Assembly: GCA_020723805.1 (NCBI GenBank)
Contig: DYID01000006.1
Coordinates: 74,694-138,693, forward strand
Source of the DNA: Anaerolinea sp.
Lineage (GTDB): Bacteria; Chloroflexota; Anaerolineae; Anaerolineales; Villigracilaceae
Length of the DNA: 64,000 nt
Reading direction: 5' to 3'
Shown here: piece by piece, positions 1 to 64,000 of the stretch
Position numbering within the stretch: the first letter of the stretch is position 1
Layout: the number at the start of each line of letters is the position of its first letter
Notes under the pieces: generated by a model
The model's input: the letters and a program-made list of their open reading frames with translations, nothing else
Databases searched by the model: none
Told to the model about the DNA's origin: nothing
Program-made: the position numbers and the translations under genes

Positions 1-1
1 T

Positions 2-1921
2 TATTACACGCCGACCTACATCGTGGATTACATCGTCAAGAATACGGTGGGGAAGTTGCTGGAAGGCGACCTCACCCCTAACCCCTCTCCCAAAGGGAGA
101 GGGGGACTCACGCCTGCGGACGTGGCGAAGTTGAAGATTGTGGACCCCGCCTGCGGCTCGGGGACGTTCCTGCTTGGCGCGTATCAATTTTTGCTCGACT
201 GGCATTTGAATTGGTATGTGAACAACGACCCCGAAAAATGGGTGAAGCAGAAAGCCCTTACCCCCTCCGTCCCTGCCTTCGGCAGGACACCTCCCCCAAA
301 TTCGCAGAATTTGGGGGAGGCTGGGAGGGGGTCTTACCGCCTCACCATCGCCAAGAAAAAGGAAATTCTGCTCAACAACATCTTCGGCGTGGACATTGAC
401 CCCCAAGCCGTGGAAGTGACCAAACTTTCGCTGCTGCTCAAGGCGCTGGAAGGCGTGAGCGGACAGTTGGACCTGGGTATGGAGCGCGTTTTGCCCGACC
501 TGGGAAACAACATCAAGTGCGGCAATTCGCTCATCGGCTGGGATTATTTCGAGGGGCAGTTGATGCCCGACGCGGAAGAAATCCGCCGCGTGAATCCTTT
601 TGACTGGGAACGCGAGTTCCCGCAGGTGTTTACCCCCTCCGTCCCTTCAGGACGCCTCCCCAAAAATCCAGCGGATTTTGGGGGAGGGCAGGGTGGGGGC
701 GGGTTCGACGCCGTGATTGGCAATCCGCCGTATGGAATAGTGTTTGACGAGAGGACTAAACCGTATTTAGAAAGAGCGTATCCAGCCTTTCTTAGAAATA
801 ACGATACCTATGTTGCCTTTTCTCAAAAAAGCGTTTCGTTGTTAAAGGATAACGGAATGTTTGGGTTTATTATTCCGAACACCTTTTTATTAGGAAATTA
901 TTTTGAGGAGTTTAAGAAATATTTGTTGAATAATGTAAATCTTCAGAAAATTATTGACTTTGGTACGGTTCAAATTTTTGATCAGCCAAATGTATTTACC
1001 TCGCTCTTGTTCTTTCAAAAGTCAAGAAAGCCAGAAAACGACGAAGTTGATTTTTGCAAAGTCGAACAAAACGAGTTTTCCTTGAGTGACTTGCCTTTTG
1101 TTAAATTAACAAGTGATTTAATTTATTCACTGACATGGTCAAATATTAATCCCGTTATTTCAAAAATAGCGCATAACAAAACTAAACTGGATGAAATTGC
1201 GTGGGTAAAAGATGTTGGATTGAATTATTGGACACAAGGGCGAGGAAAAACGAGGGGTGGCTCAATTGCTGACCGAACAATGTATGATGGCGAAAGGCAA
1301 GACGATAAAGACCGACCATATATAAAGGGCAGAGATTTAGATAGATATAATCTCAAGTTCGGCAATCACTGGTTGAGGCACAATTACAAGAGGTTACTCG
1401 ATCCCGAAGTAGATACACTGCGGTTTAGTCCAGAATTCCTTGAGAGAACCAAAATTATCTATCGGCAAACGGCTGACCACATAATAGCAACTTTGGATTC
1501 AAACGGTTATTTAACAGACAAAACTGTTCATGTGGTAGTTATTCGTGGTGAATGGGAAAAGAAGATTACCTATCATTACTTATTGGGCTTGCTGAACTCA
1601 AAGTTGTTGACCTATATTTATCGTCAATGGTCGCAAGAAGAAGGACGCACGTTTGCACAAGTTAAAACCTTTCGGATGAAACAACTCCCCATCCGCCCGA
1701 TAGACTTCGCCAACCCCGCCGACAAAGCGGCGCACGACCGCATCGTCTCGCTGGTGGAGCAAATGCTCGAATTGCACAAAAAACTGCCCGCCGCCAAGAC
1801 CCCGCAGGAAAAAGAACGGCTGGAGCGCCAAATCCAGGCGACCGATTCCGCCATAGACGCGCTGGTCTATGAGTTGTATGGGTTGACGGAAGAGGAAATC
1901 AAGATTGTGGAGGGCGGGTGA
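2..1921 (+). CDS. Type IIG/IIL (Eco57I-like) restriction-modification enzyme, N6-adenine methyltransferase plus C-terminal target-recognition region; 5'-truncated by the window edge
   Basis: The frame is open from base 2 ([10 protein letters not shown]). It has MTase motif I (DPACGSG), FGVDID, motif IV (GNPPY), and a TaqI_C-like C-terminus (KIIYRQT...YLLGLLNS...KQLPI...[16 protein letters not shown]). Confidence 0.88.
70..105. repeat. Palindromic REP-like element inside the R-M coding sequence
   Basis: CCCCTCTCCC-AAA-GGGAGAGGGG is a perfect 10-bp hairpin (82-104); it is translated as [10 protein letters not shown]. Confidence 0.75.
258..332. repeat. ~72-bp palindromic element inserted in frame in the R-M gene (copy 1)
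   Basis: Nested hairpins CCTGCC-TTC-GGCAGG and CCTCCCCCAAATT-CGCAG-AATTTGGGGGAGG, with outer CCCCCTCC/GGGAGGGGG; translated as [24 protein letters not shown]. Confidence 0.8.
629..700. repeat. ~70-bp palindromic element inserted in frame in the R-M gene (copy 2)
   Basis: It shares TTACCCCCTCCGTCCCT..CAGGAC.CCTCCCC...TTTGGGGGAGG with copy 1 and lies just before [12 protein letters not shown]. Confidence 0.8.
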
Positions 1922-1950
1922 CCCCCTTCCCGTCCTTCCCCCTCGAAAAT

Positions 1951-1968
1951 CACCAATTACCAATTACC
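1951..1968 (+). repeat. CCAATTA heptamer tandem repeat (single arm)
   Basis: caccaattaccaattacc ends 3 nt before the ynfA ATG. Confidence 0.75.
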
Positions 1969-1970
1969 TT

Positions 1971-2306
1971 ATGAATCTCCTCACCACAACCCTGCTCTTT
2001 GCTGTTACCGCCATTGCCGAAATCCTCGGCTGTTACCTTCCCTTGCTTTGGCTCAAGGGACGCGCGCCGATATGGGTGCTGGCTCCAGCCGCCTTATCGC
2101 TCGCGCTGTTTGTTTACCTGCTGACGCTGCATCCCATCGCGGCAGGACGAGTCTACGCGGCGTACGGCGGGGTGTACGTGGCGACCGCGCTTGCCTGGCT
2201 GTGGTTCGTACAGGGCATTCGCCCCAGCCTGTGGGATGTCCTCGGTGCGTCCGTCGCCATCCTGGGCATGGCGATTATCGTCCTCGCGCCCCGCGCCGCT
2301 CCCTGA
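1971..2306 (+). CDS. ynfA: YnfA/UPF0060 family small membrane protein
   Basis: AEILGCY...[12 protein letters not shown]...[12 protein letters not shown] is the YnfA signature; four TM helices; start moved to ATG 1971. Confidence 0.85.
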
Positions 2307-2309
2307 ACG

Positions 2310-2332
2310 CACCAATTACCAATTACCAATCA
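2310..2332 (+). repeat. CCAATTA heptamer tandem repeat (single arm)
   Basis: caccaattaccaattaccaatcac lies between the ynfA stop and the mmsA RBS. Confidence 0.75.
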
Positions 2333-2348
2333 CTTTTTGGAGTAACTC

Positions 2349-3815
2349 ATGGACATCCTCAACTACATCAACGGCGCATGGATCAAACCAAACGCCCCCG
2401 AATACTTCGACGTAATCAACCCCGCCACGGGGCAGGTCATCGCCCGCACGCCGCTCGGCACGAAAGCCGATGTGGACGCGGCGGCGCGCGCGGCGGCGGA
2501 AGCCTTCCCTGGCTGGCGGCGGGTCCCAGTCAACGACCGCGTGCAGTACCTGTTCAAACTCCGCAACCTCCTGCGCGAACACATGGACGAAATCGCCAAA
2601 CTCATCACTGACGAGTGCGGCAAGACCTTCGAAGAATCCCGCGCCGAGATGGTGCGCGCCGTGGAAAACGTGGAAGTCGCCTGCGGGATGCCGCACTTGG
2701 GCAAGGGCGAGTTTGTGGAAGACATCGCCTCAGGCATTGACGAGACGATGATCCGCCAGCCGGTGGGCGTGTGCGCCACGATTGCGCCCTTCAACTTCCC
2801 CGGCATGATTCCCTTCTGGTACCTGCCCTACGCCCTCGCGGCGGGCAACACCTACATCGTCAAGCCTTCGGAAAAAGTGCCGATGACCATGCAGTACATC
2901 TTCAAACTCATCGAGCAGGTCGGTTTCCCGAAGGGCGTGATCAACCTAGTCAACGGCGCGAAGGAGGCGGTGGACGGCATTCTTGAGCATCCGACCATCC
3001 GCGCGATTACCTTCGTCGGTTCGACCAATGTGGCGAAGTACATCTACGCCACTGCCGCGGCGCACGGCAAGCGCGTACAGGCGCAGGGCGGGGCGAAGAA
3101 TCCCGTCATCATTTTGCCCGATGCCGATATGGAGATGGCGACGAAGATCGTCGCCGATTCCGCCTTCGGGTGCGCGGGGCAGCGCTGCCTGGCAGTTTCC
3201 CTCGCTGTGACGGTTGCCGAGGCGCGCAACACCTTCACCGAGTTGATCTGCGACGCCGCCTCCTCGCGCGTGGTCGGCTACGGCATGGACGCGGGCGTGC
3301 AGATGGGACCGGTCATCAATCAGGCGAGTAAAACGCGCATCGAGCAGTTGATCGGCATCGGGTCCGAGGGAGGCGCAAAGGTCTGCGTGGACGGGCGCGG
3401 GACGGTGGTCAAAGGCTACGAAAAAGGCTCCTTCGTCCGCCCGACGGTCATCGCCGATGTTCAGCCCGGAAGCGAACTCTGGAAGACGGAGGTCTTCGGT
3501 CCCGTGCTGGGGCTGATGCACGTCAACACCATCGAAGAGGCGATTGCGCTGGCGAACAGTCACATGTACGGCAATCAGGCGAGCCTGTTCACATCGAGCG
3601 GGGCGGCGGCGCGCAAGTTCAAGTACGAGGTCGAGGCGGGCAACATCGGCATCAACATCGGGGTTGCCGCGCCGATGGCGTTCTTCCCCTTCAGCGGCTG
3701 GAAGGACAGTTTCTTCGGCGACATGCACGGTCAAAGCATGGACGCGGTGGAGTTCTTCACGCAGAAGAAAGTGGTGGTGGAGCGCTGGCCCCGCGAGTGG
3801 ACGAGGAAGTTTTAA
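2349..3815 (+). CDS. mmsA: CoA-acylating (methyl)malonate-semialdehyde dehydrogenase
   Basis: [28 protein letters not shown] (catalytic Cys), EVFGP and [12 protein letters not shown] are typical of MmsA/IolA. Confidence 0.88.
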
Positions 3816-3884
3816 TTTGGTAATTGGTAAATGGTAATTACCACTTGCCAATTACCAATTACCATTTACTACTCACCAATCACC
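3816..3884. repeat. Heptamer-periodic inverted-repeat element (TAATTGG arm + CCAATTA arm), empty form
   Basis: tttggtaattggtaaatggtaatt followed by accacttgccaattaccaattaccatttac; starts immediately after the mmsA stop. Confidence 0.8.
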
Positions 3885-3899
3885 ATCTCTTGAGGAATT

Positions 3900-5255
3900 A
3901 TGACCTACGACAACGCACTCTCTTACGCAAACACTTGGCTCGACATCATCAAACAGGAGCGCTTCCCCGACGAGGCGCAAGCCAAATGGATCATCAACGA
4001 ATCCAAACACAACTTCGCCGAACACTTCAACCGCGGCTGGCTGGAATACCGCAAGTCGGTGACGGAGGCGGGCGACTGGGCGTCGGTGGAATGGTCGGGC
4101 AATGGCTCGGTCTTCACCGACGTGCTGGGGCGCAAATACATTGACTGGCTGGGCGGCTACGGCATGATGGACCTCGGCTGGGTTCATCCCGAAGTAGTCG
4201 AGGCGGTCATCGCGCAGGCAAAGCGCAGTCCCATGCCCTCGCAGGAATTGATTGACCCGCTGCGCGGCGTGCTTGCCAAACTTATGGCGGAAATCACGCC
4301 GGGCGATTTGAAGTACTCGTGGTTCGCCGCCAGCGGCACCGAAGCCATCGAAGCCGCCATCAAAATTGCCAAACTCTACACGGGCAAATCGGCGTTTATT
4401 GTGGCGGTCAAGGGCTTTCACGGCAAGACAATGGGCTCGCTCTCGATGATGGGCAAAGCCGATTACCGCGAACGCATGGGCGCGCTCTATGGCGGGCAGG
4501 TTTATCACGTGCCATTCGGCGATGCGGAGGCGGTGGAACGGCAGCTTGACATCTGCGAGAAGGTCGGCATCGGCGTGGCGGCGGTCATCTTCGAACCGAT
4601 TCAGGGCGAGGCGGGCGCGATTGTCCCGCCGGATGACTTCTGGTCCCGCATCCGCACCGCGACGAAGAAGCACGGGGTTTTGTTGATTGCGGATGAAGTG
4701 CAGACGGGTCTGGGGCGGACGGGGAAACTGTGGGGCGTGAATCACTGGGATGTCGTCCCCGACATCATCGCCACCGCCAAATCGCTCGGCGGCGGGGTGA
4801 TGCCCATCAGTGCGGTGACCACCACCGAGGAAATCTTCCAGCCGATGATGTACCCGAATCCGTTCATGCACACCACGACGACCGGCGGCGGCGCGTTAGC
4901 CTGCTCTGCCGCCATTGCCGCCATCCGCGTCACGCTTCGCGACCGACTTTGGGAGGGCGCGGCGGCGAAGGGCAGTTACCTCATCGAAAAAGTGAGCGAC
5001 CTGGCGGAGGAGTTTCCGCAAATCTACGAGAAGGTGACCGGCAAAGGCTTGCTCATCGGTCAGCACTTCCGTTCGCCGGCGCTCGGTTACAAGGTGGCGG
5101 CGGAGTTGTTCAAGCGCGGCGTGCTGGTGGCTGGCACGCTCACCAGTTCGCAAACCATCCGCATCGAGCCGCCGCTCATCATCACGCAGGCAGAAATTGA
5201 CGAAGGTTTGAACCGCCTGCGCGATGCGGTCGGCGCAGTGGCAAAGACATTGTGA
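3900..5255 (+). CDS. patA: Putrescine aminotransferase (class III PLP)
   Basis: The N-terminus (HFNRGWLEYRKSVT, DWLGGYG, SQELIDPLR) resembles PatA/YgjG; FHGKT, DEVQTG and the PLP lysine in AKSLGGG are present. Confidence 0.75.
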   Translation: MTYDNALSYANTWLDIIKQERFPDEAQAKWIINESKHNFAEHFNRGWLEYRKSVTEAGDWASVEWSGNGSVFTDVLGRKYIDWLGGYGMMDLGWVHPEVVEAVIAQAKRSPMPSQELIDPLRGVLAKLMAEITPGDLKYSWFAASGTEAIEAAIKIAKLYTGKSAFIVAVKGFHGKTMGSLSMMGKADYRERMGALYGGQVYHVPFGDAEAVERQLDICEKVGIGVAAVIFEPIQGEAGAIVPPDDFWSRIRTATKKHGVLLIADEVQTGLGRTGKLWGVNHWDVVPDIIATAKSLGGGVMPISAVTTTEEIFQPMMYPNPFMHTTTTGGGALACSAAIAAIRVTLRDRLWEGAAAKGSYLIEKVSDLAEEFPQIYEKVTGKGLLIGQHFRSPALGYKVAAELFKRGVLVAGTLTSSQTIRIEPPLIITQAEIDEGLNRLRDAVGAVAKTL

Positions 5256-5284
5256 CCCTCGCCCCTCATCCGAGGGGATGAGGG
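5256..5284. repeat. REP-like hairpin
   Basis: CCCTCATCC-GAGG-GGATGAGGG directly after the stop codon. Confidence 0.55.
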
Positions 5285-5289
5285 TAAAA

Positions 5290-5319
5290 TGTAGGATAAG
5301 TCTATAGACTTGTCCTACA
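5290..5319. repeat. GTAG-family REP-like palindrome
   Basis: TGTAGGATAAGTC-TATA-GACTTGTCCTACA. Confidence 0.65.
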
Positions 5320-5368
5320 ACATGTTCTACAAAAGACAGTATCAAATCCTATCCTGAGGAGAAGATAG

Positions 5369-6487
5369 ATGCGAAGTGAGTTTGCAGTCGAACTACGGGA
5401 TGTCGTAAAACAATTTGTCACACCAGAGGGGAATCTTTTGAACGCCGTGGATCATGTCACCATGCAGATCAAGAACGGCGAGTTCTTCTCGATGCTGGGT
5501 TCGTCGGGCTGCGGCAAGACCACCTCCCTGCGCATGATCGCCGGCTTCGAGTGGCCCACCGCGGGGGAGGTGTATATCGAGGGCAAGCCAATGGGGCATA
5601 CGCCGCCCTTCCAGCGCAAGGTCAATACCGTGTTTCAAAACTATGCGCTCTTCCAGCACATGACGGTCTATCAAAACGTGGCGTTTGGGTTGGAGATGGA
5701 AGGAGCGGACAAGAGCGAAATCGAAAAGCGCGTCAAACGCGCCCTGGAGATGGTTCAACTGACCGGCATGGAGCGGCGTAAACCCCGTCAGCTCTCCGGC
5801 GGGCAGCAGCAGCGCGTGGCGGTGGCGCGGGCGCTGGTCAAACTGCCGGATGTGCTGCTCCTCGACGAACCGCTTGGCGCGCTGGACTTGAAACTGCGCA
5901 AGGAAATGCAGTTGGAACTCAAGGCGCTCCAGAAGGAAGTTGGCATCACTTTTATCTATGTCACCCACGACCAGGAAGAAGCCCTCACCATGTCGGACCG
6001 CATTGCGGTGATGAGCAAGGGCAAGGTCATGCAAATGGGCACGCCGGTCGAAATCTACGAGCGCCCCGCCAACAAGTTCGTGGCAGACTTTATCGGCGAG
6101 TCGAATTTTCTGGATGGAAAGATCAAGTCCATTTCGGCGGATGAAGCGAGCGTCTTTGTCCCTGCCCTGAACGCCGAGTTGAGCGGTGTGCCGATGTCGA
6201 AGGATTTGGTCAACGGCGAAGAAGTCGTCATTTCCATCCGCCCGGAGAAGATCCGCATCGTGGAGTACGACGACGGGAAGGAAGGAATTTTCCGCGCAAA
6301 AATCATCAACTCCATCTACATCGGTTCCGATACGCATGTGTATCTCGACTGCAACGGGGTGCGGTTGAAGGTCATGGAACAGAACCGCATTTCCCGCCTC
6401 GACCCGTTCTCCTTCTATCACAAAGATCAGCAGGTCGGTGTGTACCTGATGCCGGAAAACACGCTGGTCTTGAAAAAGGAGGCGTGA
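5369..6487 (+). CDS. potA: Polyamine ABC transporter ATP-binding subunit
   Basis: Walker [24 protein letters not shown]-terminal TOBE region. Confidence 0.9.
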
Positions 6488-6488
6488 C

Positions 6489-7412
6489 ATGCTTCAACGG
6501 CTTCGTGAAAACAAAGCCTGGCAGGGCACACTGCTGGCGCTTCCGACTACCTTGTGGCTGTTTGTTCTGTTGGTGATTCCGCTTTTCCTCACGCTGGTTG
6601 TGAGTTTTGGCAGGCGCAGCCCGGATGGCGGCGTAATTTACGGCTTCTCCTTTCACAACTACCTTCGGTTATTGGGCTACAGCACCGATTGTCCGGGCGG
6701 GCAAGCCGCCTGCTTCGATCCGCTCTATGCCGGCATTTTGTGGCGCTCGCTCACGCTGGCATTCTGGACGACGGTGATTGTCATTTTGCTCGCCTACCCG
6801 CTGGCGTACTTCATTGCCCGCTCGCACCCCCGCCGCCGCAATACCTTCCTCATGCTGGTGCTCGTACCGCTGTGGACCAACTTCGTCATCCGCGTCTATG
6901 CCTGGATGATGCTCCTGCGCGAGCAGGGCGTCATCAATGGCGTGCTGGGCTGGATTGCGGCACAGTTCGGCATTCCTTTTCAGCCGCTTCAAATGCTCTA
7001 CACGCCCGGCGCGGTGCTGGTCGGCATGGTGTACGAGTTTCTGCCGTTCATGATTTTGCCCATTTTCACTTCGCTGGAAAAAATCGAACTGCCGCTGTAT
7101 GAAGCCGCCGCCGATTTGGGAGCAAACCCGTTCCGCACCTTCCTGCGTGTGACGCTGCCGCTCTCCATGCCCGGCGTGGTGGCAGGCACCATCCTGGTCT
7201 TCATCCCGGTCATGGGGACGTTCATCGTTTCGGACTTGCTGGGCGGCAAACAGGTGATTTTGGTGGGCAACCTCATCCAGAATCAATTCCTTTCGGCGCG
7301 CGACCCAACCTTCGGTTCTGCCGCCTCGTTGATCCTGATGATCATGACCCTCATCGTGACCTACTTCTACACCCGTAAATTCGGATTCGGAGAGGAGATT
7401 ATCGCGGCATGA
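6489..7412 (+). CDS. potB: Polyamine ABC transporter permease
   Basis: EAA loop (EAAADLGA); PotB-type [15 protein letters not shown]. Confidence 0.88.
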
Positions 7413-8290
7413 ACCCCTACCGCCGGCATCCTTTCATCCGTGTTGCCACCGTTCTGGTGTACCTCTTCCTGTACACGCCCATTGTCGTGCTGGTGTTGTA
7501 TGCCTTCAATGCCTCGCGCACGAATATTCTGTTCGAGGGTTTCATTCCTTCGTTTGGACCTCTCCAAACCAGCGGCAGTCTCGTCACCCAAAGCCCGTGC
7601 GGACCCTTTCACTGGTTTTGCGAACTCTCACGCAACCGCGAGGTCGGCGCGGCGGCGCGCAACACGCTGACCATTGCCTTCATCTCCACCCTGACCTCCA
7701 CGGTCATCGGCACGATGGCGGCGCTCGCGCTCCAGCGCTATAACTTTCGGATGAAACCCTTCTCGCAAATTTTCCTCTATATCCCCATCGTCATCCCTGA
7801 AATCGTCATGGGAATTGGAATACTGACCCTCTTCAGCCAGCTATTCGGCGTTTTGAACAGCGCTCTTGGCTTGGCAGGCGATTCCCGCCTCTCCCTCGGA
7901 CTGGGGACGGTCATCGTTTCCCACATCGCCTTCAGCGTCCCCTTTGTGACTTTGGTGGTGCAGGCGCGTTTGCAGGGGTTCGATAAATCCTACGAGGAAG
8001 CCGCCATGGATTTGGGCGCAAATGAACTGGTCACGTTTTGGCGCGTCACCTTCCCGATGATTTTGCCCGGTGTGCTTTCGGGCGCACTGCTGGCTTTTAC
8101 CCTTTCGCTGGATGACTTCGTCATCACCTTCTTTACCACCGGTCCCGGCGCGACCACCCTGCCGATTTATGTGTATGGTCTCTTGCGGCGCATCATCACT
8201 CCGCAGGTCAACGCCCTGTCCACCATCTGGATTGCCATCGTGTTGACGGCGGTCATTCTCCTGCAACGACTGCAAAACCGCGAAGCCTGA
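7409..8290 (+). CDS. potC: Polyamine ABC transporter permease
   Basis: EEAAMDLGA and [11 protein letters not shown]; overlaps the potB stop (ATGA). Confidence 0.88.
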
Positions 8291-8360
8291 AACTTGTTGT
8301 GAAAACCACGGCGAAGTCCGTGTGTTTCAAAAACCAAACAAATCTTCTAAGGAGGAAGAG

Positions 8361-9500
8361 ATGAGCAAAAACCTGTTGTTCAAACTGACGGTGCTTCTGA
8401 CCATGATGAGTCTCGCGCTGGCAGCCTGCGGAGGTGGAGGCGGCGATGAAACTACCCAGAAGGTCACATCGTCTGGCTTTGTCTGCCCCGAGCCGGAGCA
8501 GAAAATGGAGGTTTCTTCTCAGGAGTTGAACCTCTTTGTGTGGACTGAATACATTCCAGCCGAATGGAAGGAATGTTTCGAATTGGTTTATGGTGTCAAA
8601 ATCAATCACGATGAGTATTCCAGCAATGAGGAAATGTACGCCAAGCTTTCAGCAGGCGGCACCAACTACGACCTCGTCCAGCCGACCGATTACATCGTTG
8701 GTTTAATGATCCGTCAGGGCATGCTCCAGAAACTGGATCATGGCAAACTCCCCATGTCCAGTTTCGACCCGAACTATATGGACCTGCCCTTCGACCCGGG
8801 CAACGAATACACCATCCCCTATCAGGCTGGCACGGACGCCATCATCTACAATGCCGACAAGGTGGAGAATCCTCCCAAGTCCTTTGCCGACTTGTGGAAT
8901 CCGGAATACGCCGGGCGCATGGTCTTCCTCGATGACTCGCGCGTCATCATCGGCATGACCCTGCTGACTCTCGGCTACGATGTCAACACCACCGACCCCG
9001 CCCAGTTGGAGGAAGCCAAGGTTAAACTGGCGGAACTGGTGCCGAACGTCAAACTCTTCGACAGCGACAGCCCCAAGACTGCCCTCATCGCCGGCGACGT
9101 GGACCTCGGCATCACCTGGACGGGCGAAGCCTTTCTTGCCGCTCAGGAAAACCCTGCCTTCACCTACGTCTATCCGACTGAAGGGGCAATCCTCTGGCAG
9201 GACAACTGGGCGATTCCTGTCGGCGCTCCGCATCTGGATGCCGCTTACGCCTGGATTAACTACACCATGCAGGGCAACATGTTCTGGATGATGCTGCGCG
9301 ATTTCCCCTACATCAATCCCAGTCTCGCCGCGCTGGAATATGCCAAAGAAAACCAGCCTGACCTCTATAATGCCTACATGGGTTCGCCCATTACCAACGT
9401 CCCGCAAGAGGCGATTGACGCGGGTCACCGCATTGAGGATGTCGGTGACGCCACGCCGCTCTACGACCGAATTTGGACGGAAGTCAAGGGCGGGGAATAA
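8361..9500 (+). CDS. potD: Spermidine/putrescine-binding lipoprotein
   Basis: AGGAGG RBS before ATG 8361; lipobox LAAC; WTEY, YSSNEEMYAK and WQDNWAIP are PotD/PotF motifs. Confidence 0.85.
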   Translation: MSKNLLFKLTVLLTMMSLALAACGGGGGDETTQKVTSSGFVCPEPEQKMEVSSQELNLFVWTEYIPAEWKECFELVYGVKINHDEYSSNEEMYAKLSAGGTNYDLVQPTDYIVGLMIRQGMLQKLDHGKLPMSSFDPNYMDLPFDPGNEYTIPYQAGTDAIIYNADKVENPPKSFADLWNPEYAGRMVFLDDSRVIIGMTLLTLGYDVNTTDPAQLEEAKVKLAELVPNVKLFDSDSPKTALIAGDVDLGITWTGEAFLAAQENPAFTYVYPTEGAILWQDNWAIPVGAPHLDAAYAWINYTMQGNMFWMMLRDFPYINPSLAALEYAKENQPDLYNAYMGSPITNVPQEAIDAGHRIEDVGDATPLYDRIWTEVKGGE

Positions 9501-9519
9501 TCGCCGCTTCTGACCTATC

Positions 9520-9557
9520 AAGCCGCCGATTGCGCCGCAGTCGGCGGCTTTTTGTTT
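9520..9557 (+). terminator. Intrinsic terminator after potD
   Basis: AAGCCGCCGA...TCGGCGGCTT stem followed by TTTGTTT. Confidence 0.8.
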
Positions 9558-9619
9558 CAGTCACCTGCGAAGGAAAATCAATGCGGTGGTTTTTATATTG
9601 ACGAAAAAGAATAAAAATA

Positions 9620-9648
9620 TTGAAATTTTTGAAAAATAGTGATAAAAT
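9620..9648 (+). promoter_or_regulatory. Sigma70-type promoter, probably giving a leaderless transcript
   Basis: TTGAAA(9620)-17 nt-TAAAAT(9643); ATG 9655 lies 6 nt downstream and there is no SD. Confidence 0.55.
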
Positions 9649-9654
9649 ATGGCT

Positions 9655-10122
9655 ATGGAAGAAAAAACTGCTATTCAAACAACCCAGCCGTTAGACGACA
9701 TTGACCGCGCCGTCATCGAAGCCATGCGCAAGGACGGGCGGACGGCGTTCTCTCAAATTGCCGAACAGCTCAACGTCTCGCCGGGCATGATTCGCCTGCG
9801 CTACAACCGCCTGGTCGAACTCGGTTACCTCAAGGTGGTCGCCGTCACCAATCCTTTGATGATGGGCAAGCGCACCATGGCAATGATCGGCGTGCGCACT
9901 GACGGAAGCAAAATGCTCGAGGTGGCGAATCAATTAAGCGACTTTGATGAAGTCGTTTATGTCGTTGTTGTCAGCGGCAGGTATGACTTGATGATCGAGG
10001 TCTTTTGCCGCGACCACGAAGACCTGCTCAACTTCCTCACCGAAAAACTTGCCAAAGTGGATGGCGTCCGCGAGACGGAATCGTTCATGCATCTGAAGAT
10101 TGTGAAGGAGATTTACTTTTAG
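9655..10122 (+). CDS. Lrp/AsnC family transcriptional regulator
   Basis: LDDIDRAVI..MRKDGRTAFSQIAEQLNVS HTH; C-terminal SGRYDL RAM domain; alternative start at 9649. Confidence 0.9.
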   Translation: MEEKTAIQTTQPLDDIDRAVIEAMRKDGRTAFSQIAEQLNVSPGMIRLRYNRLVELGYLKVVAVTNPLMMGKRTMAMIGVRTDGSKMLEVANQLSDFDEVVYVVVVSGRYDLMIEVFCRDHEDLLNFLTEKLAKVDGVRETESFMHLKIVKEIYF

Positions 10123-10222
10123 AGTCTCGAGTCTCATAGTCTGATGGAGTGATCGCTATAAGAAAGTGTTCGATAAGGCGATAAGACTATAAGACTATAA
10201 GACTATAAGACTATGAGACTAG
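10123..10222. repeat. 7/8-mer periodic inverted-repeat element
   Basis: Left arm agtctcgagtctcatagtct; right arm (ATAAGACT)x4 + ATGAGACT at 10181-10220. Confidence 0.75.
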
Positions 10223-10283
10223 TTGACTAACCCAAACTAACTCGCACAACGCGGGTTATAAAACAAACGGAGAAGAAAGGATC

Positions 10284-11510
10284 ATGAAAGTATTACTCGT
10301 AGGAGTGGGGGGAGTAGGGGAGGCAATTGCGGTGCTTGCCAAGCCGCAGCCCTGGCTGGAGCAGATGGTTTTGTGTGATTACAACAAGGCACGCGCTGAA
10401 GAGGTGCAGAAAAAACTGGGCGGCGATGTGAGCCGCTTCCCCGTCGAGTTTGTTGACGCGGGACAGCAGGAGATGGTCGAGGCGTTGGCGCGCAAGTATG
10501 GCGTGGACCTCATCATGAACGCTGTGGATCCCATCTTCAACGAAAAAATCTTCGACGCCGCTTACAACGTCGGCGCGACCTACATGGACATGGCGATGAC
10601 CCTCTCCAAGCCGCACCCGACCGATCCCTTCCGCAAACCGGGCGTTAAACTGGGCGATTATCAATTCGCCAAATCGGCTGATTGGGAAAAGAAGGGACTG
10701 CTGGCGCTGGTGGGCATCGGCGTGGAACCCGGCATGGTGGACGTGTTTGCCCGTTACGCGCAGGATCACCTTTTTGACGAAATCGAGGAGATGGGCGTGC
10801 GCGATGGCGCCAACCTGGAAATTGAGGGCTACGAATTCGCTCCCAACTTTTCGATTTGGACGACCATCGAAGAGTGCCTCAACCCGCCTGTAATTTGGGA
10901 AAAGGACAAGGGCTGGTACACCACCGAGCCGTTCTCTGAGCCTGAAGTGTTCGAATTCCCCGAAGGGATTGGCAAGATCGAAGTGGTCAACGTGGAGCAT
11001 GAGGAAGTGCTGCTCATGCCGCGCTGGATCAACACCAAACGCGTCACCTTCAAATACGGCTTGGGCGAGAAGTTCATCAACGTGCTGAAAACGCTCAAGA
11101 TGCTGGGCTTGGACAATAAGGAGAAAATCAACGTCAAGGGCGTGATGGTTGCGCCGCGCGACGTGGTCGCTGCCTGCCTGCCCGACCCCGCCCACCTCGG
11201 CGACAAGATGAAGGGCAAGACCTGTGCGGGATTGTGGGTGAGGGGAAAGAAAGACGGAAAGATGAAAGAGGTGTATTTGTATCAGGTCACAGACAACGAG
11301 GAATCCATGAAGCGCTGGGGATGTCAGGCGGTTGTCTCGCAGACGGCGTTCAGCGCAGTCATTGCGATGGAACTGCTGGAGCAGGGTGTGTGGAAAGGGA
11401 GCGGTGTGCTGGGTCCCGAAGCCTTTCCGTCCGAGCCGTTCATGGAGCGGATGGAAAAGTATGGCTTCCCATATGGCGTCAGAGAGATGACAAAGGAAGC
11501 CGCTGTTTGA
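10284..11510 (+). CDS. Saccharopine dehydrogenase family oxidoreductase (carboxyspermidine-dehydrogenase-like)
   Basis: GxGGVG Rossmann motif, YMDMA, GVEPG, EHEEV and VAPRDVV. Confidence 0.8.
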   Translation: MKVLLVGVGGVGEAIAVLAKPQPWLEQMVLCDYNKARAEEVQKKLGGDVSRFPVEFVDAGQQEMVEALARKYGVDLIMNAVDPIFNEKIFDAAYNVGATYMDMAMTLSKPHPTDPFRKPGVKLGDYQFAKSADWEKKGLLALVGIGVEPGMVDVFARYAQDHLFDEIEEMGVRDGANLEIEGYEFAPNFSIWTTIEECLNPPVIWEKDKGWYTTEPFSEPEVFEFPEGIGKIEVVNVEHEEVLLMPRWINTKRVTFKYGLGEKFINVLKTLKMLGLDNKEKINVKGVMVAPRDVVAACLPDPAHLGDKMKGKTCAGLWVRGKKDGKMKEVYLYQVTDNEESMKRWGCQAVVSQTAFSAVIAMELLEQGVWKGSGVLGPEAFPSEPFMERMEKYGFPYGVREMTKEAAV

Positions 11511-11525
11511 ACATTACACTTTGGC

Positions 11526-11550
11526 GTAGCGGACGTTCTCTAGCGTCCGC
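11526..11550. repeat. GTAG-family REP-like hairpin
   Basis: GTA-GCGGACG-TTCTCTAG-CGTCCGC; a related stem GGCGGACGC/GCGTCCGCC occurs at 36751-36774. Confidence 0.6.
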
Positions 11551-11640
11551 ATAACATTACTGGGGTGATGGTCTCGTCTTGCACGGGGAGGAAAAGGTAT
11601 TTCGGACGGGATCAGGCATCGGGTCGGAAAGAAGCGAAGT

Positions 11641-11675
11641 GTAGGGACGCAGAATCTTTCGAGGTCTGCGTCCCC
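11641..11675. repeat. GTAG-family REP-like hairpin
   Basis: GTA-GGGACGCAGA...TCTGCGTCCC. Confidence 0.6.
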
Positions 11676-11700
11676 TTTTGTCTGTTTCGGCAAGGTCAGG

Positions 11701-11729
11701 TTGTGATTCCCTCATCCCGCCTGTATAAT
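11701..11729 (+). promoter_or_regulatory. Sigma70-type promoter upstream of AOR1
   Basis: TTGTGA-17 nt-TATAAT, followed by a GGAGGAGG RBS before ATG 11761. Confidence 0.6.
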
Positions 11730-11760
11730 TGAAAAAACTCGATACTTGGAGGAGGTCGCC

Positions 11761-13662
11761 ATGCCATACGGTTACAATGGCAAAATTCTGCATGTGGATT
11801 TGACGAAGGGTGAATTGACGGTGGAGGAGCCGCCCGAGTCGTTCTATCGCAAGTATTTGGGCGGGAGCGCGATGGGTATGCATTACATCCTGCGCGACAT
11901 GCCCAAAGGCGCCGACCCGCTGGGACCTGAAAATGTGCTGACGCTGTTTACAGGCGTGACGACGGGCGCGCCGATCTCGGGTCAGAGCCGCCTGAACGCC
12001 AACGCCAAATCGCCCATCAGCGGCGGCATCGGCGACTCGCAAAGCGGCGGGTTTTTCCCTGCCGAGTTGAAGTTCGCAGGCTTCGACGGTATTGTGATTA
12101 AAGGCAAGTCGCCCAAGCCTGTGTATCTGGCGATTGTGGATGGCAAAGCCGAACTGCGCGACGCCTCGCATTTGATGGGAAAGATCACGGGGGAGGTGGA
12201 CGATATCCTTCACAAGGAAGTGGATCCGAAAGCCGAAATCCTTCAGCATGGTCCCGCCGCCGAAAAGGGCGTGCTGTTCTCGTCGCTGGTGAGCATGTCC
12301 AATCGCCACAACGGACGCACGGGCATGGGCTTGGTGATGGCTTCCAAGAATCTCAAGGCGGTTGTCGTGCGCGGGACGAAGAAGGTGGAGGTCGCCGACC
12401 CCAAGGCGCTGACCGAATTGAACCGCATCGGTCCCAAAGCCATCCCCGAAAACGGCGACATGGACGGGCTGGCAAAGTTCGGCACGGCGGTTGTGGTGTT
12501 GTTCAACAATACAATCGGCTGTCTGCCGACCCGTAACTACAACGAAGGTCAGTTCGAGGGGTGTGAAGCCATCAGCGGCGAGAAGATGGCAGAGACCATC
12601 CTCAAGGAACGTGATACTTGCTACGCCTGCGTGGTCAAGTGCAAGCGCGTGGTTGAGGTCAAGGAAGGGGCGTACAAGGTGGACCCGCGCTATGGCGGTC
12701 CCGAATACGAAACGCTCGGCACGTTCGGCTCGTATTGCGGCGTGAGCGATTTAGCGGCGGTCTCGCTGGCGAATCAAATCTGCAACGAGTACGGCGTGGA
12801 TACCATCGCCTGCGGCGCGACGATTGCCTTTGCGATGGAGTGCTACGAAAAGGGCATCATCACTAAAGAGCAGACCGACGGCATCGAATTGAAATTCGGT
12901 GACGCCGACGCAATGCTGGCGGCGTTGAACAAAATCGTCAAAGGCGAGGGCGAGCTCGGCAAAACGCTCGGCATGGGGTCGGAACGCGCGGCGAAGAAGT
13001 GGGGCAACGGCGCGGACGAGTGCCTCATCACGGTCAAGGGTGCAGAAGCGCCCGCGCACATGCCTCAGGCGAAGCGTTCGCTCGGTCTCATCTATGCGGT
13101 CAATCCGTTCGGCGCGGATCACCAATCCAGCGAACACGACCCCTACTACGAAGAAGGCGTTGGAGACTTCAACCTAAACCGCCTCAAGCAAATCGGACTT
13201 GGTTCGCCTCAGCCCGCCTACAGCCTCACGGAGGAAAAAGTCCGCTTCGCTTACGAGACCGAGGTCTTCTACTCCATGCTCGACTCGCTCGAACTCTGTC
13301 AGTTTGTCTGGGGTCCCACGTGGACGCTCTACGACGGCGAACAGACCGCCGCCATGCTGCGCGCGGTCACAGGCTGGGATGTAACCCTCGACGAATTGAT
13401 GGAAGTCGGACGCCGCCGCCTGAACCTCTTCCGCGTGTTCAACGCCCGCGAGGGATTCGGGCGCAAGGACGACAAACTGCCGAAGAAGTTCTTCAAACAA
13501 TTGCAGGGGACGGGTCCCACTGCTGGCTTCGCGCTGACTCACGAAGAGATTGATTCCGCCATAGACGCCTACTACAAGATGGCAGGCTGGACCGCCGACG
13601 GCGTGCCGACCGCCGAGACGCTCAAGAAACACGGCGTCGAGTGGGCGGCGGAGTATCTCTAG
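11761..13662 (+). CDS. aor: Aldehyde:ferredoxin oxidoreductase family protein (W/Mo-bis-pterin, AOR1)
   Basis: GYNGKILHVDL, AKSP..GG, GLVMASKNLKA, CYACVVKC [4Fe-4S] motif, PEYETL, CNEYGVD, FNAREG, DKLPKKF. Confidence 0.88.
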   Translation: MPYGYNGKILHVDLTKGELTVEEPPESFYRKYLGGSAMGMHYILRDMPKGADPLGPENVLTLFTGVTTGAPISGQSRLNANAKSPISGGIGDSQSGGFFPAELKFAGFDGIVIKGKSPKPVYLAIVDGKAELRDASHLMGKITGEVDDILHKEVDPKAEILQHGPAAEKGVLFSSLVSMSNRHNGRTGMGLVMASKNLKAVVVRGTKKVEVADPKALTELNRIGPKAIPENGDMDGLAKFGTAVVVLFNNTIGCLPTRNYNEGQFEGCEAISGEKMAETILKERDTCYACVVKCKRVVEVKEGAYKVDPRYGGPEYETLGTFGSYCGVSDLAAVSLANQICNEYGVDTIACGATIAFAMECYEKGIITKEQTDGIELKFGDADAMLAALNKIVKGEGELGKTLGMGSERAAKKWGNGADECLITVKGAEAPAHMPQAKRSLGLIYAVNPFGADHQSSEHDPYYEEGVGDFNLNRLKQIGLGSPQPAYSLTEEKVRFAYETEVFYSMLDSLELCQFVWGPTWTLYDGEQTAAMLRAVTGWDVTLDELMEVGRRRLNLFRVFNAREGFGRKDDKLPKKFFKQLQGTGPTAGFALTHEEIDSAIDAYYKMAGWTADGVPTAETLKKHGVEWAAEYL

Positions 13663-13683
13663 TAATTGGTAAATGGTAATTGG
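13662..13683. repeat. TAATTGG heptamer arm (left arm of the filled element)
   Basis: gtaattggtaaatggtaattgg; 20 nt are identical to 3820-3839. Confidence 0.8.
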
Positions 13684-13737
13684 GGATGAGATGACGTGTC
13701 TCGTCCCCAATTTGTCAATCGCATTGGATGAATTCAA

Positions 13738-14535
13738 ATGAATCGACCCTCGATAGACTCCCCCTTTCGCTCGTTGATTGGAATGGGCGAAATACAGGCG
13801 GTATACAAACAGGGGATGGCATCGAAACTTTCCAATGCTTTCGGGAGCCTGCTTTTTTTGCTGGCGGGCGGTTACGTTCTTTATTACGGCTTGAACTACA
13901 AGAATGTTTATCCCGACGTGGCAGCGACGAACACACCGTTTATCGTTGGATTTGCCTTGATCTTGATCGGGGCGGGTGGATACTGGGCGTGGACTCTCTT
14001 TTCACGTTGGAATGAGGTGGCTGTTCTTTACCAAAATGGCTTTGCCCATTTCAACGGACGCGACGTGACGAGCTTCCAATGGAATGACATTACTTCCATC
14101 ACTGCGAAAGTCACCCGCATGACGGTGTATCATTTCATTCCTGCTGGCACGATGCGAAAATATATTTTCGAAAGCCCTTCGGCGCGCTTGAAATTGGACG
14201 GGACGCTTTCAGGCGTGGACGAATTGGTGAACCAAATTCGCCAGAATGTTTTTCCAATTATGGTAAACCGCCTGTCACAGGAATTGAACGCTGGCAAGAC
14301 ACTCTCGTTTGGACCAATTTCAATCAGCAGAACCGAAGGCATTCGATCGAAAAATAAAAAATATGCCTGGGCGGATGTGGCGGGGCTGAGAGTGGTCAAC
14401 GGCATTCTGGAAGTCGTTCCAAAGAAGAAAGGATTGTTTGGCAGAATTAGTTCCGACATCGGTTTCATTCCCAATCTCGACATTCTTATTGCGCTCTCGA
14501 CAGACATGATCCGACAACACAATCAAAATTCATGA
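13738..14535 (+). CDS. Hypothetical membrane protein (two N-terminal TM helices plus a PH-like soluble domain; possibly DUF6585-like)
   Basis: 265-codon ORF that is AT-richer than its neighbours and has no recognisable catalytic motif. Confidence 0.6.
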   Translation: MNRPSIDSPFRSLIGMGEIQAVYKQGMASKLSNAFGSLLFLLAGGYVLYYGLNYKNVYPDVAATNTPFIVGFALILIGAGGYWAWTLFSRWNEVAVLYQNGFAHFNGRDVTSFQWNDITSITAKVTRMTVYHFIPAGTMRKYIFESPSARLKLDGTLSGVDELVNQIRQNVFPIMVNRLSQELNAGKTLSFGPISISRTEGIRSKNKKYAWADVAGLRVVNGILEVVPKKKGLFGRISSDIGFIPNLDILIALSTDMIRQHNQNS

Positions 14536-14541
14536 GTCTTG

Positions 14542-14568
14542 AATTACCAATTACCAATTACCAATTAC
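14542..14568. repeat. CCAATTA heptamer arm (right arm of the filled element)
   Basis: aattaccaattaccaattaccaattac; its reverse complement matches 13662-13683 at 21/22. Confidence 0.8.
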
Positions 14569-14586
14569 TTCCCAAGAAAGAACCCC

Positions 14587-15870
14587 ATGACCAACTCCCT
14601 CTACACCGAAAACTTCCCCCACATGACTCCCGCGTGGAGCCGCATCTTCAACTTCGTCGCCGACCGCGCCGAAGGCTCCTACATCTACACCGACGACGGA
14701 CGCAAACTGCTCGACTTCACCTGCGGCATCGGCGTGACGAACACGGGTCACTGTCACCCGAAAGTCGTCGAAGCGATTCGCGAGCAGGCGGGGAACTTTA
14801 TCCACGCGCAGGCGAATCTCGTCATCCACAAGCCGATGCTGCAACTCATCGAAGAACTGCGCAAGATCGTCCCGCCTTCGATTGACAGTTTCTTCTTCGC
14901 CAACTCAGGCGCGGAGGCGCTGGAAAACGCGGTCAAGATTGCGAAGGTGGCGACGGGACGCCCGAACGTCATCGTCTTCAGCGGCTCGTTCCACGGGCGG
15001 ACTCATGCCACCATGGCGCTGACCACGTCCAAGACGATTTACCGCGCGGGCTTTGCGCCGCTCATGGCGGGCGTGTACGTCGCGCCGTTCCCCTATGCCT
15101 TCCAACTCAAAATGACGGAAGAGGAAGCCAGCCAATACGCGCTGGAGCAGTTGGAGCATCTGCTCGCCTCGCAGACCGCGCCGAAGGAAACCGCCGCCAT
15201 CATCCTTGAAACCGTTTTGGGGGAAGGCGGCTACATCGTCCCGCCCGCCTCGTTCATGAAGGGTCTGCGCGAGATTTGCGACAAGCACGGTATCTTGCTG
15301 GTCCTCGACGAAGTCCAATCGGGCTTTGGTCGCACGGGCAAATGGTTCGCCTTCGAGCATTTCGGCATCGTGCCAGACATCATGACGGTTGCGAAAGGAA
15401 TCGCTTCGGGCATGCCGCTCTCAGGCGTGTTCACCCGCACCGAAATCATGAAGAAACTCGACACAGGCTCCATCGGCGGGACGTATGGCGGGAACGCCGT
15501 CGCCTGCGCCGCGGGAGTCGCCACCATCCGCGCGATGCGGGAAGAGAAGATGCTCGAAAACGCCGCCGAGCGCGGCATCCAACTGATGACGGGACTCCGC
15601 AAATTGCAGGAGGAATATCCGCAAATTGGCGACGTGCGCGGACTGGGGCTGATGGTCGGCACCGAGTTTGTGGTGGATGGAAGCCAGGTAAAAGCCAAGC
15701 CGCTCGTCAAGGAAATCATCCACAAAGCGGAAGAGAAAGGCTTGCTCCTGCTTTCCTGCGGCACCTACGACAACACCGTCCGCTGGATCCCGCCGCTGAA
15801 TGTGACGAGCGGGCAGATCAATGATGGGCTGAATATTTTTAGCGAAGCGTTGAAGGAAACCATAAAATAA
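14587..15870 (+). CDS. gabT: 4-aminobutyrate aminotransferase-like class III aminotransferase
   Basis: DFTCGIGVTNTGH, NSGAEALENAVK, FHGRT, DEVQSGFGRTG, AKGIASG and GGTYGGN; start moved past the repeat to ATG 14587. Confidence 0.7.
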   Translation: MTNSLYTENFPHMTPAWSRIFNFVADRAEGSYIYTDDGRKLLDFTCGIGVTNTGHCHPKVVEAIREQAGNFIHAQANLVIHKPMLQLIEELRKIVPPSIDSFFFANSGAEALENAVKIAKVATGRPNVIVFSGSFHGRTHATMALTTSKTIYRAGFAPLMAGVYVAPFPYAFQLKMTEEEASQYALEQLEHLLASQTAPKETAAIILETVLGEGGYIVPPASFMKGLREICDKHGILLVLDEVQSGFGRTGKWFAFEHFGIVPDIMTVAKGIASGMPLSGVFTRTEIMKKLDTGSIGGTYGGNAVACAAGVATIRAMREEKMLENAAERGIQLMTGLRKLQEEYPQIGDVRGLGLMVGTEFVVDGSQVKAKPLVKEIIHKAEEKGLLLLSCGTYDNTVRWIPPLNVTSGQINDGLNIFSEALKETIK

Positions 15871-15918
15871 TCAAAGGTCAAAAGTCAAAAGTCCGACGTT
15901 CGACCTTTGACTTTCGAC
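15871..15918. repeat. Heptamer-periodic inverted-repeat element (TCAAAAG type), empty form
   Basis: tcaaagg tcaaaag tcaaaag / gacctttgactttcgac; begins right after the stop codon. Confidence 0.8.
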
Positions 15919-15932
15919 AAATCATCATCATC

Positions 15933-17291
15933 ATGTCAAACACTCTCGATAGAAACAAACTCACCCAACTCCTCCAGCAAGAAGAACAACTCTTCCACAA
16001 AACCCATCCCAAATCCTACGAACTCTACCAGCGGGCGCGCAAGTCGCTGCATGGCGGCGTGCCGATGCTGTGGATGATCCGCTGGGCAGGTTCGTTTCCC
16101 GTCTTCGTCAAAGAGGCGAAAGGCGCGCGCTTCACCGACGTGGACGGCAACTCCTACATTGACTTCTGCCTCGGCGACACGGGCGCGATGACAGGTCACA
16201 GCCCCGACGCGACCATTGAAGCCATCAATGAGCAGATTCAAAAAGGCATCACGCTCATGCTCCCCTATGAGGATGTCATCTGGGTCGGCGAAGAACTCCA
16301 GCGCCGTTTCGGTCTGCCCTATTGGCAGTTCGCCCTCACCGCCACCGACGCCAACCGCTTCGCCCTGCGCATGGCGCGCCTCATCACGGGTCGTCCCAAA
16401 ATCCTCGTCTTCAACTACTGCTATCACGGCTCGGTGGACGAGACCTTCATCTCGCTCGACGAAGAAGGCACGCCCATTCCGCGCCCCAACAACATGGGTC
16501 CGCAAATTGACCCGCGCCTCACCAGCAAGGTCATCGAGTTCAACGACGTTGCCGCGCTCGAAACCGCCCTCTCCGCCCGCGATGTCGCCGCGGTCCTCGC
16601 TGAACCCGCCATGACCAACATCGGCATCATCCACCCCGAACCCGGCTACCACGACGCGCTGCGGGAATTGACTCGCAAGTACGGGACCTATCTCATCATT
16701 GACGAGACTCATACCATCTGCGCGGGTCCCGGCGGATACACCGCCTCATTCGGACTTCAGCCTGATTTCCTGACCATCGGCAAGCCCCTCGCTGGAGGCG
16801 TCCCCGCCGCGGTCTATGGCTTCACCGAAGAAGTGAGCCGCGCCTTCGCCGCCAAACTCGCCATCAACGACGCCGACGTGGGCGGCATCGGCGGGACTCT
16901 GGCGGGCAACGCCCTCTCGGTCGCCGCGATGAAAGCCACCTTGCAAAACGTCCTGACCGAGGACTTTTACAAAAAAGCCATCGCCTTGCAGGAAAAATTC
17001 ACCGCAGGCGTGGAGGGCGTCATCAAGGAATTCAACCTGCCGTGGATTGTCAAACGTCTCGGCAACCGCTCCGAATACTGGTTCCGTCCCACGCCTCCGC
17101 GCAACGGTGGGGAAGCGCACGCCGCCGTGGACCCCGAACTCGACCGCTACATGCACCTCTTCGCCCTCAACCGCGGCATCCTCATGACCCCCTTCCACAA
17201 CATGGCGCTCATCTCCGCCGACACCACCGAAGCGGACGTGGATTACCACACGAAGGTGTTCCGCGAGGCGGTGGCGAGTTTGTTTGGATAG
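15933..17291 (+). CDS. Class III aminotransferase, glutamate-1-semialdehyde aminomutase-like subgroup, substrate unknown
   Basis: DVDGNSYIDFCLGD, YHG, IDETHT, PLP lysine in GKPLAGG, GGTLAGN. Confidence 0.75.
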   Translation: MSNTLDRNKLTQLLQQEEQLFHKTHPKSYELYQRARKSLHGGVPMLWMIRWAGSFPVFVKEAKGARFTDVDGNSYIDFCLGDTGAMTGHSPDATIEAINEQIQKGITLMLPYEDVIWVGEELQRRFGLPYWQFALTATDANRFALRMARLITGRPKILVFNYCYHGSVDETFISLDEEGTPIPRPNNMGPQIDPRLTSKVIEFNDVAALETALSARDVAAVLAEPAMTNIGIIHPEPGYHDALRELTRKYGTYLIIDETHTICAGPGGYTASFGLQPDFLTIGKPLAGGVPAAVYGFTEEVSRAFAAKLAINDADVGGIGGTLAGNALSVAAMKATLQNVLTEDFYKKAIALQEKFTAGVEGVIKEFNLPWIVKRLGNRSEYWFRPTPPRNGGEAHAAVDPELDRYMHLFALNRGILMTPFHNMALISADTTEADVDYHTKVFREAVASLFG

Positions 17292-17292
17292 A

Positions 17293-17359
17293 GTAGGTCG
17301 AAGGTCAAGAGTCGAAAGTCTACCTTGTGACCTTCGACCTTCGACCTTCGACTTTTGAC
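17293..17359. repeat. Heptamer-periodic inverted-repeat element (TCGAAGG type), empty form
   Basis: gtcgaaggtcaagagtcgaaagtc / gaccttcgaccttcgaccttcgacttttgac. Confidence 0.8.
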
Positions 17360-17375
17360 TCGTTTGGAGAGAAAC

Positions 17376-19103
17376 ATGACAGAACACACATCCCAAATCT
17401 GGCGCATCAACGCACGCACGCGTGAACTCAAGCGCGAACCCGTCCCCGCCTCCTGGCAGCGGCTTGGCGGGCGCGGACTCATCGCCCGCATCCTGCTCGA
17501 CGAAGTGGACGCGACGACCGCCCCCCTCGGCGCGGGGAACAAACTCATCTTCGCGCCCGGTCTGCTCGTCGGTCACATGCTCTCGTCCACCGACCGCATC
17601 TCCATCGGCGGCAAGTCTCCGCTCACGGGCGGAGTCAAGGAAGCCAACGCAGGCGGGCGGACTGGCTTGCACATGGCGACGATGGGCATCCACGCCCTCA
17701 TCATCGAAGACCAGCCTGCAGACGATTCGTTGTGGGTACTGCATCTCTCACTCAACGGCGCAAAATGGGAAAAAGCGGATGACTTGACAGGCTTGGGCGT
17801 GTACGCTTCCGCCGAAAAATTGCTCGCGCGTTACGGCGATAAAGTCGCCATCGCGCTTATCGGTCCCGGCGGCGAGATGCGGATGAAGTCGGCGGGCATC
17901 CAGAATCTCGACAAGGACAAAATCCCCTCGCGCATCGCGGCGCGCGGCGGACTCGGCGCGGTGATGGGCTCGAAGCGGATCAAAGCCATCGTGTTCGATA
18001 ATGCCGGTGGGCAGAAGCCGCCCATCGTGAGTCCCGAAGCGTTCAAGTCCGCGCAGAAGGATTACACCAAAGCGCTGATGGATCATCCGCAGACGAAAAC
18101 GTATCACGATTACGGCACCGCCGCGATGACGCAATTGACCCAGCGGTTTGCCGCGATCCCTGTCCGCAACTTTTCGCGCGGCACATTCGACGACGTGGAA
18201 AAGATCGGCGGGGAGGCGCTGCGCGAGTTTACGCTCACGCGCGGCAAACCATCCGATCCCTCGCACGCCTGCATGGCGGGATGCACCATCAAATGCTCGA
18301 ACGTGTTCGGCGGAGAGGATGGCAAGGTCATCGTTTCGCCGCTCGAATATGAAACCATCGGCTTGATGGGCTCGAACCTCGACATCAACTCGCTCGACAG
18401 CATCGGGCGGCTGAATTGGCAGGTCAACGACCTGGGACTCGACTCGATTGAAGTCGGCGCGGCGCTCGGCGTCGCGGCGGAGGCGGGCTTGATGAAGTGG
18501 GGGAGCGAAGGAGATGCACTGAGGCTGATCAATGAGATTCGTAACGGCACGGAACTGGGGCGCATCCTCGGCGACGGCGCGGTTGCCACAGGGAAGAAGT
18601 ACAACATCGAGCGCGTCCCCGCTGTGAAGGGACAGGCGATGTCCGCCTATGAACCGCGCTCCATCAAAGGCACGGGCGTGACCTATGCCACCACGCCGCA
18701 GGGCGCCGACCATACCTGCGGACTCACCATCCGCGCCCAAATCAACCACCTTGACCCGAACGTGCAAATCGAGGTCTCGCGCAACGCGCAGTTCAACATG
18801 GCGGGTTACGACACCCTCGGCGCGTGTATCTTCGCGGGCTTCGGCTACGCCGCGACTCCCGATGGTGTGGTGAAACGTCTGCTCGCGGCGCGCTACGGCT
18901 GGGACGACCTGCCCGACAACATCCTCCAGGAACTCGGCAAACAGACCATCAAAATGGAGCGCGAGTTCAACCGCCGCGCAGGGTTCACCGCCAAAGACGA
19001 CCGTCTCCCCGCATGGATGACGAAAGAGCCGCTGCCCGAAACCAACCACGTCTTCGACGTGAGCGAAGACGCGCTCGACCACATCTTCGATGGGATCGAA
19101 TAA
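17376..19103 (+). CDS. aor: Aldehyde:ferredoxin oxidoreductase family protein (AOR2)
   Basis: GGRGL, GKSPLTGGVKEANAGG, AARGGLGAVMGSKRIKA, HACMAGCTIKC, LEYET, DLGLDSI, FNRRAG. Confidence 0.88.
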   Translation: MTEHTSQIWRINARTRELKREPVPASWQRLGGRGLIARILLDEVDATTAPLGAGNKLIFAPGLLVGHMLSSTDRISIGGKSPLTGGVKEANAGGRTGLHMATMGIHALIIEDQPADDSLWVLHLSLNGAKWEKADDLTGLGVYASAEKLLARYGDKVAIALIGPGGEMRMKSAGIQNLDKDKIPSRIAARGGLGAVMGSKRIKAIVFDNAGGQKPPIVSPEAFKSAQKDYTKALMDHPQTKTYHDYGTAAMTQLTQRFAAIPVRNFSRGTFDDVEKIGGEALREFTLTRGKPSDPSHACMAGCTIKCSNVFGGEDGKVIVSPLEYETIGLMGSNLDINSLDSIGRLNWQVNDLGLDSIEVGAALGVAAEAGLMKWGSEGDALRLINEIRNGTELGRILGDGAVATGKKYNIERVPAVKGQAMSAYEPRSIKGTGVTYATTPQGADHTCGLTIRAQINHLDPNVQIEVSRNAQFNMAGYDTLGACIFAGFGYAATPDGVVKRLLAARYGWDDLPDNILQELGKQTIKMEREFNRRAGFTAKDDRLPAWMTKEPLPETNHVFDVSEDALDHIFDGIE

Positions 19104-19140
19104 AAAAAGACATCCGAAGTCTGCACGACTTCGGATGTCT
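19102..19140 (-). terminator. Hairpin between convergent AOR2 and tRNA-Thr (U-tract on the minus strand)
   Basis: 14-bp stem AGACATCCGAAGTC/GACTTCGGATGTCT preceded by an A7 run. Confidence 0.7.
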
Positions 19141-19149
19141 CGTAACTTG

Positions 19150-19222
19150 AGCCACCGATGGGATTTGAACCCATGACCTGACGATTACGAATCGTCTGCA
19201 CTGCCAGCTGTGCTACGGTGGC
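19150..19222 (-). tRNA. tRNA-Thr(CGT)
   Basis: Acceptor stem GCCACCG/CGGTGGC, anticodon arm GACGA-TT-CGT-AA-TCGTC, GGTTCAAATCC T-arm; CCA not encoded. Confidence 0.95.
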
Positions 19223-19224
19223 AT

Positions 19225-19278
19225 GTAACGCAAAATTTATTTTGCGCGCATTACATCGCAAATTGAAATTTGCGCTAC
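19225..19278. repeat. Pair of REP-like palindromes
   Basis: CGCAAAAT-TT-ATTTTGCG, and (minus strand) GTAGCGCAAATTTCAATTTGCG. Confidence 0.55.
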
Positions 19279-19344
19279 AGCGGCGGGGATTATACAGGAT
19301 TACACTTAAAGCCGCAAGTTTTCTCCTCCTCGCGGCGTCTTAAT

Positions 19345-19368
19345 ATTACCACTTACCAATTACCAACC
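19345..19368 (+). repeat. CCAATTA heptamer arm abutting a start codon
   Basis: attaccacttaccaattaccaacc-ATG. Confidence 0.65.
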
Positions 19369-20631
19369 ATGAACATCGCCATGCTCTCTTACCACACCTG
19401 CCCCCTCGCCACCCTTGGCGGCAAAGACACGGGCGGCATGAACGTCTACGTCCGTGATCTGACATGTCAACTTGGCAGAATGGGCATTCACGTGGACGTG
19501 TTCACGCGCTCGCAGGACGAACATGTCCCTCACGTCTTGCATGACCTCGGCTATGGCAACCGCGTCGTCCACGTCCCTGCGGGACCCGAAACGCCGCTTC
19601 CCAAAAAGGAACTGGCGGATTTCATCCCCCAATTTGTGGAAGGGGTGGATGCTTTCGCAAAAGAAAAAGGGATTCGCTACGACATCATCCACAGTCACTA
19701 CTGGATGAGCGGCATCGCCGCCGCTTCTCTCTCGGACCTCTGGGGCGGTACGCCCATCATTCACATGTTCCACACCCTGGGTGAGATGAAGAACCGCATC
19801 GCGCGGAGCGAAGAGGAACGCGAGGGTGCGTATCGGCTCGATGGGGAGAGGCAGGTCCTCCGTCGTGCGAACCGTGTCGTCGTCGCTACGCTGGCAGAGT
19901 TGACTCAGTTGCGCTTCCTCTACAAAGCGGATGTGTCCAGGATGGTCGTCATCCCGCCTGGCGTGGATTTGAGTCACTTCTATCCCATCCCGTCCGATGA
20001 GGCAAAGATGTATGTGGGGATCAAGCCCGAAGACCGCATGGTCCTGTTTGTGGGGCGCATCGAACCGCTCAAGGGTGTGGATACGCTCATCCAAGCCATG
20101 TGCTGTCTGACGTTGAAAGACAAAAGCCGTCCTGTGCATCTAGCAATCATTGGGGGTGACCCCTCTGCCAGCCCTGAGACGATGACGGCGGAAATGAAAC
20201 GCCTTCAGGCGTTGTGCGACGAACTTGCCGTGGGGCAGACAGTCGTATTTTTGGGGAAGCGCGATCAGGACAAATTGCCCTATTACTACTCGGCGGCGGA
20301 GGTGCTGGTGATGCCCTCCCATTACGAGTCGTTCGGTATGGTGGCGCTGGAAGCAATGGCATGCGGCACGCCGGTGATCGCTTCGGAAGTGGGCGGGCTG
20401 GCGTATCTGGTGCGCGATGGCGAGACGGGATTTACCATTCCCGCCGAAGAACCCGATACGTTGTGCGAGAAGATTTCGTGGCTGTTGAACGACAAGGAGT
20501 TACATGCGCGGATGAGCGCCCAGGCGGCAGAATATGCGCGGAATTATGCCTGGGAGAAGATTGCGGCTCAAATTGTGGATGAATATCAGAAACTGGCGGG
20601 GGGAGGGAAGTGTCCAATGTCGTGGGCTTAG
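19369..20631 (+). CDS. GT4 glycosyltransferase, MshA (D-inositol-3-phosphate glycosyltransferase)-like
   Basis: HTCPLATLGGKDTGGMNVYV, HSHYWMSG, FVGRIEPLKG and ESFGMVALEA resemble MshA. Confidence 0.75.
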   Translation: MNIAMLSYHTCPLATLGGKDTGGMNVYVRDLTCQLGRMGIHVDVFTRSQDEHVPHVLHDLGYGNRVVHVPAGPETPLPKKELADFIPQFVEGVDAFAKEKGIRYDIIHSHYWMSGIAAASLSDLWGGTPIIHMFHTLGEMKNRIARSEEEREGAYRLDGERQVLRRANRVVVATLAELTQLRFLYKADVSRMVVIPPGVDLSHFYPIPSDEAKMYVGIKPEDRMVLFVGRIEPLKGVDTLIQAMCCLTLKDKSRPVHLAIIGGDPSASPETMTAEMKRLQALCDELAVGQTVVFLGKRDQDKLPYYYSAAEVLVMPSHYESFGMVALEAMACGTPVIASEVGGLAYLVRDGETGFTIPAEEPDTLCEKISWLLNDKELHARMSAQAAEYARNYAWEKIAAQIVDEYQKLAGGGKCPMSWA

Positions 20632-20848
20632 CCACAGAGAACACAGTGATTTTGAGATTTTTTGGCTCTCCCGTTTCTGGCGGGATTATGCCTCGTGAGT
20701 AAGATTTTATGCCACGAATTTACACGGATTTTCACGAATTTTTAGACAATCCGTGTGAATTCGTGAAATCCGTGGCTAAGGGTTTTGGGCTTTCCCGTTA
20801 AAAACGGTAGAACCGATTTTTCTCAGAGATCTCTGTGATCTCTGTGGC
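20631..20848. repeat. Nested GCCAC-initiated 9-10-mer periodic inverted-repeat elements
   Basis: Outer arms 20631-20649 / 20830-20848 match at 17/19; inner arms 20711-20740 / 20749-20776. Confidence 0.75.
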
Positions 20849-20939
20849 AGAAAAATCTTTAGCCCATTCTTTTGACCTCCACTTTGGCAATATGACGTAA
20901 AATAGTGTTCCATTTTGGCTTCGAGAAGGAAATTACAGA

Positions 20940-21686
20940 ATGACGGCTGAGCGTTTGCAAAAAATACTCGCACAGGCGGGATATGGATCGCGCCGCGCCT
21001 GTGAGGATTTTATTACCGCCGGGCGGGTGCGCGTCAACGGGAAGATTGCCCAACTCGGGCAAAAAGCCGACCCGGCGATTGATTCAATTACGGTGGATGG
21101 CAAACCCATCGAAGCGGCGGAGCAACTGGTTTATATTGCCCTGCACAAGCCGCGCAACGTCCTTTCGACAGTGGATGCAGAACCAGGCGACGGACGCCGC
21201 ACCGTGCGCGACTTGGTGGACGTGCCGGAACATGTCCACCCGGTGGGCAGACTGGATTACGAAAGCGAAGGTCTGGTGCTGATGACCAATGATGGCGATC
21301 TGACGAACCGCCTCACACATCCGCGTTACGGGCATGAAAAAGAGTACCGCGTCCTGTTGGCGAAGCGTCCGGACCAGGAACAATTGGCGGCGTGGGGGAG
21401 AGGCGTTGTTCTCGAAGACGGATACAAGACAGCGCCGGTGGATGTCCGCTTGGAAACGACACAAGGCAAAGGCGCATGGGTGAGGGTCATCATGCAGGAG
21501 GGACGCAAGCGGCAAATCCGCGAGACCTGCAAACAACTCGGGCTTCCCGTGGTGCGCATTGTGCGCACCCGCATCGGAACCTTGCGCCTGGGTAATCTCA
21601 AGCCGCGTCAATGGCGGTATCTGACGAAAACCGAGATCGAAGAACTGAAAGCAGGCAAGGCATTAAATCAAAAGAACCGCCGTTGA
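20940..21686 (+). CDS. rluB: RsuA/RluB family rRNA pseudouridine synthase
   Basis: S4 domain (ERLQKILAQAGYGSRR), catalytic GRLD, EGRKRQIR. Confidence 0.8.
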   Translation: MTAERLQKILAQAGYGSRRACEDFITAGRVRVNGKIAQLGQKADPAIDSITVDGKPIEAAEQLVYIALHKPRNVLSTVDAEPGDGRRTVRDLVDVPEHVHPVGRLDYESEGLVLMTNDGDLTNRLTHPRYGHEKEYRVLLAKRPDQEQLAAWGRGVVLEDGYKTAPVDVRLETTQGKGAWVRVIMQEGRKRQIRETCKQLGLPVVRIVRTRIGTLRLGNLKPRQWRYLTKTEIEELKAGKALNQKNRR

Positions 21687-21702
21687 GGCGGTTCCTGTTT
21701 TT
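21672..21702. terminator. Bidirectional terminator between convergent genes
   Basis: GAACCGCC-GTTGA-GGCGGTTC with A-rich and T-rich flanks. Confidence 0.7.
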
Positions 21703-21713
21703 GAGTGTGCTGT

Positions 21714-22355
21714 CTAACTCTGCCGGATATCCCAGAACTTTTTAACGACATCCTTCAGGGCAGTTTTGACATCATTGGGTTTGATGCCATCCACTTTGAA
21801 GGTCAGAATTTTGGTGCTGGCATCTTCACCTGCAAAAAAGCCAAACGAAACAAAGTTGCCGCCTGCGTTGGCGATGGCTTTGGTGACCTTGGCAAGTTCG
21901 CCGGGCTTGTCCTCGATGGTTGCCGTCACGCGGACGCCTTTGTCGCGGGCGCCCATGAGTTCCAGGAAGACCTTGAACAAATCGGTCTCGGTAATCATGC
22001 CGACCACACGGTCGCCGTCCACCACCGGCAAGCCGCCGATCTTTTTGTCCGCCATGATGCGGGCGGCTTCCTCGATGGGCGTATCGCGGCTGACCGTGAT
22101 TACCTTTTTGGTCATGACGTTCTTGACCTTGACCTTGCTGATGAGATAGTTCATCTCCCACACGCTGAGCGTGGTTGCAGAGGAGGGAGCAGCATTCAGC
22201 AAGTCCTTTTCCGAAACAATGCCAACCAGTTTGCCGTCTTTCATGACCGGCGCACGGCGGATATGTTCCTTTTTGAACATCGCCAAAGCGTCGTTAATGG
22301 GCGTTTCTGGCGTGACGGAAATGACAGGGCGGGACATTCTTTCACCGACGAACAT
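21714..22355 (-). CDS. acuB: CBS-pair + ACT domain protein (AcuB-like)
   Basis: Two CBS domains (IRRAPV, KIGGLPV, GMITETD) followed by an ACT domain (DKPGELAKV). Confidence 0.7.
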   Translation of the reverse strand: MFVGERMSRPVISVTPETPINDALAMFKKEHIRRAPVMKDGKLVGIVSEKDLLNAAPSSATTLSVWEMNYLISKVKVKNVMTKKVITVSRDTPIEEAARIMADKKIGGLPVVDGDRVVGMITETDLFKVFLELMGARDKGVRVTATIEDKPGELAKVTKAIANAGGNFVSFGFFAGEDASTKILTFKVDGIKPNDVKTALKDVVKKFWDIRQS

Positions 22356-22448
22356 GGTAACCTCCTAAGTGATTAAAGGGTGGAGTTCGCTAAAAAAATT
22401 ATACGATGGGTCGTTGGCGCGAGAGTCACGAAATTGGAGTGACTTAGG

Positions 22449-23807
22449 TCACTTTGCAAACTCCTTGATGACGCGCGCCATGTGACGGGCATGCTTGAGG
22501 TACAGGTCAATGCGGATGTTTTCGTTCGGGGCGTGGGCGCGGGTGTCGGGGTAACCCAAGCCGGCGGTCGCCACCGGCAGACCGAGGTCATGCACGAACG
22601 GATAGTTCGGACCCGAGCCTCCCACCATCGGGACAAGCTGCATCGGCTGTTCGTATACCTCCTCCGCCGCCTGCACCACGGTTCGGACGAAGGGGTGGTC
22701 TGGATCTGTCCGAGCGGCTGGTTCTCCGCCCAGGAATTTGATCTGCACATCCTCGAAGCCGTGCGCGTCGAGATGGGCGCGCAGTTTTTTGAGGATGTCC
22801 TCAGGCTTCTGATTGGGGACGAGGCGGAAGTCCACTTTGGCGGAGGCGAAGGCAGGCTGGACGGTCTTCGAGCCGGGTCCCTGGTAACCGCTGGTCAGAC
22901 CGCAGATGGTGCAGGTGGGCGTGAAGACTTCCTCCATCTTGAGGTCGGTGCCGCCCGTCAATCCCTTGATGAATTGCTTGACGCCGTAGCGGGTCTTGTA
23001 TTCCTCCGCCACGTCAGGCAGGGCGTCCATCAGTTCGCGGTCGCGCTCGCTGGGCGGGACGACATCATCGTAGAAGCCGGGAATGCGGATGCGTTCATCG
23101 GGTCCCTTCAGCGTGGATAACGCCCAAACGAGACGCCACGCCGCATTCGGGAAGATGGAACCGCCGAGTCCCGAATGCACGTCAATGCCGAGCGCTTCGA
23201 CAGAGAGTTCCACGTAGCAGATGCCGCGCAGTCCGAGGTATTGCATGGGCACGTCGCGGTGATCCACGCCGCCGAATTCCCAAATGCAGGCATCGGCTTT
23301 GAGTTTGTCTTTGTTGGCGCGGATGAAATCGTGCAGATGCACGCTGGAGGTTTCCTCCTCGCCCTCGATGATGAATTTGACGTTGCAGGGCAGTTCGCCT
23401 TCGGTCTCAAGGATGGAGTCAATGGCGTGCAGGCGCGAGACGATATGCCCCTTGTCGTCGCTCACGCCGCGTCCGTACATTTTGCCGTTGCGAATGGACG
23501 GTTCGAAGGGCGGCGTTTCCCACAGTTCGAGCGGTTCGGGCGGCTGAACGTCGTAGTGGTTGTAGAAGAGCAGCGTTTTATCGCTTTTCCCCTTGCGTTC
23601 GGCAAGGACAACGGGCGCGCCTTCGGTTTCGGCGATTTCAGCAGTGAAACCGCGCGCGCGGAGCATGTCCGCGACGAGGGCGGCGCATTCCTTCAAGCCG
23701 ACGCCCTGCGCGCTGATGCTGGGCTGCGCCACCAGCCTGCCGAGTTCGGCAAGGCTTTTGTCGAGGTTGGCTTCGAGGTAGGTGTCAATCTTTTGATATT
23801 CCGACAT
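22449..23807 (-). CDS. M20/M25/M40 family metallopeptidase (dipeptidase-like)
   Basis: YNHYDVQP, GRGVSDDKG, EGEEE, HAPNE. Confidence 0.88.
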   Translation of the reverse strand: MSEYQKIDTYLEANLDKSLAELGRLVAQPSISAQGVGLKECAALVADMLRARGFTAEIAETEGAPVVLAERKGKSDKTLLFYNHYDVQPPEPLELWETPPFEPSIRNGKMYGRGVSDDKGHIVSRLHAIDSILETEGELPCNVKFIIEGEEETSSVHLHDFIRANKDKLKADACIWEFGGVDHRDVPMQYLGLRGICYVELSVEALGIDVHSGLGGSIFPNAAWRLVWALSTLKGPDERIRIPGFYDDVVPPSERDRELMDALPDVAEEYKTRYGVKQFIKGLTGGTDLKMEEVFTPTCTICGLTSGYQGPGSKTVQPAFASAKVDFRLVPNQKPEDILKKLRAHLDAHGFEDVQIKFLGGEPAARTDPDHPFVRTVVQAAEEVYEQPMQLVPMVGGSGPNYPFVHDLGLPVATAGLGYPDTRAHAPNENIRIDLYLKHARHMARVIKEFAK

Positions 23808-23819
23808 GCTGTCTTCTCC

Positions 23820-24620
23820 TTATCGCATGAAATTGGTCAGCCATTCCAGGGAATAATACCCTGCCATTGCAAAGAAGAGCATTTTGATGATTTGCCCCGC
23901 CCATGTGAAGACCAGAAAGGTCTGCACCGGCAGTTTGACCATACCAGCCGCAATCCCCGCCACGTCGAAGAACGGGTTGGGAATAGCAGACAAGACGAAC
24001 ACCGCCCAGCCGCCGTATTTTTCCACCCAGGGGTGCAGGCGTTCGTAGATGTGCGTCCTTTCGACGATGGCTTGCCCGCTGAAGCCTGCCAGATAGCCGG
24101 AGAGTTCGCCGAGCGCGCCGCCCGTCCCTGCCGCCAGCCCCACCCAAAGCGGGTTGAACACCGCGCCCATCGCGTAAATGATGGCAACGCCCGGCGCGGG
24201 CAGGAGCACGGTCGCGTTTGCCATCAAAGCGATGATGAAAATGCCGGCATAGCCAAATCGCTCGAACTCCTCCACACGGCTGCGGATGCTGTAGATGTAG
24301 GCGGTAATCCCGATGACCGCCAGCAGGGCAAGCAGGCGCAGTAAATTGGTGGGGAGGGAGGTCTTCGCTTTTTCAGGCGGAACGGAAACGGGCAGCGCCG
24401 CCGCCATTTCCGCCGGGACGACGGCTGGAGCCGCCTGCGCCGCCGCTTTACGGACGCTTCTTTTCGCCCCGCTGCCTGCTTTTTGTGCCCCGGTTGTTTT
24501 CTCCGCTGCGGCTTTGGCGGGCTTCGCGGAGACGCGCGCAGAGCGCCCGGCAGGACGTTTCTTCTGCCCGGCGGCGGACGTTGTAGAGATCTTCTTATTC
24601 GCTTTCTTCGATGGTGACAC
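23820..24620 (-). CDS. DedA/VTT (SNARE-associated) family membrane protein with a basic N-terminal extension; start uncertain (GTG 24620 or ATG 24407)
   Basis: [29 protein letters not shown]. Confidence 0.8.
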
Positions 24621-25107
24621 GGGTAATCTTTACTGCGGGGGCATTGCGGTTGTTGGGGTCGCGCGGCGGGATGGACATAAGCACATCCAGTCCTTCCACG
24701 ACCTGACCAAAGACGCTGTGCTTGCCATCCAGCCAGGGGGTGGGGACGTGGGTGATGAAGAACTGGGAGCCGTTGGTGCCGGGTCCGGCATTTGCCATGG
24801 AGAGGACGCCTTGCTTGTCGTGGCGCAGGCTGGGGTGAAATTCGTCCTCGAAGCGGTAGCCGGGTCCGCCCATGCCGGTGCCGGTCGGGTCGCCGCCCTG
24901 CGCCATGAAGTTGGCAATGACGCGGTGGAAGATGACGCCGTCGTAAAAGCCTTCGCGCGAGAGGAAGACGAAGTTGTTCACGGTCTTGGGCGTTTTATCG
25001 GCAAAGAGTTCGATGACCATGGTGCCTTTGTCGGTCTCCATGAGCGCCTTGTATTTTTTCTTCGGGTCAATTTGCATGGCGGGCGGGGTGTTCCATTGTT
25101 TGGGCAT
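24595..25107 (-). CDS. ppiB: Cyclophilin-type peptidyl-prolyl isomerase
   Basis: [43 protein letters not shown]; GAGGAG RBS. Confidence 0.9.
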
Positions 25108-25142
25108 TGGAAATCTCCTCAAGGGGTAATTTGATTTCTGCT

Positions 25143-25189
25143 CACTTTCCACTTTTTACTTTGTGTGGAAGGTGAAAAGTAGAAAGTGG
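25143..25189. repeat. Heptamer-periodic inverted-repeat element (TRRAAAG type)
   Basis: cactttc cactttt tacttt / ggaagg tgaaaag tagaaag tgg lies between udk and ppiB. Confidence 0.7.
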
Positions 25190-25198
25190 ATGGACAGA

Positions 25199-25822
25199 TT
25201 ATTTCAACAGCGCTTCGATGCGCGCCACGACCATATCCAGCGCGGCGGTGTTGTGCCCGCCTTCGGGGATGATGACGTCGGCGTAGCGCTTGGAAGGTTC
25301 GACGAATTCCAGGTGCATGGGGCGGACAGTTGACTGATATTGTTTGATGACCGATTCGGTGGTGCGCCCGCGTTCTTTCAAGTCGCGTTCGAGGCGGCGG
25401 ATGAAGCGGATGTCGGAGTCCGTATCCACGAAGATTTTCACGTCGAACATTTCGCGCAGGGCGGGTTCGGTGAAGATGAGGATGCCCTCCACCAAGATGA
25501 CGGCGCGCGGCTGGACGGTGTAGGTTCGGCTGGTACGGCTGTGGGTGGAGAAATCGTAAATCGGGACCTCGACAGGCTTCCCGTCGCGGAGTGAAGCGAT
25601 GTGCTGAATGAGAAGTTCGGTTTCGAGGGAGTTGGGATGGTCGAAGTTGACTTCCGCGCGTTGGGCAGGGGGGAGTCCGCTCAGGTCTTTGTAGTAGGAG
25701 TCGTGTTGGATGAAGGCGATGCGGTCGGGTCCGACGCGCTGAAGGATTTCCTGAGCGACGGTGGTCTTGCCGGAGCCCGATCCGCCTGCAATGCCGATGA
25801 CCAGCGGGTGAGGATGTTTCAT
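25199..25822 (-). CDS. udk: Uridine kinase
   Basis: GIAGGSGSGKTT, NFDHP, VEGIL, EPSKRYADVIIP; TATAAT lies 6 nt before ATG 25822 (leaderless pattern). Confidence 0.92.
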   Translation of the reverse strand: MKHPHPLVIGIAGGSGSGKTTVAQEILQRVGPDRIAFIQHDSYYKDLSGLPPAQRAEVNFDHPNSLETELLIQHIASLRDGKPVEVPIYDFSTHSRTSRTYTVQPRAVILVEGILIFTEPALREMFDVKIFVDTDSDIRFIRRLERDLKERGRTTESVIKQYQSTVRPMHLEFVEPSKRYADVIIPEGGHNTAALDMVVARIEALLK

Positions 25823-25842
25823 GCCCCGATTATAACCGTAAT

Positions 25843-25872
25843 AAAAACCCCTCTCCGCAGAGAGGGGTTGAG
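25843..25872 (-). terminator. Intrinsic terminator after degV
   Basis: Minus strand ACCCCTCTC-TGCG-GAGAGGGGT followed by TTTT. Confidence 0.65.
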
Positions 25873-25874
25873 GT

Positions 25875-26729
25875 TCACATGCCTGCCATGAAGGCAAGCC
25901 CCACAGTGCCGGGACCGGCGTGGTTTGCCACCACCGGGCTGACTTCGGCGAAGATGCTTTCGACCGGGTTGAGTTCCTTTTCGGCTTTGGCGAGCAGGGC
26001 TCTGGCGTCGTCGGCGGCGTTGGCGTGGAGGGTGGCGAGGCGGACGGGTGACTTGCCTTTGGTTTGTTCGACGACCAGTTCGAGGACGCGTTCATGCGCC
26101 TTGGTCTTGGTGCGGATGCGTTCCAAGCCTTCGACTTTGCCGTCCTGCAGCGCCAGGATGGGTTTCATGTTGAGCAAAGTGCCGAGGAAACGCTGGGCTC
26201 CGCCAATGCGCCCGCCGCGATGGAGAAATTCGAGCGTGTCTACGGCGAAGAAAACGCCTGTGTTTTCGCGGGCTTTTTCTGCCAATGCCAGGCAGTCTTT
26301 GAGGCTTGCTCCGCTTTCGGCGGCGCGCGCGACTGCAAGTACCTGGAAGCCCATTGCCATGGCGGTGGAGGCGCTGTCGAAGATGGTGACTTTTTCGCCC
26401 GCCGCGCCCATCAGTTCGCGCGCCTGCGTGGCGGATTGAATGGTGCCGGAGAGTTTGGATGAGATGAAGATGCCGAAGACATCGTATCCTTTGTCCACCA
26501 GCCCCTGAAAGATGGTTTGCATATCCGGCACTGAGACTTGGGAGGTGGTCGCCATGGTTTTGGAGTTTTTCAAGCGGTTGAAGAACTCCTCCGATTGAAT
26601 ATCCACCCCGTCACGGTAGGTTTTGTCGTCCCAAATCAGCACTTGCGGCGCCACCGTGATGTTGTGCTTTTGCACCAGGTCGGCAGGGATGTAGGCAGTG
26701 CTGTCGGTTACAACGGCGATTTTTGACAT
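25875..26729 (-). CDS. DegV family fatty-acid-binding protein
   Basis: KIAVVTDST, TSQVS, ISSKLSGT, LHRGGRIG, HAGPGTVG. Confidence 0.92.
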   Translation of the reverse strand: MSKIAVVTDSTAYIPADLVQKHNITVAPQVLIWDDKTYRDGVDIQSEEFFNRLKNSKTMATTSQVSVPDMQTIFQGLVDKGYDVFGIFISSKLSGTIQSATQARELMGAAGEKVTIFDSASTAMAMGFQVLAVARAAESGASLKDCLALAEKARENTGVFFAVDTLEFLHRGGRIGGAQRFLGTLLNMKPILALQDGKVEGLERIRTKTKAHERVLELVVEQTKGKSPVRLATLHANAADDARALLAKAEKELNPVESIFAEVSPVVANHAGPGTVGLAFMAGM

Positions 26730-26864
26730 GCTTCCTCCTTAAATTGAGATGAAAAATGGTCTCATTCCCACATCCATTTAAACCCTTTCCCTAATCCGGG
26801 GATACGAATTGTTAGGTATAATAATCTGCAAATTCTGCTTTGACTTTTCATCGAGGAGCCTGCT

Positions 26865-27941
26865 TTGGCGTTCAACCCGATTAATTGGCTTTTGGGCTTG
26901 TTTTCACTGGACATTGCGATAGACTTGGGGACCGCGAATACACTGGTCAATGTGCGCGGCAAGGGCATCGTCATCAACGAACCTTCCTGGGTGACGATTG
27001 ACAAGAGACTTCGGCAGCCTCTTGCCATTGGTTTGGAAGCGAAAGAGATGATGGGGCGGACCCCTGCCAATGTTGCCGTGGTGCGCCCGCTGCGCGACGG
27101 GGTGATTTCGGAGTTCGATGTCACCCAAATCATGCTGGAGTATTTCATCGGGCGGGTGCATGAGCAGAGCGTGGTGCCGCTGCCGCGTCCGCGCGTGGTG
27201 GTGGGGATTCCCACCGGCGTGACCGAGGTCGAGAAACGCGCGGTCTATGACGCGGTCATGGCGGCGGGGGCGCGGGCGGCGTATATGATCGAGGAGCCGA
27301 TTGCGGCGGCGCTGGGCGCCGGTCTGCCTATCCGAGATGTGCGCGGAAGTATGGTAGTGGACATCGGCGGCGGCACGACCGAAGTGGCGGTGCTTTCGAT
27401 GAGCGGCGTGGTGGCGTCTCGTTCCCTCCGTGTGGCAGGCGATGAAATGGATCAGGATATTGTTCAGTACCTGCGGAACAAGTACAACCTGCTGGTGGGC
27501 GAGGGGATCGCCGAACAAGTCAAGTGGCAGATCGGCAGCGCCTATCCGCTGCACCCTGAAAAGACGATGGAAGTGCGCGGGCGCAATCTCGTGACCGGGC
27601 TGCCGGAAAGCATCGAGGTTTCCTCCATCGAAATTCGTGAGGCGCTGTCGGGATCGGTGCAGGTCATCGTGGACACGATCCGCGATGCGCTGGATGAGGT
27701 CCCGCCGGAGATTGTGGCGGATTTGATGGATGTGGGCATCTGCCTGGCGGGCGGCGGCGGCTTGCTCCAAGGGCTGGCAGAACGTTTGACGGATGAGTTG
27801 AAACTGCGCGTGTGGGTGGCGGAAGATCCGCTGACCTGTGTTGCCCGCGGCGCAGCGATGGTCTTTGAAGATTTCGACGGTCTGAGCCGCTATCTGGTTG
27901 GTCTGGAGCGCGGCAGTACGCGCCACGGCGCTTCTTCTTGA
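26865..27941 (+). CDS. mreB: Rod shape-determining protein MreB
   Basis: IDLGTANT, VDIGGGTTE, LAGGGGLL; TTG start with a GAGGAG RBS. Confidence 0.95.
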   Translation: MAFNPINWLLGLFSLDIAIDLGTANTLVNVRGKGIVINEPSWVTIDKRLRQPLAIGLEAKEMMGRTPANVAVVRPLRDGVISEFDVTQIMLEYFIGRVHEQSVVPLPRPRVVVGIPTGVTEVEKRAVYDAVMAAGARAAYMIEEPIAAALGAGLPIRDVRGSMVVDIGGGTTEVAVLSMSGVVASRSLRVAGDEMDQDIVQYLRNKYNLLVGEGIAEQVKWQIGSAYPLHPEKTMEVRGRNLVTGLPESIEVSSIEIREALSGSVQVIVDTIRDALDEVPPEIVADLMDVGICLAGGGGLLQGLAERLTDELKLRVWVAEDPLTCVARGAAMVFEDFDGLSRYLVGLERGSTRHGASS

Positions 27942-27996
27942 TGTGATCGCCGCTCGAGGCGGCGGTTCACGCTGGCTGGTACGCTAACATTAGAGA

Positions 27997-28830
27997 ATGA
28001 GGAATCAACTTTCACGCACGATTCAGACAACGATCATCTTTCTGGTCGTGGGGGGTGTGATGGCGCTTGCGCTGGGGGGATACTTCAGCAGTGCATCGAA
28101 TTTGTTCACCGACTCGCTGGTCAACCTGCAGTTCTGGTTTTCCTCGCGTTTTGTTGCTCTGCAGGATTTTTTCACCGCGCCCCGCGACATCACCTCTCTG
28201 CGCCAGCAAAATGCGGAACTGCAGGCAGAAGTCGCTGAGCTGCAGGCGCAGGTGATTCAATTGCAGCAGCAGGTGGGAGAGACTCAAATCCTCGCCGCGC
28301 TGGTAGACTTTTCCCGTGCGCGCCCTGAGAACACCTACAAAGCCGCCGCAGTCATCGGGCGCGACCCCAGCCCCTTTCTGCACTATATCATCATCAACCG
28401 CGGCTCGAATGACGGAATCCTGCGCGGGATGCCGGTGGTGACGAATCAAGGTCTGGTTGGGCGCGTGGATGCCGTCATTGCCGACGCGGCTCGTGTCCAA
28501 CTGATTACGGACCCTGCTTCGATGGTCAATGTGCGCCTCCAGAACGCCGAGGAGGAAGGCGCGCTGGTCGGCTCGGTGACGGGGGATGTAGTCCTGCAAA
28601 TGATTCCGCAGGATGCCACGATAGAAATCGGCGATCTCGTCCTGACCTCGGGTTTGGGAGGCGGGTATCCGCCCGATTTGATTGTGGGGCAGGTGGTCAA
28701 CGTCCGCACGCGCGACTTCGACCTCTTTCAGCAGGCAACCGTCCAGCCGGTGGTGGATTTCAACCGCCTGCAAATTGTGCTGGTCATTGTCAATTTCAAG
28801 CCGGTGGATATTTCTCCGCTGATTCCCTAA
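27997..28830 (+). CDS. mreC: Rod shape-determining protein MreC
   Basis: TM helix, coiled coil, beta-domain (INRGSNDG, TSGLGGGYP); synteny. Confidence 0.9.
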   Translation: MRNQLSRTIQTTIIFLVVGGVMALALGGYFSSASNLFTDSLVNLQFWFSSRFVALQDFFTAPRDITSLRQQNAELQAEVAELQAQVIQLQQQVGETQILAALVDFSRARPENTYKAAAVIGRDPSPFLHYIIINRGSNDGILRGMPVVTNQGLVGRVDAVIADAARVQLITDPASMVNVRLQNAEEEGALVGSVTGDVVLQMIPQDATIEIGDLVLTSGLGGGYPPDLIVGQVVNVRTRDFDLFQQATVQPVVDFNRLQIVLVIVNFKPVDISPLIP

Positions 28831-28837
28831 TCCTGAT

Positions 28838-29338
28838 ATGCGGAATCTGATTGCGTTTCCCGTGATTGTTTTGGCTGTGATTCTACAGTCGGCGGTGGTC
28901 AGCCGCCTGACCCTGCTTTCGGGCTTTGGCGACCTGCCAATGGTCATGCTGGCGGCGTGGGCGCTGCAGGATAACGTCGACTCTGCCTGGCACTGGGCGG
29001 TTGCTACCGGTATTCTTGTGGGGTTTGTCTCCGGCATTCCATGGGCGGTGTATGCGCTTGGATACGTGCTGGTCGTGGCAATGGCAAAAGTCTTACGGAT
29101 GCGCGTGTGGCAGGCGCCTTTGCTTGCCATGTTCAGTGTGACGTTTTTGGGGACGGTGTTGGTGAGCGTGTTGTCTCTGGCTGTTTTGCGCGTGTTCGGG
29201 GTGGCGATACCGCTTCAGGATGCGTTTGGCTTGTTGATTTTGCCGGGCGTGCTTTTGAATTTATTACTGGCAATCCCAGTGTACGCCGTGATGCGTGACC
29301 TGGCGCACTGGGCTTATCCATCTCTGGAGGTAGAATGA
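28838..29338 (+). CDS. mreD: Rod shape-determining protein MreD
   Basis: Hydrophobic multi-TM protein between mreC and mrdA. Confidence 0.8.
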   Translation: MRNLIAFPVIVLAVILQSAVVSRLTLLSGFGDLPMVMLAAWALQDNVDSAWHWAVATGILVGFVSGIPWAVYALGYVLVVAMAKVLRMRVWQAPLLAMFSVTFLGTVLVSVLSLAVLRVFGVAIPLQDAFGLLILPGVLLNLLLAIPVYAVMRDLAHWAYPSLEVE

Positions 29339-31620
29339 GTTCGGGTACGACGAACCGTTATCAGGTCCCGCGCTGGCGCGTGTGGACGGTTTACAGCCTG
29401 ATGTTCGCTTTTATCGGTATCATCATCTTCCGGCTGATTAGTTTGCAAATTATTACGGCGGAAAGTTGGCAGGCTCAGGCGGTGGAGAACTTCACCCTGA
29501 CCATCAGCGATCCCGCCCTGCGCGGCATCATTTATGACCGCAACGGGTATGTGCTGGCTCGCAATATTGCTTCCTATAATGTGGTCATCACCCCCGCCGA
29601 CCTGCCCGATGATGACGCCGATGTTCAGCGCATCTACCGTGAACTTTCTGCTCTCACCGGTGTGCCGGCGGGGGGACCGGTTACCGAAGAGACCTTGAAC
29701 TTTGCCAAGTTATTCTCCGCCTGTGTGCCGGGACCGAGCATTGCGGACATGGTGGCGTTGGGCGCTTCGCTGGCGCCTTATACTCCCGTAAAAATTGCCT
29801 GCAACATCGGTGAGGAACTTGCCCGCGTCATCGGCGAGCGGTCTGTCAATTGGCCTGGTGTGGACATCGAAATCGAACCGGTGCGCGATTACCCAACCGG
29901 CTCGCTGACGGCGAATGTGGTGGGGTTCCTCGGTCCCATCCCGGCGGCGCTGCAGGATGTTTATGAGGAACGCGGCTTTGTGGTCAACCGCGACAAGATT
30001 GGGTATGCCGGCGTGGAAGCCTCGCTGGATGACATCCTGATTGGGAAGAACGGTTTGCGGGTGGTACAGAGGGACGTGGCTGGCGCGATTTTACGCAACC
30101 TCGAACCGCCTATTCCGCCCACGCCCGGCAACAACGTGGTGCTGACCATTGACACCCGCTTGCAAAAAGCCGCCGAGGCGGCTTTGCTGGATGAAATTGA
30201 TTATTGGAACAATCGCTACTTTGGCTACATCCGTATTTCGAGCGGGGTGGTGATTGCCATGAATCCGAAGACCGGCGAAATCCTCGCCATGGTTACTTAT
30301 CCTACCTACGAGAATAACCGCCTGGCGCGTTTTATTCCCGGCTATTACTACGACCAATTGAGTCAGGACCCGCGCCGCCCGCTGGTGAACAACGCCATCT
30401 CCGCCGAACTGGCGCCCGGTTCGGTTTACAAATTGACCACCGCCACCGGCGCTTTCAACGAGGGCGTCATCAAACCGGGACAGATTGTGCAGACACCCGG
30501 CAAATTGACGTTGTGCGAGCGTTTCTCGCCAAATGACCCTTGCATCGAGGGCGTCAATGTGCGCCCGTTCGTGGACTGGATTTACGAGCGCAACGGCGTC
30601 ATCAATGAAGCCGGGTTTGGCGCGCTGGATTTTTACCGCTGTATCGCCTATTCCAGCAACGTTTGTTTCTACAAGTTGGGCGGCGGGTTTGAAGATGAGA
30701 TTCCCGAAGGGTTGGGCATTTTCCGCCTGGGTGAATATGCCCGCGCATTGGGGTATGGCGAACGTTCGGGCATCGAGTTGCCGGGCGAAGAAAACGGGCT
30801 TGTTCCCTCGCCGCAGTGGAAGCGCATCAACACCGGCGAGAACTGGTCCACCGGCGACACCTACATTGCCAGCGTGGGGCAGGGATATGTGTTGGCGACG
30901 CCTCTGCAGGTTCTCATGTCTGGCGCGACGATTGCCAATCGCGGCAAACTCATGCAGCCCACCATTGTCCGCGAAGTGCAGGATAGCGAGGGGCGCGTCA
31001 TCCCCGTATGGTTCGACCCGAAGACGTTTTCGGTGTATGAAGTGCGTCAGGTGGTGGACCGCACGGGCGCGACGCGGGAGATGTGGGTGAACCCGGTCAA
31101 CCCCGCCGAAATGTATCCTGCGCCGCCGGAAGGCAGTTACCAAATCTCGCCGTTTGTCCCCAACATGAAATGGGACATTACCCAAACGCCCATCATCCGC
31201 GAATGGAGCTGCGAAGCCGGCTACTGTGACCCGACCGGTGAAATGAAAACCGTCGCTCCCGAAACCGTCGAGGCGGTACGCACCGGCACGCGCATGGCAG
31301 TGACGGAAAACCCGCTCGGCACGCTGTATCGCGTGTTCAATATTGATTATCCCCTCGATGTGGCTGTGGCAGGCAAGACCGGCACCGCCGAATACTGCGA
31401 CGACGTGGCGCGCGCGGCGAACAAATGTCAATTCGGCGCCTGGCCCACCCATGCCTGGACGCTCGCCTACGCACCCTACGATGACCCGGAAATCGCCGTA
31501 GTCGCTTTTGCCTACAACGGCGGCGAAGGCGGCACGGTCGCTGCGCCAATTGTGGCGCGTGTTCTGCAGGCGTACTTCGAGCTGAAGTCTATTGACATCG
31601 CCCAGGGCGCCGGTCAGTGA
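29335..31620 (+). CDS. mrdA: Penicillin-binding protein 2 (class B)
   Basis: RGIIYDRNG, SxxK (GSVYK), SxN (SSN), KTG (GKTGTAE). Confidence 0.92.
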   Translation: MSSGTTNRYQVPRWRVWTVYSLMFAFIGIIIFRLISLQIITAESWQAQAVENFTLTISDPALRGIIYDRNGYVLARNIASYNVVITPADLPDDDADVQRIYRELSALTGVPAGGPVTEETLNFAKLFSACVPGPSIADMVALGASLAPYTPVKIACNIGEELARVIGERSVNWPGVDIEIEPVRDYPTGSLTANVVGFLGPIPAALQDVYEERGFVVNRDKIGYAGVEASLDDILIGKNGLRVVQRDVAGAILRNLEPPIPPTPGNNVVLTIDTRLQKAAEAALLDEIDYWNNRYFGYIRISSGVVIAMNPKTGEILAMVTYPTYENNRLARFIPGYYYDQLSQDPRRPLVNNAISAELAPGSVYKLTTATGAFNEGVIKPGQIVQTPGKLTLCERFSPNDPCIEGVNVRPFVDWIYERNGVINEAGFGALDFYRCIAYSSNVCFYKLGGGFEDEIPEGLGIFRLGEYARALGYGERSGIELPGEENGLVPSPQWKRINTGENWSTGDTYIASVGQGYVLATPLQVLMSGATIANRGKLMQPTIVREVQDSEGRVIPVWFDPKTFSVYEVRQVVDRTGATREMWVNPVNPAEMYPAPPEGSYQISPFVPNMKWDITQTPIIREWSCEAGYCDPTGEMKTVAPETVEAVRTGTRMAVTENPLGTLYRVFNIDYPLDVAVAGKTGTAEYCDDVARAANKCQFGAWPTHAWTLAYAPYDDPEIAVVAFAYNGGEGGTVAAPIVARVLQAYFELKSIDIAQGAGQ

Positions 31621-31663
31621 TGACCGCAGGCTTCATGCTATAATCCTGCCAACATCTGCCGCT

Positions 31664-32347
31664 ATGAATGAGACGAATTCCCTGATTCAAATCAAAGGTC
31701 TGCGCGATGGACTGCTCGTCTCATTGAGCGATGCGCCCTGGGACGAGCAGCTTTCTGCGCTTCTCTCCCGCGTGGACGCGCAGCCTTCCTTTTTTCAGGG
31801 CGCCCGGCTCGCTTTGGATGTCGCCAGTCAGGTACTGAAAGTGGATGACCTTGTGGCGCTGCGCGACCATCTCTCCGAACGCGGCATCTTCCTGTGGGCG
31901 GTGATCAGCGAGTCGCCAACCACCCAGCAAACCGCCCAATTGCTCGGGCTTGCCACCCGCATTTCAAAACCCAGACCCGAAGAGACCCGTCAGTTTGCTG
32001 TGGAAGATTTGGGCGAGGAAACGGCTCTTTTTCTGGACCGTACCCTGAGGTCCGGAATGCGAATCGAGTTTCCCGGTCATGTCGTCATTCTGGGAGATGT
32101 CAATCCGGGCGCCGAAATCGTGGCGGAGGGCAATGTCATTGTTTGGGGACGTTTACGCGGCATGGTACACGCCGGCGCAAAGGGCAACCGTCAGGCGGTC
32201 GTCTGCGCGCTCGAATTTTCTCCCATGCAGTTGCGTATCGCCGACGAAGCCTCCGCCGCCATGAGTCCGCAAACGCAGTCGAAACCGCAAATTGCCCGCA
32301 TTAACCAATTTGGCAACCTGCAGGCTGAAAACTGGTCACCCGCCTAG
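31664..32347 (+). CDS. minC: Septum site-determining protein MinC
   Basis: IKGLRDG, LRSG, GDVNPGAEI, WGRLRG..HAG; a TGCTATAAT element lies upstream. Confidence 0.9.
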   Translation: MNETNSLIQIKGLRDGLLVSLSDAPWDEQLSALLSRVDAQPSFFQGARLALDVASQVLKVDDLVALRDHLSERGIFLWAVISESPTTQQTAQLLGLATRISKPRPEETRQFAVEDLGEETALFLDRTLRSGMRIEFPGHVVILGDVNPGAEIVAEGNVIVWGRLRGMVHAGAKGNRQAVVCALEFSPMQLRIADEASAAMSPQTQSKPQIARINQFGNLQAENWSPA

Positions 32348-32379
32348 TTGACGCCCACTCTGATTTTAGGACGAACACA

Positions 32380-33177
32380 ATGACCGCACAAGTTATCACA
32401 GTCACCTCCGGCAAAGGCGGCGTGGGGAAGACCACCGCCGTTGCAAATCTGGCAGTTGCCCTCGCTTCCAACGGGTCGCGCGTGGTTTGCATAGACGGCG
32501 ACATCGGTCTGCGCAACCTCGATGTCATTCTGGGACTGGAGAATCGCATCGTTTACGACATTGTGGATGTCATCGAGGGGCGCTGCCGCCTAAAGCAGGC
32601 GATGATCAAGGACAAGCGTTTGCCCAACCTTCATCTCATCCCTGCGGCGCAGACGCGCGACAAAAATGCGGTCTCTGCCAGCGACATGACCCGCCTCACC
32701 AAAGACCTGCGCGCCGAGTGCGACTTTATATTGATTGACTCTCCGGCGGGCATCGAGCGCGGCTTCAAAAACGCCATCGCCCCGGCGGACCGCGTTCTGG
32801 TGGTGACCAATCCCGAGGTCAGCGCCGTGCGCGATGCGGACCGCGTCATCGGCATTTTGGAGGCGGAGGATAAAGGTCCCGGCGCGCTCATCATCAATCG
32901 TCTTAATCCGAGCCTTGTGCGGCGGCAGGAAATGCTCTCGGCAGATGACGTTCTCGACCTGCTTGCCATCGAATTGATTGGCATCGTCCCCGAAGATGAA
33001 GGCGTGCTGATTGGTTCCAATCGCGGCGCGCCGGTGGCGCTCGACCCGAAAAGCAAAGCAGGCGAGGCGTTTCGTAACATCGCCCGCCGCCTGAAGGGTG
33101 AGGAAGTCCCCTTCCTCGATCTGGAAAGCGGCAGCAGCCTCTGGGAGCGCATTCAAAAACTGGCGGGGAGGAGGTAG
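32380..33177 (+). CDS. minD: Septum site-determining ATPase MinD
   Basis: SGKGGVGKTT, DIGLRNLD, DSPAGIERG. Confidence 0.95.
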   Translation: MTAQVITVTSGKGGVGKTTAVANLAVALASNGSRVVCIDGDIGLRNLDVILGLENRIVYDIVDVIEGRCRLKQAMIKDKRLPNLHLIPAAQTRDKNAVSASDMTRLTKDLRAECDFILIDSPAGIERGFKNAIAPADRVLVVTNPEVSAVRDADRVIGILEAEDKGPGALIINRLNPSLVRRQEMLSADDVLDLLAIELIGIVPEDEGVLIGSNRGAPVALDPKSKAGEAFRNIARRLKGEEVPFLDLESGSSLWERIQKLAGRR

Positions 33178-33179
33178 TG

Positions 33180-33467
33180 ATGTCGTTTTTGGACAAACTC
33201 TTCGGCAAAAAGAACAGCGCCGACAGCGCCAAGGAACGCCTTCAACTTGTCCTCATCCATGACCGCACGGATCTGACTCCTGCCGAGCTTGAATCGCTTC
33301 GAGACGATTTGATCGCCACCGTCAGTCGCCACGTCGAAATTGACGTAACCGCCATGCAGTTTGGCATGGAGCATGACGGACGCACCCAGCGCCTGGTCGC
33401 CGACATTCCCATCAAAAGCGCCGCCCGCCGCCGCGCTTCCTCCTCGAGGAAACCCAAAGCCAGATAA
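33180..33467 (+). CDS. minE: Cell division topological specificity factor MinE
   Basis: SADSAKERLQLVLIHDR. Confidence 0.92.
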   Translation: MSFLDKLFGKKNSADSAKERLQLVLIHDRTDLTPAELESLRDDLIATVSRHVEIDVTAMQFGMEHDGRTQRLVADIPIKSAARRRASSSRKPKAR

Positions 33468-33475
33468 GCCGTTTT

Positions 33476-34603
33476 ATGCTTCGTAACATCTCGTGGCGTT
33501 ATTTCGACTTCTGGCTGTTGGGCGCAGTGGTGCTTGCCACTGCCTTCGGTACAACCATGATTCGTTCGGCAATTGCGGGGAATGAAGAACTCCTGCCGCT
33601 CATCAACCGTCAGATTTACTTTGCGCTCGCAGGGCTCGTCCTGATTTTCGTCGTTGCCGCCATTGACTATCGCTTTTGGATGGCAATCTACCGTCCCATC
33701 TTTATTGTGATGAGTCTGCTGTTGTTCTTCCTGTTCCTGAGCGCGCAGGCGGTCTTCGGCGCGGCGCGCTGGTTTCAGGTGGGGGTGCTGTTCGTTCAGC
33801 CGACGGAGTTTGCCAAGATTGCGGCAATTCTCCTGCTCGCCCGTTACTTCGAGAAGACCCAGCATCAACCCCGCGACCTGCGCTGGATAGCAGGTGCATT
33901 CTTATGGGTGATGGGACTTGCCATCTGGATTCTGCTCCAGCCCAACCTGAGCAATGTGGTGGTGCTGATGGTCATCCTGGCGTCCCTGCTCTGGTTCAAT
34001 GGGATGGAAATCAAGCATATTATCCTGTTAGGGGGGATTGGCATTCTGCTGGTTGCCGCTGTTGTTCTCCTTTCGGTGGCAGGCGTGGATATTCCCTTTC
34101 TTCAGGATTACCAGCAGCAACGTATCGTCAATTTTGTTATCCCCGACCCGAATGCAACCTTCGGCGAAACCTACAACATTGACCAGGCGAAAATCGCCAT
34201 CGGCTCCGGCGGACTTTTTGGCAAAGGCTACGGTCATGGCACGCAGACCCAACTGCGCTTCTTGAAAGTGCGCCACACCGACTTCATCTTTTCTGCCATT
34301 GCAGAGGAATTCGGATTGGTGGGTGCATTGCTGGTCATTCTTGTCATTGTTCTCATCATCTGGCGATGCTTGCGCGCCGCTCAGAAAGCGCGCGATGTGG
34401 CCGGCATGACCATCGCCTATGGTGTGGCGACCCTGATTTTCTTCCAAGGCATGGTCAACGTTGGCGTTAACCTGAATATTGTGCCGGTCTCCGGCTTGCC
34501 GCTGCCGTTCATCAGTTACGGCGGCAGCGGGCTCACATCGCTCATGCTGGGCATCGGTCTTGTGGAAAGCGTGGCGATGCGTTATAAGGAACTCGATTTC
34601 TAA
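33476..34603 (+). CDS. rodA: SEDS family peptidoglycan polymerase RodA
   Basis: QPTEFAK, AIGSGGLFGKG, HTDFIF, LPLPFISYGGS. Confidence 0.9.
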   Translation: MLRNISWRYFDFWLLGAVVLATAFGTTMIRSAIAGNEELLPLINRQIYFALAGLVLIFVVAAIDYRFWMAIYRPIFIVMSLLLFFLFLSAQAVFGAARWFQVGVLFVQPTEFAKIAAILLLARYFEKTQHQPRDLRWIAGAFLWVMGLAIWILLQPNLSNVVVLMVILASLLWFNGMEIKHIILLGGIGILLVAAVVLLSVAGVDIPFLQDYQQQRIVNFVIPDPNATFGETYNIDQAKIAIGSGGLFGKGYGHGTQTQLRFLKVRHTDFIFSAIAEEFGLVGALLVILVIVLIIWRCLRAAQKARDVAGMTIAYGVATLIFFQGMVNVGVNLNIVPVSGLPLPFISYGGSGLTSLMLGIGLVESVAMRYKELDF

Positions 34604-34622
34604 CGTTGGAGGAACTTTACTC

Positions 34623-36101
34623 TTGAAACCTGCACGCACCCGCATGGCTCCCTCGCCGACGGGGCGCTTCCATCTGGGAGGCGCCCGCACTGCTCTCTTC
34701 GATTACCTGCTTGCCCGCAAAACAGGCGGGCAATTCATTCTGCGTCTCGAAGACACCGACCAAAAACGCTTCGTCCCCGGCGCGGAGGAGGAAATCATCC
34801 GCAGTCTCGACTGGCTGGGGCTCACGCCAGATGAATCCCCCGTTCACGGCGGTCCCTATGGACCCTACCGTCAGACCGAGCGGCGCGAAATCTATCAGTA
34901 TTACGCCAACCTGCTGGTGGAAAAAGGTCACGCCTATCCGTGCTTCTGCACCCCCGAAAGGCTGGAAAAAAGCCGCCAGGAACAGCAGGCTCGCAAGGTG
35001 GAGCGCGTGAAGTACGACGGTCTGTGCCGCGGGATAGACCCCGATGAAGCCGCCCGCCGCGTCCGCGCCGGCGAAAAGCACGTCATCCGTTTCAAGATGC
35101 CGCAGGAGGGCGTGACAATTGCCCACGACCACCTGCGCGGCGACATCGTCACCGAAAACCAATACCTCGATGATTATGTTCTGCTGAAGTCGGACGGCTT
35201 GCCTACCTACCATCTCGCCGCCATGGTGGACGATCATGAAATGAAAATCACCCACGTCCTGCGCGGCTCGGAGTGGCTTCCAACTTTCCCTTTGCATGTG
35301 AACATCGTCCGCGCTTTTGGGTGGGAGGAGCCGGTTTGGGTTCATCTTTCTGTGTTTCTCAAGCCAAGCGGCAAAGGCAAGATGAGCAAACGCGAATCGG
35401 CGCAGGCAATCAAAGACGGCTACTCCATCTTTGTGGATGACATGAAAGACCTGGGCTACATCCCCGAAGGCGTCTTGAACTGGATTGCATTGATGGGCTG
35501 GGGCGTGCCTGAAGACGACGTGATGACCCTCGACCAGATGATCGAACGTTTCAGCATTGACAGCCTGACGCCCTCGCCCGCCGCGATCAACTTCCAGAAA
35601 CTGGATCACTTCAACGGGACTCACATCCGCCTCCTGACGACCGAGGACCTGTCCGCCAGGATCAAGCCTTATTTTGCCGCCGCAGGCTTGGAGGTCCAGG
35701 ATGAAACGCTGCTCAAGGTCACTCCGCTTATCCGCGAGCGGCTGGTCACGCTGGATGACTGTCTCGCGTTTGCGGCATTCTTCTTCAAGGAGGATGTCGA
35801 GCCGAACCCGGAGGAGTTGATTGCCAAAGGGCTGGATGCGAAGCAGTCGGCGGAGGTGGCGCGGAGGGTGTATCAAATTTTGGAAGCGCAGCCAGACCTC
35901 AGTCACGAACGATGCGAGCCGCCTCTGCGGGCGTATGTGGAGGAGAGCGGCTTGAGCGTTAATCAGGTATTTGGCATCCTGCGCGTGGCGGCGACGGGGC
36001 AAAAGGTCAGCCCGCCGCTATTCGAGTCGCTGGAAATCATCGGGCGCGAAAAAGTCCTCAGGCGTTTGAGGCGCGCCATCGAGATGCTGGAACGCATGTA
36101 A
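34623..36101 (+). CDS. gltX: Glutamate--tRNA ligase
   Basis: RMAPSPTG, HIGH-like HLGG, EDTD, KMSKR; TTG start downstream of GGAGG. Confidence 0.92.
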   Translation: MKPARTRMAPSPTGRFHLGGARTALFDYLLARKTGGQFILRLEDTDQKRFVPGAEEEIIRSLDWLGLTPDESPVHGGPYGPYRQTERREIYQYYANLLVEKGHAYPCFCTPERLEKSRQEQQARKVERVKYDGLCRGIDPDEAARRVRAGEKHVIRFKMPQEGVTIAHDHLRGDIVTENQYLDDYVLLKSDGLPTYHLAAMVDDHEMKITHVLRGSEWLPTFPLHVNIVRAFGWEEPVWVHLSVFLKPSGKGKMSKRESAQAIKDGYSIFVDDMKDLGYIPEGVLNWIALMGWGVPEDDVMTLDQMIERFSIDSLTPSPAAINFQKLDHFNGTHIRLLTTEDLSARIKPYFAAAGLEVQDETLLKVTPLIRERLVTLDDCLAFAAFFFKEDVEPNPEELIAKGLDAKQSAEVARRVYQILEAQPDLSHERCEPPLRAYVEESGLSVNQVFGILRVAATGQKVSPPLFESLEIIGREKVLRRLRRAIEMLERM

Positions 36102-36105
36102 ACAA

Positions 36106-36135
36106 TCCGCCCGCTCGAAAGCGGGCGGTTCTGTT
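36106..36135. terminator. Terminator-like hairpin between convergent genes
   Basis: CCGCCCGCT-CGAA-AGCGGGCGG. Confidence 0.6.
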
Positions 36136-36551
36136 TAGAGGGTCTTGCGGGTTTTGCGGGGAGTGCGCCGTTGCTTGCGGGGGGCGGGTCTTCGGCGGGG
36201 ATTTGCCCAGCGCTCATATTTGCGCCAGATGCGGCGGGCGATTTCGCCGGTCATGGTGGCGATGCGCTCTTCGTTGCGCTCGGAAATGGTCATGCCTTTG
36301 CGTGTGAGCACCCAGTCAAAGATGAGATGCTGAACTTCGTGGGCGACAAGTTCCTGCGCCATGGGGGAGTGGTTCAGTTCGCTGAGGTAGATGTGCCCAA
36401 ACAGCCCCCGTCGCTGCTTGCGGACATCTGCCGCGATGTAGTAGGCATGGCACTGGTTCTTGCGCTTGAAATGGGTGGGGTTCTTTGCCACGTAGATGTT
36501 GACCCACTGCTTATTGTCGTTGAAGTAAACGCGGAAGGCTGGCTTGGACAT
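36135..36551 (-). CDS. Small hypothetical protein with an HExxH motif and Arg-rich tail
   Basis: GAGGTG RBS, upstream TATAAT, ELVAHEVQH. Confidence 0.65.
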   Translation of the reverse strand: MSKPAFRVYFNDNKQWVNIYVAKNPTHFKRKNQCHAYYIAADVRKQRRGLFGHIYLSELNHSPMAQELVAHEVQHLIFDWVLTRKGMTISERNEERIATMTGEIARRIWRKYERWANPRRRPAPRKQRRTPRKTRKTL

Positions 36552-36750
36552 ACGATTCACCTCTCACATGGCTTGGGGAGTTCGCCACATTATATAGCCA
36601 TTGCGGCGGGGTGAAAAGAACTCTAACCTTTTCGACATGTTTTTTTAAGAAAACAGCACGCGTGTTCTAGTTTTGAGGTATAGACAAAAATTCTGACCGT
36701 CAAACTTTTCGTGTAGCCAACAAGGTGCAAAGCCAGATACCCAAGCATAC

Positions 36751-36828
36751 GGCGGACGCTGAAGGGCGTCCGCCGGTCAATGCGAGAGATTTATCTCGTG
36801 GTTTCGGGCGACATGAATATCGCCCTAC
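36751..36828. repeat. Cluster of REP-like hairpins
   Basis: GGCGGACGC/GCGTCCGCC and (minus strand) GTAGGGCGATATTCATGTCGCCC. Confidence 0.6.
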
Positions 36829-36858
36829 GAAAAATTACGAACAATCCCTTAACTCGCG

Positions 36859-37491
36859 TTATCGGCTTTGAGGTGTTTGATTGGGGGAGATCGAGTAAGC
36901 CGTGATGTTGTGCCCGGAAATGGAAACGGTGATTTCGCGCGCGCGGATGCCTGCTTCAGGGGGAATGCGTTCCATGGCTTCTTTGGTGATGAGGATTTCA
37001 CGCGCCGCCGCCACGTCTTCTCCCAATTTTGAAGCGCGGTTCACCGCGTCGCCGAAGCAGTCTTCGCCTGGGATGACCAGAATTCTGCCGTAATCTATTC
37101 CGCACGAGATGTAAATGTCCATGTCGTCGGAGGTCAGGATGTTCGAGGTTTCGAAGGCGTGCTGCATGACCAAGGAGGCTTTGACCGCCGCCAGCGGATC
37201 GGGGAAAACGGCAAAGCAGTTATCCGCCTCGTATTTGATCATGCTCCCGCCATACGATTTGACGATGGGCTCGGTGGTCACTTGCATGCGCTTGACCATC
37301 GAAAGATAATGGACGATTCCGTATTTACGCGTGAGCATGGAGAAGCCGGACATATCGAGCACAAAGACAGCCATTTCGGCGCCGAACTCCTCCCAAAGGT
37401 CCGACTCGATGCGGCGGCGTTTTTCTGCATCTCCGGCTTGGGAGAAGGCGAGGAGCAGTTCCTGGAATCGCTTTTTGGCTTCGGTGGTCAT
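36859..37491 (-). CDS. Stand-alone class III nucleotidyl (adenylate/guanylate) cyclase domain protein
   Basis: VLDMSGFS (metal Asp), IKYEADN (Lys, second Asp), FGDAVNRASKL (Asn/Arg). Confidence 0.85.
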   Translation of the reverse strand: MTTEAKKRFQELLLAFSQAGDAEKRRRIESDLWEEFGAEMAVFVLDMSGFSMLTRKYGIVHYLSMVKRMQVTTEPIVKSYGGSMIKYEADNCFAVFPDPLAAVKASLVMQHAFETSNILTSDDMDIYISCGIDYGRILVIPGEDCFGDAVNRASKLGEDVAAAREILITKEAMERIPPEAGIRAREITVSISGHNITAYSISPNQTPQSR

Positions 37492-37494
37492 GTC

Positions 37495-39204
37495 CTACTT
37501 GCTTTTCTTTTCGAGTTTTGCCCAACTATCCTTCAGGGTCACGGTGCGGTTGAAGACCGGCTTGCCGGGGCGCGAATCGGGATCGAGACAGAAATAGCCG
37601 GTGCGCTCGAATTGCAGGCTTTCGCCCAGTTTGGCTTCGCCCAGCGCCGGCTCCACAAAGGCATTCTCGATGACCTCCAGCGAGTTAGGGTTGATGATGT
37701 CTTCCAGTTCGGCGTCATCGGGTTTTTCGACGGTGAAGAGTTGGTCATAGAGACGGACTTCCGCTGGGATGGCATGCTGCGCCGAAACCCAGTGAATGGT
37801 GGATTTGACCTTGCGCCCGTCCGGCGCGTCGCCGCCGCGGGTGGCGGGATCGTAGGTACAATGGACTTCGGTCACGTTCCCCGCTTCGTCTTTGACGACA
37901 TGCGTGCATTTGACGATGTAGGCATAGCGCAGGCGGACTTCGTTGCCGGGGTACAGCCGGTAATACTTGGGCGGCGGCACTTCGCGGAAGTCATCCTGCT
38001 CGATGTACAGCACTTTCGAGAACGGCACTTTGCGCGTCCCTGCCGAGGGGTCTTCGGGGTTGTTGATGGCATCCATTTCCTCGATGACGCCTTCGGGGAA
38101 ATTGTCAATGACCAGTTTGAGCGGATGCAGGACTGCCATGCGGCGCAGGGCGCGCTTGTTCAAGTCATCGCGGATGACGGCTTCGAACTGCGCCATCTCC
38201 ACCCACGAGTCGTTTTTCGTCTCGCCCAAGCCCGTGATGAAGTTGATGATGGCTTCCGGCGTCACGCCGCGCCGCCGCAGACCGCGCAAGGTAGTCAGAC
38301 GCGGATCATCCCAGCCGCGCACCACGCCGGTTTCCACCAGTTTGCGCAATTTGCGTTTGCTCATCATGGCGTAAGTCAGATTCAAGCGTGTAAATTCGAT
38401 CTGACGGCTGGGAAATTCCCCAAGTTTTTCCAGGAACCACTCGTACAGCGGGCGGTGGATGATGTATTCGTTGGAGCACAGGGAATGGGTGATGCCCTCC
38501 ATCGAGTCGTTCTGCCCGTGTGACCAGTCGTAGGTGGGGTAGATGTGCCACTTGTCACCCGTGCGGTGATGGGGGATGTGCATGATGCGGTACATGACCG
38601 GGTCGCGCATGAGCAGGTTGGGATGGTTCATGTCAATTTTGGCGCGCAAGACGCGGCTTCCCTCGGGAAACTCGCCGTTCTTCATGCGCTCCAGCAAATC
38701 GAGATTTTCCTCCACCGAGCGGTTGCGCCACGGCGAATCAACGCCCGGGCGGATGTTCGGCTCCGTCTCGCTCCACTTTGTCCCTTTCGGCAGTGTGCCG
38801 CGCGCCGCGCTCATCTCCTCCTGTGATTGGTCGTCCACATACGCCAGCCCCATTTTGACGAGCCGTTTTGCCCACTCATAGAGGCGGTCGAAGTAATCGG
38901 AGGCGTAAGTCTCCTTTACCCACTTAATGCCCAGCCAGGCGGCGTCCTCCTTGATGGCATCCACGAACTCGGTTTCTTCCTTGGACGGATTTGTATCATC
39001 GAAGCGCAGATAGAGTTCACCGCCGAATTCCTGCGCCGTGAAATAATCAATCAAAAACGCTTTGACATGCCCGATATGTAAATAGCCGTTGGGCTCGGGT
39101 GGCAGACGCGTGCGGACGTAAGTAAACCGTCCCGTGCGTAAATCTTCCGCGACTGCCTCACGGATGAAAGATGGGATTCTGCTTTTGGTTTCTTCTGGAC
39201 TCAT
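37495..39204 (-). CDS. glnS: Glutamine--tRNA ligase
   Basis: [49 protein letters not shown]. Confidence 0.93.
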
Positions 39205-39342
39205 TCGCTGCACCTTTTTGGAATAATCGCTTCTTTCCTGACCTCTGCCTGCCGCTCCCTCCCGGAACTTTTCCCAGCCGGCAGCGTCTTGGAAACGTAT
39301 TATAACAAAGGTAAATGCCCTATAATGAACATGGAGGAAGTT

Positions 39343-39684
39343 ATGAGCGAATCAAACGAAACGCAAGGCAAATTTCTCGGCGCATATTTCGACCGTGACG
39401 GAGTTTTGCGCCTTTCCCGCTGGGCGGAAGGGACCGCCTGGGTCGTCCTGACCGTCTATCTTTTGTCGTGGCTGTTCTCGCTGCTGCTGTTCATCACCCA
39501 GTTTTCAAGCGGACTGTTCTTTGAAAAGGGCATGACCTTCCTAAGCGCATTCAGCATCTTCAAGCCGTATCTTACAGAGCCTCTGCCCGGCTTGCTCTAC
39601 TTCTTTGGGCTTCAAGGCATCTCGAAGGTATTGCTCATCCTGCTGGATGTGGAAGACAATTCCCGCCGCGCCGCACGGAAGTAA
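39343..39684 (+). CDS. Hypothetical membrane protein
   Basis: GGAGG RBS; two hydrophobic segments. Confidence 0.65.
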
Positions 39685-39785
39685 GCGGCGTCACTTTGAA
39701 GTTCGAATTTTTCTTGCAATGGTCTTTGATTTGCGGCAGACAATGTCTGTTGTGTTTTTGTGATGCCGTGAGACCGTGAGACAAT

Positions 39786-39826
39786 AAAAACGCCCGCGCT
39801 TTTCCAAAAAAAACGAAGCGCGGGCA
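39786..39826 (-). terminator. Terminator downstream of tRNA-Leu
   Basis: GCCCGCGCTT/AAGCGCGGGC stem with a T-run on the minus strand. Confidence 0.6.
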
Positions 39827-39831
39827 TTTTG

Positions 39832-39915
39832 TGGGGCGAGAGGGGGTCGAACCCTCACGGTGTTGCCACCGACAGATTTTAAGTCTGTTGCGTCTGCCGA
39901 TTCCGCCATCGCCCC
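39832..39915 (-). tRNA. tRNA-Leu(TAA)
   Basis: Acceptor GGGGCGA/TCGCCCC, anticodon arm ACAGA-CT-TAA-AA-TCTGT, long variable arm; CCA not encoded. Confidence 0.95.
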
Positions 39916-39967
39916 GGAGCGATTCGCCTATATTCTACCTTAAATCGTAATCGGTCATGTTGGAACA

Positions 39968-40702
39968 CTATGCTTCCACTTGTTTTGATCTCGCCTTCCA
40001 ATCTTGGACTGCAAATGGGGCATATAGCAACAACACAGTAGCCAGCCCAATCGCCTCCATGTACAGGATGTAAAGGGGCCAGTCTGGAAGCAAATCGAGC
40101 AGGCTGGGGGTCGCGGGTTTGTGGTTGATCATCAGATAGTTGCTGCCAACGGCGTTGTTGATGAAGTACACGATGACCACGTAGATGTTCATCCAAATCG
40201 CCACACGACCTATCGAACCCCAAGTGGGACGAAATCCTTCTACAACGGTCATGTAGATGGCGGAGGTGACGATCAATCCGTGTGAGATGAAGGTCTGGAA
40301 AAAGCGAAAGTGTGGAAAGCCGTAAATGCCTAGGTCGGGGGTGGCAAGCGCCTGTATCGCACCGCCGATGCCCATCAGATACATGAACTCATAAATGCGA
40401 TAGTTTTTTGTGACCAGCATCATTGCGCCGGCCCACACCAGCACACTGCATAGATGCAGGGGGAGCATGGTTTGAATCGTCCATTTGCCTACGGCATAGT
40501 TCCAAACGTGCCAGGCAATCTCGTTGCCCCACAGGATGAGCGCCAGCGTCCAGCGGACGCGGGAACGGGTGCGTTCGTCTGCATGTCTGAAGCGGAGGAG
40601 GTATACGTTCAACAGAATCAGCGCCAACAGCGCGCCAAGATGCGCTGGTCCTAAAAACTGAAAGGCGGGACCAGGATAGTCGCCGGCGAAGAACTTGCCC
40701 AT
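39968..40702 (-). CDS. YwaF/TIGR02206-type integral membrane protein
   Basis: LPLHLC, ALATPDL, FISHG, GSNYLMINHKP. Confidence 0.8.
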   Translation of the reverse strand: MGKFFAGDYPGPAFQFLGPAHLGALLALILLNVYLLRFRHADERTRSRVRWTLALILWGNEIAWHVWNYAVGKWTIQTMLPLHLCSVLVWAGAMMLVTKNYRIYEFMYLMGIGGAIQALATPDLGIYGFPHFRFFQTFISHGLIVTSAIYMTVVEGFRPTWGSIGRVAIWMNIYVVIVYFINNAVGSNYLMINHKPATPSLLDLLPDWPLYILYMEAIGLATVLLLYAPFAVQDWKARSKQVEA

Positions 40703-40720
40703 GAGCGGATTTCCTTTTGG

Positions 40721-41668
40721 TTAGAATACCCCTGCGCTGACCAGCGCCAAAACCAACAGACCGAATGCCAACGCCCAAACCATCCAGCCGCCGGAAAATC
40801 GCCGGTCCAGCACGGATTCGGCGGGCGCCTTGGGGTTGTAATAAACCGTAACCGGACTCCTTGGCGGATATTCCGCAACCTTTTCCTCAGCGAATTGGGG
40901 GGTGCTCCAGCCTGTCTCGACCCCAAGGCTGTATCTATCGCTGATATATTCGTGCGTGTTCACGGTAAAGCGGTAGGTAATGCCGGGAGTATACAACTGG
41001 CGTTTGATCCCGTCTTTCCATTGCGTGAACGAGCGTACTTCTGAAGCGACCACTGTACCCTGTGTTGATTGCCAAGTCTGTGCCGCGAGCGCCTGACGTT
41101 CCTGTACAAAGCCAAACACCAGGAGGAAAAGTCCCAGCCCTCCGCTAAGCGTCACAAACAGGGCGTTTTCTGGATTGGGCAAGAGAGGAGACAAAAATTC
41201 AGGGACTTTGGCGAGCGTCAGCAAAACCAATACGGCTCCGCCGCCTACAACTGCAACCGCTCCCGTCAGTCCCTTGCCAAAGTCCACCGGCAGGTCACGC
41301 TCCAGCACCGCCTGCCTGGGATTGGCTGGATTGTAGTAAACGGTTACCTCTTTACCAAGCGGATAGCGGTTCAGGATTGATTCGATTTCGCTTTCGGGGA
41401 TAGTCTCTGCCAAACTGATGCGGGCACCAGTGAAGCGTTTCCCATTGACGGTGTACTCATATTCCACCGCCGGAATGCTCTGTGTTCGCTCGCGGTTGTC
41501 CATATCCCGCCGCTTCTGGGCACGGACATCGGAACGAGTGACCCTGCCAATTGTTGTACTCCAACTTTGAGCGCCCTTTACTTCCCGCATTTTAACCGTG
41601 GCGGCAAGGATTAGCGCGCCGATCATTACTGCTGCAAAAATGCCGACATAGAGAAGAATTTCATTCAT
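40721..41668 (-). CDS. Membrane protein with two DUF3592-like domains
   Basis: The unit W.ST.G.V..S...Y.YTVNG...V.VYYNP..P.. VL occurs twice. Confidence 0.75.
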   Translation of the reverse strand: MNEILLYVGIFAAVMIGALILAATVKMREVKGAQSWSTTIGRVTRSDVRAQKRRDMDNRERTQSIPAVEYEYTVNGKRFTGARISLAETIPESEIESILNRYPLGKEVTVYYNPANPRQAVLERDLPVDFGKGLTGAVAVVGGGAVLVLLTLAKVPEFLSPLLPNPENALFVTLSGGLGLFLLVFGFVQERQALAAQTWQSTQGTVVASEVRSFTQWKDGIKRQLYTPGITYRFTVNTHEYISDRYSLGVETGWSTPQFAEEKVAEYPPRSPVTVYYNPKAPAESVLDRRFSGGWMVWALAFGLLVLALVSAGVF

Positions 41669-41780
41669 ATGAATTAGTGATATATCACGTTTTTATTGAA
41701 ATCCGATTTTATGATTTTGGATATGTTCTCCAGTGGGAAACCGAAGTGTAGTTTCTCAATCTAGTAAATCTGTGATTGTT

Positions 41781-42809
41781 TTATTTCTGGTTGCTCAGCG
41801 CCGCAAACAACTTCTGACTAAATATTCTTTTCCCACAATTGCTAAGATGACTGCTGTTGTAGAATAGTTCGGGCTGTTCTCGAATCTCCGGCTCGTTTGA
41901 AAAGTTGTAATATTCTACCCGATATATTCGTTGGATTTTTTTGATCTTGTTTTGCATGTTGTCAATGATGTAACTTCCGTGTTGCATAAAATATTCGGTA
42001 TATTTTTTATAATAAGTGGGGGTAAATAAAATAACCCGAATTCCCTTTGCTTGTAAGTGATCTATTATTCTAGCCAGCGCATTGAAAGCATCTTGTTCCA
42101 GTCCCTTGTGCCTTGCTGCCATCTCGATGGAACTGGATACGTTGAAATTAGCAATATCCCAAGCTTCTTTCTCCAGTTGGTCTGCTGTGTAATGAATACA
42201 TATCCCCCATGCAGAGCTTGTAACCACGCTGTCTGGCGGGAGAAAATTTAATGGTGTGCTGCCGTCAGTAACCCCTTTCCAAACCCCCTGCCAGTTGTCC
42301 GAACGCGCTACACTCATGATATGTGTATAGGCTTCTGCCTTGCCTAGTACGAAATTGTGTATATCCCCTGCAATGGGAGACCAGGTGGGTGCTAACGAGT
42401 AAAATTTTATTCTGCGTGTTCGAAATGGTTCAAAGGTGGCATTGTCGCGGGTGAACGAGTAATAAGAGATCGCAATAAAGACGGTTTTCAAATTGGGTAA
42501 TTCATTTGTTATGAGCATGGCATGTTTTTCAATTTCGAACAAATCGGCAATGGCTAATGTCAGAGATTGTCCGTCAATTTCTGACACCGAATAGTCTATA
42601 GCGTTACCATGAGAATTTCCAAGGGTGATTGCCTCAATCTGTTCGCGACGTTTATCCAGTTCTTGCCATTGCTGTTGGTACTCAACGCGCCAAGCTTCCA
42701 GGGGGGCAATTCTATCTGCCATAGCACCCAAGCAGTTTGAAATTAGGATCAATCCAGCTGTAAATAGAGGCAATTTGACAAAGAAAAATTTCGTGTTAAA
42801 AGCGCGCAT
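41781..42809 (-). CDS. SGNH-hydrolase-like periplasmic/exported acyltransferase partner (AlgJ/DltD/PatB-like)
   Basis: N-terminal TM helix, LGNSH (block I), FYNSSHL (block V); coupled to an MBOAT; AT-rich. Confidence 0.6.
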   Translation of the reverse strand: MRAFNTKFFFVKLPLFTAGLILISNCLGAMADRIAPLEAWRVEYQQQWQELDKRREQIEAITLGNSHGNAIDYSVSEIDGQSLTLAIADLFEIEKHAMLITNELPNLKTVFIAISYYSFTRDNATFEPFRTRRIKFYSLAPTWSPIAGDIHNFVLGKAEAYTHIMSVARSDNWQGVWKGVTDGSTPLNFLPPDSVVTSSAWGICIHYTADQLEKEAWDIANFNVSSSIEMAARHKGLEQDAFNALARIIDHLQAKGIRVILFTPTYYKKYTEYFMQHGSYIIDNMQNKIKKIQRIYRVEYYNFSNEPEIREQPELFYNSSHLSNCGKRIFSQKLFAALSNQK

Positions 42810-44261
42810 AGATGAATTCGCTCCTGCCAAATTTTCCAAACATGACGATGGCCATGACTAATGCATAATAAAACAACCAGCGCACCCAAACTGGCTGATG
42901 GCGGATTGCGTCATGTAGACTGCCTTTTTTTCTTTGCACCCAGTAAATTGTTTCCATCAGGAAAATTGCCAAAATGGCGATAAGCCAATCGTACCAGCCA
43001 AGAGGCATAAGAGCAGATAGGGATGCGCTTGTACCCGGTTTCGTGAATAAATTTTGGATAATGTAAAGTGCGTCCGTCATCGAGTTGGCGCGAAAGAAGA
43101 TCCATGCAAAACAAACCAAGTGAAATGTAACAAGGATATTCACTACCTTAACGCTCCATGACGGCATAAAGGATAGCAAGTTTAGATGTATGTTTTTGAG
43201 ATTCCACAGAATGGAACCCACCATAAAAATACCGTGCAGCGCTCCCCAAACGATGAAATTCCATGTCGCACCGTGCCAGAAACCGCTGGCAAGCATAGTG
43301 AACATGGGAGGAAAAACAAGTATAACGATGTTATTAGGTGCTGTAAATTTTCGCTTCAAGGCGCGATTGAGTGGATAAAAAATATAATCCCTCAACCAAT
43401 TATATAAACTAATGTGCCACCGTCTCCAAAATTCGATAATGGATGGAGCAAGGTACGGTTGGTTGAAGTTTTCCTGCAATTTGATTCCCAAGACACGCGC
43501 TACACCGATGGCAATATCTGCGTAGCCCGAAAAATCGCAATAGATTTGATACGCAAATGCGTAGGTAGCAAGGATTAAGGGAAATCCGGTATATGCTGTG
43601 GGGGCATTGTACACTGCGTTGACTGCTGCTGATAGCCGATCGGCAATGACCAACTTCTTAAAAAAACCCCATGTCACACGTTGAAATCCACTGATGACTT
43701 GTTCGTAATCGGGTACTGGCGCAGCGTGGAATTGTGGAAGTAAATCATTTGCCCGCGCAATGGGTCCCGCCGTTACATGCGGAAAAAAGGCAATAAAGAG
43801 AGCGTAAATGCCGACATGTCTTTCTGTTTTGATGATGCCACGATATATATCAGTGATGTAACTTAGAGTTTGGAATGTGAAGTAGGATATACCTAACGGT
43901 ACTAACAAGTTGAAATCCGTCGGTAAATTCTTATCGCTTACCTGTTCAAAAATGGCTAGTAGCACACTGCTTGTAAATTTGGGAGTTCTAAAAAGGATCC
44001 ACAATCCCAAAATGAAAAACAGGCTGAGAAAAAAAGTGTACGCCGCTTTGATGGCTGAGCCTCTTTCCAAATCATGTAACCGCTTACATATCCAATGATG
44101 GTTATGGCTATAGGTACAACAATATAGTTGACATTCCATCTTGCATAGAAAAAATAACTTGCCCCCAATAGAAAGAGCCAACGCCAGCGGTGCGGGATGT
44201 TAAAACATACGAACGCCACGAATGGAAAGAAAATTAAGAACTCGATAGAGTTAAATTTCAC
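42796..44261 (-). pseudogene. MBOAT family O-acyltransferase (AlgI/DltB-like), frameshifted at a T7 tract (44029-44035)
   Basis: The N-terminal frame MKFNSIEFLIFF...KRRTLF switches to the frame LSLFFILG...PLGISYFTF, AGPI, FSGY, FWRRWHISL, SGFWHGA. One extra T restores a single ORF. Confidence 0.8.
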
Positions 44262-44480
44262 ATCAAATATCCTTTTGCACCGTTACATACTTGAACATCC
44301 AAATCTGTTGCCATTTCAATGGCTTTTGGCAAAATATGTACTTTGGGTTTTACACAAAAATGTTTTTATGTTCGCGTAACTTATCCCGGTCTTGTGACTT
44401 TTGTGCGAAGTAGGCAGATTAATGAGAACTGGGAGGTTTGGACAAGAGAAATGACTTGTTACAGTTTAGCGTAACAAGTG

Positions 44481-44507
44481 CGTAACCAGTCATTGACTGG
44501 TTACGCT
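44481..44507. repeat. REP-like palindrome
   Basis: GCGTAACCAGTC-ATT-GACTGGTTACGC. Confidence 0.6.
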
Positions 44508-44771
44508 GCTAATCCATTCGTTTTCTCCGCGGCTAGAATTGGAATGTCACCTCTAAGTCAAACCCAAGAAGGAAAAAATCTTAGATCAGCTATTCTATTT
44601 TAGCCCGTTTTTCGCAAAAAGTGAGAGTTTTGCGAAGAAAACGTCCCGATTTGCATGCGGCGCGGCCTCACCCAGAGCGTTTGCCTGATTTTGTCCGCGA
44701 TTGTCTTGCTACCATCCGTCTGTTGGACTTGATCGGTCTGCTTGCCTAGGATCAATTCCCCGAACACAGCT

Positions 44772-45217
44772 TAATATTACAGCGCAAGGTTCGGAGAGAG
44801 AGCAGCTGATTGAGCCAATTTTGCTTTGCGACGAGAGCGATAAGCGACAAAATTGCGTTTCTGGTAGAACCCAGCCTTGTTTGGGAATGTTCCTCACCAG
44901 GTCTTTTGGCATTCCCCAGCAAGCCGCGCACATAGGTTGTGCTTCGCGCGATTGCTCTACTCGTCGAAAAGCAGGTTCAAACCGTTCCATGTACTCTGTC
45001 AGTGCTTCCAAAAATCGTTCAACGTCTTCCTGGCTCGAATTGCATTCGGGCGCAGGGCAGGTTTCAACAGGCTCAACCCAACGGGTTTCAGTTACAATCG
45101 TGGCAGGCATGGTTTTCTTCGTCTCCTTCCCACTTGGCCGTGGTTGGAGAAAGATACCATGCCTTCCTATTCCAGGCTGCTCAACCTGCCCCTTCGCGAC
45201 TTTGCGCTGTAATATTA
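44772..45217 (-). mobile_element. Internally deleted IS701-family element (~440 bp, MITE-like)
   Basis: Perfect 16-bp inverted ends TAATATTACAGCGCAA (44772-44787 / 45202-45217). It contains a transposase N-terminus (YMERFEPAFRRVEQ, frameshifted YVRGLL) joined to a C-terminus-like stretch (YQKRNFVAYRSRRK...LAL*). Flanks are CTAA/TTAA. Confidence 0.75.
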
Positions 45218-45568
45218 GGGTGTTTGCGGCAAATTCCTTTCCAAATTCTCGGTAAACAGACGAAGCACTTCTTCCGGCACGCCTTTGCGCGCGCCGAACA
45301 TCAACTTGCGCCCGACAGCGTCGAGCGGATAGATGTCCATGACCAATTTGCTTCCTTCGCCGTCTGATTGAACAACGCAGGTCATTTGCGTCCGGTCGCC
45401 CAGCACTTTGCCTAACAGGGTCTTGTCGAACTTGACTTCGAGCTGGAACGCCTCAGGCTTGGATTTCAGGATTTGTCCTTTGAGTGTTTCCACGGCTTTT
45501 TGCGCGGCGTGATAGACTGACGCAGGGTCTTGTGAATACGTTTTTTCCTGGTGTACTTCGAATGGCAT
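45215..45568 (-). CDS. Small hypothetical protein
   Basis: GGAG RBS; 117 codons with normal composition; the stop codon coincides with the IS end. Confidence 0.65.
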   Translation of the reverse strand: MPFEVHQEKTYSQDPASVYHAAQKAVETLKGQILKSKPEAFQLEVKFDKTLLGKVLGDRTQMTCVVQSDGEGSKLVMDIYPLDAVGRKLMFGARKGVPEEVLRLFTENLERNLPQTP

Positions 45569-45645
45569 GACGGACTCCGTCTTCTTATTGAACATTGTGG
45601 TCTTGGTACGTGGCGCATAAAGCGCCGCTACTCGACCACCACAGA

Positions 45646-46575
45646 TTACAACTTTTCGTACTTCACCTGCTGGAACAATTCCTCGATCAAAGTGCGGGAG
45701 CCGACCTCGGTGCCGCTCATGGAAGCGGTGGCGGCACCGCTGGCGGCGCCCCAGCCCAGGGATTCCTTGAGGGAATATCCTTGCGATAACGCCCACACCA
45801 GCCCGCCAACCATCGAGTCCCCGGCGCCGATGGGATTTTTCTCTTTTACTTTTGGACTGTGCACCAGCCAACTCTCGTCCGCTGTTTGCAGGAGCGCGCC
45901 TTTCTTGCCCATCGAGATGACCACGTTCTGAGCCCCCATTCGCCGCAGTGCTTTTGCAGCGACCACGATTTGCGCGGTTGTATTCACTGGCAAGCCTGTC
46001 AGTTTTCGTGTCTCTTCGGCGTTGGGCTTGACGAGGAAGGGCTTGGCTTCACATCCGAGGTGCAGGCTTTCACCGCTGGTATCCAGGATGGTGATGGCTT
46101 GACGGGCGTTGAGGATCTCGATGATCTGCGCATAGAACGAATCGGGTACGGCGGGGGGAAGGCTTCCTGCCAGCACCCACCAGTCTCCAGGTCCAGCGAG
46201 CGAGGCGATTTTGTCCAGCAGTTCACGCTGTTTGGGCTCGTCAACCGACGGTCCCTTTTCATTGACCTTGATATAGTGGTCATGTTTTTCGGTGACGATG
46301 CTGACGTTGGTGCGCGTCTCGCCTGGGATGGAAACAAAATCAGTTGTGATGCCGAGTTCCTGCAAGCCCAGACGCAGACGTTCGCCCGCCCGCCCGCCGA
46401 CGAATCCGAGTGCAGTGCTGGGCATGCCCATGGATTTGAGCAGGCGCGAAACGTTGAAGCCTTTGCCGCCGAAATCCACCTGTGACCTGACCGCCGTAAG
46501 CACCGAGTCAAATTGTATTTCGGTGACTGTCAATTCGCGGTCAATGGCGGGGTTGAGGGTGAGGGTGTAGATCAT
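45646..46575 (-). CDS. 1-phosphofructokinase family hexose kinase (PfkB/FruK-like)
   Basis: TLTLNPAID, GGKGFNVS, ETRTN, GSLPP, KPNAEE, GAGDS. Confidence 0.88.
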   Translation of the reverse strand: MIYTLTLNPAIDRELTVTEIQFDSVLTAVRSQVDFGGKGFNVSRLLKSMGMPSTALGFVGGRAGERLRLGLQELGITTDFVSIPGETRTNVSIVTEKHDHYIKVNEKGPSVDEPKQRELLDKIASLAGPGDWWVLAGSLPPAVPDSFYAQIIEILNARQAITILDTSGESLHLGCEAKPFLVKPNAEETRKLTGLPVNTTAQIVVAAKALRRMGAQNVVISMGKKGALLQTADESWLVHSPKVKEKNPIGAGDSMVGGLVWALSQGYSLKESLGWGAASGAATASMSGTEVGSRTLIEELFQQVKYEKL

Positions 46576-46599
46576 GGCGGCTCCGATGTCTGCGGCGGT

Positions 46600-48339
46600 T
46601 CAGGCAGGTTCCTGCCAGAGTTTTTCGATGAGCACTTCTTCGGCTGCGTTGGTCCACGTCCAATTAGGACCGAGTTTTTCGGCAACTTCGGGGAGGCGCT
46701 CTTTCAATTCCTTCAGGCTGGTGAGCGGCAGGTTGTGAATTTGCGGGAAGATGACGACCTTGCCCGGATAACGGCTGTCCATCACGGATTGGATGGCTTC
46801 CGCTGCCGTTTCGATTCCACCGATGGCGGCAACAACCCGGCCAGGCGATAACGTCCCTGCGATACGCCGCTCCATCACCGATGCCTGATCCTGAATCGTC
46901 AGCCCCGATGTACCCGTGTATTGTGCGTTCGAGAGATAAACGTTGCTCAGGTTGACTTTACCCAGCGTGCCGTTGGGGACACCAGCAAACAAGACCAACA
47001 TGCCATCGGGCTTCATCACGGTGTCGCCCTCTTCCATCAGCGCGGCGACCGGCACGCAGACGACCACATCATCAGCGCCTTCGCCGTGTGTGGCTTCCAT
47101 GACGAAATCATGGAAGGATTTTTTCGAGGCGTTGGGGTTGAAGATGAGCAGCGTGCGTCCCTGTTTTTCGGCGAGCGGCGTGAACATGTTGACCAGCGTT
47201 TGCAGGCGTTCGTCGCTGATTTCGGTGGCGATGACAGTCTTCGGTCCGTGGGGCAGTTCAAGGGCGCGCTGGACGTGCATCTGTCCCATCGGTCCGCCCG
47301 CGCCGATGAAGACGGCTGTGCCGCCGGCGCGCAGTTCGCAACGGTTGCGCGCCTCGCCATACGAGGCGGCGATGTCGCCGCTGTTGTTGCCTACAAAGGC
47401 AATATAATCATAGTGCAGGCGACCGAGGTCAACAGAGACCAGTCCGTCCAGCGGCTTTGTGCCGACGATGTTCATTGTGCCGCGCCGTGCGATGAAACGC
47501 GCCACCCGACTCACAGCATCCGCTGAAGACGGATTGAGCATGACAATATCGTCGAAGCCTTTATCGGTCAGTTCCTTGCTGAGCGTTTCGTAGTCGTTGA
47601 TCGAAAGACCATTCCGCTCGATGACTTTTGCATTCGTGGCAGAGACCAGTTTCTTGACCGAGGCAGGCGCATCGGTCAGCACGATGACAGCGGGTGCGCC
47701 CAACCCTTTGGAGAAAGTGTATTCGGTGGAGTCGTCGGGTTGACCGATGATCCACATTGTGCCGCCAGGTTTCGGGTCCAGCCTGCGGCGCTGGGTGTAG
47801 GCGGCGACCACGCATCCCCACGGCTCCAGCAATGCGGATTCGGCGTAGCCCATGTCGTCATCCACAGGCAGGAGACAGGCGCCGGCGTCGGTTTCCAGTA
47901 CTTCCTTTCCGATGCAGTGATACTGCACCAGTCCGCCGGGGATGGTGTATCCATAGGCAGTGCTCATGCCGTTCTGATAAATGTCGGGTTGCACGGCGAG
48001 ACGTTGACCGGGGCGATATTTATCTGCCAAATTTTTGCCGACCTTGATAATGGTAAGCGAGACCTCGTGTCCGAGGCGCGTGGGTTCAACGGCAAGGTTG
48101 CGGTTGTAGAGTTTGGGATGACTGCTACCCTGTTTGAGAATCTTCACATCTGAAAAGCAAATGCTGACGCTGTCAATGCGGACGAGCAGTTGATCGTCGT
48201 TCGGTTCGGGAATGGTGAACGGTTCGGGCTTGCCGTTTTTGCCCATGTTTTCCATGCCCGCCCCGTAGAGATTCCACGCATAACTTTGTTGCGGCAGAGA
48301 ATGATTTGCCGCACGGTATTTTTGAAATTTTTCTCCCAT
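46600..48339 (-). CDS. Zinc-dependent MDR dehydrogenase, L-sorbose-1-phosphate-reductase (SorE)-like, with a duplicated Rossmann domain
   Basis: ICFSD, GHE, LLEPWGC, GAGGPMG, TGTSG, GKVVIFP; 579 aa. Confidence 0.75.
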   Translation of the reverse strand: MGEKFQKYRAANHSLPQQSYAWNLYGAGMENMGKNGKPEPFTIPEPNDDQLLVRIDSVSICFSDVKILKQGSSHPKLYNRNLAVEPTRLGHEVSLTIIKVGKNLADKYRPGQRLAVQPDIYQNGMSTAYGYTIPGGLVQYHCIGKEVLETDAGACLLPVDDDMGYAESALLEPWGCVVAAYTQRRRLDPKPGGTMWIIGQPDDSTEYTFSKGLGAPAVIVLTDAPASVKKLVSATNAKVIERNGLSINDYETLSKELTDKGFDDIVMLNPSSADAVSRVARFIARRGTMNIVGTKPLDGLVSVDLGRLHYDYIAFVGNNSGDIAASYGEARNRCELRAGGTAVFIGAGGPMGQMHVQRALELPHGPKTVIATEISDERLQTLVNMFTPLAEKQGRTLLIFNPNASKKSFHDFVMEATHGEGADDVVVCVPVAALMEEGDTVMKPDGMLVLFAGVPNGTLGKVNLSNVYLSNAQYTGTSGLTIQDQASVMERRIAGTLSPGRVVAAIGGIETAAEAIQSVMDSRYPGKVVIFPQIHNLPLTSLKELKERLPEVAEKLGPNWTWTNAAEEVLIEKLWQEPA

Positions 48340-48358
48340 GATTTTTTTCCTTTGAAGT

Positions 48359-50404
48359 TTACATCTTCAATTCTTTTTTCACCAACTCGCGTACGTCGCG
48401 CGCGGTGGCGCATTCTAATGCCTGTTGCGCGAGCGCCTGCAGGTCGGATGCTTTCAAGCCGCGTATCTGCGCTTTGACGAGCGGAATGGATGGCACGCTG
48501 ATGCTCAACTCGTCTATGCCCAAGCCAATCAAAATCGGCACGGCATACGGGTCGGAGCCGAGTTCGCCGCAAATGCCCGCCCATTTGCCGTGTTTGTGCG
48601 CGCCTTCGATGGTCTTTGCAATCAACCTCAGCACGGCGGGATGCAAGCCGTCCTGTTTGGCGGAGAGTAACGAGTGACCTCTATCCATGGCGAGCGTATA
48701 TTGCGTCAGGTCATTCGTCCCGATGGAGAAGAAATCCACTTCCTTCGCCAGCACATCCGCCATCAGCGCGGCAGACGGGACCTCGATCATGATGCCTGCC
48801 GCCACGCGCGGAATCTTCAACTCGATCTGTAGTTCATCCAACATCAGCCGTGCCCGCCGATATTCTTCGATGTCGCCCACCATCGGGAACATGATTTGCA
48901 GATTGCCATACAAGCCCGCCCGCAGAATGGCGCGTAACTGTTGGCGGAACAATTCAGGACGGTTCAAGCACAAACGAATACCGCGTTCGCCCAAAAACGG
49001 ATTGTCCTCCCTTTGCATTTCGATGTAGGGCAGAGGTTTGTCGCCGCCGACATCCAGGGTGCGGACGATGACGGGGCGTTTGCCCATCACCTCCGCGATG
49101 GAGCGATAGACTTCGAATTGCTCCGCTTCGGTGGGCGCCGTGGTCCGCTCCAGGAAAAGAAACTCGGTTCGCAACAACCCGATGCCTGCCGCGCCCATCT
49201 TCAAGGCTTTTTCTGCATCCTCGAGCGATCCCGCATTGGCAACCACCTCCACGTGCCGCCCGTCCACAGTGACTGCGGGCGTCGTTGCATGTTCCAGCGC
49301 GACGCGGCGTTTCTCCAGCCAGGCATTGCGTTCCTGTTCTGCGAGTTGAAGTTCTTCGGGCAGTGGGTTGAATGTCACTGTGCCGTCGCTTCCATGGAGA
49401 ATGATGTACGAATCGTTTTCCAACTTCAAAACGGACTCGTCCACGCCGACCACAGCGGGCAGCCCCAATGCCCGCGCTAGAATCGCCGTGTGCGAGGTTG
49501 GTCCGCCGTTGACAATACAAAAACCAAGTACCAAATCCTTGTTGAACGAAACCGTGTCGGATGGGGAGAGTTCGCGGGCGACGACCACGACGGGTTTATC
49601 GGGGAGTAAATCGGCTTTGTCCTCCGCGCCGACCATCAAGCGCAGCACGCGCCTGCCCACATCGCGCAGGTCATCGGCGCGGGCGGAAAGCAGCGGGTCA
49701 TTCAATGCCGCCACCACCATGGCGCTGTCTTCGATGGTTTCCTTCCAGGCTTTCAGCGCATCCTGCCCCTTTTGGAAGCGTTCATAGACGGCTTCGTTCA
49801 GTTCAGGGTCGTCGAGCAGACCGAGATGCGCGTCGAAGATGGCGGCTTCGGCTTTCATGCCCTGCTCGATCATTTGTTTATTGAGTTTGTTCAATTGTTC
49901 GCGTGCCCGAGCCAGCGCGTCCTGCAAACGTTCCCAGCCCACCACCAGCGTGTCGGAAATCTCGTCAATGGGAATTTCCTGATGCTGAAACTGATACACG
50001 GGACCGATGGCAATGCCAGGTGATGCGCCAACGCCCCGCAGAGCGTTGGTCTTCGTTGGTTTGATTTCCTCGATGGGCTTGGTTTCACTTTTCGATGTGG
50101 GAGGCGCAACAGGTTTTTCCTGCGTCTCTTTCACCGCTTCGCCTTCTCCCAGTCCGGCTAAAATCGCCGCTTCGATCTCAGCCAGCGCGGTTTCTTCGTC
50201 TTCGCCGTTTGCTTCGATTTTCAACAAACTGCCTTTCGATGCCCCCAGTGTCAGCACCGAGATTAAACTTTTGGCATTCGCTTTTTTCTCCCCGTGCCAG
50301 ATGGTGACATTCGACTTGAACTGCTTGACCAGATTTACCAGAGTCTTGGCAGGGCGCGCATGTAATCCCGTTTCATTGGTAATGGTAATTTCCAGCTGCT
50401 TCAT
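48359..50404 (-). CDS. ptsP: HPr-Enzyme I fusion (PEP-protein phosphotransferase)
   Basis: HPr GLHARPA and AKSLISVL, a linker, then EI with GGPTSH, GLLRTEF, RTLDVGGDK, SIGTNDL, CGE. Confidence 0.88.
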   Translation of the reverse strand: MKQLEITITNETGLHARPAKTLVNLVKQFKSNVTIWHGEKKANAKSLISVLTLGASKGSLLKIEANGEDEETALAEIEAAILAGLGEGEAVKETQEKPVAPPTSKSETKPIEEIKPTKTNALRGVGASPGIAIGPVYQFQHQEIPIDEISDTLVVGWERLQDALARAREQLNKLNKQMIEQGMKAEAAIFDAHLGLLDDPELNEAVYERFQKGQDALKAWKETIEDSAMVVAALNDPLLSARADDLRDVGRRVLRLMVGAEDKADLLPDKPVVVVARELSPSDTVSFNKDLVLGFCIVNGGPTSHTAILARALGLPAVVGVDESVLKLENDSYIILHGSDGTVTFNPLPEELQLAEQERNAWLEKRRVALEHATTPAVTVDGRHVEVVANAGSLEDAEKALKMGAAGIGLLRTEFLFLERTTAPTEAEQFEVYRSIAEVMGKRPVIVRTLDVGGDKPLPYIEMQREDNPFLGERGIRLCLNRPELFRQQLRAILRAGLYGNLQIMFPMVGDIEEYRRARLMLDELQIELKIPRVAAGIMIEVPSAALMADVLAKEVDFFSIGTNDLTQYTLAMDRGHSLLSAKQDGLHPAVLRLIAKTIEGAHKHGKWAGICGELGSDPYAVPILIGLGIDELSISVPSIPLVKAQIRGLKASDLQALAQQALECATARDVRELVKKELKM

Positions 50405-50484
50405 TTTCCAAACTCCATGTTGACCAGGCGCCCTCGAACCGTCATTGTTTTGCTGAATGCATTAGAGAACGCACTTAGCGTATT

Positions 50485-50925
50485 TTACTCATCGGGCTCT
50501 CTGCCCAAGTGCTTCAGGACGACTTCGGGATCGGAAGTGTGAATGAGGTCGTTCAGGATGGCTTCATCCTCCACCGCCTCTGCCAGACTTGCCAGCACAC
50601 CGACATGTTCATCTCCCTGCGCGGCGATTCCGATGACGAGATAAACGGGCTCGCCGCCTTCGTCCCATTCCACGCCCTGCGGCAACTGCAAAACGGAAAT
50701 GCCTGTTTGCAAAACATGATCCTTGTTTTCGTACACGCCATGCGGAATGGCGACGCCGCTCCCTAAATACGTGGACATGCTTTCTTCACGCTTCAACATG
50801 CCATCGATGTATTCCGGCAGAACGCAACCCGATTTCACCAGCAAATTGCCCGCCTTGCGGATGGCGTCCGTGCGGTCCGCGGCGGCGGCGTTAAGTTGAA
50901 TTCGTTCGATGGAAAGAATGGACAT
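50485..50925 (-). CDS. PTS EIIA component (mannitol/fructose type)
   Basis: STYLGSGVAIPHG, GIAAQGDEH. Confidence 0.88.
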   Translation of the reverse strand: MSILSIERIQLNAAAADRTDAIRKAGNLLVKSGCVLPEYIDGMLKREESMSTYLGSGVAIPHGVYENKDHVLQTGISVLQLPQGVEWDEGGEPVYLVIGIAAQGDEHVGVLASLAEAVEDEAILNDLIHTSDPEVVLKHLGREPDE

Positions 50926-50928
50926 GGC

Positions 50929-51258
50929 TTACAGGTCCGTGCCGACGATATCTGCCTTGTCCGCCAGGGCTTTCACGAGATTGTCGAACACGGGGTCGTT
51001 GATGAAGTGATTGAATGCCAGGACGACTGCGTTAGGCGCCTTGCTGGCGGCGGTCTTTGCCAGCCCTTTGTGAACCACCACGACCTGCGCGTCGGCGGGA
51101 ATTTCGCGAGCGGGCTTGTGGATGACGGTCACGTCGGTCACTTGTGCGGCTTTGAGTTTTTTCTTGAGCGCATTCACGCTCATCAGGCTGGACCCCATCC
51201 CTGCTTCGCAGGCAAAGATGATGGTCTTCACGTTGGCGGCGGAGATGGTGTTGGGCAT
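50929..51258 (-). CDS. PTS EIIB component (mannitol type)
   Basis: IIFACEAGMGSS phosphorylation loop. Confidence 0.88.
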   Translation of the reverse strand: MPNTISAANVKTIIFACEAGMGSSLMSVNALKKKLKAAQVTDVTVIHKPAREIPADAQVVVVHKGLAKTAASKAPNAVVLAFNHFINDPVFDNLVKALADKADIVGTDL

Positions 51259-51362
51259 GAGTTTTCTCCTTTTGTTTTGTTACAATCTTTCAAAGAAGCA
51301 TTGTATATTTTGCGTGTTAGCGAAGGGCGACGTTAGAGAACGCCGCTTGCGCCTCAGTTGTG

Positions 51363-51426
51363 GAAAACGACAGATGCGACAGGGAGCAATGTGATTGATT
51401 ATAGTGTAGCCGCATCTGTCGTTTTC
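51363..51426. repeat. Perfect 16-bp inverted repeat between EIIC and EIIB
   Basis: GAAAACGACAGATGCG / CGCATCTGTCGTTTTC with a 32-nt loop. Confidence 0.7.
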
Positions 51427-51443
51427 AATTTGAGCGGGTGAGA

Positions 51444-52472
51444 TTATTCCGCCTTATCTTCGGGCACCGGGCGCACACGCAGGATAAAGATGCCCACCAG
51501 CGCAGAGACCACAGCGCCGATTACTACGCCGGTCAACACGGGGAAGTGCTGTCCCGGAGGGGTCACAGCCAGATAGGCAAAAATGGAACCGGGGGAAGGC
51601 GTGGCAGCCAGCCCGGCGCCGCTGAGCGTGAACCACAGGTCGGCAGAGAAGCCGCCGGCGATCATGGCAAGGATCATGATGGGATGCGCCAGTACATAGG
51701 GGAAGTAAATCTCATGGATGCCGCCGAGGAAGTGAATGACCATCGAGCCGGGCGTGGATTCCTTGAGCATGCCTTTGCCGGCAACATAGAAGGCAATCAG
51801 CAATCCCAAACCGGGACCCGGGTTGGTCTCCAGCAGGAAGTGAATGGCGCGCCCGGATTCAGCTGCTGCTGCGACGCCCAAAGGTCCCAGCACGCCGTGA
51901 TTGATGGCGTTGTTCAGGAACAATACCTTAGCAGGTTCGATGAGGATTGCCGCAAAGGGCAAAAGTCGTGCGTTGACCAGCCAGTCCACGCCGGCGCCGG
52001 CGGCATTGCTGAATGCCGAAACGACCGGTCCAATTGCCAGATTGCCCAGCAGGGCAAGCAGCATGCCAAGAATGCCTGCGGAGAAGTTGTTGATCAGCAT
52101 CTCGAAGCCGACCGGGATTTTCTCCTCGAGGGCGTTGTCAACAAGTTTAATCAGCCATCCGCCAAGCGGTCCCATGATCATTGCGCCCAGCATCATGGGA
52201 ATATCGGCGCCCACGATCACACCCATGGTTGCCACAGCGCCGACCACGCCACCGCGCACGTCGCCATGCACCAATTTGCCGCCGGTGTAACCGATCAGCA
52301 GCGGAAGCAGGTACACAATCATTGGACCAACGAGTTTGGCGAGCGTCTCGTTGGGAGTCCAGCCGGTCGGGATAAAGAATGCCGTGATCAAACCCCAGGC
52401 AATGAACGCACCAATGTTGGGTATGACCATGCCAGCCAAAAACCCGCCGAATCGTTGTAACTTCTCTCTCAT
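51444..52472 (-). CDS. mtlA: PTS mannitol-family EIIC permease
   Basis: [41 protein letters not shown]. Confidence 0.85.
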
Positions 52473-52935
52473 TCTTGCATCTCCTTTCAGGATGTGTGTT
52501 TTGCCTGATATCTCAGGCGTGAATTTGCCGGGAGGCTCAGAGGAGCATCTCCCGGGTCACAGGACAGCGGGGCAGAGTGCTGTCGGGTAACCGGAGGCTT
52601 GGGGGTGTGGATCAATCTTCCGCTTCGTACGAACCGTAAGCCTGATCCTGTGTTCGGACATTTCCCGCCGCTGAGGCAGAAACGACAAAAAATTCCATGA
52701 CGCTAAACGGCATGGAATGGGTGTAGTCAAAATATGGTTATGGATTGAGGAGATGCACATGACCCGGTTCGTTGCGAGGTTCGCCTGTTGCCCGCCGATC
52801 TGCATACCGAGTGGCAAATGGTTGATTTGGTTTTGTTGCCGGGCGGTTGTCTGAGACATGGAGCCTCACAAAAGGGTGGCGGCAATGGAGGTGATAGAGG
52901 TATTAGTACTTAGGTGCCGGTTATTAACGGCGGCT

Positions 52936-52963
52936 AGTGTAAACGATTACATTTTTTTGTCAA
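52936..52963 (-). promoter_or_regulatory. PTS operon promoter with an overlapping LacI-type operator
   Basis: Minus strand TTGACA-16 nt-TACACT; the operator-like TGTAAACGATTACA (52938-52951) overlaps the spacer and -10. Confidence 0.65.
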
Positions 52964-53044
52964 GGATGATTACGTTTTTTGGTGCATTTTTCGGTTAAAT
53001 CCGATATTTTCCTCGTTTCTTGAGTTCTATAACACCCGGCTATG

Positions 53045-53056
53045 GAAAACGTTTTC
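53045..53056. promoter_or_regulatory. Second LacI-type operator
   Basis: Perfect palindrome GAAAACGTTTTC upstream of the lacI-family gene; its TATAAT is at 53077, 6 nt before the ATG. Confidence 0.6.
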
Positions 53057-53088
53057 ATCATTTTTTGGTGTGATGATATAATATTGTC

Positions 53089-54084
53089 ATGCCCAGCATT
53101 AAAGATGTTGCCCAAATTGCCGGGGTCTCCACGGCAACCGTTTCCCGTGTTCTCGCCGGCAGTGACCGTGTTAAGGAAGAGACACGCAGGCGGGTATTGA
53201 ACGCAGTTAAGGAACTCAACTATCGTCCCAACTTGGTTGCCCGCAGTTTGCGCTCGCAAAAAAGCGCCAGAATTGGGCTGGTGGTTTCCGATATTCGCAA
53301 TCCGTTCTTTACCGCCATCAGCCGCGCAGTGGAGGATGCCGCCTATGAACAAGGGTATTCGGTGTTGTTGTGTAATACAGATGAGGATCCCGCGAGGGAA
53401 GAACTTTATTTGAATATTTTGCATGATGAAAGCGTTGCCGGCATCATTTTTTCCCCCACGCAACAGTTTAGCGCGCGGCTTTCTACATTCAAATCAGATA
53501 TCCCATTCGTCATTATTGACCGTGCAGTGAATGCCGCCCAAGCCGACATGGTCTTACTGGACAATGTGGCGGCTGGATACGAGTTAACCGCCCATCTGAT
53601 TCAAAACGGCTATACAAAACTTGCGGGTCTGTTTGGCAACGCCAGCACCACCGGCAGGGACAGAAACAAAGGCTTCCGCAAGGCACTGGAAGATTTTCAG
53701 TTAAAACCCCTGACTGAGCAGTTCATTCCGCCGCGTATCCAACAAGGATATGAAACGACGTTAATGTTGTTTGATCAGCCCAATCGCCCGGACGCCATCT
53801 TTACCAGCAACAGCCTGCTCACCGCTGGCGCCTTTCAGGCAATTCGAGATCGTAGGTTGAAGGTACCGGATGATGTGGCGCTTGTAGGGTTCGATGAAAC
53901 CACATGGGGGGCGCTGGTAGATCCGCCCATTACGCTTATCGCTCAACCCACCGAAGAGATCGGGCGAACGGCAACTGAATTGCTCTTTCAGCGCATCGAA
54001 GAGCCAAGCCGCTCGCCGCGCACAGTCATTCTCAAGGGGAAACTCATTGCACGTGGTTCCAGCGCACCGCGGGCAAATAAGTAA
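53089..54084 (+). CDS. LacI family transcriptional regulator
   Basis: SIKDVAQIAGVSTATVSRV HTH, YRPN..ARSL hinge, DIRNPFF. Confidence 0.93.
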   Translation: MPSIKDVAQIAGVSTATVSRVLAGSDRVKEETRRRVLNAVKELNYRPNLVARSLRSQKSARIGLVVSDIRNPFFTAISRAVEDAAYEQGYSVLLCNTDEDPAREELYLNILHDESVAGIIFSPTQQFSARLSTFKSDIPFVIIDRAVNAAQADMVLLDNVAAGYELTAHLIQNGYTKLAGLFGNASTTGRDRNKGFRKALEDFQLKPLTEQFIPPRIQQGYETTLMLFDQPNRPDAIFTSNSLLTAGAFQAIRDRRLKVPDDVALVGFDETTWGALVDPPITLIAQPTEEIGRTATELLFQRIEEPSRSPRTVILKGKLIARGSSAPRANK

Positions 54085-54245
54085 TGCTCCAATTGTAGGA
54101 CCAGCAAAGTTGATGAAGAGCGGCAGCACTATTATCACAGGGGATGACAATGAAGTGAAGGGGTGAGAGCAAGAGACAATTTTGCATCATATTTCCACCC
54201 ACCTGCGAGGAGACAAAAAATCCCTCCCTGAGGAGAGATTTTGTG

Positions 54246-54319
54246 CGGTCCCGACGGGATTCGAACCCGCGATCTCGGCCTTGACAGGGCCGCATGTTAG
54301 GCCGCTACACCACGGGACC
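54246..54319 (-). tRNA. tRNA-Asp(GTC)
   Basis: Acceptor GGTCCCG/CGGGACC, anticodon arm CGGCC-CT-GTC-AA-GGCCG, GGTTCGAATCC; CCA not encoded. Confidence 0.95.
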
Positions 54320-54546
54320 AGTATGACAGCGGGCGAGAGTTTACCATGCGGCTAAGGTTGTGTCAATATGTTTGCGAGATTTTTATCCTGACAGATATCC
54401 CCCGCGTGATTTGCACTTCTGTTAGAGCCAAAGGGATTTTCCAACAGGCTGGCTTGACACATTCCCACCACTACGCTATATTATCCGCAATCCCCGATAC
54501 ATTCAGCCGCAATGGGCTGGAGAGTCTTTTGTGCAGGAGGGTTGTC

Positions 54547-54918
54547 TTGTCCAAGTCACGAACGCAACAAATGGTAGATCGCCTCCGCGAGTTGCAAGCA
54601 TCTTCGCCGGATATCGAAGCCTCCGCCGTGGTCAGTGTGGATGGCTTGAGCATCGCCTCTGCGCTCCCTCAAGGGGTGGAGGAAGACCGCGTCTCGGCAA
54701 TGTCGGCGGCAATGCTTTCCTTGGGCGAACGCATCGCCACCGAATTGGGAAGAGGCTCGCTGGAGCAGGTGTATATCAAAGGTGAAAAAGGATACGTTGT
54801 ACTGATGTCGGTGGGGGAGGAGGCGGTTCTCACCGCCCTGGCGCGTGAGCAAGCCAAACTGGGTTTGATCTTCCTGGATATGCGTCGCGCCGCAGAAGAT
54901 CTGGCAAAATTGATTTAA
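54547..54918 (+). CDS. Roadblock/LC7 (MglB-like) domain protein
   Basis: AVVSVDGLSIAS, RVSAMSAAMLSLGER; GGAGG RBS before TTG. Confidence 0.88.
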   Translation: MSKSRTQQMVDRLRELQASSPDIEASAVVSVDGLSIASALPQGVEEDRVSAMSAAMLSLGERIATELGRGSLEQVYIKGEKGYVVLMSVGEEAVLTALAREQAKLGLIFLDMRRAAEDLAKLI

Positions 54919-54930
54919 CTGGAGTCGAGA

Positions 54931-55566
54931 ATGAGCCCTGTTCAAAGCACCGGGTTATATTACCCCAACAAATTCGGCTTGATTATCATCAAATCCCTCG
55001 AAGAAGTGATGGGCAAAAACGGTCTCAACGCCATCCTCAATCTTGCCGGATTGAATCACTACATCGAAAACTACCCTCCCGACAACCTCGAAAAAGGCTT
55101 CGACTTTGCCGAACTTTCCGCCATTGGCGTCGCATTGGAGGAAATGTACGGTCCGCGCGGTGGACGTGGATTGGCTCTGCGCGCCGGGCGCGCCACCTTC
55201 TCCGATGCGTTGAAGAACTTCGGCGCTTTGGCTGGCGCCGCCGACTTGGCATTCGTCGTTCTCCCGCTCCAGTCCAAACTGCGCATCGGTCTGCCGGCTT
55301 TCGCAAAAATCTTCTCCCAACTCAGTGACCAGTACAGCACCGTGGAAGAACGGGAAACGGAGTTCATCTGGACCATTCACAAGTGTCCCGTCTGCTGGGG
55401 GCGGACCAATGCGGACAAGCCGGTCTGCTACATTGCCACAGGTCTGCTCCAGGAATCGCTCAAATGGGTTTCCGGCGGCAGTGAATTCCGCGTGAACGAA
55501 TCCAAATGCGTTGCCATGGGCGATGCGGTTTGTGAATTTGTCATTCAGAAAGAGCCCATAGCGTAG
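54931..55566 (+). CDS. V4R (4-vinyl reductase) domain protein
   Basis: CPVCWGR...PVC...GLLQE...ESKCVAMGDAVCEF. Confidence 0.82.
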   Translation: MSPVQSTGLYYPNKFGLIIIKSLEEVMGKNGLNAILNLAGLNHYIENYPPDNLEKGFDFAELSAIGVALEEMYGPRGGRGLALRAGRATFSDALKNFGALAGAADLAFVVLPLQSKLRIGLPAFAKIFSQLSDQYSTVEERETEFIWTIHKCPVCWGRTNADKPVCYIATGLLQESLKWVSGGSEFRVNESKCVAMGDAVCEFVIQKEPIA

Positions 55567-55576
55567 AGGGGATACC

Positions 55577-56431
55577 GTGGCTGAAGCCAAACACAAAATC
55601 CTAATCGTCGAAGACGATCCCGATGTCGCGGAAATGCTGAACGCATATTTCCGCGTTCAGGGGTATGAAGTATTTACGGTCAACTGGGGGGAAGATGGCG
55701 TGCGCGCCGGGCAGACCGTTTCGCCCGACATCATCATCCTCGATATCCGCCTGCCCGATATTGACGGCTTCGAAGTAGCGCGCCGCCTGCGCTCTGACCG
55801 GCGTACCCGCGAAATCCCCATCATCTTTCTCACGGAAAAACGCGAACGCGTGGACCGCCTGCAAGGCTTTGAAGTTGGGGCGGACGATTACATCACCAAA
55901 CCGTTCGATGTGCAGGAATTGCGCCTGCGGGTCCGCAACGCCCTCAAGCGGGTCAGCCAGGGTTCGCTGACCAACCCGGTTAGCGGCTTGCCCGAAGGTC
56001 CTCTGGTGGATGAGCGCCTGTCTGACGCGATTCACAAGAGCGGCTGGGCGCTTCTTCATATCTCCATCGCACACCTCGACGCTTTCCGTGAAGCATACGG
56101 TTTTGTAGCGTCAGACGATGTGTTGCGGGCGATCAGCCTGATGATTCACAACACCATCAAAGAGACCGGTACCAGCGATGACTTCCTCGGGCATCTCAGC
56201 CCGACCGATTTCATCGTCATCATGCAGCCCGATACCATGACCACCTTCCGCGAAAAAATTCGCTCGCGGCTGGAGCAATCGCTCGATTACTTTTACCCAA
56301 TCAAAGACCGCGAGAAAGCCTCCAAACTACCCAACAGACTGGCAATTCGAGTTGTGGATGTGCCGCCTGTTTTCGGGCGTTATTCGACTGTGGAGCACTT
56401 AAAGAAAGACCTGTTGAGCAAGAATTTGTGA
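55577..56431 (+). CDS. Response regulator with a degenerate GGDEF-like output domain
   Basis: REC domain (VEDD, LDIRLP, FLT, KPF); the C-terminal fold has SPTDF in place of GGDEF. Confidence 0.82.
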   Translation: MAEAKHKILIVEDDPDVAEMLNAYFRVQGYEVFTVNWGEDGVRAGQTVSPDIIILDIRLPDIDGFEVARRLRSDRRTREIPIIFLTEKRERVDRLQGFEVGADDYITKPFDVQELRLRVRNALKRVSQGSLTNPVSGLPEGPLVDERLSDAIHKSGWALLHISIAHLDAFREAYGFVASDDVLRAISLMIHNTIKETGTSDDFLGHLSPTDFIVIMQPDTMTTFREKIRSRLEQSLDYFYPIKDREKASKLPNRLAIRVVDVPPVFGRYSTVEHLKKDLLSKNL

Positions 56432-56444
56432 AAATGACAATCGT

Positions 56445-56460
56445 ATTACCAATTACCAAC
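56445..56460 (+). repeat. CCAATTA heptamer arm
   Basis: tattaccaattaccaac after the response regulator stop. Confidence 0.55.
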
Positions 56461-56469
56461 CTAGTGACA

Positions 56470-56507
56470 AAGCGGAGAACCTGTTTCAACAAGGTCTCCG
56501 CTTTTTT
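56470..56507 (+). terminator. Intrinsic terminator
   Basis: AAGCGGAGA-ACCT...AGG-TCTCCGCTT followed by TTTT. Confidence 0.75.
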
Positions 56508-56710
56508 ACTTACCTTACGCGGTGATGCGGGTTTTTTGCCCTGAGCCTGCCAAAGAGCATCTCATGTTTTTGCGTGCCATGAACCTATTGCGGGGACGAT
56601 ATGCTGCGCTACAAGAAAACCGCATAGTATCCGCTGTAACAAAATTTACTTCCACAGCAGGACAATGTGAAATTCTGGTGGAATATCCTATTTGACCATT
56701 TGGAGCGCAT

Positions 56711-58519
56711 ATGAAAATCCAACTCCGTCTGGTATTTATCTGGATAGTCATTTTAGGTTTTATTCACGCTTGTTACAGCAGTTTCGATGAATCGCACAAT
56801 GGTAAAACAAGCACTGCATTGCCGATTTCGTCGCATCCAACTGCATCGGCAGTGATGGCAACTGCAACTCGGGAAAGTCAGGTGGGTTTAACGATTCCTT
56901 CATCCACGCCTTTGCCTGTCGCAACCATAGATATCTCAACCTTGCCCCCGAACTTTTGGATGGATATGCCTGTTGTGCCGGATGGCATCAGTGACCGTGT
57001 TCGCGAGATCTATGCACGAGGATTGCTCATGGGCAACAATCCGAATGCGTTTTCGAAGATCGGTGACTGTCACAGTACTCTTCCCTATTTTTTAGCGGAT
57101 TTTGACCGCGGAGTTTACAACCTTGGCGAATATGAGGAATTACAGCCTGCCATCGAATATTTCAAAGGTTCGTTTGGGCGAGAGAGTCTTGCCGCCAAAA
57201 AAGGGCTAAGCACGGCAGGGGTACTGGCTTCTTTATGGTCAGACTGGAAACAATGTGCAAGAAACGAAACTCCACTGGATTGCGAGTACCGTCACCATCG
57301 TCCGAGTTTTGCAATCATTTCACTAGGCACAAACGAAGCATACGATGTGAGGCTCGACAAAACCACCTTCGAAGGACGCCTGCGCCGTATTATTGAGCAT
57401 AGTATTGACCAGGGGGTGGTGCCAATCCTCAGCACCAAGGCGGACAATGATGAAGGCGACCATTACATTAACTTTGTGACTGCAAAACTGGCTTTGGAGT
57501 ATCAATTGCCGCTTTGGAATTTTTGGCGGGCTGTCCAGCCTCTTCCGCAACACGGCATGCGAAGTGCTGATCATTTAACCTTTGCCCCAACAGCATCCTT
57601 TACCGATTTTTCCAAACCCGAGTATCTCGCGTATGGAATGCAGATACGCAATCTGACCGCCCTCCAGATATTGGATGTGATCCGGCGGGAGATCACACGC
57701 TCCGACCCGGTGGTCTCCGCTGACACTACTGCTCCAACCGCATCTCAAGCGTCGGAGATCTACCAGGTTGGGGAGAAAATGGTCTCTGCTGTTGATGGCA
57801 TGAATCTTGTTTATATTCCCGCCGGCGAATTCGAGATGGGATATACGCTGGGAGAAGCGGATGCGCGCCCGATTCACCATGTTTCCTTGCATGCCTTCTG
57901 GATGGACCAAACCGAGGTTACAGCCGCGATGTACGCGCAATTCCTGAATGCAAATGGTAATCAAATCGAAGGCGGAGTCCCATGGCTTGATGTCAGGGAA
58001 CCTTTGGTTTGGGTAACGAATAAAAACGGCAGATGGGAATCTGTTGCGGGCCGTGAGAATTATCCGATTGTGGGCGTCTCGTGGTATGGTGCGATGGCAT
58101 ATTGCAAATGGGCAGGGCGGAGTCTGCCGACCGAGGCACAATGGGAATATGCCGCTGGAGGAAGCGAAGGGTACCGCTTCCCGTGGGGAAATGATGCGCC
58201 GACTTGCCTCCGCTCTCAATTCTTTGGATGTGGAAGTGGAACCGTGGCAAGTGGTAGTTTGCCGCTGGGAGGTAGTCCATTTGGCGTATATGAAATGGCT
58301 GGGAACGTCAAGGAGTGGATCAATGATCGTTATGACGCAGATTATTACAAAATATCACCTGTAGAAAACCCGCCGGGCGCTTCTTTTGGTTATTATCGGG
58401 TATTGCGCGGCGGATCGTGGGGAAGTTCCTATATCGAGTTGCAGTCTTCCCACCGCGATTGGGCAGGCGCAGACACACAGGAAAGTGACATTGGTTTTCG
58501 CTGTGTGCTCAATCCGTAG
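56711..58519 (+). CDS. Secreted/lipoprotein fusion of an SGNH-like domain and an FGE-sulfatase (SUMF1-like) domain
   Basis: Signal peptide, Ser/Thr/Pro linker, KIGDCHS...LGTNE...DHL, then IPAGEFEMG, TEVT, LPTEAQWEYAA, MAGNVKEW, RGGSW, GFRC. Confidence 0.75.
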   Translation: MKIQLRLVFIWIVILGFIHACYSSFDESHNGKTSTALPISSHPTASAVMATATRESQVGLTIPSSTPLPVATIDISTLPPNFWMDMPVVPDGISDRVREIYARGLLMGNNPNAFSKIGDCHSTLPYFLADFDRGVYNLGEYEELQPAIEYFKGSFGRESLAAKKGLSTAGVLASLWSDWKQCARNETPLDCEYRHHRPSFAIISLGTNEAYDVRLDKTTFEGRLRRIIEHSIDQGVVPILSTKADNDEGDHYINFVTAKLALEYQLPLWNFWRAVQPLPQHGMRSADHLTFAPTASFTDFSKPEYLAYGMQIRNLTALQILDVIRREITRSDPVVSADTTAPTASQASEIYQVGEKMVSAVDGMNLVYIPAGEFEMGYTLGEADARPIHHVSLHAFWMDQTEVTAAMYAQFLNANGNQIEGGVPWLDVREPLVWVTNKNGRWESVAGRENYPIVGVSWYGAMAYCKWAGRSLPTEAQWEYAAGGSEGYRFPWGNDAPTCLRSQFFGCGSGTVASGSLPLGGSPFGVYEMAGNVKEWINDRYDADYYKISPVENPPGASFGYYRVLRGGSWGSSYIELQSSHRDWAGADTQESDIGFRCVLNP

Positions 58520-59348
58520 ATAATCTATTTTCGACCAGCCTTTTCCACTCCTCGATGCTCAAAGTCTCCGCCCGCCGCATGGGATCTATGCCCACCTCGC
58601 GGAGCAGTTCTTCTGCCTCTGTCGGGCGAATGTGCAAACCCGCTGAAAGCGCGTTGCGGAGCGTTTTCCGTTTTTGGCTGAAGCCCGCCTTGATGAACTT
58701 GAAAAAGGTATCGAGCGCCTCCTGAGGAACTTGCGGCACAGGGTATATCTCCACGCACAGCACCGCCGAATCCACTTTGGGAGCCGGAAAGAACGCCTCC
58801 GCCGGAATCCGCCCGGCAATGCGCGGCTCTCCATAGACCTGCACACTCAACGCCAGCAAACTCATGCCGCCGGGCTGGGCGCAGATGCGCTCCGCCACCT
58901 CCTTTTGCACGGTCAACACCAGACGGCGCGGCTTGGGCTCATGTTCGAGCAAGTGACGGACGATGGCGGATGTAATGTAGTACGGAATGTTGGCGACCAC
59001 CAGATACCCCGCCTCTCGAACGAGTTCCGACGGAGCAATCTTGAGAATGTCGCCATGCACGACGCGGACGTTGGGATAAGGCTGGAGAACTGCCTTGAGC
59101 GGCGGAATCAGTTCCGGGTCCAGTTCGACCGCGACCACTTCACGGGCAGAGGCGGCGAGATAGCGCGTCAGACTTCCCAGTCCCGGTCCGATCTCCAGCA
59201 CGGTGTCGGTCGGTTGAATTTCTGCGGCGGCGGCGATGCGTTCCAGGGCGTGCGGGTCCTGCAGAAAATTTTGCCCGAGGCGTTTATCGGCGCGCAAGCC
59301 GTACCGTTTGAGCAGAGCGGAGGCATCCAGGCGGGGAATGGAAATCAT
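58509..59348 (-). CDS. rsmA: 16S rRNA adenine dimethyltransferase
   Basis: LGQNFL, VLEIGPGLG, ANIPYYI, PAPKVDS, RRAETL. Confidence 0.93.
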   Translation of the reverse strand: MISIPRLDASALLKRYGLRADKRLGQNFLQDPHALERIAAAAEIQPTDTVLEIGPGLGSLTRYLAASAREVVAVELDPELIPPLKAVLQPYPNVRVVHGDILKIAPSELVREAGYLVVANIPYYITSAIVRHLLEHEPKPRRLVLTVQKEVAERICAQPGGMSLLALSVQVYGEPRIAGRIPAEAFFPAPKVDSAVLCVEIYPVPQVPQEALDTFFKFIKAGFSQKRKTLRNALSAGLHIRPTEAEELLREVGIDPMRRAETLSIEEWKRLVENRLSTD

Positions 59349-59356
59349 TGGCAGGA

Positions 59357-60556
59357 TCAGTCCAAGTTGTACACGATGACCGGCGGAACGGGGGTGAGGA
59401 AATAGACCGTAACCCAGCCGTGCCAACCCTGAAAGTCGTCGTCGCTGTAGCCAAGGTCAATCCACGGTTTGCCCACGCATCCGCCGCAGGCATCTTCGAC
59501 GGTGGCAAAGCCATAGCCGGGGATGTAGAGCGGCTGTCCGCGCATGGCGCGGTAGAGGTCGGTGCGAAGCGCCACCACGCCCTTCTGCAATGTTTTGCCG
59601 CTGGCGGTGGTGGAGCCACAGGTGGGAATGCCCAGCCGGCAGGGAGAGTAGGATGTGGCATACATTTGCACTGCGCGCCAGTATTCGATGGTCACGCCGT
59701 CCACCACAGCGGTTTTGATTTCCACCTTGGTGCCGTAGGCAAGGATGCGTTTTTTGGGCGGGCGCGCGAGCGTTTCCTCCTCAACAACTCGCGAGACCTC
59801 TGCGCCGTCTTCATAGCGCACCCGCACACGCTGAACGCTGAGTCCGTTTTCGCCGGGTGAGAGGATCTGCGTCTGGTCGAGCGGGACATCCGCCGAGGCA
59901 ACCAGTTCACTTTCGAAGGGGATGGATTTTTGGGTCAGGACGATGGCTTCGCTGACCCGCACCACGCGGATCTGCCCGTCGGCTGGCAGCGCCTCATGTT
60001 CCGACGGGAGGCTGTAATCCAGCCCGAGGAGTGGAATCCCCGCCTCAGCCAACGCCTCGCCCACCGTCCGCGCGGAAGATGCGGTTTGCAGGGTCTTACC
60101 GTCGGCGGTGATGGTGAGGGGACGGGCGGGGTTATAGTGAATAGCAATTGGTGAATTGGTTATTGGCGAGGCGGGAGGTGGGTCAATGCGGTCGCTTGCT
60201 GTCAGTTGAATTCCTTCTTGCCTCAGCGCTTCGCCGACGGTGAACGCAGAGGTCTGAATCTGCCGCTCTCCCTGCGGCGTGACGAGCGTCACGGTCACGG
60301 CGCGGCGGATTTGCAGAACGAGGGGCGTCCCTTCGAGGCGCTGGTCGAGCGATGCGGCAGGTTTTCCGTTGACCAGCACGTCATCGTGCACACCGAGCGT
60401 AATTCCTGCCTGAGCGAGCAACCCTTGGAGCGTGCGCTCTTCTGTTTGCAAAGTGATAACCTGTTCGCCGTCCAAGATGGTGACGACGGGAAGAACAGCA
60501 GGTTGACAGGCAGTGAGGAGAAGCGCAAAAAGAAGCGCCAGCATGCGCCGAAACAT
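59357..60556 (-). CDS. YabE/RpfB-like cell-wall protein (DUF348 repeats + G5 + 3D-like domain)
   Basis: Lipobox LTAC, repeated TVGEAL units, G5 (GENG...R...DG), MYATSYS...VEDAC...IDL; adjacent to rsmA as in Firmicutes/Actinobacteria. Confidence 0.78.
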   Translation of the reverse strand: MFRRMLALLFALLLTACQPAVLPVVTILDGEQVITLQTEERTLQGLLAQAGITLGVHDDVLVNGKPAASLDQRLEGTPLVLQIRRAVTVTLVTPQGERQIQTSAFTVGEALRQEGIQLTASDRIDPPPASPITNSPIAIHYNPARPLTITADGKTLQTASSARTVGEALAEAGIPLLGLDYSLPSEHEALPADGQIRVVRVSEAIVLTQKSIPFESELVASADVPLDQTQILSPGENGLSVQRVRVRYEDGAEVSRVVEEETLARPPKKRILAYGTKVEIKTAVVDGVTIEYWRAVQMYATSYSPCRLGIPTCGSTTASGKTLQKGVVALRTDLYRAMRGQPLYIPGYGFATVEDACGGCVGKPWIDLGYSDDDFQGWHGWVTVYFLTPVPPVIVYNLD

Positions 60557-60557
60557 G

Positions 60558-61979
60558 TCAGCGGATTCCTGCCACCTTCAAGCCGTCCTCGAGAATTGCC
60601 TGAACCTTATCCTGGTGCGTCGTCTCGCAATAGACGCGCATAATGGGCTCCGTGCCGCTGAAGCGGATGAGCAGCCAGCCGCCGTCTTCTAGTTTGAACT
60701 GAAAGCCATCCACCGTCACCAGTTCGGTGACCTTCAAGCCGCCAAGTGTTGCGGGTTTGGCATTGAGGATCATCTGTTCGCGGGTCTGGCGGTCGCCGCT
60801 GAAGGGAGTATCAATGCGGTCGTAGAAATGTTCTCCAACCTTGTCGAAGAGCATCTTCAGGAGTTCGGTTGGTTTCTTGCCCGTGCGTACCATGAAATCG
60901 AGGAAATACAGCCCGGCAAGGATGCCATCGCGTTCGGGGACGTTGCCGCGGAAGGCGTAACCGCCGCTCTCCTCGCCGCCGATGAGCGCGTTCGTCTCGA
61001 TCATTTTCGGGGCAACATACTTGAAACCGACGCCCGTCTCATGCACCGGCACGTTGTAGAGTTTGCCCAATTTGTTCAGCATGGTGGTGGTCGAAAGCGT
61101 CTTGACGATGTCGCCGCGTTCGCCGCGCACCTCCAGCAGGTAGAGCGCCAGCAGGGCGTACACGCGCAATTGATTGATGAATTCGCCGTTCTCATCGCCG
61201 ATGCCGCAGCGGTCGGCGTCGCCGTCGGTGATGAGCAGGACATCCGCTTTGTGTTCGACGGTGGCGCGCAAGCCCGCGTCAATGTTGGGGCGGATCGGCT
61301 CCGGGCGTTTCATTTCGGGAAAGATGGGATTGCGCTGGTTGTGGATTTCGATAATCTGCGTCTTGCCGCCGCCGAGCAGTTTGGTGAACCAGCCTGCGCC
61401 GTTGCCCCACATCGGGTCCACCACCACCTTGAAACCGGCGTCTTTGATTTTTTGCAAGTCCACCAGTTTTTGGAGATGAACGATGTATGCCTCGGATGCG
61501 TCGAAATAGACCACCCTGCCGTCCTTCAGAGCATCGGGAAGGGAAACCCGCTTCACCGCCTCGACCGAATCCGGAATCAGCGCTTCGATCTTTTTCAACC
61601 CCTCGGGGTCTATCGCTCCGCCGTGTGGGTCGCGGACCTTGAAACCGTTGTCGGTGGGAGGGTTGTGCGAGGCGGTGATGTTGACGGCTCCGCACGCCCC
61701 TTTATTTACCACAGCAAAGGCAATGACCGGGGTGGGCGTGGCGCCGTCGGTGAGGTAGACGTTCAAGCCATTGCCAGCCAGCACCTCGGCGGCGGCGGCG
61801 GCGAAGTTTTCGGAGTGGAAGCGTTTATCATAGCCGACGACCACCCAGCGTCCGGCGTACCCCTGCTCCAGCAGGTAGGAGGCAAAGCCCTGCGCCGCCC
61901 GCCGCACGTTGTCGAAGGTGTAGTCTTCGGCGATGATTCCGCGCCATCCGTCTGTGCCGAATTTGATTTTGTATGCCAT
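60558..61979 (-). CDS. Phosphoglucomutase/phosphomannomutase family protein
   Basis: [34 protein letters not shown]. Confidence 0.93.
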
Positions 61980-62062
61980 GTTTGCGACTCCCGTAAAGGT
62001 TGTTTGGGCGATTATAACATCCGAAAAAAATGAACCCTGAGGAACGCTCAGGGTTCGTTGCT

Positions 62063-63121
62063 TCATGGTGTGGGGGTGGCGCTGGGAACGATTTCCGGCG
62101 CAGGCGTGGGTGGCGGCGGTGTTGCGGTTACCGCACTCTCCAGCGGTTGACCGCTCATCAGCAACTGCCAGGCGATTTCCAAATCGCCCGATGCCACCAC
62201 CGGGAACGATGGCAGGTTGTTGAGCGCCAGGTCCAGCCGTTCGAGCGCTTGTCCTTGCGCTGTGTCCTGCGTTTCGGCTTGCAGGTTTGCCAAAAGGTCG
62301 CGCGCCGATTGAACGTCGGCTTTTGCCAGCCCGAAGTTGCTTTGGGCGAGGTAGAGCCTGGCGCGGGCGAGCGTGTCGAGGACGCGGGTCAGGAGGACTT
62401 CCCGTTTCAATTCCTGCAAGGTTTTATCGTTGGTTTCCTGGATTGCCGTTTCGAGCGCGGCTTGCATTTCCTCCAGTTTTGCCAGGTTTGCCGTGTACCC
62501 TTCAATTGCTTTTTCGAGGGCGGCGAGGCGGTCGTTGTTTTCTGCCTGCTGTTCTTTGAGTAAGTCAATTTCCTGATTGGCAGTTTCCATCTGACGGTTG
62601 AGTTCGTCCAGTTGGGTCTGCAAGTTTGTCGCCTTGTTTTCCAGTTCGCGGATGCGATAGGTGTTTTGCTCCAACGGCGCGATGAGACGGTCGTTGATGA
62701 ACGGCACGCCGTAGTAAATGGCGGCAACGCCACCGCCAATGACCAGTACCATGAGGACCAGTCTAAGCACCGCCCGCAGAAACCATAGAAACGCCCTGCC
62801 GAGTTTTGTTCCAAAAGAGGTTTGTTCGCCGGCTGGCGGTGTTTTTCCCGGCGGCGGTGTTTCTTCCGCGGGAGCGGGAGTTGCTTGTGTTTCAGCAGGA
62901 GAGGGAGGCAGTTGCGGAGGGGTTTCGTTGTTCATTTTTTCGAATGCGGCTTGTGCGCGGGCAAGCAGGTTTTTGCCCATGCCGCGCACCTTCAGAACAT
63001 CCTCCAGCGAGTGGAAGGGACGCGCGGCAATCAGGTTTTCCGCCAGCGTGGAAGAGATGCCGGGCAGTTGCGTCAGCGTCTCTACATTTGCGGAGTTGAG
63101 GAACTGTAAAAAGTCAGCCAT
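62063..63121 (-). CDS. Helix-hairpin-helix (ComEA-like) + Pro-rich linker + TM + coiled-coil protein
   Basis: [16 protein letters not shown]...KVRGMG HhH pair, one TM helix, long heptad region. Confidence 0.7.
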
Positions 63122-63483
63122 CAGTCCTCCGCCAGCCACTTTTTCGCCGCTTCCACGTCGTCGAAGTATTTCAGCGGCTGACCGGTCAAAGCAGTGAGAA
63201 GGTCGGCGAGTTTGCGCTTGATGCCGGTCACGCCGAGCACTGCGGTTTTATGGACGTGGGCTTTGGTGGCGGCGGAGGCGGTGTTCAGTGCGGGGAGCAA
63301 GTCACTGCCAATGTTGGTGTCGCGAAAATCCGAGAGCACCAGCACGGAATCGGGCGGCTGAGACTTGACGATTTTTTGTACTTCTTCCAATTCGGCTTTG
63401 ACTGCCGCCGAATTGAAGAACAGTTTCGAAAAATCCTGATAGAAGATTTGCTTGCCGTTGTATTCAATCCAATGGGAGCGCAT
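63121..63483 (-). CDS. Hypothetical protein, STAS/SpoIIAA-like fold likely
   Basis: VLVLSDF...KTAVLG...YFDDVEAAKKWL C-terminus; its TGA overlaps the next ATG. Confidence 0.6.
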   Translation of the reverse strand: MRSHWIEYNGKQIFYQDFSKLFFNSAAVKAELEEVQKIVKSQPPDSVLVLSDFRDTNIGSDLLPALNTASAATKAHVHKTAVLGVTGIKRKLADLLTALTGQPLKYFDDVEAAKKWLAED

Positions 63484-63493
63484 GACAGTCCTC

Positions 63494-63907
63494 CTATTTC
63501 TTCAGGTCGTGCCGCAGGGCGATACCGGTGGCAATTGCCCCGACGAGTTCCCAAATGCCCACGCCCAAAAAGCGCAGAGGAGCAAGCCCGCTTAGCGCGG
63601 CGGTGGTGAAGACAAGGAAGGTCAGGGTGCGGAAAGGGACGGTCCATTTGTAGAACGGTTTGAGGTCGTTGAATGAGGCGAGGATGTAGTACACACCCAT
63701 GTTGAAGGAAGCCATCGCCGAAGCGGTCATGAAGACCAGGGTGTAATCGCCGGCGGCGCGGGAGGCGCGGTCCAGCACTTCGAAGCCGAGGATGGATAAA
63801 AGGATTTCGGGGCGTATCAAGCCCAAAAGTCCAAGAAGAAGCGCGAGCGCTCCGAAGATGAACATCGTCCAGCCGGAGGCGTCTTTGATTTTGAAGTTTG
63901 CGGTCAT
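63494..63907 (-). CDS. Hypothetical membrane protein
   Basis: Four hydrophobic segments; AAGGAG RBS. Confidence 0.7.
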   Translation of the reverse strand: MTANFKIKDASGWTMFIFGALALLLGLLGLIRPEILLSILGFEVLDRASRAAGDYTLVFMTASAMASFNMGVYYILASFNDLKPFYKWTVPFRTLTFLVFTTAALSGLAPLRFLGVGIWELVGAIATGIALRHDLKK

Positions 63908-64000
63908 GGGGTCTCTGTCTCCTTGATGGCAGATTATACCGAATCTCCGATAAAAGCCAGCAAATCGGCTATACTATGGCGCATCCCATTTTGCGAGGCA

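Follow-up and report, generated by a model that had tools for sequence, protein, structure and literature searches.

Two complementary arms enclose a DUF6585 family gene in a catabolic operon of this Chloroflexota genome. With a probability of about three in four, they are independent members of an STRR-like (AATTACC)n family of junction repeats and not the ends of a cassette. The finding is a correction: what looks like a cassette is probably a gene flanked by two copies of an abundant junction repeat, and should not be taken for a new mobile system.

The DUF6585 Locus and Its Arms

The window is the whole 64,000 nt stretch of DNA that was analysed, and all coordinates refer to it. The relevant features are as follows.

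1952–1968, + strand: solo (AATTACC)n array
2311–2330, + strand: solo (AATTACC)n array, just 5′ of an aldehyde dehydrogenase start (2349)
3817–3885, + strand: 'empty form' palindrome, (TTGGTAA)n/(AATTACC)n back-to-back, between aldehyde dehydrogenase and aminotransferase genes
11746–13662, + strand: AOR (aldehyde:ferredoxin oxidoreductase) gene, stop TAG at 13660–13662 (Pfam AFOR_N, E = 7e-67; AFOR_C, E = 8e-128)
13662–13683, + strand: left arm gtaattggtaaatggtaattgg, a (TTGGTAA)-type heptamer array of 3.1 copies; its first base is the last base of the AOR stop
13678–13711, + strand: locus-specific GC-rich hairpin AATTGGGGATGAGA-tgacgtg-TCTCGTCCCCAATT, after the left arm
13708–13722, + strand: degenerate right half AATTTGTCAATCGC, able to pair locally with the left arm according to the fold
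13738–14535, + strand: DUF6585 family gene, 265 aa, 47.9% GC, single copy in the genome
14542–14568, + strand: right arm, an (AATTACC)3.9 array lying in the aminotransferase leader
14587–15870, + strand: class-III aminotransferase (gabT-like) gene (Pfam Aminotran_3, E = 9e-134)
19345–19366, + strand: solo (AATTACC)n array, 5′ of a glycosyltransferase gene
56445–56459, + strand: solo (AATTACC)2 array

An earlier note on this DNA described the arms as a 22 bp inverted repeat, and its coordinates are confirmed: 13662–13683 and 14547–14568 (the latter ccaattaccaattaccaattac) are complementary at 21 of 22 positions, with a duplex energy of -27.4 kcal/mol. Their placement was also given correctly, the left arm beginning at the final base of the AOR stop and the right array ending 18 nt 5′ of the gabT ATG at 14587. 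Both arms have a period of 7 (3.1 and 3.9 copies by TRF, with which our own detector concurs). The left-arm 20-mer gtaattggtaaatggtaatt does recur, as had been noticed, at 3820–3839, where it directly abuts an (AATTACC)n arm with no cargo between them. The extra DNA at the AOR-gabT junction has AATT at each border (13678–13681 and 14542–14545). A promoter and terminator scan found neither inside the region nor at the arms, and an Rfam scan of 13500–14700 gave zero matches.

The enclosed ORF encodes a DUF6585 protein (Pfam E = 5e-26) with two hydrophobic segments, both N-terminal, and its GC content is 47.9% against 59% for either neighbour gene, in agreement with the earlier description of an AT-richer membrane gene. 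It is the only DUF6585 gene of the genome, and its start lines up with those of its orthologues from genomes L071 and L072, which are GTG. A search of genome contigs with DUF6585 returned a sole match, from Neobacillus (33%).

A Genome-Wide Family of Heptamer Arrays

Within the window, TAATTGGTAA occurs 19 times with at most one mismatch, compared to 1.4 expected. Across the whole genome (3.69 Mb), period-7 arrays number 751 and belong to many unit families. AATTACC arrays number 240, while 15 permuted, composition-matched heptamers gave 0–20 arrays; the left-arm 20-mer occurs 17 times. Arrays lie at a median of 3.5 nt past a stop and 20 nt ahead of a start. By the ORF calls of a crude, home-made scorer, which leave the fraction of arrays internal to genes uncertain, 175 of the 240 are outside or at the edges of ORFs and 65 are inside. 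Since the arms belong to a genome-wide repeat family, the pairing of two given arrays is not improbable in itself.

When two arrays are less than 100 nt apart, they are almost always inverted (42 of 43 pairs), and AATTACC palindromes number about 43 in the genome, the 'empty form' at 3817–3885 being one of them; 14 palindromes have an AATT centre of exactly 4 nt. At 500–1500 nt, AATTACC pairs are inverted in 13 cases and direct in 22, and for all units up to 2.5 kb the figures are 46 inverted and 60 direct. Genes enclosed by inverted period-7 pairs have a median GC of 0.598, those enclosed by direct pairs 0.604, and the genome 0.583.

According to the earlier note, the arms may define a gene-cassette or insertion system. 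Both the number of AATTACC arrays and the excess of direct over inverted pairs speak against this, as does the absence of any enrichment for low-GC genes between arm pairs. A dedicated gene-cassette or mobile system, using the heptamer arms as recombination sites, would fit the geometry, the integron integrase encoded in the genome and the variable junction content across the genus. Like an integron cassette, the DUF6585 gene lacks a promoter of its own, runs in the same direction as its neighbours and is flanked by imperfect inverted repeats. Unlike one, it has repeats on both sides in place of a single attC at the 3′ end, and it lies within a conserved catabolic operon, away from intI/attI. 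Read from the sequence, neither arm has the GTT or AAC cores of attC sites (R″, RYYYAAC; R′, GTTRRRY). The integrase gene (TIGR02249, 463 bits) lies at one end of contig C10, while the locus is on contig C26 in an operon conserved across the genus, and the integron reading was rejected on these grounds. The sequence outside the arms shows no target duplication, the genome has the cargo gene only once, orthologues occur at the same site without arms, and DUF6585 homologues from the order's other families lack such arms. A dedicated system is therefore highly improbable, and largely refuted.

The AOR-gabT Junction in Related Genomes

DUF6585 orthologues were found at the same AOR-gabT junction in L071 (identities: AOR 76%, gabT 82%, DUF6585 58%) and L072 (AOR 89%, DUF6585 62%). 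L071 has the left arm and the hairpin with no complementary right arm, and L072 has neither arm. Thus relatives have this gene at the same position, next to a single arm or to no arm at all, which leaves the suggestion of a dedicated excision stem unsupported. None of the genus's other 81 species genomes has the gene at this junction, a distribution that counts against the independent-repeat explanation. In other families of the order, no flanking arms were found around DUF6585 homologues, which makes DUF6585 an unusual cargo. In metagenomes, nine contigs from this species are identical in arms and gene, with no copy-number polymorphism of the arms, in a look-up able to find filled alleles only; JGI 3300022554, SRR32167794 and SRR29635780 are examples of samples containing the organism. 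In a few lineages, DUF6585 has long resided at the AOR-gabT junction, and it evolves fast.

Each arm also occurs at this junction in relatives that lack DUF6585: the left arm with the GGGGATGAG hairpin is found downstream of AOR, and a right-arm-type array ahead of gabT. The hairpin at 13678–13711 is kept here in eight genomes (G005, G015, G001, G054, G049, G004, L071 and L072), and its central GGGGATGAG, tested as a genome-wide repeat, proved to be locus-specific. A stable hairpin starts from the AOR stop in all 17 short genus junctions examined (z = -2.3 to -11.4), and their sequences are unrelated. The persistence of a hairpin at each junction, despite turnover of its sequence, suggests that RNA or DNA structure is under selection.

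The junction is hypervariable, with genes gained and lost across the genus. Other occupants are a four-helix-bundle gene (G010), one aldehyde dehydrogenase (G009) or two (G002), and a similar 3 kb gap is present in G046 and G044. The operon is a mosaic near the junction: AOR is 98% identical to that of G010 and 84% to that of G014, while gabT is 96% identical to that of G014, the closest relative by this gene, and 89% to that of G010. At exactly the same site, G014 has the identical left arm in a palindrome (TAATTGGTAAATGGTAATTACCATTTACCAATTACC) that is perfect and empty, and the two genomes resemble a filled and empty pair. The gain and loss at operon junctions supposed in the earlier note is thus partly upheld by this empty allele and by gene turnover across the genus; the cassette system attached to it is not. 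Hairpin-bearing operon junctions are hot spots of small-gene gain and loss.

The palindrome of G014, together with the AATT borders, counts against the independent-repeat explanation.

One alternative is that a single junction palindrome, comparable to that of G014 or the one at 3817–3869, was split at its AATT centre by an insert comprising the hairpin and DUF6585, or that the G014 form arose by deletion between AATT microhomologies joined by the stem. The arms would then have existed beforehand as fragile or recombinogenic sequences, with no dedicated cassette system. The identical left arm of the G014 palindrome, AATT at both borders, the exact 4 nt AATT centre common to 14 genome palindromes, the mosaic around the junction, and the other genes and gaps at the same site would all suit this history. 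However, the hairpin and left arm exist in relatives without DUF6585, so that the insert would have to be the ORF alone; the orthologue of L071 lacks the right arm and that of L072 both; and the left arm owns a local, degenerate partner. We consider a split palindrome unlikely.

The preferred reading is that of independent junction repeats. The (AATTACC)n arrays occupy operon stop-to-start junctions in this genome, where they are often inverted back-to-back and form stable hairpins when folded. The left array is part of a conserved post-AOR hairpin element (13662–13722), and the right array is a leader repeat ahead of gabT, in relatives too. Given these separate associations, and orthologues with one arm or none, the inverted orientation around DUF6585 would be a by-product of a gene lying between junction repeats, and no mark of a cassette. 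The arrays may have originated by replication slippage and fold-back copying at the AATT centre, and their role, if any, could be as intercistronic RNA hairpins affecting mRNA stability, processing or translation.

Predicted RNA Folding

The segment 13662–13722 folds locally at -25 kcal/mol (z = -4.2). Its right half (13708–13722) can pair with the left arm, and the segment is thus by itself a complete junction hairpin element. For the 'empty form' at 3817–3885, the RNA fold has an energy of -25.6 kcal/mol (z = -6.3). When 13650–14600 is folded, the minimum-free-energy structure joins the two distant arms in a 21 bp stem with an equilibrium pairing probability near 1.

That probability counts against the independent-repeat explanation.

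In the full polycistronic RNA this stem could form and RNase III, which is encoded in the genome, might cut it. If the stem were functional, it would loop out the DUF6585 cistron, and cleavage would make the expression of DUF6585 independent of AOR and gabT, in the style of rRNA intervening sequences (IVS). The predicted stability of the stem, the RNase III gene, the absence of an internal promoter or terminator, and the same geometry around four-helix-bundle genes (below) are consistent with such a role, but the orthologues of L071 and L072 manage without the stem, co-transcriptional folding favours the local hairpin, and translating ribosomes would open so AU-rich a duplex. This makes a functional stem very unlikely. 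The long-range stem is thermodynamically possible and most likely incidental; nothing indicates selection for it.

Comparison with Known Repeats

Intergenic heptamer tandem repeats are described as STRR in cyanobacteria and as TAACTGA direct repeats in Beggiatoaceae, cyanobacteria and Bacteroidetes (MacGregor 2015, PMC4679880). The arrays resemble both in their head-to-tail 7 nt units (2 to about 9 repeats), their hundreds of copies per genome, their mainly intergenic positions near start codons (here near stops as well) and the coexistence of several unit families within a genome. TAACTGA itself is among the units present here, as AACTGAT and ACTGATC arrays. They differ in their host, a Chloroflexota genus, in their dominant unit, AATTACC, and in being often back-to-back inverted, with hairpins starting at the upstream stop codon, whereas in a Beggiatoa genome only 1 of 170 repeat sets was inverted (MacGregor 2015, PMC4679880). 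Neither the density of the STRR-like repeats in this genus nor their palindromic arrangement has been described for the known cases.

The junction palindromes share with the REP/BIME elements of enterobacteria a multicopy, imperfectly palindromic form, a location at gene 3′ ends inside operons and the potential to form mRNA hairpins, but they are built from tandem heptamers and not from a fixed 35 nt unit. A RAYT/REP reading was rejected, as none of the seven Y1_Tnp transposase genes of the genome lies between inverted heptamer arrays.

MITEs of the Correia/NEMIS type form hairpins in operon transcripts that are cut by RNase III. Here too, inverted repeats at junctions could fold in polycistronic RNA, but the family has no fixed terminal inverted repeats, target-site duplication or common internal sequence. 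At the DUF6585 locus, the ends are inverted repeats, as in a MITE or insertion sequence; the flanks (CTCTA and TTCCC) show no target-site duplication, and the internal gene is single copy.

Four-Helix-Bundle Genes between Repeat-Built Arms

Genes of the four-helix-bundle family (23S-rRNA-IVS-protein family, PF05635) have been described in the loops of 23S rRNA intervening sequences, and diversity-generating retroelements carry them as Avd. All six such genes of this genome lie between inverted, repeat-built arms, at junctions other than AOR-gabT, and across the order the same is true of 19 of 25, compared to 1 of 50 controls. A literature search found no link of these genes to inverted or heptamer repeats. 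The idea of a one-to-one pairing of the paralogues with heptamer families was dropped, because the families outnumber the genes and every operon has a local family of its own.

The DUF6585 locus is like a 23S rRNA IVS in having an ORF between long complementary arms, which form a long stem in the predicted fold, and PF05635 genes occupy such arms at the six other junctions, and at AOR-gabT in G010. It is unlike one in lying at an mRNA operon junction and in its cargo, DUF6585 and not PF05635, and excision, a feature of rRNA IVS, is hypothetical here. The rRNA IVS analogy drawn in the earlier note is apt for the four-helix-bundle genes, a family other than the cargo it was applied to.

As four-helix-bundle genes are found regularly in this geometry, they and the DUF6585 arms may have a mechanism in common, which counts against the independent-repeat explanation. 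In its fullest form, the repeat-built inverted arms would be the ends of an IVS-like operon-junction module of this Chloroflexota order, normally with a four-helix-bundle gene as cargo, whose stems are processed in polycistronic RNA; modules and empty palindromes would turn over from junction to junction, and DUF6585 would be a rare alternative cargo. Such a module looks distinctly unlikely; within it, the four-helix-bundle (Avd-like) protein may recognise heptamer-periodic nucleic acid. The occurrence of these genes in repeat-built stems at mRNA junctions makes the nature and spread of rRNA IVS ORFs testable.

The AOR–gabT junction

In the window, a DUF6585 gene and two heptamer arrays (the arms) lie between the aldehyde:ferredoxin oxidoreductase (AOR) gene and the downstream class-III aminotransferase gene (gabT):

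13660–13662, AOR stop codon (TAG; Pfam AFOR_N/AFOR_C)
13662 (start), left arm gtaattggtaaatggtaattgg, heptamer array of 3.1 copies
13738–14535, DUF6585 ORF, 265 aa (E = 5e-26)
14542–14568, right arm (AATTACC)3.9, beginning six bases past the DUF6585 stop
3817–3885, empty form, a left arm directly abutting an (AATTACC)n arm

The inverted-repeat arms around a low-GC ORF are as the earlier note described them, and the coordinates agree. The arms are complementary at 21/22 positions (duplex −27.4 kcal/mol), the right arm ends 18 nt before the gabT ATG (14587), and the ORF has a GC content of 47.9%, compared to 59% in each neighbouring gene. Recurrence of the left arm without cargo was likewise confirmed at 3817–3885, where it joins an (AATTACC)n arm. 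Arms and gene are identical in nine metagenome contigs of the same species. Scans of this region matched no promoter, terminator or Rfam family; cotranscription of the DUF6585 gene with the genes on either side is probable.

Orthologues of the DUF6585 gene

Protein searches found relatives of DUF6585 at 62%, 62%, 57% and 38% identity. One of the two at 62% is carried by locus L072, and the one at 57%, a Chloroflexota MAG protein according to NCBI, by contig L071; in both, the gene lies between AOR and class-III aminotransferase genes. Identities to the window are 76% (AOR), 82% (gabT) and 58% (DUF6585) for L071, and 89% (AOR) and 62% (DUF6585) for L072. On the left, L071 has the hairpin and an arm (GATTGGTAAATCGTAATTGGTAATTGG). 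On the right, in the spacer upstream of the aminotransferase gene (2135–2193), an unrelated run of heptamers (ACGCAAT ACGTAGT ACGCATG) takes the place of the window's AATTACC, which shows that the heptamer family has been replaced at this site. L072 has the hairpin only, without arms. The same gene thus occupies the same junction with the left arm alone or with neither, and absence of the arms around the gene is what the earlier note itself had named as refuting its proposal.

As the orthologues are in the same place and their arms differ, the DUF6585 gene has long resided at this junction in a few lineages and evolves fast, with arrays gained and lost around it. The arms would then be junction repeats independent of each other, on either side of a long-resident gene, a reading to which we give a probability of about 75%. 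Junction repeats in palindromic form do exist, as does the empty allele, but the cassette interpretation is not supported, and a dedicated cassette system is very improbable.

A functional long-range RNA stem was also considered. The arms pair in the minimum-free-energy fold of 13650–14600 with a probability near 1, and the genome encodes RNase III, so looping-out of DUF6585 at the RNA level is possible on this predicted structure; with L072 lacking arms and L071 the AATTACC array, such a role for the stem is improbable.

The junction in genus relatives

Within the genus, the other 81 species genomes all lack DUF6585 at the AOR–gabT junction. The spacer in 17 genus members is 46–186 nt, with the exception of genome G010 (418 nt), and each of the 17 folds into a long hairpin that starts at or near the AOR stop (z = −2.3 to −11.4), unrelated in sequence from lineage to lineage. 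In G014, TAATTGGTAAATGGTAATTACCATTTACCAATTACC joins the same left arm to a right arm, which makes this junction an empty allele. Past the AOR stop, the hairpin GGGGATGAG..CTCATCCCC is found in G005, G015, G001, G054, G049 and G004, most of which also have an array of the left-arm type, further heptamers and, ahead of gabT, an array of the AATTACC type. The hairpin (13678–13711 in the window) and both arrays therefore exist at the junction without the DUF6585 gene.

The left arm, hairpin and degenerate right half (13708–13722) fold at −25 kcal/mol and are a complete element alone. The central hairpin is locus-specific. The joined arms could also be read as the intact state of a palindrome that is split in the window; such a split palindrome is unlikely, though less so than a functional stem.

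The junction is hypervariable. G010 carries a 121-aa four-helix-bundle gene between arms CCAGTGTCAGGT and ACCTGACACTGG (locus L013, 330–695; G010:C11, minus strand), G009 has one aldehyde dehydrogenase gene and G002 two (loci L029 and L030). G046 (L031) and G044 show a similar 3-kb gap. The window AOR is 98% identical to that of G010 and 84% to that of G014, whereas for gabT the values are 89% (G010) and 96% (G014). The operon is a mosaic around the junction (11746–15870), and the opposed affinities of the two genes suggest recombination breakpoints at or near it.

A genome-wide family of heptamer arrays

With at most one mismatch, TAATTGGTAA occurs 19 times in the window (1.4 expected). The assembly (3.69 Mb, 57% GC, 54 contigs) has 751 period-7 arrays by TRF, in many unit families (AATTACC 165, ACTGATC 61, AAAGAGG 46, AAAGTGG 44, and others). 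A dedicated detector found 240 AATTACC arrays, against 0–20 for each of 15 composition-matched heptamers, and the left-arm 20-mer has 17 copies. By a home-made gene caller, arrays in GGTAATT orientation adjoin stops (median 3.5 nt) and those in AATTACC orientation adjoin starts (median 20 nt). Array pairs less than 100 nt apart are inverted in 42/43 cases, fourteen of these sharing an exact AATT centre, and the palindrome at 3810–3895 folds at −25.6 kcal/mol (z = −6.3). As close pairs are nearly all inverted and fold well, the empty form is a common junction element.

A period-7 array is found at one end of 17% of genes and at both ends of 2.6%. Median GC of genes flanked by such arrays is 0.60, above the genome median of 0.583. 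AATTACC pairs 500–1500 nt apart are inverted in 13 cases and direct in 22, and all period-7 arm pairs up to 2.5 kb apart in 46 and 60, respectively. Singly enclosed genes have a median GC of 0.598 (inverted) and 0.604 (direct). An inverted pair around a gene is not special, and the idea that arm pairs enclose low-GC cargo genome-wide does not hold.

The arrays resemble STRR/TAACTGA-type heptamer repeats (PMC4679880) in unit size, number and position, but not in host, nor in how prevalent inverted pairs are. The TAACTGA unit was described from Beggiatoaceae, cyanobacteria and Bacteroidetes (PMC4679880); here it occurs as AACTGAT (14 TRF rows) and ACTGATC (61 TRF rows) arrays. They are neither attC sites nor MITEs, and they are not REP/RAYT systems. 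A gene for an integron integrase (TIGR02249, 463 bits; cut-off 265 bits) lies where a contig ends (C10:50586–51539), which leaves its cassette array unassembled next to it. Period-8 arrays are a second abundant class (268 TRF rows); one, (ATAAGACT)6, lies at 10173–10229 in the spacer before a saccharopine-dehydrogenase-like gene.

Four-helix-bundle genes

Six PF05635 (23S_rRNA_IVP) genes are present in the window's own genome:

C32:86456–86836 (L042, 1501–1812), PF05635 locus
C17:29701–30262, PF05635 locus
C49:73042–73566, PF05635 locus
C20:4226–4718, PF05635 locus
C42:45483–46029, PF05635 locus
C41:109288–109779, PF05635 locus

All six are co-oriented with their host operons and lie between inverted repeat-built arms. 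As arrays stand at both ends of 2.6% of genes, finding all six flanked is not chance. The arm unit differs at each locus: five have heptamers (TTGGTAA/AATTACC, GAAGGAT/ATCCTTC, GATTTTA/TAAAATC, TAGGAGA/TCTCCTA and CAGTGAT/ACTGATA), and the sixth AAGAGCCAAAGG and its complement. Inverted arms were seen at 14/20 loci in the genus. In a scored test (positive at 12 or above, displaced positions as controls), 12/19 genus loci were positive (controls 1/38), as were 19/25 across many families of the order (controls 1/50), where flanking direct matches numbered 0/25. The comparison with rRNA intervening sequences made in the earlier note fits the four-helix-bundle loci but not the DUF6585 cargo. No published account of four-helix-bundle genes inside inverted repeat-built arms was found in the literature searched.

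At an acyl-CoA dehydrogenase junction (C17:29700–30282), the four-helix-bundle gene has AATTACC arms, and G010 carries an orthologue of the ORF, its arms having drifted. The closest relative, G014, whose downstream protein matches at 99% of the 200 residues compared, has instead an empty palindrome of 85 nt that belongs to another, ACACAGGT-type, family (L073; G014:C6:3724–4800), and further members of the genus have GC-rich hairpins of unrelated sequence. A hairpin is thus retained at the junction even as its sequence family is replaced. In a cas operon (C20:2735–6982), whose products look Cas1- and Cas2-like on visual inspection of the translations, each junction has (GATTTTA)n arrays. Inserted between its cas genes is a four-helix-bundle gene that contains a TAA in frame, and close to its N-terminus the Cas1-like protein includes heptamer repeats translated in frame (PQSQIANPKSQIENPEIEN).

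What the first reader, a model, noticed from the sequence alone, without database searches (positions are those of the whole stretch)
45646..52472. Mannitol-type PTS operon without mtlD: possible fructose-1-phosphate route
Seen: MtlA-type EIIC/EIIB/EIIA and an HPr-EI fusion are followed by a SorE-like Zn-MDR dehydrogenase and a 1-phosphofructokinase-family kinase; there is no MtlD. Established: MtlD oxidises C5 of mannitol-1-P to give fructose-6-P, whereas SorE interconverts L-sorbose-1-P and glucitol-6-P at the carbon next to the phosphate. Inference: a SorE-like oxidation at C2 of mannitol-1-P would give fructose-1-P, which would explain the co-encoded 1-PFK. This would be an alternative hexitol pathway, or the operon may serve a different hexitol.
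Basis: partly seen in the sequence, partly recalled or inferred. Interest (0 to 1): 0.68.

Follow-up and report, generated by a model that had tools for sequence, protein, structure and literature searches.

The report
Mannitol uptake operon bypassing MtlD
This uncultured Chloroflexota bacterium has a complete mannitol-type sugar-import operon where the textbook mannitol-1-phosphate dehydrogenase is replaced by an unusual zinc dehydrogenase plus a fructose-1-phosphate kinase, which points to an untested route from mannitol into glycolysis through fructose-1-phosphate.

Summary
On the minus strand, 52472-45646 encodes EIIC(Mtl), EIIB, EIIA, an HPr-EI fusion, a 579-aa Zn-MDR and a FruK-type kinase. 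A divergent LacI regulator sits upstream, and its operator overlaps the operon promoter. The 97%-complete genome has no MtlD-family gene, and this is its only PTS.

The MDR is a distant SorE/YggP relative (27-29% identity over the whole length). It carries an internal duplicate of its own Rossmann domain that has lost the NAD motif.

The cassette PTS-MDR-FruK recurs across at least six phyla, never beside MtlD:
- In 301 sampled Chloroflexota, all 16 genomes with an MtlA-type EIIC lack the MtlD family, and 15 of them have this MDR next to it.
- Herpetosiphon cassettes lack the kinase, but all six genomes keep a FruK. Four of them have no fructose PTS.
- The same LacI-type regulator and operator control a canonical fructose-PTS operon in Herpetosiphon.
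- Three cultured carriers are published as mannitol-positive.

Best reading (about 0.6): mannitol-1-P is oxidised next to the phosphate to fructose-1-P, then phosphorylated to FBP. No enzyme assay exists and I found no paper describing it. Earlier notes of this scan reached the same idea for other genomes.

The parts
53089..54084 (+). LacI-family repressor, divergent from the operon
   Evidence: Pfam LacI plus Peripla_BP_1/3. It is 59% identical to the regulator of the Herpetosiphon aurantiacus fructose-PTS operon. Orthologues at 47-60% identity sit beside the same cassette in Desulfobacterota, SAR324 and Myxococcota.
53044..53057 (.). Second operator-like palindrome (GGAAAACGTTTTCA, one mismatch), 32 nt upstream of the lacI start
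   Evidence: two matches at up to one mismatch in 64 kb against 0.15 expected; none of 100 shuffles reached two.
52936..52963 (-). Best sigma-70-like promoter of the region (TTGACA-16-TACACT, 10 of 12)
   Evidence: It lies about 455 nt upstream of the EIIC start. The leader is conserved only in the nearest relatives and its 100-codon ORF is probably not coding.
52938..52951 (.). LacI-type operator TGTAAACGATTACA, overlapping the promoter spacer and -10
   Evidence: It is the only exact match to TGWAAWCGWTTWCA in the 64-kb window. The same motif lies just upstream of EIIC in 17 of 19 LacI-bearing cassettes checked. It occurs twice in front of the Herpetosiphon LacI-EIIA/HPr/EI-FruK-FruA operon.
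51444..52472 (-). PTS EIIC, mannitol family
   Evidence: TIGR00851 scores 484.5 against a cut-off of 468.4. It is 61% identical to E. coli MtlA EIIC and 60% to CmtA. It is the only PF02378 EIIC in the genome.
51363..51426 (-). Perfect 18-bp stem with a 28-nt loop in the EIIC-EIIB spacer, followed by UUUUCC
   Evidence: -35.9 kcal/mol, z = -5.1, and none of 200 shuffles folded as well. Its function was not tested; it could be a partial terminator or an mRNA stabiliser.
50929..51258 (-). PTS EIIB (Mtl type), active-site Cys17 in CEAGMGSS
50485..50925 (-). PTS EIIA (Mtl/Fru type, PTS_EIIA_2), active-site His in IPHG
48359..50404 (-). HPr-Enzyme I fusion; the only HPr and the only EI in the genome
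   Evidence: Pfam PTS-HPr plus PEP-utilisers N, mobile and C domains; TIGR01417 scores 577 bits. His15 and the EI His motif are present. It is the sole PF00381 hit in the genome and no second EI was found.
46600..48339 (-). 579-aa Zn-dependent MDR of the SorE/YggP group with a duplicated Rossmann domain; proposed mannitol-1-P dehydrogenase forming fructose-1-P
   Evidence: - Domains: ADH_N at residues 48-143 and ADH_zinc_N at 350-487.
- Similarity: 29% and 27% identity to E. coli YggP and 27% and 27% to CFT073 SorE, over the catalytic domain, both Rossmann copies and the C-terminal tail.
- Duplication: residues 185-326 against 332-484 give hhalign probability 99.75%, E 2.7e-27. The first copy has lost GxGxxG (IIGQPDD against GAGGPMG).
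- Structure: AF2 pLDDT 94.8. Foldseek finds polyol/threonine-dehydrogenase-type MDRs at TM 0.78.
- The acidic residue after beta-2 (ATEISD) suggests NAD rather than NADP. This last point is inference.
45646..46575 (-). 1-phosphofructokinase (FruK-type PfkB kinase)
   Evidence: TIGR03828 equivalog scores 318.8 against a cut-off of 292. LacC scores 154 against 410 and Pfk-2 scores 145 against 353. The best solved relatives are the fructose-1-phosphate kinases 2abq and 2jg5.

Best explanation
This is a self-contained, horizontally mobile catabolic cassette for mannitol, or a very close hexitol.

Proposed steps:
1. The LacI-type repressor is relieved, probably by fructose-1-P (inferred).
2. The operon's own EI-HPr, EIIA and EIIB pass phosphate from PEP to the MtlA-type EIIC, which imports mannitol as mannitol-1-P. 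This follows from family membership.
3. The SorE/YggP-type zinc dehydrogenase oxidises the hydroxyl on the carbon next to the phosphate (C2) with NAD+, giving D-fructose-1-P. MtlD would instead oxidise C5 and give fructose-6-P. This step is inferred.
4. The FruK-type kinase converts fructose-1-P to fructose-1,6-bisphosphate. This follows from family membership.
5. The housekeeping class II aldolase cleaves the bisphosphate.

Chemically this is the SorE reaction run in the oxidative direction. Mannitol-1-P differs from SorE's glucitol-6-P only at the carbon furthest from the phosphate.
For: **Gene content and intact active sites**.

**This genome**
- It has no MtlD-family gene.
- It has one EIIC and one HPr, both in this operon, and no FruA. 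The FruK therefore has no fructose PTS to serve.
- PfkA homologues exist, so a fructose-6-P product would not need its own kinase.

**Linkage across phyla**
- Of the 80 best loci from Chloroflexota, Desulfobacterota, Gammaproteobacteria, Acidimicrobiales, Myxococcota and SAR324, 75 show the PTS. The other 5 have at most 686 nt of sequence upstream of the MDR, too little to hold the PTS genes.
- 74 show the kinase, 53 show the full set, and none shows MtlD.
- Of 50 host genomes, 45 have no PF01232 protein. The three of the six hits that I scanned are fructuronate or tagaturonate reductases.

**Sampled Chloroflexota (301 genomes)**
- 16 have an MtlA-type EIIC and 15 of these have this MDR adjacent.
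- The 16th contig ends inside HPr-EI.
- None of the 16 has PF01232, although 15 other genomes in the sample do.

**The kinase role is conserved even when the gene is not**
- In one same-family relative the kinase is a different FruK: 30% identity, 338 bits on TIGR03828.
- 7 of 9 cassette kinases from other phyla pass the FruK cut-off.
- Herpetosiphon cassettes lack a kinase, but all 6 genomes keep a FruK behind a LacI gene. In the one reduced locus I read, G060, the two operators are kept as well. 4 of the 6 have no FruA.

**Shared regulation**
- The same regulator (59% identity) and the same operator motif control a canonical fructose PTS-FruK operon in H. aurantiacus.
- Fructose-1-P is the intermediate the two pathways would share.

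**Downstream context**: Desulfobacterota cassettes are followed by a bona fide class II FBP aldolase (574 bits against a cut-off of 511), then gap and eno.

**Published phenotypes**
- Desulfopila aestuarii DSM 18488 uses mannitol as an electron donor (PMC8497536).
- All three carry the cassette and none has MtlD.
Against: - No enzyme of this MDR group acting on mannitol-1-P has been assayed. The regiochemistry rests on 27-29% identity to SorE/YggP plus gene context.
- More distant double-Rossmann paralogues (29-40% identity) sit in rhamnose-like clusters, so the wider family is not confined to one substrate.
- HMM membership cannot separate FruK from a tagatose-1-P kinase.
- A probable counter-example exists. 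A genome matching H. llansteffanense CA052B by size and contig count (6.14 Mb, 170 contigs) has an intact cassette and FruK. That strain was reported mannitol-negative, though it was negative for every sugar but glucose.
- The phenotype links are correlations. Other mannitol routes, such as an ABC or TRAP importer with an MDR- or SDR-type mannitol 2-dehydrogenase, were not excluded.
Confidence: 0.6

Rival explanations
1. The logic is the same but the substrate differs. The MtlA-type PTS would import another polyol, such as glucitol, galactitol, altritol or arabinitol. The MDR would make the matching ketose-1-P (for example tagatose-1-P from galactitol-1-P). The FruK-like kinase would then make a ketose bisphosphate.
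For: - E. coli has two MtlA-family systems. One of them, CmtAB, has no known substrate and sits beside the MDR relative YggP. The EIIC here is equally close to both.
- FruK-family HMMs cannot exclude tagatose-1-P kinases (own knowledge).
Against: - The EIIC is 61% identical to the characterised mannitol transporter.
- The cassettes carry no tagatose-bisphosphate aldolase. The aldolases that follow some of them are bona fide FBP aldolases next to gap and eno.
- The regulator and operator are shared with a fructose operon, and the fructose-operon FruK is reused in Herpetosiphon.
- Cultured carriers are mannitol-positive.
Confidence: 0.17
2. The MDR is a functional analogue of MtlD or GatD. It would oxidise the carbon far from the phosphate and give fructose-6-P. 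The PfkB kinase would then act as a dedicated 6-phosphofructokinase, like E. coli Pfk-2.
For: - GatD shows that Zn-MDRs can oxidise hexitol phosphates at the remote carbon (established knowledge).
- Pfk-2 belongs to the same TIGR03168 subfamily as the kinase here.
Against: - The kinase passes the FruK equivalog cut-off (319 against 292) but scores far below the Pfk-2 model (145 against 353).
- The genome already has two PfkA homologues.
- The GatD model scores only 20 bits on the MDR, whereas SorE and YggP align over the whole length.
- Herpetosiphon supplies the kinase from a fructose-operon FruK.
Confidence: 0.08
3. The PTS actually takes up fructose and yields fructose-1-P directly for FruK. 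The MDR would be a side branch that reduces fructose-1-P to mannitol-1-P, for example for redox balance or compatible-solute synthesis.
For: - The Mtl and Fru EII families are related, and the regulator resembles a fructose-operon regulator.
- SorE itself works in the reductive direction (established knowledge).
Against: - The EIIC is MtlA-type above the curated cut-off and 61% identical to MtlA. E. coli FruA finds nothing in the genome.
- H. aurantiacus has both a true FruA operon and this cassette.
- No mannitol-1-phosphatase is linked to the cassette.
- The MDR's fixed place between the PTS and the kinase in cassettes from six phyla fits an obligatory pathway step.
Confidence: 0.06

Closest known systems
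E. coli K-12 'cryptic mannitol' cluster cmtB-cmtA-yggP-yggF-fumE-yggC
   Same: An MtlA-family EIIC (60% identical to the one here) and EIIA are followed directly by a SorE/YggP-family Zn-MDR, with no MtlD in the cluster.
   Different: - YggP is 425 aa with a single Rossmann domain and is only 27-29% identical.
- The cluster has no FruK, EI or HPr. Its partners are a GlpX-type FBPase (YggF) and a P-loop kinase (YggC).
- I found no paper describing the function of the E. coli cluster.
Canonical mannitol PTS operon mtlA-mtlD(-mtlR) of E. coli and Firmicutes
   Same: The transporter family and phosphorelay are the same, with the EIIC 61% identical to E. coli MtlA. Some sister cassettes even carry an Mga/HTH plus EIIB-domain regulator of the Firmicute MtlR kind.
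   Different: - There is no mannitol-1-phosphate 5-dehydrogenase anywhere in the genome.
- An MDR and a FruK take its place.
- EI and HPr are encoded inside the operon.
- A LacI-type repressor is used.
[quoted passage not shown]
   Same: - It belongs to the same MDR subgroup: Cys/His-Glu/Glu zinc site, shared C-terminal tail, and conserved K66, H74, R113, Q117 and K527 in the pairwise alignments.
- Its redox chemistry acts on the carbon next to the phosphate of a hexitol or ketose phosphate (established knowledge).
   Different: - Identity is 27%.
- SorE is 409 aa against 579 aa here, without the duplicated domain.
- SorE works reductively behind a mannose-family PTS and is followed by a glucitol-6-P dehydrogenase, not a FruK.
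Fructose PTS operons (E. coli fruBKA; Herpetosiphon LacI-EIIA/HPr/EI-FruK-FruA; haloarchaeal self-contained fructose PTS)
   Same: - A FruK converts fructose-1-P to FBP.
- EI and HPr are carried in the operon.
- In Herpetosiphon the LacI regulator is orthologous (59% identity) and uses the same operator motif.
   Different: The EIIC is Mtl-type, not Fru-type, and a dehydrogenase step is inserted between uptake and the kinase.
GatD, galactitol-1-phosphate 5-dehydrogenase
   Same: It is a Zn-MDR acting on a PTS-derived hexitol phosphate.
   Different: It oxidises the carbon remote from the phosphate and has an ordinary 346-aa architecture. Its NCBIfam model scores only 20 bits here against a cut-off of 550.

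Membership tests
Mannitol-family PTS (MtlA/CmtA type EIICBA) | EIIC matches the curated mtlA model above its cut-off | tested here: met
   TIGR00851 scores 484.5 against 468.4. Identity is 61% to MtlA and 60% to CmtA.
Mannitol-family PTS (MtlA/CmtA type EIICBA) | Phosphorelay residues present: EIIB Cys, EIIA His, HPr His15, EI His | tested here: met
   CEAGMGSS, IPHG, GLHARPA and TSHTAI are all present.
Mannitol-family PTS (MtlA/CmtA type EIICBA) | Transports and phosphorylates D-mannitol | not testable with these tools
   Support is indirect only: three cultured carriers are reported mannitol-positive.
Canonical mtl operon (mtlA + mtlD) | Mannitol-1-phosphate 5-dehydrogenase (PF01232/PF08125, NF00264x) present in the operon or genome | tested here: not met
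   The 97%-complete genome has no PF01232 match and no tblastn hit with E. coli MtlD. No MtlD hit occurs in any of the 80 related loci.
SorE/YggP group of Zn-MDRs | Whole-length homology including the group's C-terminal extension | tested here: met
   BLASTP gives E 6e-28 and 1e-19 to YggP, and 5e-28 and 2e-19 to SorE. The alignments cover the catalytic domain, the Rossmann domain and the tail.
SorE/YggP group of Zn-MDRs | Catalytic zinc ligands (Cys, His-Glu, Glu-Pro) and a GxGxxG NAD(P) site | tested here: met
   C61, H91, E92 and E172 are invariant in 33 family members. GAGGPMG lies at residues 346-352.
SorE/YggP group of Zn-MDRs | Single Rossmann domain, about 410-425 aa | tested here: not met
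   The protein is 579 aa with a second, degenerate Rossmann copy at residues 185-326 (hhalign 99.75%; AF2 model).
SorE/YggP group of Zn-MDRs | Redox reaction at the carbon adjacent to the phosphate of a hexitol or ketose phosphate | not testable with these tools
   This is inferred from the family and from the obligatory FruK partner. There is no assay and no solved structure of the group.
1-phosphofructokinase (FruK) | Scores above the curated equivalog cut-off and below those of the sister kinases | tested here: met
   TIGR03828 scores 318.8 against 292, LacC 154 against 410, and Pfk-2 145 against 353. The top PDB hits are fructose-1-P kinases.
LacI-family repressor with palindromic operator | HTH plus periplasmic-binding-protein fold, and a palindrome in the target promoter | tested here: met
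   A unique TGTAAACGATTACA overlaps the promoter. The effector was not tested.

The most novel reading that the evidence does not exclude
The double-Rossmann MDR would be a fructose-1-phosphate-forming mannitol-1-phosphate 2-dehydrogenase. I found this activity named in no paper, and to my knowledge it has no EC entry. Together with FruK it would form a second, widespread PTS route for mannitol. In Chloroflexota it would be the only such route. The same reaction would then be the missing function of E. coli YggP and its 'cryptic' cmt operon.
Probability: 0.5. Interest if true: 0.72.

Novelty: new variant of a known kind. Interest (0 to 1): 0.6.

Why it matters
- It would add a new enzyme activity and a second entry route for one of the commonest sugar alcohols.
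- It would give a testable function to a large orphan dehydrogenase group. At E <= 1e-30, 290 clusters at 50% identity were found. The search of 90%-identity clusters scored only its best 8000 candidates and found 4232 hits at E <= 0.001.
- It would suggest what E. coli's long-unexplained cmtBA-yggP genes do.
- It would correct genome-based predictions that call mannitol use from the presence of mtlD. In the sampled Chloroflexota, every genome with a mannitol-type PTS lacks mtlD.
- The cassette carries its own EI and HPr and ends in FBP, so it can work in any recipient that has an FBP aldolase. That fits its scattered distribution across phyla.

Tried and rejected
- **mtlD elsewhere in the genome:** rejected.
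- **PF01232 hits in other cassette-bearing genomes as hidden MtlDs:** rejected for the three hits I scanned. They are about 490 aa: two are fructuronate or tagaturonate reductases above their curated cut-offs, and the third best matches fructuronate reductase but below its cut-off.
- **A second PTS that could feed FruK:** rejected. There is a single EIIC, HPr and EI, and no FruA.
- **A riboswitch or known RNA in the 455-nt leader or elsewhere in the operon:** there is no credible Rfam match. The 100-codon leader ORF is conserved less well as protein (64%) than the DNA is (80%), and only in the nearest relative, so it is probably not a gene.
- **A solved structure of a Mtl-type EIIC or of SorE/YggP, to read substrate contacts:** none is in the PDB.
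- **Literature:** I found no paper for 'mannitol-1-phosphate 2-dehydrogenase', 'fructose-1-phosphate reductase', or a function for yggP, yggF or cmtAB.
- **The aldolase after some cassettes as a tagatose-bisphosphate aldolase:** rejected. It passes the class II FBP aldolase equivalog.

Full report
**What is there.**
On the minus strand, 52472-45646 holds six tightly spaced genes:
- a mannitol-family EIIC, 342 aa, TIGR00851 at 484.5 bits against a cut-off of 468.4;
- EIIB, 109 aa;
- EIIA, 146 aa;
- an HPr-Enzyme I fusion, 681 aa;
- a 579-aa zinc MDR dehydrogenase;
- a PfkB kinase, 309 aa, that passes NCBI's 1-phosphofructokinase equivalog (TIGR03828, 318.8 against 292).

The kinase scores far below the tagatose-6-P kinase model (154 against 410) and the Pfk-2 model (145 against 353). 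All phosphorelay and catalytic motifs are intact. A LacI-family gene (53089-54084) is transcribed divergently.

**No MtlD, and no other PTS.**
- The window lies in a 3.69-Mb Chloroflexota (Anaerolineales-like) genome that is 97.2% complete.
- Pfam PF01232, the mannitol dehydrogenase family that includes MtlD, has no match in it. The same search found the family in 7 of 14 control genomes. E. coli MtlD finds nothing by tblastn.
- The genome has exactly one PTS EIIC (PF02378) and one HPr (PF00381), both in this operon. It has no second EI, EIIA or EIIB and no FruA.
- It does have two PfkA homologues, a class II FBP aldolase and a GlpX FBPase.
- So the FruK here cannot be serving a fructose PTS. 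A fructose-6-P product would not have needed a private kinase.

**The dehydrogenase.**
- I located E. coli K-12 yggP and CFT073 sorE in annotated records. The two are 47% identical to each other.
- The window's MDR aligns with both over its whole length, at 27-29% identity. This includes the C-terminal tail that ordinary MDRs lack. 'SorE-like' is therefore fair, though distant, and the protein is equally YggP-like.
- Both alignments hit the query twice. Residues 185-326 are a second copy of the family's own Rossmann domain (profile-profile probability 99.75%, E 2.7e-27). That copy has lost the glycine-rich NAD motif: IIGQPDD against GAGGPMG at residues 346-352.
- AlphaFold2 models the whole protein confidently (pLDDT 94.8, pTM 0.93). 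Foldseek finds polyol- and threonine-dehydrogenase-type MDRs (sorbitol dehydrogenase among them) that cover everything except the extra domain (TM about 0.78 on the target).
- The zinc ligands C61, H91, E92 and E172 are invariant in 33 diverse homologues.
- No member of the SorE/YggP group has a solved structure.

**The cassette is conserved and mobile.**
- A scan of one genome per species found 578 relatives of the MDR. I analysed the best 80, at 54-93% identity. They come from Chloroflexota, Desulfobacterota (Desulfogranum marinum, Desulfopila aestuarii, Desulforhopalus), Gammaproteobacteria (Psychromonas hadalis, Reinekea), Acidimicrobiales, Myxococcota and SAR324.
- In 75 of the 80 the MDR lies beside the Mtl-type PTS genes. 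In the other five it lies within 686 nt of the contig start, which leaves too little room for the PTS genes.
- 74 have the FruK-type kinase, 53 show the complete set, and none has an MtlD hit.
- Of 50 host genomes, 45 have no PF01232 protein at all. The three of the six hits that I scanned are about 490 aa: two pass the fructuronate or tagaturonate reductase models, and the third best matches fructuronate reductase below its cut-off.
- In an even sample of 301 Chloroflexota genomes, 16 have an MtlA-type EIIC. In 15 of these the long MDR is adjacent, and in the 16th the contig ends inside HPr-EI. None of the 16 has PF01232, although 15 other genomes in the sample do. In this sample of the phylum, the mannitol-type PTS never co-occurs with MtlD and is paired with this MDR wherever the contig allows a check.

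**Evidence that the intermediate is fructose-1-P.**
- *The kinase function is conserved even when the gene is not.* In one same-family relative the kinase is a different FruK, only 30% identical yet scoring 338 bits on the FruK model. Seven of nine kinases from other phyla pass the FruK cut-off, and the remaining two have it as their best equivalog.
- *Herpetosiphon.* Its cassettes lack a kinase, but all six Herpetosiphon genomes have a FruK elsewhere.
  - In H. aurantiacus that FruK lies in a canonical fructose operon: LacI, EIIA-HPr-EI, FruK, FruA.
  - Four of the six genomes have no FruA at all.
  - In the one reduced locus I read (G060), only LacI, two operators and FruK remain.
  - A FruK kept without a fructose PTS, in genomes whose only linked source of a hexose phosphate is the Mtl/MDR cassette, is what the fructose-1-P route predicts.
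- *Shared regulation.*
  - The LacI gene here is 59% identical to the Herpetosiphon fructose-operon regulator.
  - The palindrome TGWAAWCGWTTWCA occurs exactly once in the 64-kb window, at 52938-52951. It overlaps the best promoter of the region, TTGACA-16-TACACT. A one-mismatch copy lies 32 nt upstream of the lacI start; two matches were found against 0.15 expected by chance.
  - The same motif sits just upstream of EIIC in 17 of 19 LacI-bearing cassettes from several phyla, and twice in the Herpetosiphon fru control region.
  - Fructose-1-P is the metabolite the two pathways would share. Its role as the effector is inference.
- *Downstream genes.* In Desulfobacterota the cassette is followed by a bona fide class II FBP aldolase (574 bits against 511), gap and eno. 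That fits FBP as the end product.

**Evidence that the substrate is mannitol.**
- The EIIC is 61% identical to E. coli MtlA.
- Some sister cassettes use an Mga/HTH plus EIIB-domain regulator of the Firmicute MtlR kind in place of LacI.
[quoted passage not shown] Desulfopila aestuarii DSM 18488 uses mannitol as an electron donor (PMC8497536). All three carry the cassette and lack MtlD. H. geysericola also lacks FruA.
- A caveat: a genome matching H. llansteffanense CA052B by size and contig number (6.14 Mb, 170 contigs) has an intact cassette. That strain was reported negative for mannitol, and for every sugar but glucose. These links are correlations, and I did not exclude other mannitol routes.

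**Chemistry (established knowledge plus inference).**
- MtlD (EC 1.1.1.17) oxidises C5 of mannitol-1-P to fructose-6-P.
- SorE interconverts L-sorbose-1-P and D-glucitol-6-P at the carbon next to the phosphate.
- Mannitol-1-P, which is the same molecule as mannitol-6-P by symmetry, differs from glucitol-6-P only at the carbon furthest from the phosphate. The same reaction on it gives D-fructose-1-P.
- The acidic residue after beta-2 of the functional Rossmann copy (ATEISD; D in the family consensus) suggests NAD+, which suits a catabolic oxidation.

**What remains open.**
- No assay exists for any member.
- Distant double-Rossmann paralogues (29-40% identity) lie in rhamnose-like clusters with class II aldolase-SDR fusions and TIM-barrel isomerases. 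The broader family therefore has other substrates.
- HMMs cannot tell FruK from a tagatose-1-P kinase.
- I found no paper describing the reaction or a function for yggP or cmtAB. Subscription journals are not covered by the library.

**Relation to earlier notes of this scan.**
- After I had found the cmt-yggP link, the notebook of the scan showed that other agents reached the same reading for similar operons in a Breznakia, another gut Firmicute, an Anaerolineaceae and a soil Chloroflexota genome. These are AI notes and do not count as independent evidence.
- As far as the short notes show, the following appear to be additions made here:
  - the survey of sampled Chloroflexota showing that MtlA-type EIIC and the MtlD family do not co-occur;
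  - FruK retention without FruA in Herpetosiphon;
  - the shared LacI regulator and operator;
  - the non-orthologous FruK replacement;
  - the published mannitol phenotypes, including the possible counter-example.

**Verdict.**
- It is a new variant of a known kind of system, a PTS hexitol operon with a different dehydrogenase step. It is widespread and directly testable.
- Confidence in the fructose-1-P route for mannitol is about 0.6.

Noticed in passing
window 51363-51426 (minus strand), between EIIC and EIIB: A perfect 18-bp stem with a 28-nt loop, followed by UUUUCC (-35.9 kcal/mol, z -5.1). It could be a partial terminator or a stabiliser that sets the ratio of EIIC to the rest of the operon. 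It could also be one of this genome's repeat-built stems.
   Followed up: partly
window 52473-52935: There is an unusually long leader of about 455 nt between the operator-covered promoter and the EIIC start. It is conserved only in the nearest relatives. Its 100-codon ORF (52859-52557) has no family match and looks non-coding. There is no Rfam match.
   Followed up: partly
L055 10818-11213; L080 10685-11125; L092 10754-11149; L101 10724-11131; L060 6338-6742: Many sister cassettes carry a conserved gene of about 130 aa for a small membrane protein (motif GLGLYFGLFFRP) between the MDR and FruK. It has no Pfam or NCBIfam match. It is absent from this window, where the two genes are 24 nt apart.
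   Followed up: no
L024 10100-11038 (genome G019, same family as the window's genome): The cassette's kinase has been replaced by a non-orthologous FruK, 30% identical to the one here and scoring 338 bits on TIGR03828.
   Followed up: yes
L140 297-2623 compared with L138 4094-10747 (Herpetosiphon): Four of six Herpetosiphon genomes have no FruA. In the one locus I read (G060), both EIIA-HPr-EI and FruA are missing from the fructose operon, while the LacI gene, both operators and FruK are kept.
   Followed up: yes
L032-L037 (Chloroflexota genomes G012, G154, G237, G178, G079): Distant double-Rossmann MDR paralogues (29-40% identity) sit next to class II aldolase or aldolase-SDR fusions, xylose-isomerase-like TIM barrels, a second ordinary MDR and 2-oxoacid dehydrogenase components. 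This looks like a rhamnose or deoxy-sugar context. It hints that the wider family may work on other ketose-1-phosphates.
   Followed up: partly
L095 3100-4641; L100 3118-4725; L048 3140-4708; L134 2224-3777: Cassettes without the LacI gene instead have an upstream regulator of about 515-535 aa. The Herpetosiphon one has HTH/Mga and PTS EIIB domains, like Firmicute MtlR. The same cassette thus uses two alternative control systems.
   Followed up: partly
window 42001-46000: G+C drops to 0.43-0.49, against about 0.57 elsewhere, just downstream of the operon over a DltB-like MBOAT gene (42796-44181). Earlier first-reader notes mention an IS remnant and a frameshift there.
   Followed up: no
own genome, contig C11 129761-130666: A second full-length PfkB-family kinase lies elsewhere in the genome. 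It is 32% identical to the operon's FruK and 30% to E. coli FruK. I did not determine its specificity or context.
   Followed up: no
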